A stretch of DNA of 64,000 bases, from contig JAADJD010000015.1 in NCBI GenBank assembly GCA_013150955.1, forward strand, positions 362-64,361, given 5' to 3'. Position 1 is the stretch's first letter; every line of letters starts with the position of its first letter. The notes beneath the pieces were generated by a model. That model was not told where the DNA came from. It ran no database searches and saw nothing but the letters and a program-made list of their open reading frames with translations. A program made the position numbers and the translations under genes. Of the stretch, positions 1-64,000 are shown one piece after another. Origin of the DNA: Calditrichota bacterium (GTDB lineage Bacteria; Calditrichota; Calditrichia; RBG-13-44-9; J042).

Positions 1-551
1 GAAAGTTGACAAATTGGAATGGTTTTGTCCAGATCTGTAATTCCCCAAAACGAAAGGCGGGTGCAAGTCTGCAACACAGGGGCGGTCAAGTGGTAACTTT
101 TGCCACTGATTTCCTGTTTTTCTGTTGCAATTTTTGCCACTTCTGCGAATAAAAACACCGATTTTTTAAGCCTTTCGTGAACTGGTACAAAATTTGTAAA
201 AGAATAAATTGGGACAAGGAGGGGAGAGCCTCAGGACGAGACCTATCGTGCATGGCTTACCAGGATGGATGATGGGCTCCAGGCAAGGGAGCCCCCCGGC
301 GGTCAACAGGAATTGACTGCCGGTTCTGGCATTTCTTTATCGAATTATTTCAACATGGCTCGGGTCGGAGGAACCATGATGAGATGGTTCCAGATGATCC
401 CAACGCAACGCCACTTGCAGACGAATCCAGTGGGTGTGTGGGGAATCTGCCATTGTCGCAGAGATGGATACGAATGCCCTGTTTTCCCCAGGGCGTTTGC
501 AGTCCCGAATGCATCAAATTTCACTCAAACCAAAACTCGGAGGGGTGAGTT

Positions 552-3410
552 ATGAGACCGCTTTTTCGTTTGTTGGCCGTGGTGTGTATGTTGGGATTTC
601 TGGGGTTGATGGTCGGTCCGGCGACCGGGGCGGAAAAGATCAATCCCGGTAAAATCGATCTGGTGGTGTATGTGCATTACAACGAGCCGGATCTGGCATC
701 TTGGCATCCCATCTTCGAGGAATTTTCCAAACGCCTGTACAATGCCACGGAGAAACAGTTGCAGATTGGCAAAGTGCTCATCTCTGCCTGTAATTTCTCC
801 CGGGAACAGGCTGATGTATGGATCCTGGGTGGGGATGGCTGTTCCTCCTCTCCCGTGCTGGGATACGGGGTGCCCAACGTGCACATGACCATCTACCAGT
901 CTCACAAAAGTTTAACCGACAGCATGATGGGGGCCTTCGGGTTACTGCAGGCATTTGCCCATTATGCTTTTGGATTGTACGATGAGCATCGTGGCAAAGT
1001 GAATGGCAGTGGACCCTGGGTGTGGGATGATCGGTTCTTCTGCGTTTCCAACGATGATCCCTTTGCCTCGGTAATGGACGGTGGGTCTTCTATTCTGGTA
1101 AAGAATCACCGTCTGGAATTTTGTACGGATCCGGCACTGGGATGGCCCACTTCCCACCAGACGGGCTATCAGGACGCCATGGGGAATCTGATCGAAACCG
1201 CCCAGCAATTGCTGAATGGTGAAGACAGCTGGTCAACCATCGTGCGCAATACCAACCTGTCCTATCCCGATACGGTGCCCGTTGATGACATTTCCGGCTA
1301 CGAACCCATCGAGTTTGTGATTGTGGATCCCATCAGTCGTCTGGTGGTGTGTATCGACCGTTCCGGCAGTATGTATGGGGAAAAGATTGAACTGGCCAAG
1401 GTGGGGGCCAAAATTTTTGTGGATCTGGCCCATTTTGGCGAACACCTGTCGGTAACCTCCTACGCGTACAGCGGTACGGTAGAATATCCGATGCAGGAAC
1501 TGGTCGATCAACAGGATAAGGATGAAGCCAAGGCGGCTATTGATCGACTGGTGGCCAGTGGTGCAACCAGCATTGGATCGGGGTTGCGCGTTTCTCTGAA
1601 CGAAATCACCGGAAATGGCACCAATCCACCGGGTTGCACCGAAGTGATTGTCCTGCTGTCCGATGGTCGGCACAACTACGGCGAATCTCCCTATGATGTG
1701 TTGCCGGACATCATCGAACGGGGGGCCAAGGTATACACCATTGGTCTGGGGAATGATGTGGATGCTGATCTGATGTCGGATATTGCCTTCCAGACGGGGG
1801 GTACCTACCATTTTGCCGACAGCGAGCAGGATCTGGCACAGATCTTTACCATCATTTATGCCAAAGCCCGTTCGGAAGATCTTTACGCTTCGGAATCCGG
1901 TGAAATTCAACAGGGCGAAGTAAAAACCAGCAACACGTTAGTGGATGTGTTCACCAACGAAATCACCTTCGAGCTGAACTACCCGGCGAACAGTGAGCTG
2001 ACGTTTTCGCTGGTAAGCCCTTCGGGTCAGGTCATCGATTCTTCCACGGCCAGCGGGAATGTGGAATTTGTAAAAGGCACTGCTCATCAGTACTACCGCA
2101 TCGTCAATCCCGAAACGGGTGAATGGGTGACCACCATTAAGGGGGACAATATCACCAGTCCCACCACCTACAGCATGATTGCATTTGGTAACAGCGATGA
2201 AGTGTCCACTTATGCCGGGCCAATCAAGAGCACGTTTACCTATCCGGAACCGGTGATCATCCGGGCGTCCGTATATGCCGGTGAGCCGGTCACCGGTGCC
2301 AAGGTGTACGGCGTTGTGGTGCGTCCGAATAATACCACCACCACCATTCGCCTGTATGATAATGGCGATGCGGCCAATGGGGACGAAGTTGCCGGCGATG
2401 GGATCTACTCGGCGATCTTCAACGACTTTGCCGGTGCTGGAAGCGGTTCCTATACCTTTAAGATCACCATCAAGAATGACGACGGCACGCAAGCCGACAA
2501 GGATCAACTCCCGTTTGTTGAGGAAGGCTGCGATTTCGACCCGCAACAGGTACCGGCTTTCGTGCGCGTGGAGGAATTCTCCACCGTTATCAACAACGTG
2601 CCCGAAGTCCTGGTGATGAAGGAGTTCAACATCGATTTTGCCCGCATCGTGTTCAAGCACGAGCATCGAGTCTATGTGCAGGGTAATTTTGTGCTGAACG
2701 ATAATTCCAATGGCTTTAACCCGGTGAATGAAGAAGTGATTTTCAAGGTGGGCGATTTTGTAACCGTGATTCCGCCCAATTCCTTCCAGATTGTTGAAGG
2801 ATACCGCAAATTCAAACTGGGTGCGAAAGACACCACCATCTACCTGTATCAGAGTGCCGATGGCAAGGAAAACATGTACATCGTGACCGTGGATGGTATC
2901 AACGGGCTGTTTGGTTATGCCGGCGTGGGCATGGATATGTCCTCCACCTATGCCAAAGGGCCCAAGGGTGTGCCGATCGAATTGCAGATCGGAGACGACC
3001 TGGGCAACACGGCCATTGACATGAAAGAAGTGCGGCCGCGGCGCTGGGAATATGGCGAACGGGTCCGCCTGTCCGACTTCCATGATGAAAGCCTGGCCGA
3101 AAATGTGGAGGTACCGCTGGAATTTAATCTGGCACCCAACTATCCCAACCCGTTCAACCCCGAAACCCGCATTCCGTTCTCGGTGGCGGAACGGGCTCAC
3201 GTGACCATCCAGGTGTTTGATGTGAATGGCAAATTAGTGCGGACACTGTACAACGGCATGGTCAATCCCGGAACTCACTGGGTGGTCTGGAACGGGCAGG
3301 ATGAGACCGGTAACAGCGTGGCCAGCGGTGTCTACATCTACCGGATGACCGCAGTGAGCGAGAAAGGCGAACAGTACATCTTCAACCAGAAGATGATGTT
3401 ACTGCGTTAA
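552..3410 (+). CDS. Secreted VWA-domain protein with CLCA-like N-terminal region (degenerate metalloprotease motif) and T9SS C-terminal sorting domain
   Basis: 952-aa ORF with GGAGGGG RBS before ATG 552. Signal peptide MRPLFRLLAVVCMLGFLGLMVGPATG. VWA/MIDAS motifs CIDRSGSM, ATSIGSG, LLSDGRHN. QAFAHYAFGLYDEH resembles the CLCA-type HExxH..GxxDE block. C-terminal NYPNPFNPETRIPF...GVYIYRM is a Por/T9SS type-A tail. Confidence 0.85.
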   Translation: MRPLFRLLAVVCMLGFLGLMVGPATGAEKINPGKIDLVVYVHYNEPDLASWHPIFEEFSKRLYNATEKQLQIGKVLISACNFSREQADVWILGGDGCSSSPVLGYGVPNVHMTIYQSHKSLTDSMMGAFGLLQAFAHYAFGLYDEHRGKVNGSGPWVWDDRFFCVSNDDPFASVMDGGSSILVKNHRLEFCTDPALGWPTSHQTGYQDAMGNLIETAQQLLNGEDSWSTIVRNTNLSYPDTVPVDDISGYEPIEFVIVDPISRLVVCIDRSGSMYGEKIELAKVGAKIFVDLAHFGEHLSVTSYAYSGTVEYPMQELVDQQDKDEAKAAIDRLVASGATSIGSGLRVSLNEITGNGTNPPGCTEVIVLLSDGRHNYGESPYDVLPDIIERGAKVYTIGLGNDVDADLMSDIAFQTGGTYHFADSEQDLAQIFTIIYAKARSEDLYASESGEIQQGEVKTSNTLVDVFTNEITFELNYPANSELTFSLVSPSGQVIDSSTASGNVEFVKGTAHQYYRIVNPETGEWVTTIKGDNITSPTTYSMIAFGNSDEVSTYAGPIKSTFTYPEPVIIRASVYAGEPVTGAKVYGVVVRPNNTTTTIRLYDNGDAANGDEVAGDGIYSAIFNDFAGAGSGSYTFKITIKNDDGTQADKDQLPFVEEGCDFDPQQVPAFVRVEEFSTVINNVPEVLVMKEFNIDFARIVFKHEHRVYVQGNFVLNDNSNGFNPVNEEVIFKVGDFVTVIPPNSFQIVEGYRKFKLGAKDTTIYLYQSADGKENMYIVTVDGINGLFGYAGVGMDMSSTYAKGPKGVPIELQIGDDLGNTAIDMKEVRPRRWEYGERVRLSDFHDESLAENVEVPLEFNLAPNYPNPFNPETRIPFSVAERAHVTIQVFDVNGKLVRTLYNGMVNPGTHWVVWNGQDETGNSVASGVYIYRMTAVSEKGEQYIFNQKMMLLR

Positions 3411-3455
3411 GGCGATTACCTGTTGTTTTTGGGCATACCTGGCCTCGAGCAACGC

Positions 3456-3495
3456 TCACCCTCCTTCCCTCAGTGGAAGGGGGGTGATTTTTTTT
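3456..3495 (+). terminator. Rho-independent terminator after the VWA gene
   Basis: Stem TCACCCTCCTTCC / GGAAGGGGGGTGA with a 6-nt loop, followed by a T8 run. Confidence 0.75.
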
Positions 3496-3496
3496 A

Positions 3497-3819
3497 CCCG
3501 GATTTTGCATTTGCCCACGACTGACGCGAATCTACAGGAATACTAAACCCAGATTATGCAATAGCCTACGAATGACACGAATTACAACGAATAAAAATAA
3601 TAAACCCAGATTATGCATTAGAACCACGAATTGCACGAATGAACACCAACAAAAATTAAATTGCACTTGATTCTATCCGGATGAAAATGTTTTCCCGGAT
3701 ACATTCGCTATATTGTTGATGTTATTCGAATTCAATCGTATGATTCGCGGTTTATTGCATTATTTAGGTTTATTTGTGTTCATTCGCGTTATTGGTGGTT
3801 TAAAACGCAATTTGGGTTT
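3497..3819 (+). repeat. MITE-like palindromic element, locus 1 (composite: 3 left arms, core, 2 right arms)
   Basis: Left-arm-like segments start near 3497, 3546 and 3603. Core contains CCGGATGAAAATG. Right arms end near 3770 and 3819 (..GCATTATTTAGGTT, ..CGCAATTTGGGTTT). Confidence 0.9.
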
Positions 3820-4034
3820 CATTAAGTTCAGGATTAACAAACATTGGAAAAGCCCTTTTCTTTTTCCAGGATTTTCCGTAATCTTTACCGCAAAATTTGG
3901 GGTTTGATGGCGATGGTGAAGAGCGGATGAGCGACCGGCTGAATAAACCAATCAATCCAAAGATCCGGTGGGTTTCGCCATGGTCTGAGGTTCACGGGAA
4001 ATCCATGGGTTTACCTTAGCAGGAGAAAGCGTCC

Positions 4035-5651
4035 ATGATTTTGAATCTGGCCTGGATGGATCTGGTGGTCATTTTCCTTTATTTTGCCATCATTTTTGCC
4101 ATTGGATTTTATTTTTCCAGGAAAGAAAAAACGTCGACCGACTACTTTCTTGCGGGACGGCATGTGGGGTGGTTTGCCATCGGAGCCTCTTTATTTGCGT
4201 CGAATATATCCAGCGAACATTTTATTGGTCTGGCGGGATCGGGAGCCGCGTCTGGCATGGCGGTGGGGCATTTCGAATGGCTGGCCAGCCTGATCCTGTT
4301 GATTCTGGGCTGGGTGTTCGTCCCCTTTTATCTTCGCTCCCGCGTGTTCACCATGCCCGAATTTCTGGAACGCCGTTACGGAAGCGCCAGTCGCTGGTAT
4401 CTGACCACGGTTTCCATTCTGGCCTATGTGTTGACCAAAATTTCGGTCACCCTGTTTGCCGGGGGATTGTTGCTGGAACAGGTGCTGGGTTGGGACATGT
4501 ACACCTCGGCGATCGTCATGGTGATTGCCACTGGCATTTACACCATTGCCGGCGGCCTGGGAGCGGTCATTTACACCGAACTTATTCAAACATTTGTGTT
4601 GATCGGTGGAGCGGTGGTGCTGACGGCCATTGGATTGCACGAGGTGGGGGGCATCTCGGGATTGCAGCAGGCGGTTCCCGCCGATTTTTTCCACATGTTC
4701 AAACCGATGGACGATCCCGATTTCCCCTGGACGGGCATCGTATTTGGGGCACCCATTCTGGGCATCTGGTACTGGTGCACCGATCAATTCATCGTTCAGC
4801 GGGTGCTGTCCGCAAAATCCATCGATCATGCCCGATCGGGAACCATTTTTGCCGGATTCTTAAAGATTCTGCCGGTATTTATTCTGGTGGTGCCCGGCAT
4901 TATTGCCCGCGCGCTTTACCCCGATATCACCGGCGATCAGGCCTATCCGGCCCTGGTCACCCGTCTGTTACCAGTTGGATTGAAAGGCATTGTGGTTGCC
5001 AGTCTGTTAGCGGCGTTGATGTCCTCCCTGGCTTCCTGCTTTAATAGCAGTTCCACCCTGTTTACCATGGATGTGTATAAAAAGTGGAGACCTGAGGCCA
5101 GCGAGCGTCAGCTGGTGCTGGTGGGACGCACCGCCACCACCGTACTGGTGGTTCTGGGAATATTGTGGGTACCCTTTATCAAGTACATTTCGTCCCAGCT
5201 GTATATTTACCTGCAGAGTGTTCAGGCTTATATCAGTCCCCCCATCGCAGCGGTGTTTTTACTCGGCGTTTTCTGGACGGGGGCAAACAGCAGGGGAGCC
5301 ATTGCCTCACTGTTAACCGGGCTTTTCTTTGGTGCCCTGCGGTTGATTCTGGAATTGATGCACAAGCAATCGCCGTTTGAATGGGAATTGCTGCGGTGGT
5401 TTGCTGAGGTGAACTTCCTGCATTTTGCGATTCTCCTTTTCATCGTTTGTACGCTGGTTCTGGTGCTGGTCAGCAAGTTGACCGGACCTCCTTCGCGCGA
5501 CAATGTGCAGGGCTTAACTTTCCGTTATGCCGATGAGGGTTCTTCCCCGCAGGCTTATGCCCACGAACATCCCCGATGGCGACGGGTAAATATAATCCTG
5601 AGCGGTCTGCTGATTCTGACCATGCTGACGTTGTGGTGGATATTCTTTTAA
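4035..5651 (+). CDS. Sodium:solute symporter (SSF/SGLT family)
   Basis: 538-aa polytopic membrane ORF with AGGAG RBS. Typical SSF N-terminus (DYFLAGR..WFAIGASLFASNISSEHFIGLAG) and about 13-14 hydrophobic segments. Confidence 0.85.
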   Translation: MILNLAWMDLVVIFLYFAIIFAIGFYFSRKEKTSTDYFLAGRHVGWFAIGASLFASNISSEHFIGLAGSGAASGMAVGHFEWLASLILLILGWVFVPFYLRSRVFTMPEFLERRYGSASRWYLTTVSILAYVLTKISVTLFAGGLLLEQVLGWDMYTSAIVMVIATGIYTIAGGLGAVIYTELIQTFVLIGGAVVLTAIGLHEVGGISGLQQAVPADFFHMFKPMDDPDFPWTGIVFGAPILGIWYWCTDQFIVQRVLSAKSIDHARSGTIFAGFLKILPVFILVVPGIIARALYPDITGDQAYPALVTRLLPVGLKGIVVASLLAALMSSLASCFNSSSTLFTMDVYKKWRPEASERQLVLVGRTATTVLVVLGILWVPFIKYISSQLYIYLQSVQAYISPPIAAVFLLGVFWTGANSRGAIASLLTGLFFGALRLILELMHKQSPFEWELLRWFAEVNFLHFAILLFIVCTLVLVLVSKLTGPPSRDNVQGLTFRYADEGSSPQAYAHEHPRWRRVNIILSGLLILTMLTLWWIFF

Positions 5652-5988
5652 CCCTCATGAATGCATTAGCCTACGAATGACACGAATTCACACAAATAAA
5701 ATAATCCCAGATTATGCATTAAAACCACGAATTACACGAATTAACACCAATAAAAATAATAGAATGCACTTGATTTTATCTGAATGAAAATGTTTTCCTG
5801 GATATATTCGCTATTTTATTGATTTTATTCGAATTCATTCGCGTGATTCGTGGTTTAACGCATTATTTGAGATAATCAATTCCACTTGATGATGTCTGAA
5901 TGAAAATTTGTTTCATGGCTTATTCGCGATTTTGTGGATATGGTTTGGTTGCATTCGCGTGATTCGTAGTTTAACGCATTATTTGGGA
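5651..5988 (+). repeat. MITE-like element, locus 2 (composite: L-L-core-R-core-R)
   Basis: Starts on the last base of the SSF TAA stop. Two left arms (5651-, 5705-), two cores (TCTGAATGAAAATG twice) and two right arms ending ..GCATTATTTGAG and ..GCATTATTTGGGA. Confidence 0.9.
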
Positions 5989-6110
5989 TAAATGCACAAA
6001 TTCTCCCGATTCCGCGTGAACCTCACCCTTCTTTACCCCGCATCTGGGCCCGGTTTTTCAATGCCAAGGTAAAGCTTCTCGATGTCTATGGAAAGTGTCC
6101 AGTGTTGTAA

Positions 6111-8183
6111 TCATTCAAACGCCATATTGCGAATCAGCTTTTGCATATCGTACGGTGCGGGTTCACCGCCCAGGTATTTGTGAAACCAATCCAGATGGGC
6201 ATTGTAATACAGCGGCATTGATTTTACGAAATTTGGCCAGTGGCCGTCGTTTTTGAAGACGATGAGTCGCGAGGGAACGCCCATTTTCTGAAGGGCGGTA
6301 AAAAACTCCAGGCTCTGGGTGTAAGAGACCCGATAATCCCGCTCTCCGGTGATCACCAGACAGGGCGTCTTGAAATTCCGGACGAATTTGTGCGGCGACC
6401 ATTTTTCGTATAAATCCGACGTCCAGGGCGTTCCCCCCAGATCCCACTGGGGAAACCACAGCTCCTCCGTGGTGCCGTAAAATGAAGTCAAATTGTAAAC
6501 CCCCATCATGGCGGCCAGGGCTTTGAAGGGATGCTTGTGTCCCTGTAACCACATCATCATGTAGCCGCCGTAAGACCATCCCATGGCCCCCATGCGATTC
6601 TCATCCACATACGGCAATTTAGCCAGCGAATCGGCCACCGCCAGAATATCCTGATAAATTTTTCCACCCCAGTCGCGGGAAATGGCCTCTGTGAATGCCT
6701 GCCCGTATCCGGTAGAACCGTGGGGATTGGGGAACGCCACGATGTAGCCCGCACCCGGGTACACCTGCCAATCCCCGCGGAAGGCATCGGCCCACATGCC
6801 CTGGGGGCCACCGTGTATGTTCAGGATGAGCGGGTACTTTTTAGACGGATCGAAATTGTGGGGCTTCACGATAAAGGTGTGGATTTTGTGTCCGGTGGGA
6901 GAGTCAATCCACATTTCTTCTGCCGGACGAATGTCCACCGAATCTTCGATGGCCTTGTTGAAGAAGGTCAATCGTTGCAGCTTTTTCCCTTTTGTGGTGG
7001 CCCGCCAGATTTCCCGCGGCTCCCCGACCGATCGTCGCACCAGGATAATCCATTTCCCATCCGGCGTAATCTGAAAATCATCAATCGTTTTCACGTCCAG
7101 AATTTCCTGAATGCGTTTTGTTCGGATATCCACCCGGTACAGCGGAACGTGTCCCCGGACGTCCGCCGTAAAATACAGGCTTCGGGAATCGGGTGCCCAG
7201 CGGAAATCATTCACCCAGTTGTCGAATGTTTCGGTGAGCACGATGGTCTCCCCCGTTCGGCGATCATACAGGACCAGCCGGAAGCGATCGGATTCGTAAT
7301 TGGGCACCATCTGGCGCCGAAATGCAATGTAGCGGCCATCGGGGGAATATTGCGGATCCCCGTCGTAGGCTTCGTTGTCGTCGGTGATATTTCGTATCTG
7401 GCCATCTTCCAGGGAAATGATCCACAGGTCTTTATTGGTTGTCTCCCATTCGTTCGAGTCGCGATTGGACACCACACATATTTCCTTCCCGTCGGGAGAG
7501 ATGCTGAATCCCGCACCACCCCCCAGGGAAAATGCCGGCGAATCATAGTCCCCCGGCGTTAAATCCCGATAGGTCTGGCTATCGAGTTGAAAAAGCAGGG
7601 TGTGGGTTCGCTTACCGTCCTTCCAGAAATCCCAGTGACGGAACAGCAGCCGATCGGCCATGTGGGCCTGAATGGGCCCCTCGTCCATCGCCGTCTGAAT
7701 CGCATCATTGCAATCGGGATCGGCACCACATTCCGGGAAAACGGTACTGGAAAAGACAACCGCTTCTCCATCGGGAGTGATCAGTGGATTTTGAATGCCC
7801 ATGGGAAAGTCGGTAATTTGTTCCGGTTCGCCGCCGTCCACGGGCAGGCGCCACAATTGAACGCCATCTGCTCGGGAAGACAGATAATAAAGGTAACGTC
7901 CATCCGGCGACCAGCGGGGATGAAAATCTGCCGCCGGATTTCGGGTCATCTGTTTTAACTGGCGGCCGTCCAGGTTCATCACATAGATGTCGGCGTTGCT
8001 TTTGCCCTCCTCCAGGAAATATTCGGTCACCACAAAGGCGATGCGTTTCCCATCGGGGGATATCTGCGGGCTGTGAACATTCTTGATTCGGTACAGATCG
8101 GCAATTTGAAAGGCACGTTTTTGCGCACTGGCCAGGGCAATCCAGGCGATCATCAACAACATCAAAATATGGCGTGGTTTCAT
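6111..8183 (-). CDS. S9 family serine peptidase (prolyl oligopeptidase/acylaminoacyl peptidase type) with N-terminal beta-propeller
   Basis: 690-aa ORF with signal peptide. Repeated xSPDGK/R propeller motifs (ISPDGKRIAF, WSPDGRYLYY, YSPDGRYIAF...). Nucleophile elbow GWSYGGYM. C-terminal Asp/His region (GERDYRV, DGHW). Confidence 0.85.
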   Translation of the reverse strand: MKPRHILMLLMIAWIALASAQKRAFQIADLYRIKNVHSPQISPDGKRIAFVVTEYFLEEGKSNADIYVMNLDGRQLKQMTRNPAADFHPRWSPDGRYLYYLSSRADGVQLWRLPVDGGEPEQITDFPMGIQNPLITPDGEAVVFSSTVFPECGADPDCNDAIQTAMDEGPIQAHMADRLLFRHWDFWKDGKRTHTLLFQLDSQTYRDLTPGDYDSPAFSLGGGAGFSISPDGKEICVVSNRDSNEWETTNKDLWIISLEDGQIRNITDDNEAYDGDPQYSPDGRYIAFRRQMVPNYESDRFRLVLYDRRTGETIVLTETFDNWVNDFRWAPDSRSLYFTADVRGHVPLYRVDIRTKRIQEILDVKTIDDFQITPDGKWIILVRRSVGEPREIWRATTKGKKLQRLTFFNKAIEDSVDIRPAEEMWIDSPTGHKIHTFIVKPHNFDPSKKYPLILNIHGGPQGMWADAFRGDWQVYPGAGYIVAFPNPHGSTGYGQAFTEAISRDWGGKIYQDILAVADSLAKLPYVDENRMGAMGWSYGGYMMMWLQGHKHPFKALAAMMGVYNLTSFYGTTEELWFPQWDLGGTPWTSDLYEKWSPHKFVRNFKTPCLVITGERDYRVSYTQSLEFFTALQKMGVPSRLIVFKNDGHWPNFVKSMPLYYNAHLDWFHKYLGGEPAPYDMQKLIRNMAFE

Positions 8184-8374
8184 GATGGGTGTCTCCTTTT
8201 TGGGTGTTGCTCCTTCATGCCATGATGATCCTAAACTATTGGAAATCTTTCAAATAAGCAATAGATGAATAAATTTCCTCCAACCCATCGGCCCTGTATT
8301 GCCATGCTCATTCGGAAGAATGGCGGGAACCAGAACAGGGGCCACAGTAACCCACATTCTGTTCCGTAAATTTC

Positions 8375-8535
8375 AACCCAGATTTTGCAATAGCCTACGA
8401 ATTACACGAATTATCGCGAACAAAAATGACATTTGATTTATCTGGATAAAAATGGGTTCCCGTTTTTATTAACTATATTGTTGATATTTTTCGGATTCAT
8501 TCGCGTGATTCGTGGTTTATTGTATGAAATGGGTT
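8375..8535 (+). repeat. MITE-like element, locus 3 (single copy)
   Basis: AACCCAGATTTTGCAATAGCCTACGAATTACACGAATT ... TCTGGATAAAAATG ... TTCATTCGCGTGATTCGTGGTTTATTGTATGAAATGGGTT. Confidence 0.9.
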
Positions 8536-8847
8536 CAATCATGTAAAGAAATGAAGGGCAGATTGATTCCCCAAAATGGCTCCCAAACCGGTGGTGGATC
8601 TTCTCATTTTTTGCCCGAGCGGACTATTTAAATCCGATTTTTCATGTCGATTATGTTGCCTGACGGGGAAATGTGAAAAAATCATTGGTCGGCGCGGGCG
8701 AAGAGCCTAAATTGAATATTCGGTTTGAATATTCATTGTGCGTCCAATTCTGAGACGATGGAAAATGCAGGACGGGATGTTGTATCGCAACAAATTTGAA
8801 AACATCAAAACCTTAACGCGCCATAAGCGTAAGAGAAGTCTGTTACG

Positions 8848-9651
8848 TTGCAAAAACGAGAGAACATGTGGTTCCGTGCACGAGCGATTTTTCGGGGAGT
8901 TACCGAAGCCAGTTTAACCCGGGAGTTCTGGGAGTGGTTGAAGTTTTGTGGGCAGACCCTGGCATCCATTCACAAAGCGTTCCGCCATAAAAACGACACC
9001 ATTCGCCAGATGTACATCATGGGGAATCAGGCATTGCCGCTGGTCATACTGGCCTCGGTATTTGTGAGCATGGTACTGGCCCTGGAATGGGGAAAGAAGC
9101 TGGAGCCTTTCGGGGCGAAATTAATGCTGGGGCGTCTGGTAAGTATTTCGGTGATTCGGGAGATTGGGCCCATGGTGACGGGCTTGATGATTGCCGGGCG
9201 AACCGGTGCCAAAATCGTTTCCGAAATTGGCAATATGGTGCTCAGCGAACAAATCGATGCGCTGCGGGCCTTTGGCACCGATCCCATCGAACGGCTGATT
9301 GTTCCCCGGGTATTTGCCTCTTTTGTGGTCATGGCACCGCTTATTGTGATTGCGGACACCATGGGCATCATCGCAGGATGGTTTGCTTCGGTGACCTGGT
9401 TGAGCATCGATTCCGATTTTTTCTGGCTGTCCATGCGGGACGGTCTGCTGATGAAAGATTTGATGATTGGCATTATTAAGCCGCCGTTTTTTGGCTTCGT
9501 CATTGCCCTGATCAGCGGGTATTTCGGGTATACCATTCAGGGCGGCGCCGAAGGGATGGGCCGGGCGGTAACCCGGGCGGTGGTGCTGTGTTCCATCAGC
9601 GTGCTGATTATGGACTTTCTGTTAACCAAAACTATTTTAACGTTTTATTAG
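8848..9651 (+). CDS. mlaE: MlaE-type ABC transporter permease
   Basis: 267-aa membrane ORF directly upstream of an MlaF-like ATPase and an MCE protein, with MlaE-like sequence (..REIGPMVTGLMIAGRTGA..). Start is uncertain (TTG 8848 or ATG 8866). Confidence 0.8.
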   Translation: MQKRENMWFRARAIFRGVTEASLTREFWEWLKFCGQTLASIHKAFRHKNDTIRQMYIMGNQALPLVILASVFVSMVLALEWGKKLEPFGAKLMLGRLVSISVIREIGPMVTGLMIAGRTGAKIVSEIGNMVLSEQIDALRAFGTDPIERLIVPRVFASFVVMAPLIVIADTMGIIAGWFASVTWLSIDSDFFWLSMRDGLLMKDLMIGIIKPPFFGFVIALISGYFGYTIQGGAEGMGRAVTRAVVLCSISVLIMDFLLTKTILTFY

Positions 9652-9655
9652 GAGT

Positions 9656-10396
9656 ATGGCCGTGATTGAATTTCAACATGTGTCGCTATCGCTGCATAAC
9701 CGGGAAATCCTAAAGGATGTGTCCTTCCGGATTGAAAAAGGCGAATCGATTTTATTGGCCGGCAGCAGTGGGGCGGGAAAAAGCACCATTTTGAAGCTGG
9801 CACTGGGACTGATTAAACCGACTTCTGGCAGGATCTGGGTCTTTGGTCGGGAAATTACCCGGCTGTCCGAAAAGAAATTGATGAAATTGCGTCAATATTT
9901 TGGTACCGTGTTTCAGGGAGGCGCCCTGTTCGATTCGCTGACCGTGGAGCAGAATGTAGGCTTTTTCCTCCGCGAAAATCTGAACGTGGAGGAGACCGAG
10001 GTGCAGAATCGCGTGCGGCGTACGCTCCAGTTTCTGGGACTGGACAAATTCTTGACCTACCTGCCGTCTCAGTTAAGTGGGGGCATGCGCAAGCGGGTGG
10101 CCATTGCCCGGGCCATTGTCACCAATCCCCAGGCCCTGTTATATGATGAGCCCACTGCCGGGCTGGATCCCATCGCCGCCCGACGGGTGATCGATTTGAT
10201 TAAACATCTGCGGGAAAGCTTCCAGGTTACCTCCCTGATCGTCAGTCACGAAATTCATTATTTTCTGGACATTGTGGATCGGATGCTGATGTTGAAAGAC
10301 GGAAAAATTATTTACGACGGCGAGCCCAATCTGGACATCGTGGAATATTTCGACGAAGCCGACGGCATGGTCTCCATACAACATCTGGCGGGGTAA
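9656..10396 (+). CDS. mlaF: MlaF-type ABC transporter ATP-binding protein
   Basis: Walker A GSSGAGKST, ABC signature LSGGMRKR, Walker B LLYDEPTAGLD. Confidence 0.9.
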   Translation: MAVIEFQHVSLSLHNREILKDVSFRIEKGESILLAGSSGAGKSTILKLALGLIKPTSGRIWVFGREITRLSEKKLMKLRQYFGTVFQGGALFDSLTVEQNVGFFLRENLNVEETEVQNRVRRTLQFLGLDKFLTYLPSQLSGGMRKRVAIARAIVTNPQALLYDEPTAGLDPIAARRVIDLIKHLRESFQVTSLIVSHEIHYFLDIVDRMLMLKDGKIIYDGEPNLDIVEYFDEADGMVSIQHLAG

Positions 10397-10399
10397 ACC

Positions 10400-11362
10400 A
10401 TGGTCTCTTCCGATTCTGACCGACACATTCGGCTGGGTGTATTACTCATGATGGCGCTGGCCGTTTTTCTGGCCGGATTTATTTTTTACATGGTGGGCTC
10501 CACCCAGCGGTTGTTCGATCGCAAATATTCCATTTACATGTTTCAACCCAATGTGGAAGGGCTACTGCCCGGGGCGTTCGTTACCCTGGCGGGATTGAAA
10601 ATCGGTGTGGTGGGCAATCTGGAATTTGCCGAAGTGGACGGGCAGCAGGGCATTCGGATTGAGCTGAAAGTGGATCGGGATTTTCAGGATCGCATCACCC
10701 GATCGTCTGTGGCGCGAATTAAAACCATGGGGATTCTGGGCGACAAGTATGTGGACATTTCCCTGGGTTACCTGAACGATCCCCCACTGGCCGAGGGCGA
10801 TTTCATTCAATCGGTGCCCCAGCTGGATACCGATCGATTGCTGGCGAAGGCTGCCCGCATTGTGGACGAACTGGAGGCCACCTCCCGGAATATCAAAATC
10901 ATTGCCGGGAATCTGGCGCAGGGTTCCGGTGCACTGGGGAAATTGTTGATGGATCCCACCATGGAAAGGCGGTTATCGACCGTGGTGCAGCGGTTGAATC
11001 TCCTGGCCGGTCAATTGGTGAGCGGAAAAGGCAACCTGGGCAAACTGGTGACCGATACCACTCTCTTTCGTACGCTTTCCAGGAGCTCCCGGTTGCTGGA
11101 AAAGATCCTGGCCGATCTTCAGGCCGGAAAGGGAACCGCCGGGAAGTTGCTGAAAGACGATGCCTTCTTTGCCCGGATCGATTCCATTTCCCGAAGAACG
11201 GATTCCCTTTTGATTCGTCTGCAGGGAGATGGCACGGCGGGACGATTGCTGAAGGACAGGGCTCTGTACGAACAGCTGGTCCAGCTAACCCGATCGCTGG
11301 ATGCGCTGGTGAAGGACATGAAAGCCAATCCCGGAAAGTATGTCACCTTCGAACTGTTTTAA
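10400..11362 (+). CDS. mlaD: MlaD/MCE-domain protein
   Basis: 320-aa ORF with an N-terminal TM helix, then an MCE-like domain and repeated coiled segments (GKGNLGKL/GKGTAGKLL). Third gene of the mla-type operon. Confidence 0.8.
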   Translation: MVSSDSDRHIRLGVLLMMALAVFLAGFIFYMVGSTQRLFDRKYSIYMFQPNVEGLLPGAFVTLAGLKIGVVGNLEFAEVDGQQGIRIELKVDRDFQDRITRSSVARIKTMGILGDKYVDISLGYLNDPPLAEGDFIQSVPQLDTDRLLAKAARIVDELEATSRNIKIIAGNLAQGSGALGKLLMDPTMERRLSTVVQRLNLLAGQLVSGKGNLGKLVTDTTLFRTLSRSSRLLEKILADLQAGKGTAGKLLKDDAFFARIDSISRRTDSLLIRLQGDGTAGRLLKDRALYEQLVQLTRSLDALVKDMKANPGKYVTFELF

Positions 11363-11583
11363 ACCCGGATTCTGTATAAGACCACGAATTGCACGAATTA
11401 ACACGAATAAAATCAATAAAATACGTTGGAATATATCTGGATGAAAATTCGTTTCGAGGTTTATTTGCGATTTTATTGATATGTTTTGGTTTCATTCGCG
11501 TGATTCGTGGTTTAACGAATTGTTTGGGTTAATATTTTTAGGATTCATTCGCATGATTCGTGGTTTGATGCATTATCTGGGTT
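11361..11583 (+). repeat. MITE-like element, locus 4 (full copy plus extra right arm)
   Basis: Begins inside the mlaD TAA stop (TTTTAAACCCGG). Three CACGAAT repeats in the left arm. Right arms end at 11530 and 11583. Confidence 0.9.
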
Positions 11584-11704
11584 AAACCCCATGCCCGGAT
11601 GGGATTGGCTTTACCGAATCCAGCCCGACTGATAAAACACTTGCCAAATCCCGTTTCCAAAAATATATTGCAAAATTGAGATACAGGAAAATTTGGAGAC
11701 GAAC

Positions 11705-12733
11705 ATGAATCGTTCCATTCTGGTTACCGGCGGAGCCGGCTTTATCGGCAGCAACTTTGTGCGCTACATGGTGAACAAATATCCCAATTACCGGATCATT
11801 GTACTGGATGCCCTCACCTATGCGGGGAATCGGGAGAATCTGGCCGATCTGGAAGGCCGATTGAATTATCTATTTTACCACGGCAATATCTGTGATTCCA
11901 GAGTGGTGGACAATCTGGTTAGCAATGTGGATACCATCATCAATTTTGCGGCGGAAACTCACGTGGATCGATCGATTCTGGAAGCCGGTTCGTTCATCCA
12001 GACCGATGTGGTGGGAACGTTCACCCTGCTGGAGGCGGCCAAAAAGTACAAAATTCAACGATACATTCAAATTTCCACGGACGAGGTGTACGGCTCCATC
12101 GAGGAGGGAAGTTTCACCGAGGAAAGCAATCTGCAACCCAACAGCCCCTATTCTGCCAGCAAGGCCAGTGGCGATTTGCTGGTGCGATCCTATTTTAAAA
12201 CCTACGGGCTGCCGACCATTATCACCCGCAGCTCCAACAATTTTGGCCCGTATCAATATCCCGAGAAACTCATTCCGCTATTTATCACCAACGCGCTGGA
12301 TGACCTGCCCCTGCCGCTGTATGGGGATGGACGGAATGTTCGGGACTGGATTTACGTGCTGGACAATTGCGAGGCCATCGATGTGGTGCTGCACCATGGG
12401 GAACCGGGGGAAGTGTACAACATTGGGGCTGGCAACGAACTGGAAAACATTCAGATTACCGAAATGATTCTGGATAAGCTGAAGAAGCCGCGCTCGCTCA
12501 TCAAGCCGGTGCCGGATCGCCCGGGACACGATCGCCGTTATTCGCTGAACTGCGACAAAATCCGGGCACTGGGCTGGGAACCCCGCCACCCGTTCGAAGA
12601 AGCCCTGGATGCCACCATCCGCTGGTACGTGGAGAATGAAGCCTGGTGGCGGCGCATCAAAGAAAAGCAGGAAGAATTCAAGCGATATTATCAACAGCAG
12701 TACCGTACCTTGCAGGAAGACACATCCTCCTGA
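11705..12733 (+). CDS. rfbB: dTDP-glucose 4,6-dehydratase
   Basis: GGAGFIGSNF Rossmann motif, YSASKA catalytic motif, strongly RfbB-like throughout. ATG 11705 preferred over the upstream TTG of the ORF track. Confidence 0.9.
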   Translation: MNRSILVTGGAGFIGSNFVRYMVNKYPNYRIIVLDALTYAGNRENLADLEGRLNYLFYHGNICDSRVVDNLVSNVDTIINFAAETHVDRSILEAGSFIQTDVVGTFTLLEAAKKYKIQRYIQISTDEVYGSIEEGSFTEESNLQPNSPYSASKASGDLLVRSYFKTYGLPTIITRSSNNFGPYQYPEKLIPLFITNALDDLPLPLYGDGRNVRDWIYVLDNCEAIDVVLHHGEPGEVYNIGAGNELENIQITEMILDKLKKPRSLIKPVPDRPGHDRRYSLNCDKIRALGWEPRHPFEEALDATIRWYVENEAWWRRIKEKQEEFKRYYQQQYRTLQEDTSS

Positions 12734-12793
12734 CAATTTCAATCCGGGCAGGGAGGGATTGGCGACCACAGTTCAAAGGAACACGGTTTATGC

Positions 12794-14104
12794 ATGGAAA
12801 TTAAATTTTGTTACAGGCATCCAGAAAATATTGCCCGGGGACGCTGCTATTACTGTAAACGAAACATTTGTAGTGATTGCCGCCAGTTAATTGCCCACCA
12901 TTATTTTTGCAGCCGAATCTGCTATTACCGTTATCTCCAACAAATGTTGTGGAAGCGATTGCGCAAACACCAGGTACTGGTGCTGGTGGTCTGGAATGCG
13001 GTGCTTACTGTATTGCTGGTGTTGTACATGCTGTTCCATGATGGGGAGGGATCCGGTCATCGGGAAACATTCCCTCTGGCGATTGACTCGGTGGAGACGC
13101 GAACCGCTTCCTGGTCGAAGGCAACCGGTCGCTACCTGTCTCTCATGGCGCAGAATCCCCAGATGCATCGGGAGGTGGTTAACGATCGGGTGTACGAACT
13201 GAAAGTCCCCTTAAAGCGCGGCTGGGTGGTGACCATATGGCATAACGATTGGCCGGTGATTACCCAGATTGCCCCGGCTTCCATGACCTACGTGTTCCCG
13301 ATTTCCCTGTGGTACGGGAAGAATCGCCAGCGGGTGGTGGTATTGAACGAGCAGCAGGCACTGGTGTACGATTACATGTTTGAGCTGGACTATCGGAGCG
13401 ATCTGGTAGAACAGCTGAGCACCACCATCGATCGCGGCGATGTCCAGAAGCCCCTTATAGCGCTAACCTTTGATGGCGGTTCCACCGCGGAAAATGCGGA
13501 GCAGATATTGGCCATTCTACGGGAACAGCAGGTACAGTGCACCATTTTCCTGACGGGTCAGTTCATGGAACGGTATCCGCATCTGGTAAAACAGATGGTT
13601 GCCGATGGGCACGAGGTGGCCAATCACACCTATTCCCACCCGCATCTTACCACTTTCGAAACCAATCGGCGGCACGACACCCGTCCCGGTGTGGATCGGC
13701 GGTTTGTTCACCGACAACTGTTGCGAACGGATAGCCTGTTTTTTCAGATCACCGGACAACACCTGGCCCCTTACTGGCGAGCCCCCTATGGCGAATACAA
13801 TCGGGAGATTCTCCGCTGGGCGGCGGAAGCCGGTTTTCTGCATGTGCGCTGGACGAATGGCTTCGATACGTTCGACTGGGTCAGCGATACCCTCTCGCCG
13901 CTTTACAAAGAACCCGAAGAGGTTCTGAACACCATTCTCTCCCGGGACAAATCCCGCTTTCGGTTGAATGGCGCCATCATCCTGATGCATCTGGGGAGCC
14001 GCCGGGTGCAGTCCCACATCTATTCCATTCTCCCCTCGCTGATTGATTCGCTGCGGTCACGCGGATATCAACCGGTACCCATCAGTAAATTATTACAGCC
14101 GTGA
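12794..14104 (+). CDS. Polysaccharide deacetylase (NodB homology domain) with N-terminal Cys-rich zinc-finger-like module and TM helix
   Basis: CYRHPENIARGRCYYCKRNICSDC..HHYFC Cys/His cluster. TM segment VLVLVVWNAVLTVLLVLYMLF. NodB motifs LTFDGG, ANHTYSHPHL, LMH. Confidence 0.8.
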   Translation: MEIKFCYRHPENIARGRCYYCKRNICSDCRQLIAHHYFCSRICYYRYLQQMLWKRLRKHQVLVLVVWNAVLTVLLVLYMLFHDGEGSGHRETFPLAIDSVETRTASWSKATGRYLSLMAQNPQMHREVVNDRVYELKVPLKRGWVVTIWHNDWPVITQIAPASMTYVFPISLWYGKNRQRVVVLNEQQALVYDYMFELDYRSDLVEQLSTTIDRGDVQKPLIALTFDGGSTAENAEQILAILREQQVQCTIFLTGQFMERYPHLVKQMVADGHEVANHTYSHPHLTTFETNRRHDTRPGVDRRFVHRQLLRTDSLFFQITGQHLAPYWRAPYGEYNREILRWAAEAGFLHVRWTNGFDTFDWVSDTLSPLYKEPEEVLNTILSRDKSRFRLNGAIILMHLGSRRVQSHIYSILPSLIDSLRSRGYQPVPISKLLQP

Positions 14105-14203
14105 ACAAAATCGGCGCTTTGTTATATAATAAATTGAAGAAATTTTTAGTTTTTCGTATATTTACCGGGCTGTGGGGACGAATGAACTGAGTTTAACTAT
14201 ATA

Positions 14204-17200
14204 ATGAAACAACGATTCCTTTTTCTCAGATATTTACTGGTCATTGCCTTTACCGCCATCATATCTCTGGTGGCGATTTGGCATTTCACGCCGCTGAAAA
14301 GCAAGGTACGGGCACAGATCGTTCAGGAACTGGAGTATTTAACCGGTAACGAGGTTTTCCTGCACGATTTTACCCTCACTCCGTTTAGCGTATTTTTTCA
14401 TCACATCGAGATTGCTCCCCCGGGTCGCCGGATCGTCCTTCAGCTGGAAGGGATTCGGATAGAATACAGCTGGTTTAAGCTGCTACAGCATCGGTTGAAT
14501 CCCATATTTGCTGTGGAACGTATCGTATTGATGGAACCGCGGGTGATTTTGCAAACCCGGTCAGATGCACCGGCAGATAGCACCCCGGGCTGGAATGCCC
14601 ACAGCCTGCAACGGGTGCTGTATGAATTGCAGAAATTACCTCAAATCGATCGCATCGAAATTGAAAACGGCGCCTTTTTCTGGAAACCGGGAAGTGGCAA
14701 ACCTCAGGTGGTGTTGAGCGCTGTTCAGGGATTTTTACGGAACCAGGCGGAAAATCGGCTGCAGATTCAGGCCACCGGGAGCCTGAGAGAATGGAAAACT
14801 TCCTCGATTGCCCTGCAGGCCATTCTGGATTTCGATACCCACCGCCTGGACATGACCCTGGCGTTTGACAGTTGTCAAGTGGGCAATGGGTTGCCGGCAT
14901 TATCTCACCGCTTTTACAAACTGGAACGGGCGGTGATCGATGGCCGGCTGCGGCTTCAGATGCCGGAATTCCATCCCGACAGTTTGCAAATAGCCGGAAC
15001 GTTGCTGGCAACCGGTGTGTCTGGAAAAATTTTTAATCAGCAGGTTCAGGCGGAGGCCATTCAACTTCAGTTTTCCAGACGGGATGTAACCATTTTGCCC
15101 TTCGAGGGACGGGTAGAGGATGGCCTGGCGTACTTTCAGGGAAAGATCTTTGATCTGTACCACCCCCGGATCGATTGGTCGCTGGAAATTCAGGACTATT
15201 CCGCAAAGTACCTGCAGAAGTCCCACGAGGTGTTTGAATACGTGCTGGATGGAAAAGTGCGGGGACATGCCCGGTTTACCGGCCCGCTGTTGAATATGAA
15301 AATCGAGGCCGATCTGAAGGCCCCCACCCTGCAATATGCGGTGGTTCCGTTCATCAATACGCGGGCGCGATTGGTTTACCAGGACCGGATCCTGCGCCTG
15401 GAATACTACCGTGCCGATTTCATGAAGTTTGTGACCACCGGTACCGGCGTGGTGGATTTCAATACCGATCGGTTACGGCTGAACATGCGCTCCGAGATCC
15501 GGGTGCCCGAAGAGACCTTCAGCTTCCTGGATCGCCTGAATCGCGCTCGCGTCGGGGTGTTAACCCGGATGAGCGGCGATTTTATTCGCAGGGTCTTTAC
15601 CGGCCAGTTTCAATATTATATTGAAGATGATCAGGAAGTGCTGATTCGTGGGCAGGGCCCCCTCCGGTTGGTGGATCAGTTCCTGACGTTTTCTCTGGTT
15701 TCCGATGGTTTAGCGGACACCATTCACGTGGTGGGGCGAGTCGCCAATGTGTTTTCGGATCCCACATTTAAAATACTGGACATTCGCAACTTCCCCGTCG
15801 AACGCTTGACCACCCTGCCGGTGTTTAAAAACATCGCCCGGGACTACCGGGTCAATGCCTATTTTGCCGGGCCATACGATTTTCTGGCCACCAAGGTGAT
15901 TGTGGTGTCCCGTTATGCCAGGGATCATGTGTTTACCTTTCAGGGGAACCTGAAGAATGTATTCATGGATTATCAAAAGTTTTTTGGGCGATTTCAGGCG
16001 CAAACGGCACCGCTTCGGTTGCGGGGGGATATCGTTGTCAACATCACGCCAGAAGGGATTCTGGCCCGGTTGCAATCGCCCAACCTGGTGGGTGGCCAGA
16101 TTCACATCGGCTCTGGCCCCAACGGCCGCTTTGAAGGACGCATTGCCATCCAGAAGTTCCGGGTGCAGGACTACATTTCCCATTCCTCTGCGTTATCCCG
16201 GATCCTGCAGCAGGGGACATTTCAGGGGGAAATCCTTTTTTCGGGTACGGTATCCCAGCCCCACGTTCAGTTCCGTGCAGAGGCGGATGAGTTTATCATC
16301 AACAACGTGGGGTATTACTCCACCCGAATAGAAGGCGAACTGCGGAATCATCGCTGGGTTTCCGATGAGTTTGTCATCAATCTCAACAATCTGCCGGTAT
16401 GCATTGCCCGCGGTAGCTGGGATCTGTATTCCGATTCGCTGGATATTGAAATTCGCGGGGAAAACATCGAAAGCAACTTTTTAGCAGAAACCCTGCTGCG
16501 AGACAAAGAGCTGATTCAGGGGACGTTTTCGTACGGATTCCGCATTTCGGGCACTTTTGCGCGGCCATCTATCGAAGGGGATGTGCTGATCCGCAACGGA
16601 TATTTTGAAAACAATCCATTTGACCTGATCAACATTTCATTTCGGGATAGCCTGCCACCGGGTGTAAGCCTGTGGACTCCGGCGGAGCACATTTTACAAA
16701 TCCGTAAATTCCTGTATGTGAATCGCCAGGAATATACCATCGAGGCGGAAGGTATCCTGGGAATTGCCGAGGAAGCCCCACTGGACATCCGCATCGACGT
16801 TACGGGGAACGTGCTGTCCGAGCTGCCCCGAATTCAACCCTTTTTCCGCAGTCCCCGCTCCAATGGGCACCTGTACCTGCACATTACGGGGTCGCGGGCT
16901 CAGCCCCAGCTGGCCGAGGCCGCTTTAAAGATTACCAGTGGTTCCCTGTCCTTTGAATCGGTGCTTCCCCCTCTGCATAATTTAAAGGCCGATATTGTAC
17001 TGGACGGGGAGACTCAGCAGGTACACATTCGCCAGCTGGAAGGCACGTTCAATGGACGAAAGGCGCTGGTGTACAACGTGTTTGAGTCGCCCATTGCTTC
17101 CCGGGATTTACAACCCTGGTACTTTGAGGAATTTAACCTGAATTTTGGCATTCTGGTGTTGAAAACGGATCCCCGTGGCATTCCGCTGTCCATACCGGGC

Positions 17201-18358
17201 ATGATGATGCCGGGCGACATTGGCTATTTTGCGGTGGATGGCAAGGTGCCGGGTGAAGATTTCTATTTTGCGGGGCCGGTAACGGCACCGGTGGTGCGGG
17301 GCAAGGTGATCCTCTACAATGCCCGGGTCACGTTTCCCTTCCTGGAAGAGGATGTGGAAGAGGAACCCGGCAAGGTGGTCGAATTCATGCGGAACATCGA
17401 ATGGGATTTGCTGGCGGTTTCCGGTCGGGGCAATCGCTACTTTGTGGACATCCCCGCTTACGTCGGGCAGGTGTATCTGGATCTGAACATCGACAACAAC
17501 TCCCCCGGCCTGGAATTTACTGGCCGCCTGATCGATGACTCTTTCCGGGTCGAAGGAATGGTGGAATCGTCCCGGGGACAGGTGGAATACTTGGACATCA
17601 ACTTCCGGGTGGAAAAATTTGGAGCGGAATTCAATCGGTTCGAGCTGTATCCGCATGTCTACGGTCGCGCTTACACCACCGTGCGGGATTCGACCGGTTT
17701 TCCGCGGGATATCTACCTGGTGCTTTACGCCATCGATCCAGAAACCGGGCAGGAAGTGGCTAAAGGTAGCTGGGAGACATTCCGGTTTAAACTGGTTTCC
17801 AGCGACCCGGTGGTTGGCGAAACGCAGGAGCAGGTGCTGGCTTATCTGGGGTACAGTGTCCAGAACATTCAGCGCAAGGCCAGTAAGGTGGGCTTTACCA
17901 TCACCGAAAACTTCCTGATTCGTCCCCTGGTGCGTCCGCTGGAACGCCGGCTGGAACGGGGACTGCATCTGGATTACGTGCGTTTCAGCTCCAAATTTAC
18001 CACCAACCTGTTTTACCTGAGTCTGGGTTCGCAGGCAAAATTATTCCAGCAACCATCCATTGCCAATCCCGGTTTAAATCAACGCCTGGATCCCATGTTG
18101 CTGTTGCTGCAGAGCTCCGAGGTGACCCTGGGGAAGTACCTGGCCCGAAATCTTTACCTAACCTACTCCGGGCAGCTGGTTTCCCTTTACGATGAAGCCA
18201 AAATCGGATTTAACCACCGCTTTGGGCTGGAGTATCGGCTGTTGCGAAATCTGCTGCTGGAGATCGAGTACGATCGATATCAATTTAACCCGGTGTATTA
18301 TTCACGGGAAGCGTTGCGCGATTTCCGGATCCGCCTGCGCCATTCGTTTAATTTTTAA
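14204..18358 (+). CDS. tamB: TamB/AsmA-like translocation and assembly module protein
   Basis: 1384-aa ORF with an N-terminal anchor and a long beta-rich body. C-terminal DUF490-like end (..LEYRL..LLLEIEYD..). Located immediately upstream of bamA. Confidence 0.75.
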   Translation: MKQRFLFLRYLLVIAFTAIISLVAIWHFTPLKSKVRAQIVQELEYLTGNEVFLHDFTLTPFSVFFHHIEIAPPGRRIVLQLEGIRIEYSWFKLLQHRLNPIFAVERIVLMEPRVILQTRSDAPADSTPGWNAHSLQRVLYELQKLPQIDRIEIENGAFFWKPGSGKPQVVLSAVQGFLRNQAENRLQIQATGSLREWKTSSIALQAILDFDTHRLDMTLAFDSCQVGNGLPALSHRFYKLERAVIDGRLRLQMPEFHPDSLQIAGTLLATGVSGKIFNQQVQAEAIQLQFSRRDVTILPFEGRVEDGLAYFQGKIFDLYHPRIDWSLEIQDYSAKYLQKSHEVFEYVLDGKVRGHARFTGPLLNMKIEADLKAPTLQYAVVPFINTRARLVYQDRILRLEYYRADFMKFVTTGTGVVDFNTDRLRLNMRSEIRVPEETFSFLDRLNRARVGVLTRMSGDFIRRVFTGQFQYYIEDDQEVLIRGQGPLRLVDQFLTFSLVSDGLADTIHVVGRVANVFSDPTFKILDIRNFPVERLTTLPVFKNIARDYRVNAYFAGPYDFLATKVIVVSRYARDHVFTFQGNLKNVFMDYQKFFGRFQAQTAPLRLRGDIVVNITPEGILARLQSPNLVGGQIHIGSGPNGRFEGRIAIQKFRVQDYISHSSALSRILQQGTFQGEILFSGTVSQPHVQFRAEADEFIINNVGYYSTRIEGELRNHRWVSDEFVINLNNLPVCIARGSWDLYSDSLDIEIRGENIESNFLAETLLRDKELIQGTFSYGFRISGTFARPSIEGDVLIRNGYFENNPFDLINISFRDSLPPGVSLWTPAEHILQIRKFLYVNRQEYTIEAEGILGIAEEAPLDIRIDVTGNVLSELPRIQPFFRSPRSNGHLYLHITGSRAQPQLAEAALKITSGSLSFESVLPPLHNLKADIVLDGETQQVHIRQLEGTFNGRKALVYNVFESPIASRDLQPWYFEEFNLNFGILVLKTDPRGIPLSIPGMMMPGDIGYFAVDGKVPGEDFYFAGPVTAPVVRGKVILYNARVTFPFLEEDVEEEPGKVVEFMRNIEWDLLAVSGRGNRYFVDIPAYVGQVYLDLNIDNNSPGLEFTGRLIDDSFRVEGMVESSRGQVEYLDINFRVEKFGAEFNRFELYPHVYGRAYTTVRDSTGFPRDIYLVLYAIDPETGQEVAKGSWETFRFKLVSSDPVVGETQEQVLAYLGYSVQNIQRKASKVGFTITENFLIRPLVRPLERRLERGLHLDYVRFSSKFTTNLFYLSLGSQAKLFQQPSIANPGLNQRLDPMLLLLQSSEVTLGKYLARNLYLTYSGQLVSLYDEAKIGFNHRFGLEYRLLRNLLLEIEYDRYQFNPVYYSREALRDFRIRLRHSFNF

Positions 18359-18600
18359 ATTGCAAAATTCCTGAATTAAATTTAACTTTTTTGTTTTGAA
18401 GTAACAAAGTACTGGCATTATAAATATCGCGATGCATTAACGGTTGGAAGAATCATCCCTTTCTCCCTGGCCCCGACCGCGCCAGGGATCATCCGCATCG
18501 GAAAAAAGGATTGGGATTTTCTGAAACTTTTCCGGGATATTCAGGTTATTTGTAGGTAAATTTTGGGAATCACATAACGTGAGGAAGGGTAAATGAAACG

Positions 18601-20946
18601 ATGAGGAAGACGAATCGAAGCGTTATGAAATGGGCATTTGTTTTACTGGCGTGTTTTGTTCTGGTACAAGTCGGCCTTACCCAACCTCAGCAATTCACCA
18701 TTCACAAAATTTATGTGGATGGGAATAAGGAAGCGGACAGCAGCTTAATTGTCATCAACAGCGGATTGGCACCGGGGAAGAAAGTGTCTGCGGATAACAT
18801 TCAGAAGGCCGTCCGAAATTTATGGGCACTTCGGATATTCTCCGATGTGCAAATTTTTGCTGTTGGGCAAACCGAAGACGGCATCGATCTGCTGATACGG
18901 GTGAAGGAATATCCCCGGTTAATCGACTGGACGGTAGAGGGAAATAAAAAGTTAAAGGAAAAGGATATTAAAGAGCAGACCGGGTTCTACCGGGGAATGA
19001 TTTTTACCCCCTTCCACATGTACAATGCCCGCCGGAAATTGCTGCTAAAGTATGAAGAGGAAGGTTATCTGCTGGCCAAAGTGAACATCGACACCTTTTA
19101 TACCAGTCCCAGCCGCGTGGTGGCCAAAATTAAGATCGATGAAGGCAAAAAGGTTCAGGTGAAACGGATTCGGATTTTTGGCAATAAGGAGCTGACGGAA
19201 AAGGAGCTGAAGAAAGCCTTCAAAAAGATCAAAGAAAAGCGCTGGTGGCGGGGGGCTGATTTTAATCGCAAGAAATACGAAGAAGATCTGGAAAATCTGA
19301 TCAAATACTGCCAGAAGAAAGGATTCCGGGATGCCGAGATCGTCCGGGACTCCATTTATTACAGCGAGGACAAGCAAAGTCTGTTCATTGATATTACCAT
19401 CAGTGAGGGGAAGCGGTATTATTTTGGGGATGTAACCTTCGAGGGCAACACCGTTTTCGACGAAGAGGTATTGCGGGAACAGCTGTTGTTCAGCAAAGGG
19501 GATGTTTACAATCAGGAAGATTTCGAAAAGAGCATCCGGGAAAACCTGCAGAACCTGTACTACAATCGCGGTTATCTGTTTGCCACCATTCAACCGCGGG
19601 AGATTCCCACCGGCAAGGACACGGTAAACATTCACATCCGCATTAACGAAGGGCACGTGGTGCGCATCAAGGAGATTAACATCACCGGAAATACCAAAAC
19701 CAACGAGAAGGTAATTCGTCGGGAGCTGAAAATTTTCCCCGGTGATGTGTTCAATCGGGATTTGCTGGAACGTAGCGTGCGGGATGTGTGGATCCTGAAC
19801 TATTTTGCCAATGTGGTTCCGGATGTCAAGCTCATTCCCGACGATGACAAGCATGTGAATCTGGAGTTCAAGGTGGAAGAGAAGTCCACCGACCAGGCCA
19901 ATATGAGCGCCGGTTACAGCCAGCGGGATGGGTTCATCGGGAACCTGGGGCTGGCTTTAAACAATTTTTCGCTGAAACATCCGCTTTCCGGTGGTGATGG
20001 GCAGCGGCTGGCCATTGACTGGTATTTTGGTCGATTTTACCGTTCGTTCTCCTTTAGCTTTACCGAACCCTGGATGTTCAATACGCCCACTCTATTTGGA
20101 TTTTCCATTTTCGACACCCGGTATCGCGGTGCGGCATTTCGTCCCTGGGATCAGCGGGATCGCGGGGCATCCATTCAGGTGGGGCGCCGGTTCCGCTGGC
20201 CGGACAACTTTTTCCGGGGGGACTGGGTGTTTCGGGTAGCCGAAACCCGCGTGTTTAATGTGCGTGACCCGGAATTGCTGGAACGCTACATCTTCTTCAG
20301 CCGCAATACCCGGCAGGTCAGTATTACACAAATCATTCAGCGCGATAGCCGGGATCGTCCGGAGTTTTCCACCCGTGGATCGGTCTATTCCCTGTTAACC
20401 CAGTTGTCCGGGGGCCCATTGCAGGGGGACGAGGATTACCTGAAAACCATTCTTACGGTCAATTGGTTCATTCCGTTGAAATACGGATTTGTATTGTACG
20501 TGCATAATAAGCTGGGAACTATTGGCGGTTTGATCGAAAGAGCGTATATTAGTCCGGGTGAGCTGTTTTACATGGGTGGTTCCGGGCTAAGTCTCTCGGA
20601 AGGTCTTCGGGGGTATGATGATTACTCGGTGGGGCCGGTCACCCGGCAGGGCAATCCTCTGGGTGGAAAGTCCATGGCCAAATTCACCGCCGAGCTGCGT
20701 TTTCAAATCTCCCCCAATCCCACCATTTACGGGCTGTTCTTTATGGAAGGTGGGAATGTGTGGGAATCGTTTGAGCAGACCAATTTGCTGGATCTGCGGC
20801 GATCGGTTGGTTTTGGTGTGCGCTTCTTTATGCCCATGATTGGTATCATTGGAGTGGATTTTGGTTACGGTTTCGATCATTACGATCAATTTGGCATAAG
20901 CCGTTCCGGAAAATGGAAAGTGCACTTCCAGTTCGGACGGTTCTAA
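18601..20946 (+). CDS. bamA: Outer membrane protein assembly factor BamA (Omp85)
   Basis: 781 aa with signal peptide and POTRA-like repeats (I.I.GN....). C-terminal beta-barrel ends ..HFQFGRF. Followed by skp and the lpx genes. Confidence 0.9.
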   Translation: MRKTNRSVMKWAFVLLACFVLVQVGLTQPQQFTIHKIYVDGNKEADSSLIVINSGLAPGKKVSADNIQKAVRNLWALRIFSDVQIFAVGQTEDGIDLLIRVKEYPRLIDWTVEGNKKLKEKDIKEQTGFYRGMIFTPFHMYNARRKLLLKYEEEGYLLAKVNIDTFYTSPSRVVAKIKIDEGKKVQVKRIRIFGNKELTEKELKKAFKKIKEKRWWRGADFNRKKYEEDLENLIKYCQKKGFRDAEIVRDSIYYSEDKQSLFIDITISEGKRYYFGDVTFEGNTVFDEEVLREQLLFSKGDVYNQEDFEKSIRENLQNLYYNRGYLFATIQPREIPTGKDTVNIHIRINEGHVVRIKEINITGNTKTNEKVIRRELKIFPGDVFNRDLLERSVRDVWILNYFANVVPDVKLIPDDDKHVNLEFKVEEKSTDQANMSAGYSQRDGFIGNLGLALNNFSLKHPLSGGDGQRLAIDWYFGRFYRSFSFSFTEPWMFNTPTLFGFSIFDTRYRGAAFRPWDQRDRGASIQVGRRFRWPDNFFRGDWVFRVAETRVFNVRDPELLERYIFFSRNTRQVSITQIIQRDSRDRPEFSTRGSVYSLLTQLSGGPLQGDEDYLKTILTVNWFIPLKYGFVLYVHNKLGTIGGLIERAYISPGELFYMGGSGLSLSEGLRGYDDYSVGPVTRQGNPLGGKSMAKFTAELRFQISPNPTIYGLFFMEGGNVWESFEQTNLLDLRRSVGFGVRFFMPMIGIIGVDFGYGFDHYDQFGISRSGKWKVHFQFGRF

Positions 20947-21022
20947 TAAATCCCTGGATGTGGTCACAGAAAAAAGAAAAAACATGGATTAATCAGGTAA
21001 AAACAAACGTAAGGAGGTAAAC

Positions 21023-21553
21023 GTGAAATTCTCCAAAGTGACAGGATGGCTGGTATTAAGTGTGTTATTGCTGGTGGGATATACGAATAGCTTTGCCCAG
21101 TTAAAAATTCGCTACATTAATTCCCAGCGAATTCTGGCGGATTATCCCGAAGCTCAGGAAATCCAGAAAAAGCTGGATGAGTTGCGTGCCAGTTATGAGA
21201 AAGAATACAATCAGATGCTGCAGGAATACGACCGACTGGCCAAGGAGCTGGAAAGTCAGAGTCTGCTGTTAAGCCCGGAAAAGAAGGCCGAAAAGGAAAA
21301 GCAACTGCAGGAACTGGGGATTAAGATCGAGAAGTACCGCCTGGAGAAGTTGGGCCCCGAAGGGGAATTTTTTCAGCAAAATCAGAAATTGACCCAACCT
21401 TTGTTCGATAAAATTAACCAGGTGATTCAAAAGGTTGCGGAAGAAGAAGGGTACGATTTCATCCTGGATGTGGTACAGGGCGTGGTGCTTTACGCCAAAC
21501 CCGAATACGACGTCACCGATCGAATACTGGAAGAATTAAACAAAACCCGTTAA
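21023..21553 (+). CDS. skp: OmpH/Skp periplasmic chaperone
   Basis: 176 aa with AGGAGG RBS and GTG start. Signal peptide, then a Lys/Glu/Gln-rich coiled region. Canonical position after bamA. Confidence 0.85.
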   Translation: MKFSKVTGWLVLSVLLLVGYTNSFAQLKIRYINSQRILADYPEAQEIQKKLDELRASYEKEYNQMLQEYDRLAKELESQSLLLSPEKKAEKEKQLQELGIKIEKYRLEKLGPEGEFFQQNQKLTQPLFDKINQVIQKVAEEEGYDFILDVVQGVVLYAKPEYDVTDRILEELNKTR

Positions 21554-21563
21554 AATACCAGGT

Positions 21564-21599
21564 GCCCTGGTGCCGATGGAACCAGGGCATTTTTTTTTT
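21564..21599 (+). terminator. Rho-independent terminator after skp
   Basis: Stem GCCCTGGT / ACCAGGGC with a 9-nt loop, followed by a T10 run. Confidence 0.75.
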
Positions 21600-21756
21600 G
21601 AATTACCGCATCAGTGGGTGCCAAATAGCGGTAGTCTGGCCATCCGATTCTTTCACCAATATTAAGACCACACTGGGTGAACCAGCTCATGTCTTTCATT
21701 CAGAAAAATTGTTGTTCAGGCAGGGTAAGTTTTACTGGATTGAAAATGGTGCATTA

Positions 21757-22078
21757 GCCCAGATTTTGCATTAACCAATACTGATACGAAGCCAAACGAA
21801 TAAGAAAGACTAAAAGCCATTTGATGATATCGGGATGAAAATGGGTGTCGGGATTTATTCGCTATTTTTTGGATATTTCCTGGATGAATTCGCTTAATTC
21901 GTGGCTTAATCCCAGATTAAGCAATAGCCTACGAATGACACGAATTAACAACAAATAAAACCAATAAAATCCATTGGATTGTGTCTGGATGAAAATGTGT
22001 TCCATAGTTTATTCGCGTTTTTATCGACATTTTTTGGTTTCATTCGCGTGATTCGCGATTTAATGCAAAATTTGGCTT
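21757..22078 (+). repeat. MITE-like element, locus 5 (two tandem copies; the first is degenerate)
   Basis: Copy a is about 21757-21908 (diverged arms, core CGGGATGAAAATG). Copy b is 21908-22078 (AATCCCAGATTAAGCAATAGCCTACGAATGACACGAATT ... TTTCATTCGCGTGATTCGCGATTTAATGC). Confidence 0.85.
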
Positions 22079-22113
22079 AATTTATAATTTGGGATAAATG
22101 TGAGGGAGACCAG

Positions 22114-23157
22114 ATGGCGGTGTTTACGCTGCAGCAAATTGCCGAACGCATTGGTGGCCAGGTATTTGGCCCGACCGACATGAAAATTACCGGTACCGCA
22201 GAAATCGAAAAAGCCAGTGATGGCGAAATTACCTTCCTGGCCAATCCGCGGTATAAACATCACCTGAAAACCACCCGGGCGTCGGCCATCATTGTGGACG
22301 ATAAAATCGGCGAAGTTCCGGAAATCCCGTACATCAAGGTTGCCGATGCGTACTTTGCCTTTCTGCAAACCGTGGTGCTGTTTCATCCGCCCAGGGAATT
22401 GTTGGCGCCGGGGATACATCCCACCGCGGTGATCCATGAAACCGCGGTTCTGGAAGAGGGCGTGCGGGTGGGCGCCCACGTGTTCATTGGGAAGAACGTT
22501 CGCATCGGACGGAACACCCGCATTTTTCCCAATTGCGTAATACTGGACAACGTGTCCATTGGAGAAGAATGCATCCTGTATCCTTCCGTGAGCGTGCGAG
22601 AAGATTGCCAGATTGGTCATCGGGTGATTCTTCACAATGGGGTGGTGGTGGGTAGCGATGGCTTCGGTTTTGCTCCCCACGAGGGGCGGTATGTAAAAAT
22701 TCCCCAGGTCGGTCGGGTGATCATCGAAGACGATGTGGAGATCGGCGCCAATGCCACCATCGATCGGGCTACCCTGGGGGAAACGGTGATTAAAACCGGG
22801 GCGAAGCTGGACAATCTGGTGCATATTGCCCACAATGTGGTGGTGGGAGAGCACACGGTCATTGCTGCACAGACGGGAATTTCCGGAAGCACTCGCATTG
22901 GTAAACGGGTGATGATGGGGGGCCAGGTGGGCACCGTGGGCCACATTACCATTGGGGATGGGGCGCAGATCGGGGCACAATCCGGTGTGTCCAAGAGCGT
23001 ACCTCCAGGTGAGGTGGTGTTTGGCTATCCCGCCCGACCTATCATGAAGACCAAACGCATCGAAGCCGCCCTGAACCAGTTACCCGATCTGCTAAAGCGC
23101 GTTCGGCAACTGGAGCAAATTATCGAAACGTTGCAAAATTCCCGGAAAGATCAATAA
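22114..23157 (+). CDS. lpxD: UDP-3-O-acylglucosamine N-acyltransferase
   Basis: 347 aa with an LpxD-like N-terminus and long left-handed beta-helix hexapeptide repeats. Synteny skp-lpxD-lpxC/fabZ-lpxA. Confidence 0.9.
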   Translation: MAVFTLQQIAERIGGQVFGPTDMKITGTAEIEKASDGEITFLANPRYKHHLKTTRASAIIVDDKIGEVPEIPYIKVADAYFAFLQTVVLFHPPRELLAPGIHPTAVIHETAVLEEGVRVGAHVFIGKNVRIGRNTRIFPNCVILDNVSIGEECILYPSVSVREDCQIGHRVILHNGVVVGSDGFGFAPHEGRYVKIPQVGRVIIEDDVEIGANATIDRATLGETVIKTGAKLDNLVHIAHNVVVGEHTVIAAQTGISGSTRIGKRVMMGGQVGTVGHITIGDGAQIGAQSGVSKSVPPGEVVFGYPARPIMKTKRIEAALNQLPDLLKRVRQLEQIIETLQNSRKDQ

Positions 23158-23287
23158 CCCACTCTTCCACAGAAAAATCGTTGAACCAAACGCACAGAAA
23201 AAATGGAATGGTTTTCGGATTTTCCAACAAAAAGTGTTAAATTTAGCATTTGTTAGTTGGGGAAAACGCATTAACGAGAGGGGTAGA

Positions 23288-24715
23288 ATGGATAAGAAAC
23301 AACGAACCATTGAGCGGCCCATTTCTTTTACCGGGGTTGGCTTACATACGGGGGAACAATCGACCATCACGTTTTTTCCGGCACCGGAAAATCACGGCAT
23401 TGTATTTAAACGCAAAGATGTGGCAGAGGATGTAGAAATTCCTGCCATAGTGGATTATGTGCTGCGGGACGATTCCATTGACAGTTTGCGGGGAACCAAT
23501 CTCCATAAAGATGGGGTGACCATTTACACCGTGGAGCATGTGCTGGCCGCTGTTGCCGGGCTGGAAATCGATAATTTGCGGGTGGAGCTATCGGCCAGTG
23601 AACCGCCCGTGGGCGACGGAAGCGCCATGCCGTTTGTCAACGTCCTGATGGAAGCGGGAATCCAGGAACAGAACGAGTTGAAGAATTACCTGGTCATCGA
23701 AGAAACGCACCATTATCACGATGAGCAGAAAGGGATTGACATTGTTGCGCTGCCACTGGATGATTTCCGGATTACGGTGATGATTGATTATAAGAATCCG
23801 GCCCTGGGCAGCCAGCATTCCGGTCTGTTTTCGCTGGAAAAGGAATTTATTACCGAATTTGCCCCGGCGCGCACCTTCTGTTTTTTACACGAGGTGGAAA
23901 TGCTGATTCAGCAGGGTCTGATCAAGGGGGGGAATCTGGATAATGCCATCGTGATTTGTGACAAGGAACTATCTGAAATCAATGAGAAACTCATCCGCGA
24001 TTCGTTGAAAATCAACGGAAAAGTTTTTGTGGGAGATAACGGCATACTGAACAATCGCCCTCTGCGCTTCAAGAACGAGCCGGCTCGACACAAATTGTTA
24101 GACCTGTTGGGCGATCTGTTTCTGGTGGGCGCTCCCATCAAGGGGCAGATTCTGGCGGCGCGGCCGGGACATAAGAGCAACATCGAGTTTGCCCGCCGGT
24201 TACGGGAATATTACAAAAAACAGCAGCTGACTCGAAAATACCAGCAGGTGTCCCGAAAGGGTGTGGTGTTCGACTTTAACGCCATTCAACGGATTTTGCC
24301 CCATCGTTACCCGTTTCTTTTTGTGGATCGCATTGTGGAGTTTGAAGCCGGTAAGCGGATTGTGGGAGTGAAAAATGTCACCGGAAACGAAGAATTTTTT
24401 CAGGGGCATTTTCCGGGCCATCCCATCATGCCAGGGGTCATCATCATCGAGGCGATGGCGCAAACCGGCGGTATTATGCTGCTGAACGGGGAAGAGAATC
24501 CCGATGACAAGCTGGTGTATTTTATGGGAATGGACAAGGTGCGTTTCCGCAAGCCAGTTTTCCCTGGTGCGCAGCTGGTGTTTGAACTGGAAATGCTGAA
24601 AAAACGCGCTACGTCCTGTAAAATGTACGGAAAAGCCTTTGTGGATGGAGAGGTTGTGGCCGAGGCCGAACTGATGGCCGCCATCGTGGATCGAGAGAAA
24701 AATAACCGGGCATAA
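23288..24715 (+). CDS. lpxC: Bifunctional UDP-3-O-acyl-GlcNAc deacetylase / 3-hydroxyacyl-ACP dehydratase (LpxC-FabZ fusion)
   Basis: N-terminal LpxC motifs (ISFTGVGLHTGE, HKSNIEF). C-terminal FabZ motifs (ILPHRYPFLFVDRI, FFQGHFPGHPIMPGV). ATG 23288 with RBS preferred over the ORF-track start 23234. Confidence 0.9.
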   Translation: MDKKQRTIERPISFTGVGLHTGEQSTITFFPAPENHGIVFKRKDVAEDVEIPAIVDYVLRDDSIDSLRGTNLHKDGVTIYTVEHVLAAVAGLEIDNLRVELSASEPPVGDGSAMPFVNVLMEAGIQEQNELKNYLVIEETHHYHDEQKGIDIVALPLDDFRITVMIDYKNPALGSQHSGLFSLEKEFITEFAPARTFCFLHEVEMLIQQGLIKGGNLDNAIVICDKELSEINEKLIRDSLKINGKVFVGDNGILNNRPLRFKNEPARHKLLDLLGDLFLVGAPIKGQILAARPGHKSNIEFARRLREYYKKQQLTRKYQQVSRKGVVFDFNAIQRILPHRYPFLFVDRIVEFEAGKRIVGVKNVTGNEEFFQGHFPGHPIMPGVIIIEAMAQTGGIMLLNGEENPDDKLVYFMGMDKVRFRKPVFPGAQLVFELEMLKKRATSCKMYGKAFVDGEVVAEAELMAAIVDREKNNRA

Positions 24716-24753
24716 CGGCAGGTTGCCCGCCAAGAAGTGATCTGGAGGTTCCA

Positions 24754-25533
24754 TTGGTCGAAATTCATCCAACAGCCATTGTGCATCCCGATGCCCAGCT
24801 GGGCGAGAATGTTCGTGTTGGCCCATTTGCCGTCATCGAAGCCGATGTGGTAGTGGGTGATGAATGCGACATCGGCCCTCATGTGTATCTGGACTCCGGT
24901 ACCCGTCTGGGCAAACGGGTGAAAATCTCGAAAGGTGCGGTGCTGGGAACGGCTCCCCAGGATCTAAAATATGGTGGCGAAAAAACCTACCTGGAAGTTG
25001 GGGACGACACCACCATCCGCGAATTCGCAACCCTGAATCGGGGTACCGAATACCATGGCAAAACAGTGGTGGGCACCCACTGCTTTTTAATGGCCTATGT
25101 GCACGTGGCTCACGATTGCATCCTGGGAAACCACGTCATTCTGTCCAACGGAGTGAACATGGCCGGTCATGTGGAGATCGAAGATCATGTGGGCATCGGA
25201 GGTCTAACTGCCATCCATCAATTTGTGCGCATTGGTCGCTACAGTTTTGTGGGCGGTGGACTTCGGGTGACCAAGGATGTTCCCCCGTATGTACTGGCCA
25301 TGGGCGAACCCATTCGCTATGGGGGCACCAACGTGGTGGGACTGAAACGCAAGGGCTTTTCCAGTGAAGTCATGCGCGAAATTAAACGGGCGTACAATAT
25401 CATCTACCGGAGCAATCTGTTGATGAAGGAGGCCATTAAGGCGGTGGAAAGCCAGCTGCAACCGTATCCGGAGATTCAGGTGATCGTGGATTTTATTCGA
25501 AAAAGTGAACGGGGGATCATTCCCCTGAAATAG
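24754..25533 (+). CDS. lpxA: Acyl-ACP--UDP-GlcNAc O-acyltransferase
   Basis: 259 aa. IHPTAIVHPDAQLGENVRVGPFAVIE hexapeptide repeats and an LpxA-like C-terminal helical domain. TTG start per the ORF track. Confidence 0.9.
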   Translation: MVEIHPTAIVHPDAQLGENVRVGPFAVIEADVVVGDECDIGPHVYLDSGTRLGKRVKISKGAVLGTAPQDLKYGGEKTYLEVGDDTTIREFATLNRGTEYHGKTVVGTHCFLMAYVHVAHDCILGNHVILSNGVNMAGHVEIEDHVGIGGLTAIHQFVRIGRYSFVGGGLRVTKDVPPYVLAMGEPIRYGGTNVVGLKRKGFSSEVMREIKRAYNIIYRSNLLMKEAIKAVESQLQPYPEIQVIVDFIRKSERGIIPLK

Positions 25534-25729
25534 GCTACAGGACGGGCTGATTCCCTCATTGCACGATACCGGGCGGATTCACCGGGTGCAGGTTCTTTGA
25601 TCATCCAACTTTGCTCTCCTGAAACACATTCAACCCGATTTTGATATTTCTTTGAGCGGGAAATTTTTATACTTTAAAAGGGTTTAAGGAACATAAATTG
25701 AGTTTGCACAAAACATAAAAGGTTTGATT

Positions 25730-27052
25730 ATGATTTATCTGGTCTCGGTGATTTTTGTATTTAGCTTGCTGGTGTTTATTCACGAGCTGGGCCATTTCCT
25801 GGCTGCCAAGCTGTTTGGCGTGCGCGTGGAACGGTTTTCCATTGGGTATCCCCCACGGCTGTTCGGGATAAAAATTGGCGATACTGATTATTGCATATCG
25901 GCCATCCCTTTTGGCGGTTATGTAAAAATGAGCGGGATGATCGATGAAAGTATGGATTCGGAGATCAAAGGGGAACCCTACGAATTTAATTCCAAACCTG
26001 CCTGGCAGAAGGCCATTATTATTTCCGCCGGGGTGATTATGAATGCGCTCATGGCCCTGGTGATTTTGACAGGCATTTTCTGGCTGGAAGGGGAAAAGGT
26101 CATCCCAACCACCGTTATTGGTCACGTGCAGGAAGGAAGCATTGGCGAGAAGGTCGGATTTCAGAAATTGGATAAGATCCTGGCGGTCAATGATCAGCCC
26201 GTTCAAAACTGGAATGAAGTGTCCCAGGCATTTTTGAACCAGCTGGGTGATGAGATCCGGTTTAAAGTGGAACGCAATGGCCAGGTGGTTGAGCTGGTTT
26301 TTCAGAAGGACGATCTGAAGAAGGAAAAATCGGAGCAGCTGGGCATCTTTCCCTTCATACCGGCGGAAGTGGGCGATGTAATTCCCGGCATGCCCGCAGC
26401 CAGGGCCGGTTTGCAAAAGGGAGATGTCATTGTTGCCATTGACGATCAGCCCATTGCCGATTGGCAGGAAATGACCGAAATCGTGCGGGCGCATGCCAAT
26501 CAGGAAATTCAACTGACGGTGCGCCGCGGCACGGAAACTTTTCAGGTATCCCTCACCCCCATGGCCGAGACGGAAATCGCCGAAGATGGCAGCCGAACGA
26601 TTGTGGGTAAAATTGGGATTCAGGCCATCTCCTTTGTGGAACGGCGTCCCCTGACCTTTATCCAATCCGTCAAGCGGGGTTTTCAGCAATCCTATTTTAC
26701 CGGCACCATGATCATCAAATCCATTGGCTGGCTGCTGACCGGTAAAAAATCCCCTAAGGAGGTTATTGGCGGCCCAATCATGATTTCTAAAATGGCAGGT
26801 GATTTTGCCCGCACGGGGTTTATCAATCTGATGGAACTGGTGGCGTACCTTAGCATTATGCTGGCAATTATCAACATCTTACCGCTGCCGGTGCTGGATG
26901 GTGGGCATCTGGCGATCATTGCGGTGGAAGCCATACGCCGGAAACCGCTCTCCACGGAAACCAAGATGCGGATTCAACAGATTGGAATGGCGCTGATTTT
27001 AATGCTGATCGTTTTCGTGATCTACAATGACATTCAAAAGATATTTTTCTAA
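25730..27052 (+). CDS. rseP: RIP site-2 zinc metalloprotease RseP (M50)
   Basis: HELGHF zinc motif in TM1, PDZ-like central region, C-terminal NLLPLPVLDGG-type motif (NILPLPVLDGGH). Confidence 0.9.
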   Translation: MIYLVSVIFVFSLLVFIHELGHFLAAKLFGVRVERFSIGYPPRLFGIKIGDTDYCISAIPFGGYVKMSGMIDESMDSEIKGEPYEFNSKPAWQKAIIISAGVIMNALMALVILTGIFWLEGEKVIPTTVIGHVQEGSIGEKVGFQKLDKILAVNDQPVQNWNEVSQAFLNQLGDEIRFKVERNGQVVELVFQKDDLKKEKSEQLGIFPFIPAEVGDVIPGMPAARAGLQKGDVIVAIDDQPIADWQEMTEIVRAHANQEIQLTVRRGTETFQVSLTPMAETEIAEDGSRTIVGKIGIQAISFVERRPLTFIQSVKRGFQQSYFTGTMIIKSIGWLLTGKKSPKEVIGGPIMISKMAGDFARTGFINLMELVAYLSIMLAIINILPLPVLDGGHLAIIAVEAIRRKPLSTETKMRIQQIGMALILMLIVFVIYNDIQKIFF

Positions 27053-27095
27053 CCCTGGCGAAAACGGAAATTCCCATTAAAACGAAACGGGCACG

Positions 27096-27923
27096 ATGAC
27101 CCTTGAACAAAAATACGAACGGCTTCAGCAGCTACTGGCCACTTTCCCCGATGTACTGGTGGCCTATTCCGGAGGGGTGGATTCCACCTTTTTATTAAAG
27201 GTAGCGGTGGATGTTCTGGGCGAACGGGCACTGGGGTTTATTGGACGTTCGCCATCTCTACCTACGGCTGAATTCGAAGCGGCACTGGCGGTCGCCCGGC
27301 AATTTCAGCTGCCCGTTGTGGTCATCGAAACCCATGAGCTGGACGATCGGCGCTACAAGGCCAATCCCGATAACCGCTGCTACTTTTGTAAAAAAGAATT
27401 GTTTGGGGAAATGATGACCTATGCCCGGCAGCACGGATTTCGCTGCATTGCCGATGGAACCAATGCGGATGATGTGGGAGATTACCGGCCGGGACGGCAG
27501 GCCGCGGCAGAATTTCAGATCCGCAGCCCACTGCTGGAGGTGGGATTACATAAAACCGAAATCCGTGAATTATCCCGCAGGCTGGGACTGCCCACCTGGA
27601 ATAAACCCGAGATGGCCTGCCTGGCCTCTCGTTTTCCCACCGGTACGGAAATCACCCTGGAGAAACTTCGCCAGGTGGAAGCAGCAGAGGCCGTTTTAAG
27701 GGAACTCGGCTTTCGTCAACTTCGAGTGCGACATCATGGGGATCTGGCCCGCATTGAGCTTGACGCCGATGAAATCCATCGGCTGTTTGATCCCCGGCTC
27801 CGTCAGCAGGTACACCAGCAATTACGGCAACTGGGCTATCGCTACATAACCCTCGATTTGCAGGGCTACCGGCGAGGGAGCGTGGCTCGCGTGGAATGGA
27901 AACAGGCATCGTATGAGGATTGA
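27096..27923 (+). CDS. larE: PP-loop ATP-utilising enzyme, LarE family (sacrificial sulfur transferase type)
   Basis: 275 aa with VAYSGGVDS PP-loop and CYFCKKELF motif. Overall TIGR00268/LarE-like. Confidence 0.75.
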   Translation: MTLEQKYERLQQLLATFPDVLVAYSGGVDSTFLLKVAVDVLGERALGFIGRSPSLPTAEFEAALAVARQFQLPVVVIETHELDDRRYKANPDNRCYFCKKELFGEMMTYARQHGFRCIADGTNADDVGDYRPGRQAAAEFQIRSPLLEVGLHKTEIRELSRRLGLPTWNKPEMACLASRFPTGTEITLEKLRQVEAAEAVLRELGFRQLRVRHHGDLARIELDADEIHRLFDPRLRQQVHQQLRQLGYRYITLDLQGYRRGSVARVEWKQASYED

Positions 27924-28656
27924 ACGCCGTTTAAACGAACGGGAAATCATTTACCGCTTTCCGGCCTCATCACGGGCAATTCTGGCGGCAACCCATCTGG
28001 CTCATTCCCCTGATCTCGGGACTGCCAGGGCAATCCGTCTTCCATTTCCCGAAGATTTGCTTAGCGCCGAGCATGCCCAATGGCTTGAACAGCTCGGACT
28101 ACCCGTCGATCGGATTGCCCTGCTGAAACAGGTACATGGAGATCGGGTGGCCTTTGTCCAAACTCCCGGATACGCTGGTGAAGGCGACGCCCTGTTCACC
28201 GATCAGCCTGGCGTTTACCTGGCGGTTCGCACGGCGGATTGTGCCGCGGTGTTTGTCACGTTGCCCGATGTCCCGGCGGTGGGCATCGCCCATGCGGGAT
28301 GGCGAGGTGCATTCAGAAATGTGGTCATGCATTTAGTCCAGCAAATGCAAACCCGGTGGTCGGTGACTTCCGATCAGTTCTGGGTGGCGGTTTCTCCCCT
28401 GCTGCAGCCCTGCTGTTACCGGGTTGGCCCGGAATTTCTGGATTTTTTCCCGGAGAGCGTTCTTTCCCGGCAGAACAATCACCTGATGTTTCATTTGCCG
28501 GCGGTTTTACGCCATCAGCTCCTTTCGCTGGGGATTCCTGAGCGGCAGATTTACTTTTCGCCGGAATGTACCGCCTGCAGTCGGTTGCCTCTGTATTCCT
28601 ATCGGGCGCAGCGTACGCGGCGGCGGCACCTGAACGTCATTGGACTGCGCGAATGA
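27913..28656 (+). CDS. pgeF: Peptidoglycan editing factor PgeF / YfiH (DUF152, laccase-domain) protein
   Basis: Motifs QVHGDRV, TADCAAVF, HAGWRG, CCY. Overlaps the larE end by 11 nt. Confidence 0.85.
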   Translation: MRIERRLNEREIIYRFPASSRAILAATHLAHSPDLGTARAIRLPFPEDLLSAEHAQWLEQLGLPVDRIALLKQVHGDRVAFVQTPGYAGEGDALFTDQPGVYLAVRTADCAAVFVTLPDVPAVGIAHAGWRGAFRNVVMHLVQQMQTRWSVTSDQFWVAVSPLLQPCCYRVGPEFLDFFPESVLSRQNNHLMFHLPAVLRHQLLSLGIPERQIYFSPECTACSRLPLYSYRAQRTRRRHLNVIGLRE

Positions 28657-28809
28657 CTGGAGCAATAGAAGGGGGAATAATCGTCGTTCAAGACCACTTA
28701 AAAGGGATCGATTGTTTTAACATGCATTTTCTGGGAAAACAGAGAATCGGATGTTGTGGGTGAAACACCGATTGGGAATGGATTGAAATAGTGGAAAAGG
28801 AGGTAGACC

Positions 28810-29637
28810 GTGGAATTCATTAAAGCCATTGCCCTGGGGATCATTCAGGGATTGTCCGAGTTTTTGCCCATTAGCAGTTCTGGTCATCTGGTGATTTTCA
28901 GCGAATTGTTCCAGTTTGCGGATAAAGGCCTGGCGTTCGATGTGTTTGTGCATTTTGGCACCCTGATGGCCGTTGTGCTGGTCTTTTACCGGGACATTGG
29001 ATTGATGATCCGCGCTTTGCCGGGGATCCCGGCATTTCTGATGCAGCGGATGTCCGTTCAGAGCGAAGCCGATCAATATCGCGCCCTGGCACTGTTTATT
29101 ATCATTGGTTCCATTCCCGCTGCCGTTGTGGGAGTGTTGTTTGAAGAACAGATTGAACGCATTTTTCACAATCACTATCTGGCGCTGGGCATGTTGTTCC
29201 TGACAGCGATTATTTTATGGAGTTCACGGTATACGCGGGAACGGCAATCTTTTTTGAATGGCAAACAGGCCTTCCTGATTGGACTGGCCCAGGCATTTGC
29301 CATCATCCCGGGCGTGTCCCGTTCGGGTTCCACCATCGTCACCGGCTTGTGGCTGGGTATGGATCGGAATCTGGCCGCACGGTTTTCCTTTCTGCTATCC
29401 GTTCCGGTAATCTTTGGGGCCACGTTGTTGAAATTCAAGGATCTGCTGGAAGTGCCCCCACCGGATTCCCAGATTTTGAACCTGGTAGGGGGAACCCTCG
29501 CCGCAGCCGTGTCCGGTTACCTGGCCATCCTCTGGCTGCTGGATGTCATCCGCAAAAAGAAGCTGGAATGGTTTGCCGTGTATTGCGCTTCTGTCAGTAT
29601 CCTGGGCATCCTGGGATTCTGGCTGATGGGGAAGTGA
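28810..29637 (+). CDS. uppP: Undecaprenyl-diphosphate phosphatase
   Basis: 275-aa membrane ORF with AAGGAGG RBS and GTG start. BacA motifs SSSGHL and PGVSRSG. Confidence 0.9.
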   Translation: MEFIKAIALGIIQGLSEFLPISSSGHLVIFSELFQFADKGLAFDVFVHFGTLMAVVLVFYRDIGLMIRALPGIPAFLMQRMSVQSEADQYRALALFIIIGSIPAAVVGVLFEEQIERIFHNHYLALGMLFLTAIILWSSRYTRERQSFLNGKQAFLIGLAQAFAIIPGVSRSGSTIVTGLWLGMDRNLAARFSFLLSVPVIFGATLLKFKDLLEVPPPDSQILNLVGGTLAAAVSGYLAILWLLDVIRKKKLEWFAVYCASVSILGILGFWLMGK

Positions 29638-29962
29638 TCAAGCCGAAAGAGCTGTACTATTTCCCATAAATTGTATTCAGATTGTCAAACGACTCGCACG
29701 CTTTCCATGCGGAAACCCCTTTGATTTGCACGGGGGAGAATAGATGGCCTCCGAAAGAACTCGCCGATTCTGATCCAACTATGCAGGTTTGTTATTGGTG
29801 GATGATGCCATTCAGTACCAGGAGTGCCCTAAGGGAGACAAAAAGTTGCCAGTGGTTTTGAGCAGGTGGAGTTAGAAAAATACGCCAGGCAACAAAAAAT
29901 GTAAAACACAGGGCCATTTTGTTTCTTATATTTTCTGGTGGGTTGCGGGGTGGAGAGATTAT

Positions 29963-30110
29963 AAACCCAAATGATGCAATAGCCTACGAATGACACAAAT
30001 TAACACAAATAAAACCAATAAAATACATTGGATTGTGTCTGCATGAAAATGTGTTTCAGGGTTTTTTCGCGATTTTGAGGATATTTTTGGTTTCATTCGC
30101 GTGATTCGTG
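29963..30110 (+). repeat. MITE-like element, locus 6 (right arm truncated)
   Basis: Full left arm and core. The right arm stops after TTTCATTCGCGTGATTCGTG and lacks the ..GTTTAACGCATTATTTGGGTT terminus. About 90 bp further on lies the AT-rich islet. Confidence 0.9.
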
Positions 30111-30198
30111 AACGGGGATTCCGATACCAATAAACATACGACTATTCTACGCTTTGCCCAGATACCGATCAAAGTCGGGTCGTCACATATCCCTGAGA

Positions 30199-30221
30199 CC
30201 TTATACACCATATGTATAAGG
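30199..30221 (+). promoter_or_regulatory. 9-bp perfect inverted repeat (candidate operator) just upstream of the PIN gene RBS
   Basis: CCTTATACA-ccata-TGTATAAGG, ending at the GGGAG RBS of ATG 30233. Confidence 0.45.
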
Positions 30222-30232
30222 GAGATGAAAAA

Positions 30233-30679
30233 ATGAAAATATACTTGGACACCTCAGTTATATCTGCGCTGTTTGATGAAAGAAACCCGGAAAGAAAGTC
30301 ATTAACAGAAGAATTCTTCTCTGAAATAGAAATTTACACAACTTATATTTCCGAGCTTACGATCGCAGAGATAGACAGAACTCCTGATCCACTATTAAGA
30401 CGTAAAATGAAAGAAACAATTAGGAATTTTACGACTCTTGAAATAACCGAATCCACGGAGGAACTGGCAACGGAATATGTAAAATATGGAGCAATCCCTG
30501 AGTCTTATTTTGAGGATGCTTACCATATTGCAGTTTCCGTACTCAATGAAATGGATTATCTTTTAAGCTGGAATTATCGCCATATTGTGAGAAGAAAAAC
30601 CAAAGACATAGTGAGGATGGTGAACAGCTTAAGAAACTTAAAACAGGTTGAGATAATTACGCCGGGAGAATTATTATAA
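30233..30679 (+). CDS. PIN-domain protein (VapC-like putative toxin)
   Basis: 148 aa starting MKIYLDTSVI (first PIN acidic residue), later acidic positions (SELTIAE, FEDAYHIA) and LSWNYRHI. GGGAG RBS 8 nt before ATG 30233. Visibly AT-rich relative to flanks. Confidence 0.7.
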   Translation: MKIYLDTSVISALFDERNPERKSLTEEFFSEIEIYTTYISELTIAEIDRTPDPLLRRKMKETIRNFTTLEITESTEELATEYVKYGAIPESYFEDAYHIAVSVLNEMDYLLSWNYRHIVRRKTKDIVRMVNSLRNLKQVEIITPGELL

Positions 30680-30693
30680 AGGAGGTGGAGAAC

Positions 30694-30882
30694 ATGAACG
30701 AGAAAATCAAGAAGGAGATACAGAAAGAGGTTGAGAGGGAATTTCCCGAGGATTTCGCCTTGCAGCAGGTGCATATAGCCAGAAAATTGCTCTCAGAAGA
30801 GGCAAAGGAAAAAGGGATAGAATTCTGGAAATTTATTAAAATGCGGGTAAAAGAAATAAAAGATGCCACCCACAGCGTATAA
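30694..30882 (+). CDS. Small charged helical protein of unknown function (candidate partner of the PIN protein)
   Basis: 62 aa (MNEKIKKEIQKEVEREFPEDFALQQVH...) with AGGAGG RBS. Starts 15 nt after the PIN stop. Same AT-rich composition. Confidence 0.55.
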   Translation: MNEKIKKEIQKEVEREFPEDFALQQVHIARKLLSEEAKEKGIEFWKFIKMRVKEIKDATHSV

Positions 30883-30946
30883 TAGGCGGGTATCTGCTCT
30901 TACTACACTTCGTCCACATCCTTCGCTGTCACTCATGACCTCGGAT

Positions 30947-30977
30947 ACCCGCCGGAAACAGTCGGCGGGTGATTTTT
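30947..30977 (+). terminator. Putative Rho-independent terminator after the PIN module
   Basis: Stem ACCCGCC / GGCGGGT with a 10-nt loop, then GATTTTT. Confidence 0.5.
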
Positions 30978-31237
30978 GTCCCCTCGAGAGAAAGTGCGTT
31001 CACTCTACCGACTCACTTGCTTTCTCTCGGTTATCCCGTTTAATTAAGGATAGGGACACTCCTGTTAAAATTCTTGAATTCCCAGAACTTGCCCAACAAC
31101 GGGAGACCCACCTGTGGTGGAAAAGCCCGGTGTTTTTCCACCAATAAAAAATAATCCACCATTTGTTAGACCGTAAAATTTTTTTATAATTCCATTTGGC
31201 AAATGACCGGGTAGCTGATTGAACACAGGGAGCCAGA

Positions 31238-32692
31238 ATGGAGAGACGGGAATTTTTTAGTTCACGGTGGACGTTGCTGTTGTCAACCCTGGGAATGGCC
31301 ATTGGCGCGGGGAACATCTGGCGTTTTCCGCGACTGGCGGGGGAATATGGAGCGGCCTTTCTTATTCCCTGGGCCATTTTTTTGCTGCTCTGGTCGATCC
31401 CGTTAATCATGGTCGAATTTTCCCTGGGGAAGCAGACGCGCAAAGGCCCCATCGGCACTTTTTCCCTGTTTCTGGGCAGGTCGTACACCTGGATGGGCGG
31501 CTTTGTGGCCTTTTGTACCATGGGGATCATGTTTTATTATTCGGTGGTCACCGGCTGGGCCCTGAAGTATTTCATCGCTTCCGTTACGGGATCGTTGCTG
31601 AAGGTGGATCAAAGTGTGTACTGGGAGCGGTTTTCGACTTCGGGGCTGGAGCCGCTGGCTTTTCATCTAATTGCGCTGGGCCTGGCCTCTCTGGTCATTT
31701 ACCAGGGTGTGGTCAGGGGCATTGAGCGTGCCAATCGGATTTTATTGCCCTCGCTGCTGGTACTGTTGATTGTGGGGGTCGTTCGGGCACTGACCCTTCC
31801 CAACGCCGTTCAGGGGTTGCAATATTTGTTCGGTCTCCGCTGGGAAGACCTGGCCAACTATCAGGTGTGGCTGGAGGGGTTATCTCAATCCGCCTGGTCG
31901 ACCGGTGCGGGATGGGGATTAATCCTCACGTACGCCGTCTATATGCGTCAAAAAGAGGACGTGACCCTGAATGCTTTCATCACCGGTTTTGGGAATAATT
32001 CCGCATCGTTGCTGGCAGGATTGGCCATCATACCCAGCGTTTTTGCACTCAGTGCCACCCCCGAGGCCGCACTAAAGGCCCTGCAATCGGGGAACCAGGG
32101 ATTGACCTTCATTGCCATTCCCCAGCTATTTTCCACCATGGTGGGGGCTCCAGTGTACATGTCGATTTTTTTTCTGGCGTTGTTTTTTGCCGCCTTGAGC
32201 TCGTTAATTTCCATGTTCGAATTGTCTACCCGTGTGTTCATGGATTTTGGGTTACCCCGGCGTCAGGCACTGGCACTGGTGGCGGTTTTAACCGCCGTGT
32301 TTGGCGCACCTTCGGCGCTTTCGATGGATTTCTTTAACAATCAGGACTGGGTGTGGGGACTGGGGCTGATCATCAGTGGGGGCTTTTTTGCATTTGCCGT
32401 CTTGAAGAAAGGGGTGCAGCAATTTCGGGAACGCTGGCTGAACATTGGCGAAAGCGACCTGTACATCGGCCCCTGGTTTAACTGGGTAATGCGATACGTG
32501 ATTCCGCTGGAAGCACTGGTGCTCCTGGGGTGGTGGTTTTATCAGGCTATTCAATGGGAGGCTGCCCTGTGGTGGAACCCACTCCGGCCATTTAGTCTGG
32601 GTACCTGCCTGATGCAGTGGGGATTGTTGATGACAGCGTTATGGTTATTTAATCGGAAACTGGCGAAGATGATTTACCGATCGGAGGATTAA
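31238..32692 (+). CDS. Sodium-dependent transporter, NSS (SNF) family
   Basis: 484 aa with the hallmark GMAIGAGNIWRFP motif and 11-12 TM segments. Confidence 0.9.
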   Translation: MERREFFSSRWTLLLSTLGMAIGAGNIWRFPRLAGEYGAAFLIPWAIFLLLWSIPLIMVEFSLGKQTRKGPIGTFSLFLGRSYTWMGGFVAFCTMGIMFYYSVVTGWALKYFIASVTGSLLKVDQSVYWERFSTSGLEPLAFHLIALGLASLVIYQGVVRGIERANRILLPSLLVLLIVGVVRALTLPNAVQGLQYLFGLRWEDLANYQVWLEGLSQSAWSTGAGWGLILTYAVYMRQKEDVTLNAFITGFGNNSASLLAGLAIIPSVFALSATPEAALKALQSGNQGLTFIAIPQLFSTMVGAPVYMSIFFLALFFAALSSLISMFELSTRVFMDFGLPRRQALALVAVLTAVFGAPSALSMDFFNNQDWVWGLGLIISGGFFAFAVLKKGVQQFRERWLNIGESDLYIGPWFNWVMRYVIPLEALVLLGWWFYQAIQWEAALWWNPLRPFSLGTCLMQWGLLMTALWLFNRKLAKMIYRSED

Positions 32693-32693
32693 C

Positions 32694-32798
32694 ATGGACG
32701 GATCAACTATCCTGATGATGCTGTTTATTCTGGGATATGTGTGGGGTGGATTCTTATATTTCTTAAATAAAGCTTACAAGAAAGAAAAATCAAAATGA
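32694..32798 (+). CDS. MetS-like small subunit of the NSS transporter (34-aa single-TM micro-ORF, absent from the ORF track)
   Basis: MDGSTILMMLFILGYVWGGFLYFLNKAYKKEKSK. GGAGG RBS 6 nt upstream. Starts 1 nt after the NSS stop. Its TGA overlaps the holA ATG (ATGA). Confidence 0.55.
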   Translation: MDGSTILMMLFILGYVWGGFLYFLNKAYKKEKSK

Positions 32799-33808
32799 AA
32801 ACCGCCCGGAAAACCAGCCATTCGTACAAAGAAACACTGGCGGAAATTCAGCAGGGAAATGTCCGTCCCGGTTATTTTGTGTTTGGAGAAGAGCCCTACT
32901 TGATGGATCATTTGCTGGAGCAGCTGGCTTTGAAATTTCTGGGGGAGCCACAACGGGAAATCAACTATTTTCTCCGTTATGCCCCGGATACGCCCATGGA
33001 AGAAGTGGTGGCCCTGTTGACCGGTGGCGGTTTATTTTCCAGCAAAAAGTTGGTGGTCTATAAAGACGTCCAGCAACTCCGAACGCAGAAATTTCAGCAC
33101 TTCCTTCATTATATGGATCATCCTCCGGCCGATTTATGCCTGGTGCTGGTGGCTCGCACGGGGGCTCCATCCCGGAAGTTTCAACCCTTAATGGAAAAGT
33201 TTTTTACAGTGGAAATTCAAACGCCCGGCACCGACGAGCTGATGGCGTTTATTCAGGGAGAGTTCCGTCGACTGGGAAAACGGGTGGACACACCGGCCGT
33301 TCAAACTTTGCTTTATCATGTAGGTGAACGGTTACACGATCTTCAAATGGAAATTGTGCAAATTGCCAATTACTTTCAGGAGAAGGACGTGATTACTGCG
33401 GAAGATGTGGAACAAATTGTCGGGATACACATCAATCAAACCGTGTTTGATCTGACCCGGCTGATTGCGCAGCGGGATCAGGAAAAAGCGCTGTTCACCA
33501 TGCGGAATTTGCTGGCAAAGGGAGAAAGCCCGCAGTCGATCCTCTATTTTTTAATCCGCCACTTCATGATGTTGTGGAAAATTCACGGCTATTACAAAAG
33601 CGGTATTCGTGATGATCGTGAGATTCAGGAGCGGTTAAAGCTGTACCGCAGTCATTATCAGGCATACAAGCAGCAGGTAAGTCACTGGACGTTTGGGAAA
33701 ATTATACGGGCGTTTCAGAAAATCAAATGGGCCGATCAGCAATTAAAATCCAGTCAAATGCCCCCGGATTTAATCCTTGACATTCTTGTATTGCAATTGA
33801 TAAATTGA
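32795..33808 (+). CDS. holA: DNA polymerase III subunit delta
   Basis: 337 aa with the typical HolA N-terminus (..YFVFGEEPYLMDHL..) and a three-domain clamp-loader-like length. Confidence 0.8.
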   Translation: MKTARKTSHSYKETLAEIQQGNVRPGYFVFGEEPYLMDHLLEQLALKFLGEPQREINYFLRYAPDTPMEEVVALLTGGGLFSSKKLVVYKDVQQLRTQKFQHFLHYMDHPPADLCLVLVARTGAPSRKFQPLMEKFFTVEIQTPGTDELMAFIQGEFRRLGKRVDTPAVQTLLYHVGERLHDLQMEIVQIANYFQEKDVITAEDVEQIVGIHINQTVFDLTRLIAQRDQEKALFTMRNLLAKGESPQSILYFLIRHFMMLWKIHGYYKSGIRDDREIQERLKLYRSHYQAYKQQVSHWTFGKIIRAFQKIKWADQQLKSSQMPPDLILDILVLQLIN

Positions 33809-34063
33809 GATTCAAAATTCAAGAAATCCGATGATTTCATCCGGGTTCAATCGCTTTTTGTAAAATAAAAATTTTTTGTGAGTGTAAAGTAACAATTCAG
33901 GAGGAGACGAGTAATTATTTTAGAGATGTTGGGAGTGGCCGGAAAGAAGGAGGATTCGCCCGGCAGACGGTGCGATCTGTAAGTGCTAATAAAAAAGGAA
34001 ATAAGCTCCCGATTTAACGGGAACTTTGCCAGACAACCACAGTTAAAAAACACTAAACTTATT

Positions 34064-34678
34064 ATGGCAAGGAAAAAGAGTCATAAAGTAACTGATGAAG
34101 AACTCATTGCGCGGTTTCAGCAGGGGGATGTTCAGGCGTTCGACACCCTGGTGCGGCGCTACAAGGATCAATTGTTAAATTACGTTTACCGTTTTGTGGG
34201 AAATCGATCCGATGCCGAAGATATCGTTCAGGAAACCTTCTTGCGCGTTTTCAAAAACAAACATTATTACAAAGAAATCGCCAAATTTTCCACCTGGGTA
34301 TACACCATTGCAGGCAACCTGGCCAAAACTGAACTTCGCCGCAGGAAACGGCGTAAGATTTTTAGTGTCAGTAATTTTGTAAATGAAGAACGGGATTATG
34401 ATATCCCCGATGTTGAGAAAAACCCTGAACGTGAAGTGGATGGCACGATTAAGGATGATATCATACAGAAGGCGATCGAGAAGTTGCCACCGAAATTTAA
34501 GGAAGTGATTCTGTTGCGCGATGTGCAGGGATTCTCCTACGAAGAGATCAGCCAGATTCTTAATATACCGCTGGGGACGGTAAAATCCAGAGTGAATCGC
34601 GGACGCTTGAAACTGCAGGAAGATTTGAAATTTCTGTTTGAAAATGAGCCGAAGAGCAGTGAGGAAACAAAACTATGA
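34064..34678 (+). CDS. ECF (sigma-70 family group 4) RNA polymerase sigma factor
   Basis: Region 2 (DAEDIVQETFLRVF, FSTWVYTIAGN) and region 4 HTH (FSYEEISQILNIPLGTVKSRVNRGR). ATG 34064 preferred over the upstream alternative start. Confidence 0.9.
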   Translation: MARKKSHKVTDEELIARFQQGDVQAFDTLVRRYKDQLLNYVYRFVGNRSDAEDIVQETFLRVFKNKHYYKEIAKFSTWVYTIAGNLAKTELRRRKRRKIFSVSNFVNEERDYDIPDVEKNPEREVDGTIKDDIIQKAIEKLPPKFKEVILLRDVQGFSYEEISQILNIPLGTVKSRVNRGRLKLQEDLKFLFENEPKSSEETKL

Positions 34679-34681
34679 GGG

Positions 34682-35242
34682 TTGCCTATGCACCAATGTG
34701 ACAAATTCAGGGTTTATTTCTCAAGCTACATCGAAGGGGAACTTCACTCGGAACAACGCAAGTATTTAGAGGCCCACTTGGCGGTCTGTCCGGAATGCAG
34801 CGAGGCGGTGTATCAGATTAAAATTATTCGGGAAAGCCTGCGGCGATTGCCCACGATTCAGACCTCCGACGGATTTGAAACCCGGCTCCACTATCGCATT
34901 AACCAGCTTAATCAACAAAGCACCTCACCCTTTTTTCTAATCAAAGAACACTGGAAAATCCCTGCCCTTGGATCGGCCATTCTTTTGTTGGTGGTCACCA
35001 CATTCATCTTCTTTAATCCCGGTGATCAGCAGGCGTCGCGGGCGGTACAACAAAACTTACCGGCAGTGGGTCTTCCCGCCCGTTCGGCAAGCGTCCCCGG
35101 CTCCAGCATTGGGCAGGCAACCGAAACCGAAGATTTCCAGACCATCTCCCAGGGGGTGCAGTCTCAGGGCTTTAACGATTCCCTGAAAAGTCATCCACCC
35201 AAACGGGTGCGCAAGGGAGTTCAGCTGGTCGGCGATCAATAA
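34682..35242 (+). CDS. Anti-sigma factor (zf-HC2 type) with one TM helix
   Basis: H-x3-C-x2-C motif (HLAVCPEC). TM segment ALGSAILLLVVTTFIFF. Immediately downstream of the ECF sigma gene. Confidence 0.75.
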   Translation: MPMHQCDKFRVYFSSYIEGELHSEQRKYLEAHLAVCPECSEAVYQIKIIRESLRRLPTIQTSDGFETRLHYRINQLNQQSTSPFFLIKEHWKIPALGSAILLLVVTTFIFFNPGDQQASRAVQQNLPAVGLPARSASVPGSSIGQATETEDFQTISQGVQSQGFNDSLKSHPPKRVRKGVQLVGDQ

Positions 35243-35283
35243 GTTCCGTTTTCCAAATCAACGATAGGTGACAATACGCACCC

Positions 35284-36999
35284 ATGCTGAAAATTCATCC
35301 GTACCTTATCGTTCTGGGAATCATTACGTTCCTTTTCTTTCTCCTCAGCCTGTTACCCAATTCCCCAATTTATCTCCTTCTTAAAATCCTGATGGTTGGG
35401 GGTGCCTCTTTTGGCATGTACCGGTTTTTTAAGAGGCATTTCCCGACCGATGAGGAAACGGAGGATGCGCATCCGGAAGTGTCCGAAGAAACCCCGGACA
35501 TTCTGCGCCTGGAAACCGACCGCGATGTGGAAAAAATTTTTGGTCAGTTTCTGGATACCGTTTTCCCTCTGATCAAGCAGACGCTGGTGGCCGACACGGT
35601 CTGTTTTTTACTGCTGAATCTGGAAAAAAAGAAATTTTACTTGCGTTACGTTTTGACCGATCATCCGGATCGGATGCAGAAGGATCGGTTTCTGGATTGG
35701 CGTACCGGGTTACCCCCGCTAATCTTAAAAAATCGTACGGCACTCATCGAAAACCACCTGCCAGAAAACGGCAGCGATTTGTTACCCTACTATCTTCCGG
35801 GAAAGTCCCCGGCCCGATCTTTTGCCGGCGTCCCCATTCAGTTTGAGGGGAAGGCGCTGGGAGTTTTATGTGTGGACGCTCACGCTCAAGAAGCATTCGG
35901 TCAGAACGATCTGCAATTGCTGGAACAATTTGCCCATTTGATTGAACTGCAGTTGATTGAAAGCAATCAACTTTATGAGTATGAGACAGAAAACTGGATT
36001 GCCCGGGTTCTGAACGAATTCAGTAACCGGGTGGTGGAATTGCAGAATGCCGAACAGCTGTGGGATTTTGTGGGGCGGTTCATGAAACAGAACTTTCATG
36101 CGGATCGCCTGTTTGTTGCTCGGGAGGCCGAAGATGGGCATGGGCGCATCATCTTCAGTATGGGTAATGTTCGCGGATTGAAGGCCGGCCTGCAGTTTTC
36201 TACCACAGAAGGGCTGGTGGGCTGGGTGTTGCGCAAGCAGCAGCCGTTAATCGTAGATGATCTGGCAGTGAAAAAGAATTACATCCCCCGCTTTGCCCTG
36301 AACGAGGAACCCGCCAGAGAATTCCGCTCCCTGATTGCGGTGCCATTTACGGGAGAAGATCAACAACGCATGGCGCTGGTGCTGGAATCTTTCCAGCCCT
36401 CTCGGTTTAAACCCCAGTACAAGAAAATTCTGGAAACCATCACCAATCAGATCACCATTTTCCTGGCTCACAATCGGCTATTCGAAATCCTTCAGCAGCG
36501 GAATTTGTTTGATCTGGATACCGACATTGGCAACTTTCTGGCTTTTAAACTGGAACTTCAGAAGGAAATTGAACGCGCATCTGCTTTTCAGCGATCGTTT
36601 GCGGTGACCTATCTACAGGTCGATTTTGTCGAAAAGGAAAATCGGATGACCATTCAACGACAATTTGTCCGAGAATTTTTGTCTTTCCTGTTGCCTTTTC
36701 TTGGGACAACAGATTATATTTTTCGGCTGCATGATAATTTGTTTGCCATTTTATGGGTCGAGAAGCCGCTAAAAACGGTTCGGCCGGTGATGGAACAAAT
36801 TTGTCAGGCAGTGGCCGAAAAACGGGTCTGGTGCGAAGGCAATGTCCTGGGGGTGGGCGTAGCCTGTGGCGGAGTTGAGTTCCCGGCAATGGGGAACGAG
36901 ACGTTGGATTTAATGATTAAAGCCGAGAAGGCGGTTCGCCAGGCGGCAGCAGCAGGTAAAAATACGTTTCAAATCTTTCAGGAAAATGAAGTAAACTGA
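35284..36999 (+). CDS. Membrane-anchored GAF-GAF protein with degenerate GGDEF-like C-terminal domain
   Basis: 571 aa with two N-terminal TM helices and two GAF-like regions. The C-terminal domain aligns by eye to GGDEF, but the signature is RLHDNLFAIL instead of RxGGDEFxxL. Confidence 0.65.
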   Translation: MLKIHPYLIVLGIITFLFFLLSLLPNSPIYLLLKILMVGGASFGMYRFFKRHFPTDEETEDAHPEVSEETPDILRLETDRDVEKIFGQFLDTVFPLIKQTLVADTVCFLLLNLEKKKFYLRYVLTDHPDRMQKDRFLDWRTGLPPLILKNRTALIENHLPENGSDLLPYYLPGKSPARSFAGVPIQFEGKALGVLCVDAHAQEAFGQNDLQLLEQFAHLIELQLIESNQLYEYETENWIARVLNEFSNRVVELQNAEQLWDFVGRFMKQNFHADRLFVAREAEDGHGRIIFSMGNVRGLKAGLQFSTTEGLVGWVLRKQQPLIVDDLAVKKNYIPRFALNEEPAREFRSLIAVPFTGEDQQRMALVLESFQPSRFKPQYKKILETITNQITIFLAHNRLFEILQQRNLFDLDTDIGNFLAFKLELQKEIERASAFQRSFAVTYLQVDFVEKENRMTIQRQFVREFLSFLLPFLGTTDYIFRLHDNLFAILWVEKPLKTVRPVMEQICQAVAEKRVWCEGNVLGVGVACGGVEFPAMGNETLDLMIKAEKAVRQAAAAGKNTFQIFQENEVN

Positions 37000-37027
37000 G
37001 AAAAAAATATTAAGAGGAGAAAATACC

Positions 37028-37219
37028 ATGGCCAAGCGGCAGGATTTCGCTTCAAAAATCTTTAGTAAACCGGATGTGCCGACATGTCCGGTGTGCGGGG
37101 AAGCCTATACTTTCCTGAAGAAAGTGGTGTCCTACCAATCCGAAAAAACGGGCACCTGGAAGTTTGCCACTCAGAATTTAAAAGTTTGTAAGTGCAATGA
37201 AAAAACAGTTTATGCCTGA
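37028..37219 (+). CDS. Small zinc-ribbon-like protein, unknown function
   Basis: 63 aa with GGAG RBS and CPVCGE ... CKCNE cysteine pairs. Confidence 0.5.
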   Translation: MAKRQDFASKIFSKPDVPTCPVCGEAYTFLKKVVSYQSEKTGTWKFATQNLKVCKCNEKTVYA

Positions 37220-37222
37220 TTA

Positions 37223-37705
37223 TCATTCAGGCAACTCAATGCGTTGCAGATCAATCTGGTTCTGGGATTGGATTTTTAATATCCCTACCGTTGGATGCCG
37301 ATGATCCCGGGGCGACGTGGCGCTTCCGGGATTTGCAAAATAAATCCCCTGGTGCCTGCCAAAGTAAAATTCATGGGTGTGCCCAAACACCACGACATCT
37401 GGTTTAGATGAACCGGTAAAGTGGGTTACCTTATGCACAAAGTATTCTGGGGATATAATGTCATGCACCACCAGAATTTTGATTTTTTCCACCTCAATGA
37501 TTAATTTATCGGACAGCTGTGGAAATCGCCTGGGCGAATCCATATTCCCAAGGACGGCATAAACAGTGGCGATCTTTTCCAGTTCGTTTAAAAGAGCCGG
37601 CGAGCCAATGTCCCCGGCGTGAATGATCGCATCCACTCCTGCGAATGCCTGTGGAATACCGCCGTGAAATTTATTGTGGGTATCGGAAATCAATCCAATT
37701 CGCAT
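37223..37705 (-). CDS. YfcE/MJ0936-family metallophosphoesterase
   Basis: MRIGLISDTHN, GDIG, GNMD, GHTH motifs; 160 aa. Confidence 0.85.
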   Translation of the reverse strand: MRIGLISDTHNKFHGGIPQAFAGVDAIIHAGDIGSPALLNELEKIATVYAVLGNMDSPRRFPQLSDKLIIEVEKIKILVVHDIISPEYFVHKVTHFTGSSKPDVVVFGHTHEFYFGRHQGIYFANPGSATSPRDHRHPTVGILKIQSQNQIDLQRIELPE

Positions 37706-37816
37706 TGCCCGATCCTTTGTCTGATCTTTTGAACATCAACAAGCCGAAATATAGTACGACAAACCGTAATTGACACGAAAAAAATCAGAATAGCAGGGGG
37801 CTACATTTGAAAATTT

Positions 37817-37994
37817 AACCCAGATTATGCATTAGACCACGAATTGCACGAATTAACACAAATAAAAATAATCAAATACATTAGATCAGATCTGGATGAA
37901 AATTCGAAAATTCGTTTCGAAGTTTATTCACGATATTATTGATATTTTTGGGTTTCATTCGCGTGATTCGCGGTTTAAGGCATTATTTGGGTTT
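37817..37994 (+). repeat. MITE-like element, locus 7 (cleanest single full copy, 178 bp)
   Basis: AACCCAGATTATGCATTAGACCACGAATTGCACGAATTAACAC ... TCTGGATGAAAAT ... GATATTTTTGGGTTTCATTCGCGTGATTCGCGGTTTAAGGCATTATTTGGGTTT. Confidence 0.95.
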
Positions 37995-38018
37995 AATTTA
38001 AAATCCAGGAGCCCGATC

Positions 38019-39041
38019 ATGGCGAAAACGGCACAGCGACAGGGGATAAAAACCGCTCCGCTTGGGGAGCCTTATGTGGGGTTTTGTGTGGTTCGGCGTA
38101 AGGAAATCCGCTATAAACAGGATGGGCGTCCGTATCTGGTATTGGAATTTGGGGATTGGAGCGGCCGGCTGAAAGCGCGCATCTGGGAAAACGTTCAACA
38201 ATGGGATCGGCACATACCCGAAGGAGCCATCGTAAAAATTAAAGCCATTCCCCAGATGTTTAATGACTTAAAGGAATTGAAGGTGCAGAAGATACGCTTG
38301 AAGCGGGAACAGGAGCAAATCGACATTCACCAGCTTTTGCCTTCGGTGAACAAAAATGTTTCGGAATTGAAAAGCCGATTTCACGATCATTTGTTCAGCG
38401 TCCGGCACGGCCATTTACGGCAGCTGCTGGATCGGATTTTTGCGGATGATGGATTCAAAGAACAATATTTCTTAACCCCTGGGGGAAAGCTATGGCACCA
38501 CGTGTACCTGTACGGGATGCTGGATCATGTGGTGGGGATGCTGGAGGTGGCCACGGCACTTTCCAAAGATGATCCCTGGCTTCATATGGATCTGTTAAAA
38601 ACGGGCATTATCTTACACGACATTGGGAAAGTGTGGGAGCTGGATATTTCCCGTGGATTTATTGAGCTTTCCGATCAGGGGCGTTTATTCGGGCATGTTG
38701 TTCGTGGATTTAGTTTTGTCGAACGGCATGTGCGGGAGATGGGTGATTTTCCATCCGAACTCTGGCTCCAGCTGGGGCATATGATTTTGAGCCATCCGGG
38801 GGAGCCCGAAAAAGGCGCCCCCGTCGTTCCCATGACGCGTGAGGCGATGGCTTTATCGTTGATCAATCAACTGGACGGAAATTTAAATGCGTTACAGCGA
38901 ATCCTGCGTGCCGACGTGCCTCCGGGCTCGAAATGGAGTAAGTTCGTGCCCTTACTTGGTCGTTTTATTCACGTAAGTCATCCAGCGGAACAAAATCACC
39001 AGACCGAAGATCAGGAACAAATGCATCTGGGCGATCCATAA
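38019..39041 (+). CDS. OB-fold + HD-domain protein (YhaM/Cbf1-like 3'-5' exoribonuclease family)
   Basis: N-terminal OB-like region (YLVLEFGDWSGRLKARIWE). HD region (HHVYLYGMLDHV, ILHDIGK, GHV). AGGAG RBS before ATG 38019. The ORF-track N-terminal extension runs through the repeat element. Confidence 0.7.
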   Translation: MAKTAQRQGIKTAPLGEPYVGFCVVRRKEIRYKQDGRPYLVLEFGDWSGRLKARIWENVQQWDRHIPEGAIVKIKAIPQMFNDLKELKVQKIRLKREQEQIDIHQLLPSVNKNVSELKSRFHDHLFSVRHGHLRQLLDRIFADDGFKEQYFLTPGGKLWHHVYLYGMLDHVVGMLEVATALSKDDPWLHMDLLKTGIILHDIGKVWELDISRGFIELSDQGRLFGHVVRGFSFVERHVREMGDFPSELWLQLGHMILSHPGEPEKGAPVVPMTREAMALSLINQLDGNLNALQRILRADVPPGSKWSKFVPLLGRFIHVSHPAEQNHQTEDQEQMHLGDP

Positions 39042-39061
39042 AATATTCATCCAACCCTCCC

Positions 39062-39442
39062 TCAGTTTACATACAAACTACGGAAATTTATCCAGCGCTC
39101 CACCATGTGGCGGAAGTTCTTAATCTTGAACGGTTCTTCCAGATAATCCACATTGGGGAACTGTTTTACCTTTCGAGCCAGCTCCTGAGAATTAAAATTG
39201 GAAATTAAAATCACCGGAATCTTCCGGAAACGAGGATCTTTCTTCAATTTTTCCAGAATGGTGATTCCAGAAGTGGGTTTTAGATTGGCATTCAAGATGA
39301 TCAACGATGGCCGATCTTCCTTGATCTGGGACAGTATATGATCCCCCCCATAATTAATGCAAATCTTGTAGCGATAATCGGCCAACAGATCGCGAATCAG
39401 TTTTGCCCGATCTTTGCTGGTTTCAAATACGAGTACCTTCAT
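39062..39442 (-). CDS. Stand-alone response-regulator receiver (CheY-like) protein
   Basis: MKVLVFETSKD.. with a receiver fold pattern (DRPSLIILNANL, KIPVILIS). AGGAG RBS before ATG 39442. Confidence 0.75.
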   Translation of the reverse strand: MKVLVFETSKDRAKLIRDLLADYRYKICINYGGDHILSQIKEDRPSLIILNANLKPTSGITILEKLKKDPRFRKIPVILISNFNSQELARKVKQFPNVDYLEEPFKIKNFRHMVERWINFRSLYVN

Positions 39443-39671
39443 GGTGACGGTTTCTCCTCTTTTTTGGGGTTTCAATCAGCACCTGTGATTGAATAACAGT
39501 GGAAAGAATACTGGGTAAATCGGAAAGCAAGGCATGAAAATCTGGATCCGTGATAATAATGGATGTTTCCGGATCGGTGCCAATAATGAGTTTGTAGTAC
39601 CACTCTTTATCGTCTCGTTTCACCCGAAGCATTTCGATCTTTGTCTGCAGTAAAGACTCTTCCCGAATCAT
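39423..39671 (-). CDS. Hypothetical 82-aa protein
   Basis: ORF with GGGAAGG RBS 8-9 nt upstream. Overlaps the receiver gene start by 20 nt. No motif recognised. Confidence 0.4.
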   Translation of the reverse strand: MIREESLLQTKIEMLRVKRDDKEWYYKLIIGTDPETSIIITDPDFHALLSDLPSILSTVIQSQVLIETPKKRRNRHHEGTRI

Positions 39672-39702
39672 TGTTCAACCTTCCCTTTTTTCCTGGTGTA
39701 TG

Positions 39703-39718
39703 TTCAAGTATTGTGCCA
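39703..39718 (-). promoter_or_regulatory. Sigma-54-like promoter (-24/-12) upstream of the 82-aa ORF/receiver pair
   Basis: Minus strand reads TGGCAC-AATAC-TTGAA (consensus TGGCAC-N5-TTGCW; the -12 GC is GA here), about 31 nt before ATG 39671. An NtrC-type activator is encoded next door. Confidence 0.4.
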
Positions 39719-39867
39719 TTAACAGATTGATGTAAAGTGTTGATTTTGCGTGGGTTGTCGATTGTTTATTGTATCCTGTTGAAAATAATTAACTTAAACT
39801 CTGTTGCTGGTGGGGGAGGTGTTGAAAATACAATCAGGGTGTGGAAACGATTGTAAAAAGTGCAATT

Positions 39868-40171
39868 AAACCCGAATCATGCATTAAGCCGTAAATCCCG
39901 CGAACGAATAAACCCAGATTATTCTTTAGACCACGAATTGCACGAATTAACACAAATAAAAACAATAAAATCCATTGGATTAGATCTGGATGAATATTCG
40001 TTTCGAGGTCTTTTCATGATTTCATTGATATTTATTTGTTTCATTCGCGTGATTCGCGGTTTATTGCATTATTTGGGATAAAAACAAATCCACGAAATCG
40101 GGAATAACCCTCGAAAACCCATTTTCATCCAGTTATTTTCGTGTAATTCGTAGGCTATTGAAAAATCTGGG
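39868..40171. repeat. MITE-like element, locus 8 (extra left arm + full forward copy + partial inverted copy)
   Basis: Extra arm 39868-39909, full copy 39910-40077, reverse-oriented partial copy 40086-40171 (..CATTTTCATCCAG..ATTCGTAGGCTATTG..ATCTGGG). Confidence 0.9.
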
Positions 40172-40186
40172 AAAACGATTGTGAAA

Positions 40187-41533
40187 TTAACCATTCAATT
40201 TGCGCATGAGGGTTCGGTAGTTGATTTTTAATAATTTACAGGCTTCTTTTTTATTCCCCTTCTTCAAATCCAATACCATTTTTACATAAATGCGAGAAAC
40301 TTCCTCCAGGGAGAGCTCATTCGCCAGCGCCTTGTCCAGAAAGTTGTTAGATTCTTCGATAATATCGGGTGGAAGATCCTGAATGTCAATTTGCTGCCGA
40401 TTCAACAAAATCAACCGCTTAATGGTGTTTTCCAGCTCACGGGCATTGCCTTCCCACTGCAAATGGGACAAAAATGCAATCACCCGATTGGTAAATTTGG
40501 GTTTGGGCAGATTGTTCTCCCGGCAGAATTTCTCGGAAAAATATTCCACCATCGCAGGAATGTCGTCCGGGCGTTCCCGGAGGGGCGGAATGTGAATGGG
40601 AATGACGTTAATCCGATAATACAGATCCTCCCGGAATTTCCCTTCTTTGACCATTTCACTGAGGGAATGATTGGTGGCGGAGATCAGCCGGAAATCGACT
40701 TCGATTTCTTTTTCACCCCCCAGTCGATAAAATCGTTTCTCCTCCAGTACCCGAAGCAATTTTCCCTGCAACTCCAGTGGAAGGTCTCCAATTTCATCCA
40801 GAAAGAGGGTGCCTTCGTGAGCCAGTTCGATTTTCCCGCGGGTGGTTTTGGTCGCACCGGTGAATGCCCCCTTTTCGTAGCCAAACAGTTCACTCTCCAG
40901 CAGATGAGCCGGTAGGGCGGCACAGTTGATGGCCACAAAATTCTTATTGTAACGACTGTTTTGCTTAAAGATGTGGCGCGCCACCACCTCTTTACCGACA
41001 CCGGACTCGCCGGTAATCAAGACCGGTTCTTTGCTGTCCTTGATCTGTTCGATAAGCGAAAGAATTTCCTGCATCTGCCGGCTGACGGCCACAATGTCGT
41101 CGTATCGAATATTCTGCCGCAGTTTGGAGCGCAGTTCTTTGTTCTCCCGTTCCAGGCGTTGCATGCGCAGCGCCTGTTTGACCAGGTAGGGCAGTTCTTC
41201 CTCAATGTTTTCCCCTTTGGAAAAATACGAATAGGCTCCCCGCTTCTGTGCCTCCAGCGCGTATTGATGATCCTTAAACGAGGTAACCACAATGATTTGC
41301 CAATCTTTACCCATTTTGATGATTTCGTCCAGCAGATCAAACCCGTCTTTGATGTTGGGGAGCCCCAGATCCAGGATGATCAAATCCGGCTCGAACGAGC
41401 GGCACAGCTCCAGGGCTTCGGTTTTATTGAAGGCCAGTTTAATTTCGTACTCATCACCAATCCATTTTTTGTAGCTTTCGCACCAGATGACATTGTCTTC
41501 CACAATAAGAATTTTGTTGTTTTCCACCGCCAT
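40187..41533 (-). CDS. Sigma-54-dependent response regulator (NtrC family enhancer-binding protein)
   Basis: REC domain (ILIVEDN..DLIILDLGLP), AAA+ sigma-54 interaction domain (GESGVGKE, GAFTGA, ..RLISATN..), C-terminal Fis-type HTH. Confidence 0.9.
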   Translation of the reverse strand: MAVENNKILIVEDNVIWCESYKKWIGDEYEIKLAFNKTEALELCRSFEPDLIILDLGLPNIKDGFDLLDEIIKMGKDWQIIVVTSFKDHQYALEAQKRGAYSYFSKGENIEEELPYLVKQALRMQRLERENKELRSKLRQNIRYDDIVAVSRQMQEILSLIEQIKDSKEPVLITGESGVGKEVVARHIFKQNSRYNKNFVAINCAALPAHLLESELFGYEKGAFTGATKTTRGKIELAHEGTLFLDEIGDLPLELQGKLLRVLEEKRFYRLGGEKEIEVDFRLISATNHSLSEMVKEGKFREDLYYRINVIPIHIPPLRERPDDIPAMVEYFSEKFCRENNLPKPKFTNRVIAFLSHLQWEGNARELENTIKRLILLNRQQIDIQDLPPDIIEESNNFLDKALANELSLEEVSRIYVKMVLDLKKGNKKEACKLLKINYRTLMRKLNG

Positions 41534-41536
41534 GTC

Positions 41537-43570
41537 CTACGAACCCCCTTTTATTAAATAAGGTAACCGGATGTTGAAAATCGTTCCCTTTCCCGGTTTG
41601 CTGGTGACATCGATAAAACCGTTGTGCCGGGTGATGATCTGTTTGACGATTGCCAGCCCCATTCCGGTGCCCCCGTCCTGTTTGTGAGTGGTGAAAAATG
41701 GTTCGAATATCTTGTCCAGATATTCTTCGGGAATGCCTTCCCCTTCGTCCAGAATTTCGATATAAATCCAGGGACTGCGTTTCAGCTTGGTCAAAGGACG
41801 CAGCGGTCGGGTGGTGATTTTTAGTCGCTTTTCGCGGGAATTGCGCATGGCATGGATGCTATTCTCGAAGAGATTGGTGAAAACCCGCCGCATCTGCCCC
41901 ACATCCACCTGGATCTCCGGCAAATCTTCCGAATAATGTTTTTCGATGAGAATGTCCGGGGGAATTTCCACAAGATCCAGGCTCATGTCGATCAGGTGAT
42001 TGATTTTGACTGGCGTCAGTTTTAATTCCTGCGGACGAGCGTAGTTGAGCAGATCCTGCACCAGCTTTTCCATGTACTGAGCATGCTGTTTTAGCCGATC
42101 GTTGTTAGAATTTTCCAGCTTTACGATAGTGATGAAGGATTGAAAATCGTGCGCCAGCTGGGAAGCCAGCATGCCAATCTCGGCCATTTTCTGGGACTGA
42201 ATGGTCTGATGCAGGGTTCGGATGTTTTCCAGGGCAATGCCTACCTGGGTGCTGATTATTTTCAGAAACTGAATCTGACGTTCCGATATCTTGGTCTGTT
42301 TTCGACTGCCACCCAGAAAAACAATGCCCATCAATTCTTTTTTGCCCATGATCGGGAGCACCAGGTAAACGTCCAGCCGATCCAGCAACTGGTAAATAAC
42401 GCTTTCGGGAGCAAAGGAGAATTTGTTGATGACCGTTTTCTGATCTTCCAGCAGTTCCAGAATGGGAGAATGCCCACTTTCCAGCATCTGTTGGAATTGC
42501 GCACGGTCGAAATTGGTGAAGTAGGAAATCTGGTACGGAGGGACATCGTATTGCAGGGTGAGAATCGCGCATTTGTTGAATTGCAGCGTTTCCTGGCAAA
42601 AATCACCCACAAATTTCAACAGGCTTTCCTGATCGATAAACTTGACAATTTCTGAGGAAAACTCCTCAATCTTTTTGTCCAGCCCGGCATCCACATCAAC
42701 TTGAAATTTACGAATCCAGCGAAAGAGCTGCTGGGTGACCAGATGGGAAAGGATGACCGTACCAATAAAAAAGGGAATACTCATCAACAACAGTGGCAGG
42801 CGCTGCGATACGTTCAGATAGTGAAACACCGCCAGGGCAACCAGCAGGAAAAACAGCATTAGCGGCACCAGATATTGGATGCGGCTGTCCGTTTCAATTA
42901 TATAGAAACGCAAAGCACAATAGAATAAAATGAACGGTGGGATTAAATAGGCCAGAAAAATCAGAGGATGCGCCACCGTCCAGTAAGGAAGAATGTAGAG
43001 AATCAGGGTGGAGAGAAAGGTTAGTGGAAATATGGCAACCAGGATTTCGCGAACGTCCTGAATTTCCTGTTTGCGCCGCGACCGCCGATATTTGCTGACA
43101 ATATCCACAAAGATCAGGTAAAATATGAGGAAGTAAAACAGAATGGTCACCCAGTAATAAGAGCTGAACACCGGAAAATAGTACTGTCCGGTAAAGGTAA
43201 TGTCCTCGATCATCAGATTGAGCAGTCCCAGAACCGCGATCAGTGCTGCACCCGAAAAGACCAGTGTATTTTTTAATGACGGACGCGGGATGTTAGTAAA
43301 CAGATCAACGGTCTTGGTCAGGTAAAAAAGGATGGCGATGATGAAACTTTCGGTAATCAGGCGAATTTTTGCAGAAAGATGAGCGGTTTCGGGATTGCGC
43401 GTGTTTAACAGAATGAGGGTAGCCAGCGCGTCGATGCTGACCAAAATGGCAAGGTAAATGTAAATGGAAAAGTAGATTTCCTTTTTCTTCTGGCTGATCA
43501 GGAGCCAGAGCAACAGGATGGGCAGGGCAACGGAGGTTGTCAGTGCAAAATTAATTAACGAAATCAACAT
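41537..43570 (-). CDS. Sensor histidine kinase with multi-TM N-terminal domain and GAF-like region
   Basis: 677 aa with about 7-8 N-terminal TM helices. H-box ASQLAHDF. HATPase N/G boxes (NLFENSIHAM, DEGEGI, GGTGMGLAIV). 3-nt gap to the regulator gene. Confidence 0.85.
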   Translation of the reverse strand: MLISLINFALTTSVALPILLLWLLISQKKKEIYFSIYIYLAILVSIDALATLILLNTRNPETAHLSAKIRLITESFIIAILFYLTKTVDLFTNIPRPSLKNTLVFSGAALIAVLGLLNLMIEDITFTGQYYFPVFSSYYWVTILFYFLIFYLIFVDIVSKYRRSRRKQEIQDVREILVAIFPLTFLSTLILYILPYWTVAHPLIFLAYLIPPFILFYCALRFYIIETDSRIQYLVPLMLFFLLVALAVFHYLNVSQRLPLLLMSIPFFIGTVILSHLVTQQLFRWIRKFQVDVDAGLDKKIEEFSSEIVKFIDQESLLKFVGDFCQETLQFNKCAILTLQYDVPPYQISYFTNFDRAQFQQMLESGHSPILELLEDQKTVINKFSFAPESVIYQLLDRLDVYLVLPIMGKKELMGIVFLGGSRKQTKISERQIQFLKIISTQVGIALENIRTLHQTIQSQKMAEIGMLASQLAHDFQSFITIVKLENSNNDRLKQHAQYMEKLVQDLLNYARPQELKLTPVKINHLIDMSLDLVEIPPDILIEKHYSEDLPEIQVDVGQMRRVFTNLFENSIHAMRNSREKRLKITTRPLRPLTKLKRSPWIYIEILDEGEGIPEEYLDKIFEPFFTTHKQDGGTGMGLAIVKQIITRHNGFIDVTSKPGKGTIFNIRLPYLIKGGS

Positions 43571-43618
43571 ATTGCATCAAAAGCTTCAGATCGCACTGAC
43601 CTTCCCTGGATGAATTGG

Positions 43619-44383
43619 TTATTCCTGATTTTTGGCTTCGTCCCACAGAGCATCCATTTCGTTTAACGATACGTCCTGTAACGTTTTGTTTTGTTCTGCC
43701 AGTTTGCGTTCGATGTATTGAAACCGAGAAACAAACTTGTTAATGGTGTTTCTCAGCGCATCTTCCGCGGTGATCTGATAAAAGCGGCTGAGATTGACCA
43801 GGGAAAACAACAAATCGCCTATTTCTTCTTCCACCTTTTCCCGTGTTTGGGAAGCAATGGCCTGTTCCAGTTCGGCGATTTCTTCACGAATTTTTTCCAG
43901 CACCCCACGGGGATCTTCCCAGTCAAAGCCAACCTGAGCCGCTTTATCCTGTAGCCGCTGAGCCCGGAGTAACGCACAAAGATTGCGTGGAACCCCATCC
44001 AGTACCGACTGTCGATTCTCCTGCCGATATTTGATCTGTTCCCAGTTTTCCTTGACCTGTTCGGCACTCTCCACGGTTACATCCCCGAAAACGTGAGGAT
44101 GCCGCTGGATCAGTTTTTCGTTGATATGCCGGATGACCTCTTCCAGAGTAAACCGCTGGGCTTCCTCGGCAATTTCCGCCTGGAAAACAATTTGTAGTAA
44201 CAGATCCCCCAGTTCCTTTTTAAGCTCTTCCCAATTCTGGTCATCTATGGCTTCTACAGTTTCGTAGGCTTCTTCCAGAATATACTGGCGTAAACTTTCG
44301 GGCGTCTGCTGTCGATCCCAGGGACATTCCTTGCGCAGACGCTTCATAATATCTACCAGTTCGGCAAAGCGTTGGAGATACAT
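43619..44383 (-). CDS. mazG: Nucleoside triphosphate pyrophosphohydrolase MazG
   Basis: 254 aa with the CPWDRQQT motif and tandem MazG EExxE-type helices. Confidence 0.9.
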   Translation of the reverse strand: MYLQRFAELVDIMKRLRKECPWDRQQTPESLRQYILEEAYETVEAIDDQNWEELKKELGDLLLQIVFQAEIAEEAQRFTLEEVIRHINEKLIQRHPHVFGDVTVESAEQVKENWEQIKYRQENRQSVLDGVPRNLCALLRAQRLQDKAAQVGFDWEDPRGVLEKIREEIAELEQAIASQTREKVEEEIGDLLFSLVNLSRFYQITAEDALRNTINKFVSRFQYIERKLAEQNKTLQDVSLNEMDALWDEAKNQE

Positions 44384-44404
44384 GTTTCAAAGACCCCTTT
44401 GTTG

Positions 44405-44536
44405 AATTGTAAAAAATGCAACCGAATTTTTATTAATTTAGCCAAGTTATTCCCCGAAACCAATGAATATTTCGAAAATCCAGTTGCACTTTTTACAAAA
44501 ATCGGAATTTGATGAAAGATTGCATTTTTTACAATT
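44405..44536. repeat. 132-bp segment bounded by a perfect 17-bp inverted repeat
   Basis: AATTGTAAAAAATGCAA (44405-44421) and TTGCATTTTTTACAATT (44520-44536), in the mazG upstream region. Confidence 0.6.
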
Positions 44537-44542
44537 GCCATC

Positions 44543-44775
44543 AGCCCGGATACTGCATTAAACCCAAATAATGTGTTAAACCGCGAATCACGCGAATGAA
44601 GCCAGAAAATATCTGCAAAATCGCGAATTAACCCTGGAACCCATTTTCATCCAGATATCATCCAATGGATTTTATTGTTTTTATTCGTTTTCATTCGTGT
44701 CATTCGTAGGCTAATGCATAATCTGGGGGGATTTGTGTTCATTCGAGTCATTCGTAGTATCATGCACAAACTGGG
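44543..44775 (-). repeat. MITE-like element, locus 9 (reverse orientation, extra arms)
   Basis: AACCCAAATAATGTGTTAAACCGCGAATCACGCGAATGAAGCC ... CATTTTCATCCAGA ... ATTCGTAGGCTAATGCATAATCTGGG, plus an additional arm ending at 44775. Confidence 0.9.
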
Positions 44776-44836
44776 ATAAAGCCAATCGGGGAAGTATTGG
44801 AACGGTGATGGTATCGAAGAAAGGGGATTGGTTGCG

Positions 44837-45595
44837 CTATTGCTTTTGCCGTTGGCGGAGGCATTCGGCAAGGGCGATGCCAGCGGCCACCGAGGCATTC
44901 AGGGAGTTGGTTTTGCCAATGCGGGGAATGAAGAAGAGCTGATCACAATTTTTTTCTACCAGTGGACGCATTCCGTGTTCTTCATTGCCGATGACGATCA
45001 CACATTTTCGGGTAAAATCGACTGTCCATAGAGGAGTCGTGCTATTCACGTGGCTGCCATAGATCCAGTAGTCTTCTTCCTTTAAGCGTTGAATGGCCTG
45101 TACCAGGTTGGACACTTTGCATATGAGAAGATGAAACAGCGCCCCGGCAGAGGTTTTAATCACCGTTTCATTCAATGGGACATTTTCGCGGGGGGAGTAA
45201 ATGACTCCATCGGCACCCAGAAATTCGCTGCTGCGCAGGATGGCTCCCATATTGTGGGGATCCTGAATGCGATCCAGCATGACCACGCAGGGCGGATGAT
45301 CGACATCTCTTAATTGATCCAGAAAGGTGTCCAGGTCAAGGGTGGTTACGGGCGAAATAATGGCCGCTACGCCCTGGTGATTTACCGCTCCGGTGAGGGA
45401 CTCCAGCTTCCTGCGGTCGACGCGGGTAACGGGAATACCCCGACGCCTGGCTTCCCGGGAGATGAAATCGATTTTTCCCCCTTTGAGGTGATGGAGCAGA
45501 TAAATCTTCTCAATGGGTTGATGTTCTCGCAATGCCTCGATGAGGGGATTCCGTCCATAAATCAGCAGCGATGTGGATTCGTCGCGGTGATTCAT
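44837..45595 (-). CDS. rlmB: 23S rRNA (guanosine-2'-O-)-methyltransferase RlmB (SpoU/TrmH family)
   Basis: SpoU motifs (DRIQDPHNMGAILRS, VIGNEEHGM, SLNASVAAGIAL). ATG 45595 overlaps the larC stop as ATGA. Confidence 0.85.
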   Translation of the reverse strand: MNHRDESTSLLIYGRNPLIEALREHQPIEKIYLLHHLKGGKIDFISREARRRGIPVTRVDRRKLESLTGAVNHQGVAAIISPVTTLDLDTFLDQLRDVDHPPCVVMLDRIQDPHNMGAILRSSEFLGADGVIYSPRENVPLNETVIKTSAGALFHLLICKVSNLVQAIQRLKEEDYWIYGSHVNSTTPLWTVDFTRKCVIVIGNEEHGMRPLVEKNCDQLFFIPRIGKTNSLNASVAAGIALAECLRQRQKQ

Positions 45596-46767
45596 TTGTG
45601 CGATAGCAGAAATTGGGTCAGTTCCTGGTAGACTTCCCACAGGGGACGTTTACTGATCCGGGCAATCCGCTTGCACTCTTCGAATTCCGGCACCAATCGT
45701 TCCCTGCCGTTAATGATGACTTTTTTCACCTGAATGTTTCCCCAGGGAGAGTGCAAAGTTAACACTTCGCGGGGCAGTTTTTCCCGGTATACCGGAAAAT
45801 AGCGAAAACCGATCGTGCTGGTTTCAGTAAACAGGATATCCCTCACCTCCGGCAGCAAAGCCGTATCGCAAATGATGGACACCAGCACTCCGGGACGTCC
45901 CTTTTTCATGATGTTGGGGTAAAACGATACGTCCTGCACCCCACACTCAAAGAGTCGTTCCATCAGGTAAGGATAAACTTCGGGATTCAGGTCGTCGATG
46001 TTGGTTTCGATCTGAAGGGCGGTTTCGGTCTGGCTGGCCATTTGAAACTCTCCCAGCCAGACGCGCAAAAAATTGGGTAACTCGAGAAGGTCGCGGGAAC
46101 CCAGGCCATATCCGATTTGCTGAATCTGGAAAGATCGGCCGGTGGGAAGAGGCCCCTGCGAAATGTGTGCGATTAACGCGGCACCCGTCGGGGTGACCAG
46201 CTCGGCTTCCACATCCAGGTAATGGAGCGTTTGGTTTTTTAACAGGGCAAGGGTTGCCGGTGCCGGTACCGGTAGTTTCCCATGGGCCGCATCCACATAT
46301 CCCCGGCTCATGGGAATGGGTGAGTGGTAAACCGATTGGGGCTGTAAATATTCCAGACAAATGAAGGTGCTGACAATGTCCACGATCGAATCCACTGCAC
46401 CGACCTCATGGAAATGCACCCGATCGGGGGTCGTTGCATGGATTTGTGCCTCGGCCTGAGCCAGACGCTCAAATACCTGGATGGCGTTGGTCGTCACGTA
46501 TTCGCTTAATGAGCTATTTACCAGCAGTTGGCGAATGTCATCCAGGTGCCGATGGGGTTCTTCTTTCCGGGTGTCCGTGTGGACAATGAATCGTTTTCCC
46601 GAAATGTGATGCCGGGTCTCCTCTCTTAATTCCAGCCGGTAGCCGTCCAGCGGAAGTTTATTTAACGCCTTTTCCAATTCGGAAAAGGGAACCAGACCAT
46701 CCAGCAAGCTACCGACCAGCATGTCCCCACTAATTCCGCCAATGCATTCGATATATAAAAATTTCAT
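45592..46767 (-). CDS. larC: LarC-family nickel insertion protein (DUF111)
   Basis: MKFLYIECIGGISGDM N-terminus typical of DUF111/LarC. ATG 46767 overlaps the upstream stop as ATGA. Confidence 0.8.
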   Translation of the reverse strand: MKFLYIECIGGISGDMLVGSLLDGLVPFSELEKALNKLPLDGYRLELREETRHHISGKRFIVHTDTRKEEPHRHLDDIRQLLVNSSLSEYVTTNAIQVFERLAQAEAQIHATTPDRVHFHEVGAVDSIVDIVSTFICLEYLQPQSVYHSPIPMSRGYVDAAHGKLPVPAPATLALLKNQTLHYLDVEAELVTPTGAALIAHISQGPLPTGRSFQIQQIGYGLGSRDLLELPNFLRVWLGEFQMASQTETALQIETNIDDLNPEVYPYLMERLFECGVQDVSFYPNIMKKGRPGVLVSIICDTALLPEVRDILFTETSTIGFRYFPVYREKLPREVLTLHSPWGNIQVKKVIINGRERLVPEFEECKRIARISKRPLWEVYQELTQFLLSHK

Positions 46768-48536
46768 GGATTCCAATCCGCTTGTTGGTTCATGATTTTT
46801 TGGATGATCGATAATCCAGAACCGGTTGCCCCGGATTCCGAATGATCTCCGGAAAGGAAGCGCATTTTCCACATCCAGGCTTTCGGCTGCTCGAACTGAC
46901 GAATCCAGTCTTGATCGGGCTGATAATGATTGTCTCGTTTCCAGCGTCCATCCGTCTGGATGTGCAGCGGGGAGTGTTTGCGAATGTATTCGATCACCGC
47001 TTCCCTTAGCAGTATCCCCGTGTATGCCACCTCTTCCGGCGGGACGGTCTTGAGCAATGTCAATCCGGAATTCCCTTCCATTAAATAATCAGTGGTGGCC
47101 ACCCGGTACGTCCGTTTGGGTTCCAGCGGCTTTCCGCCAATTTCCATGTAAACCACCCGTTGACCGTCAGGACGCTGGCGATTGAAAATGACTTTTCCAC
47201 CGGAAATGGCCAGTCCTCTCCCCCCGCCTTTAAGTTTCTGCTCCAGAATATCCTTGATGAATTTCCCGGTTGCATGGAAGGTAACAATTTGATTGCCAAA
47301 CGGCAGAACACGGAAGACATCCGCACGGGTGATGGGGCCTTTTTTCAGGTCGGCTCGAATGCCTCCAAAATTGGTGAACGCGAAATCGGCGTTGACCTGC
47401 AACCGCATGGCATCGGTGATCAGATTGTTCAATGGCGATTCCCCAATGCTGGATCGGGTCAGGGTGGTGCGTGCTTCGCCAATGACTTCTTCAAAACCCT
47501 TTTCGTAAATGGCCTGCTGCTGTTTGATGAAACGATAGATTACACTATCGGGCCAGAATTCGTCTTCCTGCAACAGCAACAGGGTGCTGGCATCTGCGGG
47601 ATAGTCAAAGGTGTAAATCGTGCGGGTGGTCATTTCCACATACAGATTGATCCATCCCAGATTGCTCATGTTCCCGTAATTCTGGATGCAGATGGTGTGA
47701 TTTACCGGATCAACCCAGGGTTCGGCATACCCACGGTGCAGATGTCCGCCCAACAGTAAATCAATACCCTTTACAAAATGAGCCACTTCCATGGCATTGA
47801 CGTAGTGCTTTTTCAACACACTTTCCAGAGTGGTTTGTTTTAATTGAAGATACCCCTGGCGGGGGTCGTATGGCAATCCCAGATGAACCAGCGCAATAAC
47901 CAGATCGGCCCCATTTTCCCGGAGTTGATCCACGGCCTTTTGCAGGGAGGGAATCTCGGGGCGGAATTCCAATCCCTTGATGTTTTCCGGGAAACTCATG
48001 TAACGGGTTCCCACGGTGGTTGCACCGGTAATGCCGATTTTTAACCCATTGCGTTCGATGATGATCCAGGGTTTAACCCATTTCCAGGGGGTGCCCGTTT
48101 CCGTATCGAAGATGTTACAGGATACCCATGCGAATTGCGAGGCTTTGATCAGTTCAATTAAATTGTCTTTTCCCAGGTCAAAATCGTGGTTGCCGGGGAC
48201 ACAGGCATCGTAACCCACGCGATTCATATACTCCACAACGGCTTTCCCTTTGGAAAGCGTGCCCACCAGGGTACCCTGGAAAATGTCGCCCGCATCGATG
48301 GTGATGACCGAAAACCCCTGCTCCCTGGCCTGGGCTTTCACCTTTTTGATGATCGCTGCTGCAGAGGCTCCACCTCCCAGCACCGGTGGAAATTCCGGGT
48401 TGAGAAATTCCGCCTTTTTTTCAACGATGCCACCGTGAATGTCGTTGGTAAAAAACACCGTGATGCGATGGAGTTGCGGTGACCGGGCCAGAAGCAGCGG
48501 CCCAAAAAGTAGAATGAACAGGAAGGTGCGTGTCAT
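46764..48536 (-). CDS. Bifunctional metallophosphatase / 5'-nucleotidase (UshA-like)
   Basis: Signal peptide MTRTFLFILLFGPLLLA. Motifs NDIHG, DAGD, GNHDFD, GGH. C-terminal 5'-nucleotidase domain (FGGIRA). Start ATG 48536 chosen; the ORF-track extension crosses the direct repeat. Confidence 0.85.
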   Translation of the reverse strand: MTRTFLFILLFGPLLLARSPQLHRITVFFTNDIHGGIVEKKAEFLNPEFPPVLGGGASAAAIIKKVKAQAREQGFSVITIDAGDIFQGTLVGTLSKGKAVVEYMNRVGYDACVPGNHDFDLGKDNLIELIKASQFAWVSCNIFDTETGTPWKWVKPWIIIERNGLKIGITGATTVGTRYMSFPENIKGLEFRPEIPSLQKAVDQLRENGADLVIALVHLGLPYDPRQGYLQLKQTTLESVLKKHYVNAMEVAHFVKGIDLLLGGHLHRGYAEPWVDPVNHTICIQNYGNMSNLGWINLYVEMTTRTIYTFDYPADASTLLLLQEDEFWPDSVIYRFIKQQQAIYEKGFEEVIGEARTTLTRSSIGESPLNNLITDAMRLQVNADFAFTNFGGIRADLKKGPITRADVFRVLPFGNQIVTFHATGKFIKDILEQKLKGGGRGLAISGGKVIFNRQRPDGQRVVYMEIGGKPLEPKRTYRVATTDYLMEGNSGLTLLKTVPPEEVAYTGILLREAVIEYIRKHSPLHIQTDGRWKRDNHYQPDQDWIRQFEQPKAWMWKMRFLSGDHSESGATGSGLSIIQKIMNQQADWNP

Positions 48537-48629
48537 GAATCGCTCCCAAATCTTTCGGAAAAATATACCTGTTGGGAGTGAGTGAATCAAGATTTTTACA
48601 GATTGGATTAGTGCCCGAATCTCTGACAC

Positions 48630-48811
48630 CGATATCCCCTGCACTGCGGTGGGCTGGATTTTATCGAGCATCCGGGATCTACCCTTACCTTTAATAGATT
48701 GGATTGCTTCACCACCACTCATACCAGCTGTTTACTGCCCACTGCCAACTGCTTACTGCTTACTGTCAACTGCTTACTGCTTACTGCCAACTGCTCACTG
48801 CACACTGTTTT
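48630..48811 (+). repeat. Direct repeat copy A (98-bp unique part + 12 CTGYNNA heptads)
   Basis: 48630-48727 matches 50391-50488 with 3 mismatches by eye. 48728-48811 = CTGTTTA CTGCCCA CTGCCAA CTGCTTA CTGCTTA CTGTCAA CTGCTTA CTGCTTA CTGCCAA CTGCTCA CTGCACA CTGTTTT. Confidence 0.9.
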
Positions 48812-48864
48812 TTAAGAGTGCAATTGTGAATTCAGGAAGAAAAAAATCTTCCCAGAAAATATTC

Positions 48865-48899
48865 CTTGCAAATTTAAATCCTTTCTTTAAATTTGCAAG
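48865..48899 (+). promoter_or_regulatory. Perfect 14-bp inverted repeat abutting the ATPase start codon
   Basis: CTTGCAAATTTAAA-tcctttc-TTTAAATTTGCAAG, ending 1 nt before ATG 48901. Confidence 0.5.
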
Positions 48900-48900
48900 C

Positions 48901-50085
48901 ATGATTAGGCGCACGTTGGAAAATCGGGTTGTTGAATCTCTGCAACGATTTCCGATTGTGGGGATCATCGGGGCGCGACAGGTAGGGAAGACCACACTGG
49001 CTAAAAAGCTGCAGACCAGAGTGCCCAGAAGCATTTATCTGGATCTGGAACTCCCATCGGATTTGATCAAATTACAGGAACCTGAACTTTATCTGAGACA
49101 ACACGCTGATAAATTGGTTATCCTGGATGAAATTCAAAGAATGCCTGAGCTTTTTTCTTTATTACGTTCATTGGTAGATCAGGATAGACGTCCAGGCCGT
49201 TTTTTGCTCCTGGGTTCTTCGTCTCCGAAAGTGATAAAGGACGCCGCTGAAAGCCTGGCCGGACGCATTGTTTATCACGAACTATCCCCTTTTCTACTGG
49301 AGGAGATTGCCAGTGGCGAACCTCAAAAAGACTTTCAAAAATTGTGGCTGCGGGGCGGTTTTCCGGAAAGTTTTTTATCCCCCGATGAAACTACCAGTTT
49401 TCAATGGCGAGAGGCATTTATCCGTTCCTTCTTGGAGCGGGATTTACCTCTAATGGGAATCCGGATTCCGCCTTTGCGCATTCATCGTTTCTGGACTATG
49501 TTAGCCCACTATCACGGGCAACTTTTTAATGCATCTCAACTTTCGAATGCCCTGGATCTGTCATCCGTAACCGTAAAGAATTATCTGGAAATTTTGCATC
49601 AAGCGTTCATCGTTCGGGTGTTGTTGCCATTTCATGCTAATGTAAAAAAGCGGTTGGTAAAAACACCGAAAATGTATTTTCGGGATACGGGTTTACTCCA
49701 TTCATTATTAAATATCCGATCTTTTGAAGAATTACAATCCCACCCAATTGTAGGACACTCGTTTGAGGGTTTTGTTTTGGAACAGGTGATTCACAGCATA
49801 CCAGATTTTTTTGATGCTTTTTTTTACAGAACCGCGGCAGGAGCCGAGCTGGATTTGCTCCTGATTATGGGGAATCGGTGTCGGGTCGGGATAGAAGTAA
49901 AATATTCGCTGGCGCCCAGGATGAGCAAAAGTTTTCGGAATGCATTTGAGGACGTCCAGGTAAAATTGGGCCTTGTGGTTTACCCGGGGGAAGAAATATT
50001 CCCACTCGACAATGCGGTTTTTGCGTATCCAGTAACCCGATTGCCCCATCTCGTTGATTTTTTTCATGAACAAGGGGTGTTGTAA
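48901..50085 (+). CDS. AAA-family ATPase with DUF4143-like C-terminus (COG1373-type ATP-binding protein)
   Basis: 394 aa with Walker [10 protein letters not shown] and Walker B LVILDEIQ. The C-terminal half resembles DUF4143 proteins. ATG 48901 chosen; the ORF-track extension translates the heptad repeats. Confidence 0.75.
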
Positions 50086-50171
50086 CCGGACGCTTCAGAG
50101 TCGATCAACCCGCAAAGTGGGGCCTGTTTTCATCATCGGGGTTTTATTCAGTGCCAGAAAGGCGCAGGCAT

Positions 50172-50339
50172 AAACCTAAATAATGCACTAAACCGCGAAT
50201 CACGCAAATGAAACCGAAAAATATCTACAAAATCGCAAATAAACCCTGGAACACATTTTCACACAGACACAATCCAGTGTATTTTATTAGCTTTATTTGT
50301 GTGAATTCGTGTAATTCGTAGGCTATTGCATAATCTGGG
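50172..50339 (-). repeat. MITE-like element, locus 10 (single copy, reverse orientation)
   Basis: AAACCTAAATAATGCACTAAACCGCGAATCACGCAAATGAAACC ... ATTCGTGTAATTCGTAGGCTATTGCATAATCTGGG. Confidence 0.9.
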
Positions 50340-50390
50340 ATAAAAGATATACTTCCCCATCAACTGGATTTTTACCAAACTCCCCGACTT

Positions 50391-50537
50391 CGATATCCCC
50401 TACACCGCGGTGGGCTGGATTTTATCGAGCATCCGGGATCTATCCTTACCTTTAATAGATTGGATTGCTTCACCACCACTCATACCAGCTGTTTACTGCC
50501 CACTGCCAACTGCCAACTGCATACTGCCCACTGCAAA
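50391..50537 (+). repeat. Direct repeat copy B (98-bp unique part + 7 CTGYNNA heptads)
   Basis: 50489-50537 = CTGTTTA CTGCCCA CTGCCAA CTGCCAA CTGCATA CTGCCCA CTGCAAA. The upstream 98 bp is near-identical to copy A. Confidence 0.9.
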
Positions 50538-50651
50538 ACCACCAGGTTGTTTAATAAATAGTTTATGATTAATTTTTCAAGAAACATGTCTGCCAGATTT
50601 CCGTGATATGAAGAAATGCGCTCTGTAAATAAAAAGGCGTGGAGGGCTTTT

Positions 50652-51200
50652 ATGGACAATCGAGCCAAATCTTTTATCTGGGGTGTGCTATTCCTTTTAG
50701 CAGGCATTTTATTTTTATTGCGGAACCTTGACATCATTTACTTTGACATGGAGGATACCTGGCCGGTGTTTTTACTGATTCCCGGGATCCTGTTCTGGTA
50801 TTTCTGGTACATCGATCGCTCGAATTATCGCTTGCTGATGCCGGGCACCATCCTGATCGTTTACGCCCTTTATTTCTTCTTTGAACAACAGATTATGTAC
50901 CGCATGGTGGATCGGTTGTGGCCTGTCTTTATTCTGGGACCCGGCCTGGGTTTCTGGGCCATGTATTTTCTGGGTTCCCGTCAAACGCGTTATTTTCGTA
51001 GCGGCGCCATTCTGGTGGGTTTCAGCGTATTGTTTTTCATTTTGTCTCTGGATGAGCGATTTTTCCTCCCGCTGTTATTGATTGGCATAGGGGTTTATTT
51101 AATGATGCGCGAAAAGTCAGGAAAGTCAACCGCGTCGGAAGGGCCGGTTACACCAACCGGGAATCCACCGGCATCGACGCATCCGAAAGGAGACGAGTAA
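50652..51200 (+). CDS. Integral membrane protein (LiaF/DUF5668-like TM repeats), unknown function
   Basis: 182 aa from ATG 50652 (GGAGGG RBS). About 6 hydrophobic segments, then a Pro/Thr-rich tail. Confidence 0.6.
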   Translation: MDNRAKSFIWGVLFLLAGILFLLRNLDIIYFDMEDTWPVFLLIPGILFWYFWYIDRSNYRLLMPGTILIVYALYFFFEQQIMYRMVDRLWPVFILGPGLGFWAMYFLGSRQTRYFRSGAILVGFSVLFFILSLDERFFLPLLLIGIGVYLMMREKSGKSTASEGPVTPTGNPPASTHPKGDE

Positions 51201-51320
51201 TTTGTCGGTGCCGATGGCAACGACGGGTTCCGGTGGAAATTGGCGATGGGGTTCATTCCACCGGGAACCTGCCTCTTGCCCTGAAACGCCGTCGGCAAAA
51301 CTGGCATGGAAAAATGATTT

Positions 51321-51671
51321 ATCCCAAATAATGCGTTACACCACGAATCGCGCGAATGAATTCGAAAAAAATCAACCCAAATAAAGCGTTAAACCACGAA
51401 TCACACGAATGAAACCAAAAAATATCTACAAAATCGCGAATAAACCCTTGAACACATTTTCATCCAGACACAATTCAATGTATTTTATTGGTTTTATTTG
51501 TGTTAATTCGTGTCATTCGTAGGCTATTGCTTAATCTGGGCGTAGGCTATTGCTTAATCTGGGATCAACAAAATAGTGAATATATCCAGGAAAACATTTT
51601 CATTCAGATATCATCCAGTGTATTTTTATTGGTGATTATTCGTGTCATTCGTAGGCGAATGCATAATCTGG
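51321..51671 (-). repeat. MITE-like element, locus 11 (reverse orientation; 2 right-type arms, full copy, 23-bp tandem duplication, extra partial copy)
   Basis: Arms at 51321- and 51373-. CGTAGGCTATTGCTTAATCTGGG duplicated in tandem (51518-51540, 51541-51563). Second core+arm at 51580-51671. Confidence 0.9.
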
Positions 51672-51717
51672 TATTAATGAAAAACAGGGAAAAGGCCAAC
51701 AGAGGAACCATATGCGG

Positions 51718-52347
51718 ATGATCTATTTACATGGTTTTGCTTCCGGTCCCGGCTCCACGAAAGGCCAGTATTTCCTGGAGCGGTTGGCAGCCGCTGGCAT
51801 TCAGCTGGAGATCCCCGATCTCACCGGCGGCGATTTTGAGCACACCACCATCACCCGCCAGCTGGATGCTGTCCAGCAGCTGCTGCAGTCGTGTGAAGAA
51901 GACGTCTGTTTAATCGGTTCCAGTCTGGGAGGCTGGTTAGCCACCCTGATTGCCGAAGAATTCTCCTGTGTGACGCGCATGGTTTTAATAGCCCCGGCAT
52001 TTCGTTTCGTCAGCCGACAGTCCCGCATTTTTGGAGAGGCCGCATTGGCAGAATGGAAGCGTCGCGGGTATTTGCCCGTGTATCACTATGGGACCCGCTC
52101 CACCCGACAATTACATTACCATTTTCTGGAAGATGCCCGGAAATATGAATCGATCGTTCCTCGCCGCAACATCCCCACCCTGGTTTTTCACGGCATTTAT
52201 GATGAATCGGTACCCTATTCGCTTAGCGTTGATTATCTGAAAACCAATCCACAGGCCCGGATCGTGCTGCTGGCATCCGACCACGGGATGACCGATCAGC
52301 TGGAGGTGATGTGGGAGATGATGGTCGCTTTTCTGAACCTTCGATAA
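51718..52347 (+). CDS. YqiA-like alpha/beta hydrolase (esterase)
   Basis: MIYLHGFASGPGSTKG N-terminus and nucleophile elbow GSSLGG; about 209 aa. The start could also be ATG 51712. Confidence 0.75.
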   Translation: MIYLHGFASGPGSTKGQYFLERLAAAGIQLEIPDLTGGDFEHTTITRQLDAVQQLLQSCEEDVCLIGSSLGGWLATLIAEEFSCVTRMVLIAPAFRFVSRQSRIFGEAALAEWKRRGYLPVYHYGTRSTRQLHYHFLEDARKYESIVPRRNIPTLVFHGIYDESVPYSLSVDYLKTNPQARIVLLASDHGMTDQLEVMWEMMVAFLNLR

Positions 52348-52408
52348 TCCCAGAAAATGCATTTAACCGCGAATCCCGCGAATGAACCCCGAAACGAATT
52401 TTCATCCA
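52346..52408 (-). repeat. MITE-like element, locus 12 (partial: one arm + part of core)
   Basis: AATCCCAGAAAATGCATTTAACCGCGAATCCCGCGAATGAACC..AATTTTCATCC. Begins within the esterase TAA stop. Confidence 0.75.
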
Positions 52409-52451
52409 TTATAATCCCTGTGAGCGTCCAGGCCTTTGTTTCAAACCCACT

Positions 52452-54428
52452 TCATCGCGCATTGCGAATGGCATCCACCGAAGACGGATCTTCCAGGCTG
52501 CTTAAATCGCCGGGATCCTTCCCCAGGTACGCCGCCCGAATTACCCGATGCATGACCTTGGCATTCCGGGTTTTGGGCAATGCGGCGGCAAATTTAATCT
52601 CCTTTGGTTTTAACGGCTTTCCCAGCTCTTTGACGATGCGTTCCATCAGTTCCGTTCGCAGCGTTTCCGAAGGGGATTGTCCCGGTTTAAGGACGCAAAA
52701 GACCACCACTTCTTCACCCTTCACCTCGTGGGGGACGCCGATGGCAGCCGATTCTGCCACCGCTGGATGCGCGTTGACGATGGATTCAATTTCTGCCGGA
52801 CCCAACCGTTTGCCGGCAACCTTGATCGTATCATCGCTGCGGCCCAGAATGTACCACAGGCCATCTTCATCAATGGCTGCAAAGTCCCCATGGACCCAGA
52901 CATTCTCAAACCGGCTCCAGTAAGTATCCAGATAGCGTTGCCGGTCCTTCCAGAATCCACGGGTCATGCCAATCCAGGGTTGCCGAATTACCAGTTCTCC
53001 AACGGCTTCGCGGATTGGCCGACCGGTTTCATCCAACACATCAGCATCCATACCCACTACCGGACCAGAAAATGCACAGGGTTTTAGCGGCTTGAAAAAG
53101 TTGCCGCACAAAATGCCACCACTGATTTCGGTGCCACCGGAATAGTTAATGATGGGCTTTTCCCGATTCAGCACGTGCTCGAATGTCCACATCCAGGACT
53201 CTGGATCCCAGGGGCTCCCGGTGGAACCGATCATGCGCAGGCAGGACAAATTGTGTTTGCGGATGGGTTCCGTGCCGTGAGGCTTCAGGGCGCGGATCAG
53301 GGTTGGGGTAATGCCCAGGTGAGTGACCCGGTGCCGTTCCACCAGATCCCACAGTCGATCCACCCCGGGATAATCCGGTGCGCCATCGAAAAACAGCATG
53401 GAAGCACCGATGAGCAGACTCCCAAACACTTCCCAGGGCCCCATCATCCAGCCCATGTCGGTAAACCAGAACATGGTTTCGCCCGGCTTCAGGTCCATGG
53501 GATGATACATGTCCTGCGCCGATTTAATTGGAAATCCACAATGGGTGTGAACCGCTCCTTTGGGTTTACCGGTAGTCCCGCTGGTGTAGATGATCATTAA
53601 AATGTCTTCAGCGTCCGTGATTTCGGTTTCTGCTTCCGGCGATTGATCGGCAATAAAATCATCCCACCAGATATCGCGCTCCGGTTGCCAGGGAACGTCT
53701 GGAAGGCCCACCCGATTGACCACAATCACCTTTTGTACGGAGGGGACCTGTGCTAAGGCGTCATCGGCGTTGGGCTTCATGGGAACTTTCTTCCCCCGGC
53801 GGAACATTCCATCTGCCGTGAAAAGTGCCTTTGTGTTCCCATCGGCCAGTCGCGTGGCAATGGCAGTTGGACCGTAGCCACTGAATAACGGCAGGATGAT
53901 GCCGCCCACTTTGATGATGGCCAGAAACGCGATGGCCAGCTCAGGAATCATGGGCATGTAAAGGCCCACGGCATCGCCCTTACCAATGCCGGCTGCCCGA
54001 AGCGCATTGGCCACCCGATTGACTGCCGCGTGCAGCTCTCCGTACGTCAAGTTGCGAATGATCCCTTCTTCCCCTTCCCATTTCAGCGCAATGCGGTCGC
54101 GCACAGCGGTCTGCTGCCACTTGTCCAGGCAGTTGTGAATGATGTTCATTTTCCCGCCAACACACCAGCGCGGGAATGGAATCCCCTGGCTCAAATCCAC
54201 AATCTTTTCATACGGCTGGTAAAATTGAATATCCAGGTCTTTCAGCACCGCATCCCAGAACCAGGCTATGTCCTGAATCGAACGCCGGTACAACGTGTCG
54301 TAGTCCGGGATCTGGTGCCGTTCCATGAACCGCTGCAAATTGCTTTCTTTTATCCACTGGGGATTGGGTTGCCAGACAATGGATTGCCCGAAAGGAAAAT
54401 TTTCCGAATTGGATTGGGAAGAACGCAT
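52452..54428 (-). CDS. AMP-forming acyl-CoA synthetase (acetate/propionate/acetoacetate-CoA ligase family)
   Basis: 658 aa with AMP-binding motif YTSGTTGKPKG and ACS-like core and C-terminal domain (..DTIKVAGKRLGPAEIE..). Confidence 0.85.
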   Translation of the reverse strand: MRSSQSNSENFPFGQSIVWQPNPQWIKESNLQRFMERHQIPDYDTLYRRSIQDIAWFWDAVLKDLDIQFYQPYEKIVDLSQGIPFPRWCVGGKMNIIHNCLDKWQQTAVRDRIALKWEGEEGIIRNLTYGELHAAVNRVANALRAAGIGKGDAVGLYMPMIPELAIAFLAIIKVGGIILPLFSGYGPTAIATRLADGNTKALFTADGMFRRGKKVPMKPNADDALAQVPSVQKVIVVNRVGLPDVPWQPERDIWWDDFIADQSPEAETEITDAEDILMIIYTSGTTGKPKGAVHTHCGFPIKSAQDMYHPMDLKPGETMFWFTDMGWMMGPWEVFGSLLIGASMLFFDGAPDYPGVDRLWDLVERHRVTHLGITPTLIRALKPHGTEPIRKHNLSCLRMIGSTGSPWDPESWMWTFEHVLNREKPIINYSGGTEISGGILCGNFFKPLKPCAFSGPVVGMDADVLDETGRPIREAVGELVIRQPWIGMTRGFWKDRQRYLDTYWSRFENVWVHGDFAAIDEDGLWYILGRSDDTIKVAGKRLGPAEIESIVNAHPAVAESAAIGVPHEVKGEEVVVFCVLKPGQSPSETLRTELMERIVKELGKPLKPKEIKFAAALPKTRNAKVMHRVIRAAYLGKDPGDLSSLEDPSSVDAIRNAR

Positions 54429-54594
54429 GATTGTACCCCGCTTTTGATTCGGTTGTTACCTTCCTGTTGTTTTTTCATCAAATAAATTTTAAATAAAAGC
54501 AGTGGAAATTTCCACTTTAATCTGGATTTCTGTATCAGGGGTGCAGTGGCGGGGGGACAGAAATGTTTTATTTTTGCCCGGAACGGATCCCGTT

Positions 54595-54902
54595 AAACCC
54601 GGATTTCGCAATCGCTGTGTATTACACGAGTTCACACGAGAAATAATGGGATGAAAATGGGGTCCGGTGTTTACTCACTTTTTTGTTGATATTTTTGGAA
54701 TAAGTGCTTGTGATTTACGGTTTTTCATGCTTAAATCCAAATAATGCATTAAACCGCGAATCACACGAATGAAATCACAAAATATCTATAAAATCGCGGA
54801 TAAACCATAAAACACATTTTCATTCAGATATCACCCAATGGATTTTATTATTTTTATTCGTCTTAATTCGTGTAATTCGTAGGCGATTGCATAATATGGG
54901 TT
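54595..54902. repeat. MITE-like element, locus 13 (degenerate forward copy + intact reverse copy)
   Basis: Forward diverged copy 54595-54733. Reverse copy 54734-54902 (AATCCAAATAATGCATTAAACCGCGAATCACACGAATGAAATC ... ATTCGTAGGCGATTGCATAATATGGGTT). Confidence 0.85.
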
Positions 54903-54946
54903 AAAATTGAAAACCATAAATTGAAAACCATAAGGAGGGATGATAC

Positions 54947-55300
54947 ATGGAAAAGGTGATCATCTGGCATAACCCGAGATGTCGGAAGAGTCGCGAGGGA
55001 TTGAATTATTTGAAGGAAAAGGGCATTGAGCCCGTGATTTTCGATTACCTGAAGGAAGGGATTCCGGCAGATGAACTGGCCGATCTGATCAAAAAGTCCG
55101 GTCTACCGGTGGAAGCGTTCATCCGGAGCAATGAAAAGGAGTACCGTGAATTGGGTTTAAAGGGAAAATCGCTAACGGCCGAAGAATTTGCGCGCATCGC
55201 AGCCAATCATCCCAGATTGCTTCAGCGCCCCATTGTTGTTTACGGGGATCGGGTGGTGCTGGCCAGACCCGCCAGTGAAATCGATAAGCTGTTCACCTGA
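54947..55300 (+). CDS. ArsC/Spx-family protein (arsenate reductase-like, YffB type)
   Basis: 117 aa. N-terminal IWHNPRCRKSREG motif, with GGAGGG RBS. Confidence 0.8.
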   Translation: MEKVIIWHNPRCRKSREGLNYLKEKGIEPVIFDYLKEGIPADELADLIKKSGLPVEAFIRSNEKEYRELGLKGKSLTAEEFARIAANHPRLLQRPIVVYGDRVVLARPASEIDKLFT

Positions 55301-55457
55301 TCCCAATCATGGGGTATCATTTAATCGGTGAGAAATTCGTGCGGTCAATCTGACAAAAGCTTTTGAACATCAAGAAAACGGGTACGTTCAGCCAGCATGG
55401 TTTTTCAGAACTTTTGCAAAATGAACGCTCCTGTTTGCGCATCTATTGACCCTGCTT

Positions 55458-55497
55458 AAAAATAGCGATGGGTCTGCCCATCAGAGCAGACCCATCG
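55458..55497 (-). terminator. Rho-independent terminator after the T9SS-tailed gene
   Basis: Minus strand: CGATGGGTCTGC-loop-GCAGACCCATCG followed by CTATTTTT. Confidence 0.7.
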
Positions 55498-55524
55498 TTT
55501 ACAATCGGCAATTTCTGAATGGAT

Positions 55525-57054
55525 TTACTTGATCAGGATCATTTTCCGGGTGGCAACATACTTACCCGCACGCAGCTGGTAAAAATATACGCCACTGGGG
55601 AGATCGGTTGCGTTGAACGTCACCCGGTGCGTTCCGGCCCGTAAGCGCCCATCGATCAGAGTAACCACTTCCCGGCCGGTGACGTCGTACACCTTCAGGG
55701 TTACCCGTTCGCTTCGGGGAATGCTAAACCGGATGGTCGTTGCCGGATTAAAGGGGTTGGGGTAATTCTGATCCAGGCGATACTGTTGAACCAGGCTGCT
55801 GGTGGGCTGGTCATCAATGCTTGTAACCTGGGTGGATAACACGGTTCCATCGGAGGCATCCACCAGCGCGGAGAAAGTGGCATCCGTACTGTCTGCCTCC
55901 GAAAAGCCTTTGTACTCCAGGTACCATAAAATCTTGGTTGGGTCATCTGGATAAGCCCAGTAGAAATTCCCCAGTTGCATCCCCAGTTCGTACACGTCGT
56001 ACTGTTGCCGAAACAGGGCCCCACCGGCCTGTTCCACAATCTGAAATACGCTGTCGCTATCAATAAATTGGGTTGGGATCTCCAGGGCATCCGATGGGAT
56101 AAAACTGGTGTCGCTGGTATCAATTTGCACACCGAAAGTGCCCACAGTGACCTCGGTATAATATCCTAAAGTTGGGGAGTAAAAGATGAAATACCAGTAA
56201 AACGAACGGCCATTCATCACCGAATCGACCCAGCTGCCGATGAAGAGCAGTTTTTGATCCTGGGCAATCTGCCGGGCCAGTGCGCGGGCACTATCCATCA
56301 GCTGGCGTGCCGTGTAGGGGGAGAATGATACCAGGGTAATGTCGATGCCAGTCAGGTTGCCATCCTGAACCACCACGCTGTCTTCCATGCCATCGCCATC
56401 GGCGTCGTAAAAACCGATGTAGTCGCCACTTTCGGGCTCAATGAACCCGTCACGATTGGCATCGTAGACCGCGGTAACCCAGTAGGTTCCATTCCGGACA
56501 TAATTCACCGTATAATTGCCCGTTGCATTGAGAACCACGCTGGAGCTTAAGATGGTTGGTGCTCCGCTATCGGTAGTGTCCTCTTCAAAAACTGAGGTTG
56601 GGGTAATGATGACAATCGTGTTCGTTGCATCCCCATCGGGATGGATGATTGTTCCACTGATGGTATAATCCCCGTGAGTGGCGGCCGTGGTGTAATTCAG
56701 GGCAAATGGGTGGGCTAAGGTGTCACCATTCGCACTGATGGCCCAGGAAAGGATGAACACCACGTCGGTGTTGGGTGTTTGGGTGACGTCCAGATACAGG
56801 GTTTTAAAATCGGCGCTGTAGTACACACTATCGATCTGGATGGAGTCTTTTGGAGAAATGGCAGCAAATCGCACCGGCAGCATGGGAGGCGGAAACGTGG
56901 CATCCAGAGCATCGGAAAAGGTGAAACTGATCGTGGTGCTGGTGGGTACATTCACAGCGCCATCGGCCGGGGAGGAGGAGACCACCTGAAATTGTGCCTG
57001 AACAGTGGTGGCTAAAAGTAGAAACACAGAAATGGTAGCAAAAACACGTTTCAT
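55525..57054 (-). CDS. Secreted protein with N-terminal Ig-like (SbsA/Big_5-like) domain and T9SS C-terminal sorting domain
   Basis: Signal peptide MKRVFATISVFLLLATTVQA. VVSSSPADGAVNVPTSTTISFTFSDAL. C-terminal LDQNYPNPFNPATTIRFSIP...GVYFYQL..KMILIK. Confidence 0.8.
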   Translation of the reverse strand: MKRVFATISVFLLLATTVQAQFQVVSSSPADGAVNVPTSTTISFTFSDALDATFPPPMLPVRFAAISPKDSIQIDSVYYSADFKTLYLDVTQTPNTDVVFILSWAISANGDTLAHPFALNYTTAATHGDYTISGTIIHPDGDATNTIVIITPTSVFEEDTTDSGAPTILSSSVVLNATGNYTVNYVRNGTYWVTAVYDANRDGFIEPESGDYIGFYDADGDGMEDSVVVQDGNLTGIDITLVSFSPYTARQLMDSARALARQIAQDQKLLFIGSWVDSVMNGRSFYWYFIFYSPTLGYYTEVTVGTFGVQIDTSDTSFIPSDALEIPTQFIDSDSVFQIVEQAGGALFRQQYDVYELGMQLGNFYWAYPDDPTKILWYLEYKGFSEADSTDATFSALVDASDGTVLSTQVTSIDDQPTSSLVQQYRLDQNYPNPFNPATTIRFSIPRSERVTLKVYDVTGREVVTLIDGRLRAGTHRVTFNATDLPSGVYFYQLRAGKYVATRKMILIK

Positions 57055-57263
57055 GGGACAACCCCTTCTTTTTTTGATCGGTTTTTGTTTAATTTATACT
57101 AATCTTCGGATGGTTCTGTTTTAAAATTAGGGAACAAATCAGATGGTACCCGATTTTAAATGTTCTCAAAATCCAATTGCTGGATTTCCAGAACGTTCAA
57201 TCCTTTCTCGACATCACTGCAGGAAAACCTTATCTGGGTACCAAAACACAGGAGGAAGCAACC

Positions 57264-57698
57264 ATGCCGTTTATCATAGAAGGGATCGTTGCGGGATTGG
57301 TGGGGACGTTCGTGATGACCCTGTGCCTGCTTTTGATTCACAAGTCGGGTTGGGCCAATGCCGATATGGTTCGTGCCATCGGCAGTGCCATTACGCGGTC
57401 GTATCAGAATGCGTTTCCGGTGGGATTGGTGGTCCATTTTCTGGTAGGGATCCCGATCGCTCTGGCCTACCTGACCCTGTTGAATATTTTTCAGGTGCAG
57501 GGATACTGGTCCACCATCATGGCGGCGGGGTTTCTGGGATTTGGCCATGGTCTGGTATTCAGCTTTTTGCTGCTGGCACTGGCAGAAATGCATCCCATGG
57601 AACGGTTCCAGCAGGTGGATTTACAGGTGGCATTTGCCCATCTGCTGGCGCATGTGATTTATGGATTGGGGGTAGGAGTGGTGGCGGTGAATGTGTGA
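57264..57698 (+). CDS. Small integral membrane protein, unknown function
   Basis: 144 aa from ATG 57264 (AGGAGG RBS) with four hydrophobic segments. Preferred over the overlapping 202-aa frame, which has Gly/Arg/Cys-rich low-complexity composition. Confidence 0.55.
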   Translation: MPFIIEGIVAGLVGTFVMTLCLLLIHKSGWANADMVRAIGSAITRSYQNAFPVGLVVHFLVGIPIALAYLTLLNIFQVQGYWSTIMAAGFLGFGHGLVFSFLLLALAEMHPMERFQQVDLQVAFAHLLAHVIYGLGVGVVAVNV

Positions 57699-57709
57699 CC
57701 GTTCTGGCC

Positions 57710-58504
57710 TCACCGCCTGCTCTGGATCCATTTAATGATAAGGCTGGATAATCGCCGGGGCATGAGTCGACTACTTAACACCGACAGTCGATTCATCAGG
57801 CCGGGAATAACCATGCGCTGTCCCCGTTTTAAGCTGCGGTAAGCCACCCGGGCCACCGCCCCGGCACTCATCATGGGTAAAATGGGGAACGGTTTCTGAG
57901 GATCCTGTCCCGCCCGGATCTGAAATTCGGTTCGGGTGGGACCGGGGCAGAGGGTGGTGACGGTCACTCCGGTGCCGCGGAGTTCATCGGCCAGTGCTTC
58001 CGAAAATGACACCACGAACGCCTTGCTGGCATAATAAACGGCCATGTAAGGACCCGGTGAAAATGCCGCCGTAGACGCCACGTTCAGAATGCTGCCCTTC
58101 CCCTGTTGAAGCATGTATGGCAAAATGGCCCGGGTCAGGGCCACCAGCGCCGTCACGTTAACCTGAATCATATCCACCACCGTTTCCGGGTCCGTTTCCC
58201 AGAATGCCCCCAGTTTGCCAAAACCCGCGTTGTTGATCAATATTTCAATATCGGATAGCCGATCCTTTAACCGGTCTGTCAGGACTTTCACCGCATCCGG
58301 CCGGGCCAGATCCAGGGCAATGGGCTGAACGGAAATGCCATAATCTGCCTCCAGCTCCTTCTGGCGCTGCTGCAATAGGTTCGAATTCCGGGCCACCAGG
58401 ATCAGCGAGTATCCATCGGCGGCCAGCAATTTGCTCAATTCGTAGCCAATACCGGTGGTGGCTCCTGTAACCAGGGCAACGGGATTATGCGTTGGATTCC
58501 CCAT
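57710..58504 (-). CDS. SDR-family short-chain dehydrogenase/reductase
   Basis: TGATTGIG cofactor motif, NNAG, and catalytic YxxxK (YYASKAF). Confidence 0.85.
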   Translation of the reverse strand: MGNPTHNPVALVTGATTGIGYELSKLLAADGYSLILVARNSNLLQQRQKELEADYGISVQPIALDLARPDAVKVLTDRLKDRLSDIEILINNAGFGKLGAFWETDPETVVDMIQVNVTALVALTRAILPYMLQQGKGSILNVASTAAFSPGPYMAVYYASKAFVVSFSEALADELRGTGVTVTTLCPGPTRTEFQIRAGQDPQKPFPILPMMSAGAVARVAYRSLKRGQRMVIPGLMNRLSVLSSRLMPRRLSSLIIKWIQSRR

Positions 58505-59375
58505 TAGTACTTCCTCCTTCATTCAGAATTTTTTGCAAGCGTTTGATGGTCAACGGCGCGGATCCCTCGTAATGATTGTTCACGTTTATGTAAACGGTGC
58601 TCCCCCGGGAAAGCAGGTCCTTCACCATCCAGGCGATGGCCTGAAGATCGTCATCCCTGGGAATCACTACCCGATCCCAGCGGTTGCCGGATAATGCCTC
58701 GATGCCTGAGCGATCGGGACCGTGCAACCGGATTACCACGGTGTCGCGGATTAATGTACGAAACTTCTGGTAAACTTCCACCACGTTTGGCATATAATAT
58801 CCCTGAAGCAAAACAGGAACAATGTGGTGCCTCTGCAAAAACTGAAAAAACGCTCGATTGAGGTAATGGGGATTCCGAATCTCAATGGCATAGGTGAATG
58901 TTTGCGGAAGTCTGGGAAGGAAAGCCTCCAGGTGCTGTAGAAAAGCCCCCAGCGAGGGCATTTTCTGCCTGTTCAAATATTCAAACTGGAACATGACAGG
59001 CCCCAATAGCGGTTGCATGGGCGCCAGGCGATCCAGAAACTCCCGCGTCAGGGTGGGCGAAAGGAAGTGCGGATTGCGGATTAGAGGATCTTCCCTGCGC
59101 TGGCGATAAAAGTGGGTCAGGGTAATGCTGTTGGCGGCCTTTACCGTGAATCGAAAATCCGGGGGGACGGCGGCGGCATAGTTTTCCACCGTCTGCCTGT
59201 CTGGCAATCGAACTGTGTTTTCGGCAAATAAAGACCAGAACCACTGATCGATTTCCACCGTGTTGAAATGGCGGGCGTATTCGCTTAAAAAATGGTCTGG
59301 ATTGGAGCTCTGGTAAATAATGCCCCGCCATTCTTTATATTTCCAGCTGCAGGTACCGATGCGCAATTCGGCCAT
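58485..59375 (-). CDS. DUF72 (YecE/UPF0759) family protein
   Basis: MAELRIGTCSWKYKEW N-terminus is typical of DUF72. ATG 59375 follows the upstream stop (59377-59379) directly. The long ORF-track extension overlaps the upstream gene. Confidence 0.75.
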   Translation of the reverse strand: MAELRIGTCSWKYKEWRGIIYQSSNPDHFLSEYARHFNTVEIDQWFWSLFAENTVRLPDRQTVENYAAAVPPDFRFTVKAANSITLTHFYRQRREDPLIRNPHFLSPTLTREFLDRLAPMQPLLGPVMFQFEYLNRQKMPSLGAFLQHLEAFLPRLPQTFTYAIEIRNPHYLNRAFFQFLQRHHIVPVLLQGYYMPNVVEVYQKFRTLIRDTVVIRLHGPDRSGIEALSGNRWDRVVIPRDDDLQAIAWMVKDLLSRGSTVYINVNNHYEGSAPLTIKRLQKILNEGGSTNGESNA

Positions 59376-59376
59376 G

Positions 59377-61353
59377 TTACTCCAGAGATGGTTGAAGGAT
59401 TCGAACGGCTTCCGTGGCGGACTGGATGAGACGATCCGCCGAAATCGGTTCACCAATGGCCTGGTGCATCCAGACCTGAGGGGTGAGTCGCCCCAGTTTG
59501 CACATACGTTCCATCTCCGCTGCCAGATCTTTGTCCTGCATGTAATGGAAAATCTGATACGCAATGAGATGGCCCAGCAGGTAATCCGGAATGTACATTC
59601 CTGTATCGATGATGTGGGAGTAGATGGCCAGAATTTCCTGATCGGCAACCCCCAGCACTGGTGCGAAATACTGGTTCCAGACCTCGCGGGCAATTTCCAG
59701 AACCGCCAGTTTCAGGTCGTCTGGAGAAGCGGAGGGATGAGCATACATCCAGCGCCAGATGCGCATGTCAACCAGGGCAACGCCTGCAATCTCAAAAGCC
59801 GACCACATTTCGTGAATGGCCAGCCATTCCATCCAGTGGGTGGTTTCCGGGGAGATCCCCAGCACCTCAAAGTCTCGTGATTGGAAGAGGAAGGCAAATG
59901 CCTCGGTAAAGCCGGTGTTGGGGACACCGTGCAGGGTGTAATAATCCATTTCTTCCAGGGTGAGCACCTGTTCTACGGTGTGTCCCAGTTCGTGCATGGC
60001 GGTGTTAAATCCTTTGTAGTTCATTCCCTCTCCGGGTACCCGGGTACGCAAGTAGGCGCGATCGCCTCGCATTTCCGCACCCAGGGCATGTCCCGCCCCT
60101 CGGGCTGGTTCCACACAGATCCGGGCGGCCAGATATTCCGCCCGATCGCGGGAAAATCCCAGCCGTCGTAAAATATCCACCAATTTGTCCTGAAAGGCCC
60201 CTACCGTTGGAAATTGCTGGCGCACCTGCCGGTCCAGATCCTCTTCGGGAATCTGGGGTTCCGGTTTTAAGCCCACATACCAGATGTCGAACGGTTCCAG
60301 CGGACGCCCCAGCCGTTGCTGAATGATGCGGGCAATGGAGGGAAGCACCGGTGCAGAAAGCACATCGGTGATGAGCCGTTCAACCTCAGCTTCTGGAATT
60401 TCCCGATCCAGCAGGAACCGTCGCTCAATGAGGGAAGGGGTGTCCGGGGTATGGGCATCGATCCCGCGCTCGGCATCGAAAACGGATTTCAGATACTGAT
60501 AACGGCGATTGCCCTCGGGCGGGATCGGCGGGGGAAGCGGCTTCCCATCCCGGTATACCCGATTGGCCAGGGGATCCCACTCCACTTCCGGATTGTCGAT
60601 CACGATTTCCGGAATGTCCTGCTGCAGGATGCGGTTCATGATCTGATAAATGAGGCGTTGTCTGGGAAGTCCATCCGGTTGTGCGTAGAGGGCTTTGATT
60701 TCATCCCGCAATCCCCAGTGGCTGATCAGCTTCTGCCCTTCAGGAAAACCCGCTGGCTGGCCCTGGACACGCAATCGATCCATGTGGATATTGTATTTGC
60801 TGATGTATTCGTCCGCGCGGGTATAGGTCGCCGTGCGGTGTTGCAAAACCGAAGCCGGGATGCGTTGACGGAAATAATCCGCCAGCCGGGCCTCTGCCCA
60901 TTGCCGGCGGCTCCAGTTTATCCCATCCTGGTTTTTCGTATTCAGGTCATAAATGGGAAAGTTTAATAAGGCCACAAATGCCAGCCGGGTTTGAAACAGA
61001 TCCTCCTGCACATGAGCAAAGGGATCGTAACCGGCAAACAGACTGTCAATGGGTAGCATGGGGCCAGTATCCACGTGCAATTCCCGATGCAACTCTCGAT
61101 AAATGCGATGCAGATTACCAAACAGAGATTCCAGCTTGCTTAAAAAGCGCTGAAACACCAGTTCCCGCTGTTCTTCCCGAGGGTAAAAATGCGCCCGGCA
61201 GAAGGCGTGAAAATCGTCTGCGCTGCCATCGGACGCATGCCAGCGAGCAGCAACCTGCCGCACCCCGATTTCAATGCGATGGCGATGCACCTCTCCGTTA
61301 CGCTGAATTAATGCCTGAATGACTTCTTCCTGAATGGCCTTGGAAATCACCAT
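59377..61353 (-). CDS. Zinc metallopeptidase, gluzincin (M3-like oligopeptidase)
   Basis: 658 aa. HELGH zinc motif with a Glu 26 residues after the second His (..GFTEAFA..), similar to M3 spacing. Confidence 0.6.
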   Translation of the reverse strand: MVISKAIQEEVIQALIQRNGEVHRHRIEIGVRQVAARWHASDGSADDFHAFCRAHFYPREEQRELVFQRFLSKLESLFGNLHRIYRELHRELHVDTGPMLPIDSLFAGYDPFAHVQEDLFQTRLAFVALLNFPIYDLNTKNQDGINWSRRQWAEARLADYFRQRIPASVLQHRTATYTRADEYISKYNIHMDRLRVQGQPAGFPEGQKLISHWGLRDEIKALYAQPDGLPRQRLIYQIMNRILQQDIPEIVIDNPEVEWDPLANRVYRDGKPLPPPIPPEGNRRYQYLKSVFDAERGIDAHTPDTPSLIERRFLLDREIPEAEVERLITDVLSAPVLPSIARIIQQRLGRPLEPFDIWYVGLKPEPQIPEEDLDRQVRQQFPTVGAFQDKLVDILRRLGFSRDRAEYLAARICVEPARGAGHALGAEMRGDRAYLRTRVPGEGMNYKGFNTAMHELGHTVEQVLTLEEMDYYTLHGVPNTGFTEAFAFLFQSRDFEVLGISPETTHWMEWLAIHEMWSAFEIAGVALVDMRIWRWMYAHPSASPDDLKLAVLEIAREVWNQYFAPVLGVADQEILAIYSHIIDTGMYIPDYLLGHLIAYQIFHYMQDKDLAAEMERMCKLGRLTPQVWMHQAIGEPISADRLIQSATEAVRILQPSLE

Positions 61354-61549
61354 ACACGTCTCCCTATTTACACCGATCGTTAATCTAATATGTTTTTTGG
61401 GCGTTCAAAACAAAACCAATTTTTTGCTGGATGGTTGATCGTTACCGGAAAAACTGATGCAAATGGCGCTTCTGAACAGCAAAATCCGCCAAAATCATTG
61501 AAATATCGATAATTTATCGCATTTTTTCCTTTTTTTCTTTGATTTTTTC

Positions 61550-61578
61550 TTGACATTTTCATCTCCAGTTAGGATATT
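61550..61578 (+). promoter_or_regulatory. Sigma-70-type promoter for the HU gene
   Basis: TTGACA (61550-61555), 17-bp spacer, GATATT (61573-61578), about 46 nt upstream of ATG 61625. Confidence 0.5.
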
Positions 61579-61624
61579 TTTGCGTTTCGTATCCAGTCAA
61601 ATACATAAAGAAAGGAGTAGTGGT

Positions 61625-61897
61625 ATGAACCGTAAAGAACTGATTGACGCACTCGCTGGTAAAACCGGTTTTACCAAAAAGGATGCTGATAAGTTTTTAA
61701 GTGCTTTCCAGGAAGTGGTGGTGGAAGCCTTAAAGAAAGGGGAATCCGTAAATCTGGTTGGTTTTGGGGTTTTTAAGGTTGTTGAGCGTCCGGCACGGGA
61801 AGCCCGTAATCCCCGCACGGGTGAAAGGATTAACATTCCTGCACGAAGAGTCCCCCAGTTTAAACCTGGCAAAGGTTTGAAAGAAAGCTTGGCCTAA
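61625..61897 (+). CDS. hup: HU-family DNA-binding protein
   Basis: 90 aa: MNRKELIDALAGKTGFTKKDADKFL...RNPRTGERINIPARRVPQFKPGK. AAAGGAG RBS. Confidence 0.95.
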   Translation: MNRKELIDALAGKTGFTKKDADKFLSAFQEVVVEALKKGESVNLVGFGVFKVVERPAREARNPRTGERINIPARRVPQFKPGKGLKESLA

Positions 61898-61909
61898 AAT
61901 GTGTGGAGG

Positions 61910-61948
61910 AAGCTGACCTTCTGGAGGAAGGTCAGCTTTATATTTTTT
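61910..61948 (+). terminator. Rho-independent terminator after hup
   Basis: AAGCTGACCTT-ctggagg-AAGGTCAGCTT followed by TATATTTTTT. Confidence 0.8.
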
Positions 61949-62074
61949 CTAAAAAAACATCCCTGCCTTTACCACCATTCCAGGGGGAAATTCCGTGAAC
62001 CTCCCCTAATAAGCCTTCTTGTCGAAAAACATTAAAATCGAGGTTTTTAAGCGAATCCCGTTGAAAGTGAATTA

Positions 62075-62243
62075 GACCCAGATTATGCATTAGCCTACGA
62101 ATTACACGAATGAACACAAATAAAACCAATAAAATGCATTGGATTGTGTATGGATGAAAATGTGGTCCAGAGTTTATTGACGATTTTGTAGATATTTTTT
62201 GGTTTCATTCGCGTGATTCGTGGTTTAACGCATTATTTGAGTT
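62075..62243 (+). repeat. MITE-like element, locus 14 (single full copy)
   Basis: GACCCAGATTATGCATTAGCCTACGAATTACACGAATGAACAC ... TATGGATGAAAATG ... TTTCATTCGCGTGATTCGTGGTTTAACGCATTATTTGAGTT. Its last 2 nt lie in the TAA stop of the convergent gene. Confidence 0.95.
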
Positions 62244-63960
62244 AAAATTTTTCATCAGAAAATGTCGGAGACGGGGACTCTTCCAGTTGATCAATGAGTT
62301 CGCTAAGCAGAAATTCAATTTCTACCAGAAAACGTTCCGAGGCACAAATCCGTTTCTTGCACTGCTTGCAGGCGATGGTTAAATGGCAGTTTACCCGCTG
62401 TTTGTAATCCTGCTCCAGCTCCTGAATGGCCAGATTCATCTCTTCCTGAAAATCCAGCCGGGAGATGTGCGTGGGCAGCGAGGCCAGCCATTTGTGATGT
62501 AAAATTTCCACAAATTGTTTTAATCGTCCCAGATATTGCCCGACGGTGGAACGCCAGACCAACCGGGCCTTTCTCACCTGGGTGATGTAATCCGACGAAT
62601 CCGTCAGAAAGGTGTAACCGGCCTTTTCCACAACCTCGTCGGGTATTTTCATCAAAATGGTGATCATCTCGTAAATTTCTCGCAATTCTGCGGGATCACC
62701 GGCGGAGAGCTCCCGATACAAATCCTTTAATTTTCTTACATAAAACGATTCGATCCGCTGGAACAGCTTGCGCAGTTTCACCGATTCCTGCGGATTTTCC
62801 ATGGTATGGGCGTTAGTCTTCAGGAAATGTTCCGAAAGGAGGCGCGCTTCGTGAATGGTTTTTAAAGTGCTGCGCAGTTGTTGAATCTGGGGATACCCCA
62901 GAGAGTTGAAGATGATGTCCAGATAGGCATTGATGGAGGCTTCCATTTCCTGAAGTTGTTTGCGGGCATGTTCACTCAGAGTCATCAGCACGTTACCCAG
63001 CTGTTTTTGAAGTTGCTGGGAAGGATGATGTTTTAAAATCTGCACCGCCTTTTTCCCGATGGCCTGAGGAAAAGTGGCATCCGAGATTAGCGAAAGCACT
63101 TCTTCCAGGGTCAGGATTTGGTTCACCCGCTCCTGAATATCCGGATCGGGATCCAGATGCCCCTGCACCACCGCCAGAAAACGTCCCGGTTCACTGAGGT
63201 CGCCACTGCAATATTCCAGCAATTGCAGCTTCCGCTCGCGAATAAATCCCCGGAATTCCGCGTTTAATGCCTGTCCCTGAAAATCCAGGGATTGATCCAG
63301 AGAAGACAACACCGGTTGGGGCATTCGGAAATGGATGGCCAGTTGATCCAACACCTGCCACAGGCGATGGGCATTTCCCGACTGCACAATGGCTTCGGGG
63401 TCTGGCTGCATCAGATGGGCCTGGAAGATGTCGTAATCTATGCGATAAATGGCATTCAGGGCGCTCTGTTTGACCAGGTGATCCTCGTCCAGTAAATAAT
63501 TTAGAAGAATGGGGAGCTGTTTGTCGGGCGGGGTACTGGTGCTTAGCTGCAGAACCTGGGAAATCTTAAAAATGCGTTCCCGTTTGATTTGAATGTGCTG
63601 TTCCAGCATCTCCAGAATCAGATCATCACGGGGGCCAAAACCCCGTTTCAGCAGGTACTGGCGCAGGGTGTTCAGCATGGCGATCGAGATAGACGGATTG
63701 CGAAAGACGGCATCCAGCACGTCCAGATCGGATTCGAAAAAAATAAAGATTAACAGATTGGGCAACTGTTCTTTTTCGATGAATCGAATCTTATCGGCAC
63801 GGGACATATCCAGCAGGGATTTGTACTGTCCCAGGTATTTCCAGTATTCATGATTCTGGGCGGCTTCACGCACCCAGGGATCGATGTCGTCGGCCAGGGC
63901 TTCGATGATTTCGGGCGTGGTTTCTGTTTCCGCCACTTTAATGCGTTCATAAAACGGCAA
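62242..63960 (-). CDS. Hypothetical helical-repeat protein with C-terminal Cys cluster
   Basis: 572-aa ORF, predominantly helical/Leu-rich with no motif I recognise. C-terminal CHLTIACKQCKKRICASERF. The start at 63960 is close to the window edge. Confidence 0.5.
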   Translation of the reverse strand: MPFYERIKVAETETTPEIIEALADDIDPWVREAAQNHEYWKYLGQYKSLLDMSRADKIRFIEKEQLPNLLIFIFFESDLDVLDAVFRNPSISIAMLNTLRQYLLKRGFGPRDDLILEMLEQHIQIKRERIFKISQVLQLSTSTPPDKQLPILLNYLLDEDHLVKQSALNAIYRIDYDIFQAHLMQPDPEAIVQSGNAHRLWQVLDQLAIHFRMPQPVLSSLDQSLDFQGQALNAEFRGFIRERKLQLLEYCSGDLSEPGRFLAVVQGHLDPDPDIQERVNQILTLEEVLSLISDATFPQAIGKKAVQILKHHPSQQLQKQLGNVLMTLSEHARKQLQEMEASINAYLDIIFNSLGYPQIQQLRSTLKTIHEARLLSEHFLKTNAHTMENPQESVKLRKLFQRIESFYVRKLKDLYRELSAGDPAELREIYEMITILMKIPDEVVEKAGYTFLTDSSDYITQVRKARLVWRSTVGQYLGRLKQFVEILHHKWLASLPTHISRLDFQEEMNLAIQELEQDYKQRVNCHLTIACKQCKKRICASERFLVEIEFLLSELIDQLEESPSPTFSDEKF

Positions 63961-64000
63961 TTTTTCGATTCGCTGGAGATATTCATCCAGCGGTTCCGCT

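Follow-up and report, generated by a model that had tools for sequence, protein, structure and literature searches.

A MITE-like repeat with IS1380-like ends and a GxxExxY-type hairpin in a Calditrichota genome

Between the genes of a Calditrichota bacterium the same hairpin-forming unit recurs at a spacing of a few kilobases, and this raises a question in three parts: Is the unit a mobile element, which enzyme would move it, and where does its interior come from? The window that we have analyzed, a stretch of 64 kb with a G+C content of ~49%, is ordinary in its content of envelope and housekeeping genes. These include genes for a VWA/T9SS protein, a sodium:solute symporter and an S9 peptidase, then mlaEFD, tamB, bamA, ompH, lpxD, lpxC-fabZ, lpxA, rseP, bacA, holA, acs, and hupB, together with an ECF sigma factor, an anti-sigma factor, and a sigma-54 two-component pair. 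In TamB identity the MAG WFTQ01 is closest among the genomes of the species collection (78%), followed by a Calditrichia MAG with 44%; the T9SS sorting domains are in keeping with an FCB-group host. No tRNA, Rfam family, or transposase lies within the 64 kb; as far as transposases are concerned, this agrees with the preliminary description of the locus, for the large ORFs that were scanned all encode housekeeping functions and tblastn with ISEcp1 transposase and GxxExxY queries found no match in the window.

Copies, ends, and target-site duplications

With the focal 178-nt copy as query, nhmmer recovered each of the 14 loci named in the preliminary description, with E-values from 1e-48 to 1e-4, and a profile built from 13 copies resolved them into 12 full copies, one 3'-truncated copy, and ~14 arm or partial fragments, with nothing outside these loci (table 1). 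The union of all repeat pieces amounts to 3,363 nt in 16 blocks, or 5.25% of the window, in accordance with the earlier estimate of ~3.3 kb and ~5%. In the same window the core block CTGGATGAAAAT, allowing at most one mismatch, occurs 20 times against 0.82 expected, and for each arm a repeat search clusters 10-17 copies. The element, ~165 nt in length (157-173 nt), has no ORF. Its full and truncated copies lie in both orientations (ten + and four -), and all are intergenic, none falling within a supported CDS, just as had been described.

Table 1. Coordinates of repeat copies, fragments, and associated features in the window (TSD, target-site duplication, given as left/right; model, positions in the repeat profile)
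Feature	Position	Strand	TSD	Remarks
Focal full copy	37819..37991	+	TTTAA/TTTAA	173 nt including an 8-nt internal duplication; nhmmer 170 bits; divergent intergenic region, 27 nt upstream of yhaM-like HD/OB-fold gene (start 38019)
Focal left TSD	37814..37818		TTTAA	identical to right TSD
Focal right TSD	37992..37996		TTTAA
Full copy, subfamily C	3605..3768	+		amid arm fragments 3492-3604 and 3765-3819; flanks not direct repeats
Full copy	5706..5871	+	ATAAT/ATAAT	within older + copy
Halves of older copy around 5706..5871	5646-5701, 5872-5994	+		model 5-59 and 60-182
Full copy	8377..8533	+	TTCAA/TTCAA	divergent intergenic region
Full copy	11364..11528	+	TTAAA/TTAAT	then right-arm fragment 11532-11589; left TSD holds stop codon of MlaD gene (10400-11362)
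Degenerate older copy	21752..21909	+		model 5-162; nhmmer 89 bits; directly abuts copy at 21911
Full copy	21911..22076	+	TTAAT/TTAAT	locus empty in relative L001
3'-truncated copy	29960..30111	+		model 5-157; adjoins PIN-domain gene
Full copy	39913..40077	+	ATAAA/ATAAA	within older - copy (39864-39908, 40082-40175)
Full copy	44563..44727	-		extra left-arm fragment 44731-44782
Full copy	50175..50339	-	ATAAA/ATAAA	TSD read on + strand
Full copy	51376..51540	-		between pieces of older - copy: 51315-51375 (model 123-183) and 51564-51677 (model 6-127)
Isolated right-arm fragment	52342..52394	-		nhmmer 28.5 bits
Degenerate copy	54593..54723	+		model 6-160
Full copy	54736..54900	-	TTAAA/TTAAA	46 nt upstream of ArsC-family gene
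Full copy	62077..62241	+	TTAGA/TTAAA	polymorphic, absent from contig L175; right TSD carries stop codon of - strand gene 62242-63960
Sigma-70-like match	37853-37882
Sigma-70-like match	51477-51506
Sigma-70-like match	50276-50305
Sigma-70-like match	54847-54876
Sigma-70-like match	44674-44703
Sigma-70-like match	3572-3601
Sigma-70-like match	5677-5705

The element proper starts CCCAGATTATGC and ends GCATTATTTGGG, with the termini CCCAGAT...ATTTGGG; read inward, the left end is CCCAGATTATGCATTAG and the right end CCCAAATAATGCGTTAA. The locus previously delimited as 37817-37994 is thus the right one, but its exact ends had been drawn too wide, as the element proper occupies 37819-37991 and TTTAA duplications lie outside it. 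Much the same applies to what had been called a 43-nt terminal inverted repeat: The imperfect inverted repeat is real, and its 33 identities over 43 positions were confirmed by hand, but it does not form a single unit, being composed of a transposon end of ~17 nt followed by an inner hairpin arm of 9-nt repeats.

Directly outside the terminal CCC/GGG there are 5-bp AT-rich direct repeats, which are perfect in seven of the 12 full copies, while the flanking 5-mers match at four or more of their five positions in nine. Two of the remaining copies differ at one base, and the three without repeats abut other element pieces, which is the reason why no direct repeats flank the copy at 3605..3768. 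When left and right flanks of different copies were cross-paired as a control, 10 of 132 pairs were perfect, giving a binomial P of 8e-6. The target pentamer has the form (T/A)T(A/T/C)A(A/T). Two copies, at 11362 and 62242, reach a stop codon via the target duplication only. Both insertions lie at TTAAA targets containing the stop codon of the adjacent gene (window 11360-11362 and 62242-62244); the stop is regenerated by the target duplication, so both reading frames are unchanged.

Column conservation is ~91% in the arms and 84% in the core, the inner arms being the best-kept part with 0.91-0.95 per column. The two left-arm subfamilies reported before are real, and clustering of the copies yields three subfamilies overall: the copies at 11362, 37817, and 39911; those at 3603, 5704, and 8375; and all others. 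Adjacent loci tend toward a common subfamily, as 3603, 5704, and 8375 exemplify. Orientation, too, comes in blocks, with ten + copies between 3.6 and 40 kb, four - copies at 44.5-54.9 kb, and one + copy at 62 kb, which makes three runs against ~6.7 expected by our own arithmetic. The switch of orientation coincides with a change in the predominant gene strand and a drop in GC skew from about +0.08 to about 0, so that the direction of replication may play a part, or else local hopping.

Insertion history in the window and its relatives

An identical HU protein is encoded in the window and on L175, a 2.9-kb contig from another sample (Logan SRR33939663), the DNA of which is 98.8% identical to that of the window over 659 aligned bases. 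This contig is missing exactly 170 nt, corresponding to the copy at 62077-62241 plus one 5-bp repeat: The empty site reads GTGAA-TTAAA-ATTT and the filled site of the window GTGAA-TTAGA-(element)-TTAAA-ATTT. Given the mutated duplication, the empty allele could be the product of precise excision rather than the state before insertion.

Comparison of orthologous intergenic regions, which the preliminary description had proposed, extends this picture to more distant relatives. In L170, L173, L174, L177, and L001, with proteins 65-86% identical to those of the window, there is no copy at the loci orthologous to those at 21.8, 37.8, 39.9, 44.6, 50.2, and 51.4 kb, and L001 is without either of the two copies at 21.8 kb. 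Two relatives reached via their yhaM-like and LiaF-like proteins (identities of 86/76% and 65/57%) have kept the gene order of window 27-51 kb, and the element profile, run at E up to 1, found no match in ~45 kb of their sequence. The spacer that holds the focal copy measures 313 nt in the window, and its counterparts in L170 and L173 measure 153 and 152 nt, respectively. An intergenic block at 39790-39863, situated between the two-component genes and of the pattern GTGTTGAAAATACAATC.GGG.GTG.AAA.GATTG.A.AAAGTGCAAT, is kept in the window, L170, and L173, and stops exactly where the element cluster of the window starts (39.86 kb); this block may be a regulatory site.

Other differences between the same genomes concern the neighborhood of the element. 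A PIN-domain gene (30212-30679) adjoins the truncated copy at 29960-30111, and in L173 only 145 nt separate the flanking bacA and SNF-transporter genes, the PIN gene and the element both being absent. Two direct repeats of 170 nt, 89% identical (window 48604-48773 and 50365-50534) and each ending in a heptamer array (CTGCYNA)n, flank an AAA_14/DUF4143 ATPase gene (48649-50085) and the MITE copy at 50175-50339. Since no ATPase gene is called between the same flanking genes in L173 and L177, where the spacers are 222 and 691 nt, this ATPase region looks like an insertion.

Three loci resolve as a copy that has entered an older copy at a 5-bp target. When the copy at 39913-40077 is removed together with one ATAAA, its flanks, which separately score 15 and 46 bits, join into one - element covering model positions 7-181 with 73 bits; the copy at 5706-5871 splits an older one exactly between model positions 59 and 60. 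Consequently, the loci that appeared as mosaics are insertions into AT-rich sites of older copies and, as pairwise identity among copies is 70-89%, most insertions are old. A related element occurs in MAG WFTQ01 (L164), with the same ends and arms, an unrelated loop of 220 nt, and an ATAAT/ATAAT duplication. It was the only finding of an outer-end pattern scan in the genome-contig collection, while the metagenome-contig collection returned nothing related.

The repeated copies, with their terminal inverted repeats and 5-bp duplications, the precise empty site, the nested insertions, and the presence restricted to one lineage are all directly observed and, combined with the lack of a transposase in the window, they bear out the original reading: The unit is very probably a bona fide MITE with 5-bp target-site duplications. 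It resembles classical MITEs (Correia, RUP, ERIC, Nezha, and TIMEs) in being small, non-coding, bounded by terminal inverted repeats, flanked by target duplications, intergenic, multi-copy, and capable of forming a hairpin, but its sequence is unrelated to theirs. A covariance scan of the window and 15 related loci against Rfam, with gathering and E-value thresholds, gave no hits, the best sub-threshold score being 29 bits versus a cut-off of 211; neither ERIC nor REP/BIME, Correia, RUP, or BOX was matched, as had been surmised, and blastn of one copy against a plasmid collection and a phage collection found no match. Unlike Correia and RUP, which derive from IS630 and duplicate TA, the window element duplicates 5 bp (WTWAW) and, unlike TIMEs, with ends GGGG...TAAG, it has ends of the form CCC....

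Transposon ends and the candidate transposase

How would a gene-less unit of this kind be moved? A 5-bp duplication beside an end starting with CC points to the IS1380 family, and we compared the ends, post hoc, with those of a single family member, ISEcp1. The left end of ISEcp1 occurs without mismatch (100% identity) in 3,644 plasmids, the annotated 'IS1380-like element ISEcp1 family transposase' lying 145 nt downstream of it. In pC15-1a the IRL reads TCATA followed by CCTAGATTCTACGTCAG, the end itself beginning CCTAGATT, and the IRR, read inward, is CCTAAATTCCACGTGTG. The left end of the window element matches this IRL at 12 of 17 positions; across the window, 6 of 127,968 background positions score that high in this post hoc comparison with one family member. 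Between the right end and the IRR there are only 9 identities over 17 positions. In both ISEcp1 and the window element, position 5 is G at the left end but A at the right end, targets are AT-rich, and the 5-bp duplication abuts an end of the form CC(T/C)AGATT, in our case CCCAGATT.

ISEcp1 is known to make 5-bp duplications (PMC2887853), and IS1380 members mobilize adjacent DNA via surrogate (right) ends, acquiring neighboring DNA in this way (PMC2887853, PMC9330008), and carry outward promoters (PMC9330008). Unlike ISEcp1, the window element has no transposase gene, is 165 nt long versus ~1.65 kb, contains a long hairpin without relation to ISEcp1 in its interior, and belongs to an uncultured bacterium of the FCB group. 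On balance, we favor an IS1380-family transposase of the ISEcp1 kind as the cognate enzyme; the family assignment is likely and not proven, because tblastn with the ISEcp1 transposase found none in the window and ~1.07 Mb of fetched loci, where autonomous elements bounded by such ends were not found either. As a DDE transposase with its gene outside the window, the enzyme would recognize the terminal inverted repeats of the ~165-bp MITE and insert it at an AT-rich pentamer, and the repair of the staggered cut would leave the 5-bp duplication. A eukaryotic relative of IS1380, piggyBac, duplicates exactly TTAA (4 bp); its possible likeness to the window element would lie in ends that begin CCC and a target centered on TTAA-like sequence, whereas the duplication in the window is of 5 bp. 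IS1380 has been used as an outgroup of piggyBac (PMC10813416).

Could the element instead be a miniature derivative of the Tn3 family, that is, a TIME, moved by a Tn3-type transposase that recognizes inverted repeats of ~40 nt and makes 5-bp AT-rich duplications? Inverted repeats of the Tn3 family begin GGGG and end TAAG, whereas the window ends begin CCCA; a comparison by hand with the Tn3 inverted repeat gave ~11 identities over 38 positions, which is at chance level, and no Tn3-like gene lies in the window. We consider this origin improbable, even if the Tn3 family has 38-bp inverted repeats and makes 5-bp duplications in AT-rich targets (PMC2887853, PMC4133298) and the conserved arm in the window is comparable in length, at ~43 nt.

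Inner arms, predicted fold, and the origin of the interior

Inward of the transposon ends, the inner arms (37836-37864 and 37948-37974, for example) consist of two or three 9-nt CACGAAT/CGCGAAT units and enclose an AT-rich loop of 85 nt; the two arms read CCTACGAATGACACGAATTAACACAAAT (left) and TTTCATTCGCGTGATTCGCGG (right). A 19-mer of the right arm, TTCATTCG(C/T)GTGATTCG(C/T)G, is found in at least 79 contigs against ~17 chance matches by our own estimate. These contigs belong to Verrucomicrobiota, Planctomycetota, Acidobacteriota, Gemmatimonadota, Kiritimatiellota, Calditrichia, and others, often with several per MAG, and in them the 19-mer is one arm of a hairpin built of two or three 9-nt units, such as GCCCGCGAATCACGCGAATGAACGCGAAT ... 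ATTCGCGTTCATTCGCGTGATTCGCGGGC. The sole protein family recurring beside these hairpins across genomes is GxxExxY (TIGR04256; Pfam PDDEXK_3, PF13366). Judged by sequence, the inner arm belongs to a cross-phylum hairpin family tied to GxxExxY genes.

In a sample of 80 GxxExxY genes from 80 genomes of many phyla, 73 have an arm within 130 nt, and in 31 the order is simply arm, gene, arm; within this distance of the gene there are 8.2 arms per kb, compared with 0.52 per kb elsewhere. Loops between paired arms are bimodal in length, either 0-200 nt or 370-490 nt, and all long loops hold the GxxExxY gene except one (338 nt, L076), while gene-less hairpins of the same type are scattered intergenically in the same phyla. 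The type of unit varies by genome (CACGAAT, CACGAAA, CACGGAA, CGCGAAT, and CGCAGAA), changing in concert in both arms. Proteins with a common arm unit type are slightly closer to each other, with a distance of 0.370 versus 0.395 that is significant by permutation but confounded by host relatedness. No target duplications were seen around the hairpins of other phyla, with or without the gene.

The window copies, with their 85-nt loop devoid of an ORF, represent the gene-less form, and their left arm is very similar to that of a GxxExxY gene from Calditrichota (L149). A decayed GxxExxY gene was considered for the loop and rejected, since profile search and six-frame reading show no similarity. 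The GxxExxY protein is modeled with confidence (pLDDT 88) and, among solved structures, comes closest in fold to Cas4 SSO0001, lambda exonuclease, and RecE; the D-ExK and QxxxY motifs are intact. The family comprises 13,088 clusters at 50% identity (E up to 0.001), and its function is given as unknown in a table of Steczkiewicz et al. Literature searches with GxxExxY, PDDEXK_3, TIGR04256, and the arm sequences found no paper describing the hairpin family, and no Rfam family for it was found.

Two side observations bear on the organization of these cassettes. About ten Opitutales genomes (L087, L088, L105, L109, L121, L123, L125, L128, L132, and L150) have a GxxExxY cassette at the same place, between the gene for an ABC-transporter ATPase and the following permease gene, and the unit type differs by genome (CACGAAA, CGCGAAT, CACCAAA), both arms having changed together. 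At some loci of Planctomycetota and Verrucomicrobiota, tandem arrays of three to four near-identical gene-less hairpins with a period of ~100-200 nt lie beside a GxxExxY gene (L091, 2920-3290; L086, 3070-3510; L096, 1850-3200).

Hairpins of this kind recall REP, BIME, and REPIN sequences, which are likewise intergenic and hairpin-forming; several window loci are mosaic clusters of arms, and REPs flank RAYT genes much as the inner-arm family surrounds a small nuclease gene in other genomes. The difference is that REPINs leave the target unduplicated and rely on an enzyme of the Y1 (IS200-like) kind, whereas here a PD-(D/E)XK nuclease is linked and 5-bp duplications lie at the outer ends. Membership of the window element among REPs or REPINs is contradicted by these duplications and by the lack of an IS200-like gene in the window. 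One might still suppose that the functional ends are the inner CACGAAT-repeat arms, that a GxxExxY nuclease encoded elsewhere spreads the element as a REPIN-like repeat, and that the outer CCCAGATT is incidental: The inner arms are after all the best-conserved part of the element, the same arm type accompanies nearly all GxxExxY genes sampled, and gene-less hairpins are dispersed in the same phyla. This is hardly probable, for the duplications and the breakpoints of the empty site abut the outer CCC/GGG and not the inner arms, the hairpins elsewhere lack flanking duplications, and the window has no GxxExxY gene.

The arms need not be inert in a transposon with outer functional ends. An IS1380-like end lies just outside a 9-nt-repeat arm in the window, in L164, and at the end of an acidobacterial contig (L077/L034); as this pairing of end and arm recurs in two phyla, the arms may contribute to transposition rather than being mere cargo. 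Quite tentatively, the inner arms might be seen as a module of 9-nt C(A/G)CG(A/G)A(A/T) units with gene-carrying and gene-less forms, either a selfish system of the REPIN/RAYT type run by a RecB/Cas4-like PD-(D/E)XK nuclease or a cassette boundary acting at the RNA level, and the MITE of the window as a chimera that arose when a transposon of the IS1380 type appropriated the hairpin.

The preliminary description had also predicted that a transcribed copy would form a long hairpin and, in silico, it does so with -51.7 and -42.7 kcal/mol for the two strands and z values of about -5.5 relative to shuffles. Compensatory change is seen in only 3 of 36 predicted pairs, and G-U pairs slightly favor the + strand; as A-C mismatches are G-U on the other strand, RNA and DNA are not told apart in this way. 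A weak sigma-70-like match (TTAACA/ATGACA, 18 nt, TACATT/AATAAT), which is a match to the consensus only, recurs in the left arm and points into the element (table 1), recalling the outward promoter of IS1380 members. With regard to neighboring genes, the copies show no clear bias of orientation, five lying with and three against the genes in co-directional spacers, and any effects on these genes are putative. That the repeats are host-selected RNA or DNA signals (terminators, insulators, sRNAs, or binding arrays like REP/BIME) and not mobile at all is very improbable in the face of target duplications, the empty site, nested copies, absence from orthologous sites in relatives, inconsistent orientation to genes, few compensatory pairs, and no Rfam match, even if both strands fold far better than shuffles and the copies lie only between genes, often just after terminators or before start codons, with their recurrent promoter-like match; individual copies may nevertheless have been co-opted as such signals.

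The unit is best explained, with good probability, as a non-autonomous MITE, likely of IS1380 type, that carries a hairpin of the GxxExxY type. Its interior is a gene-less hairpin rather than coding sequence derived from a transposon, and such a hairpin would have been captured between two IS1380-type ends and then amplified. This is the simplest origin because IS1380 members mobilize neighboring DNA via surrogate right ends; we infer both the transposase family and the capture from the comparisons above. A MITE with IS1380-like ends is ordinary in kind, and the association between GxxExxY genes and hairpins is the more unusual result.

For the organism, the element accounts for 5% of a region of housekeeping genes, among them lpx, bam/tam, and mla, and its exact boundaries and target rule are now defined. 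Gene spacing and some 5' leaders have been remodeled recently enough to differ between strains, as exemplified by the yhaM-like gene that now lies 27 nt from a hairpin element of 173 nt. With the profile, the repeat can be masked and its copies counted in this uncultured lineage of the FCB group, where such repeats break assemblies. If the hairpins and the GxxExxY nuclease form a mobile system, they would constitute a second pair of hairpin repeat and nuclease besides REPIN/RAYT, and would provide a testable function for the GxxExxY/PDDEXK_3 family.
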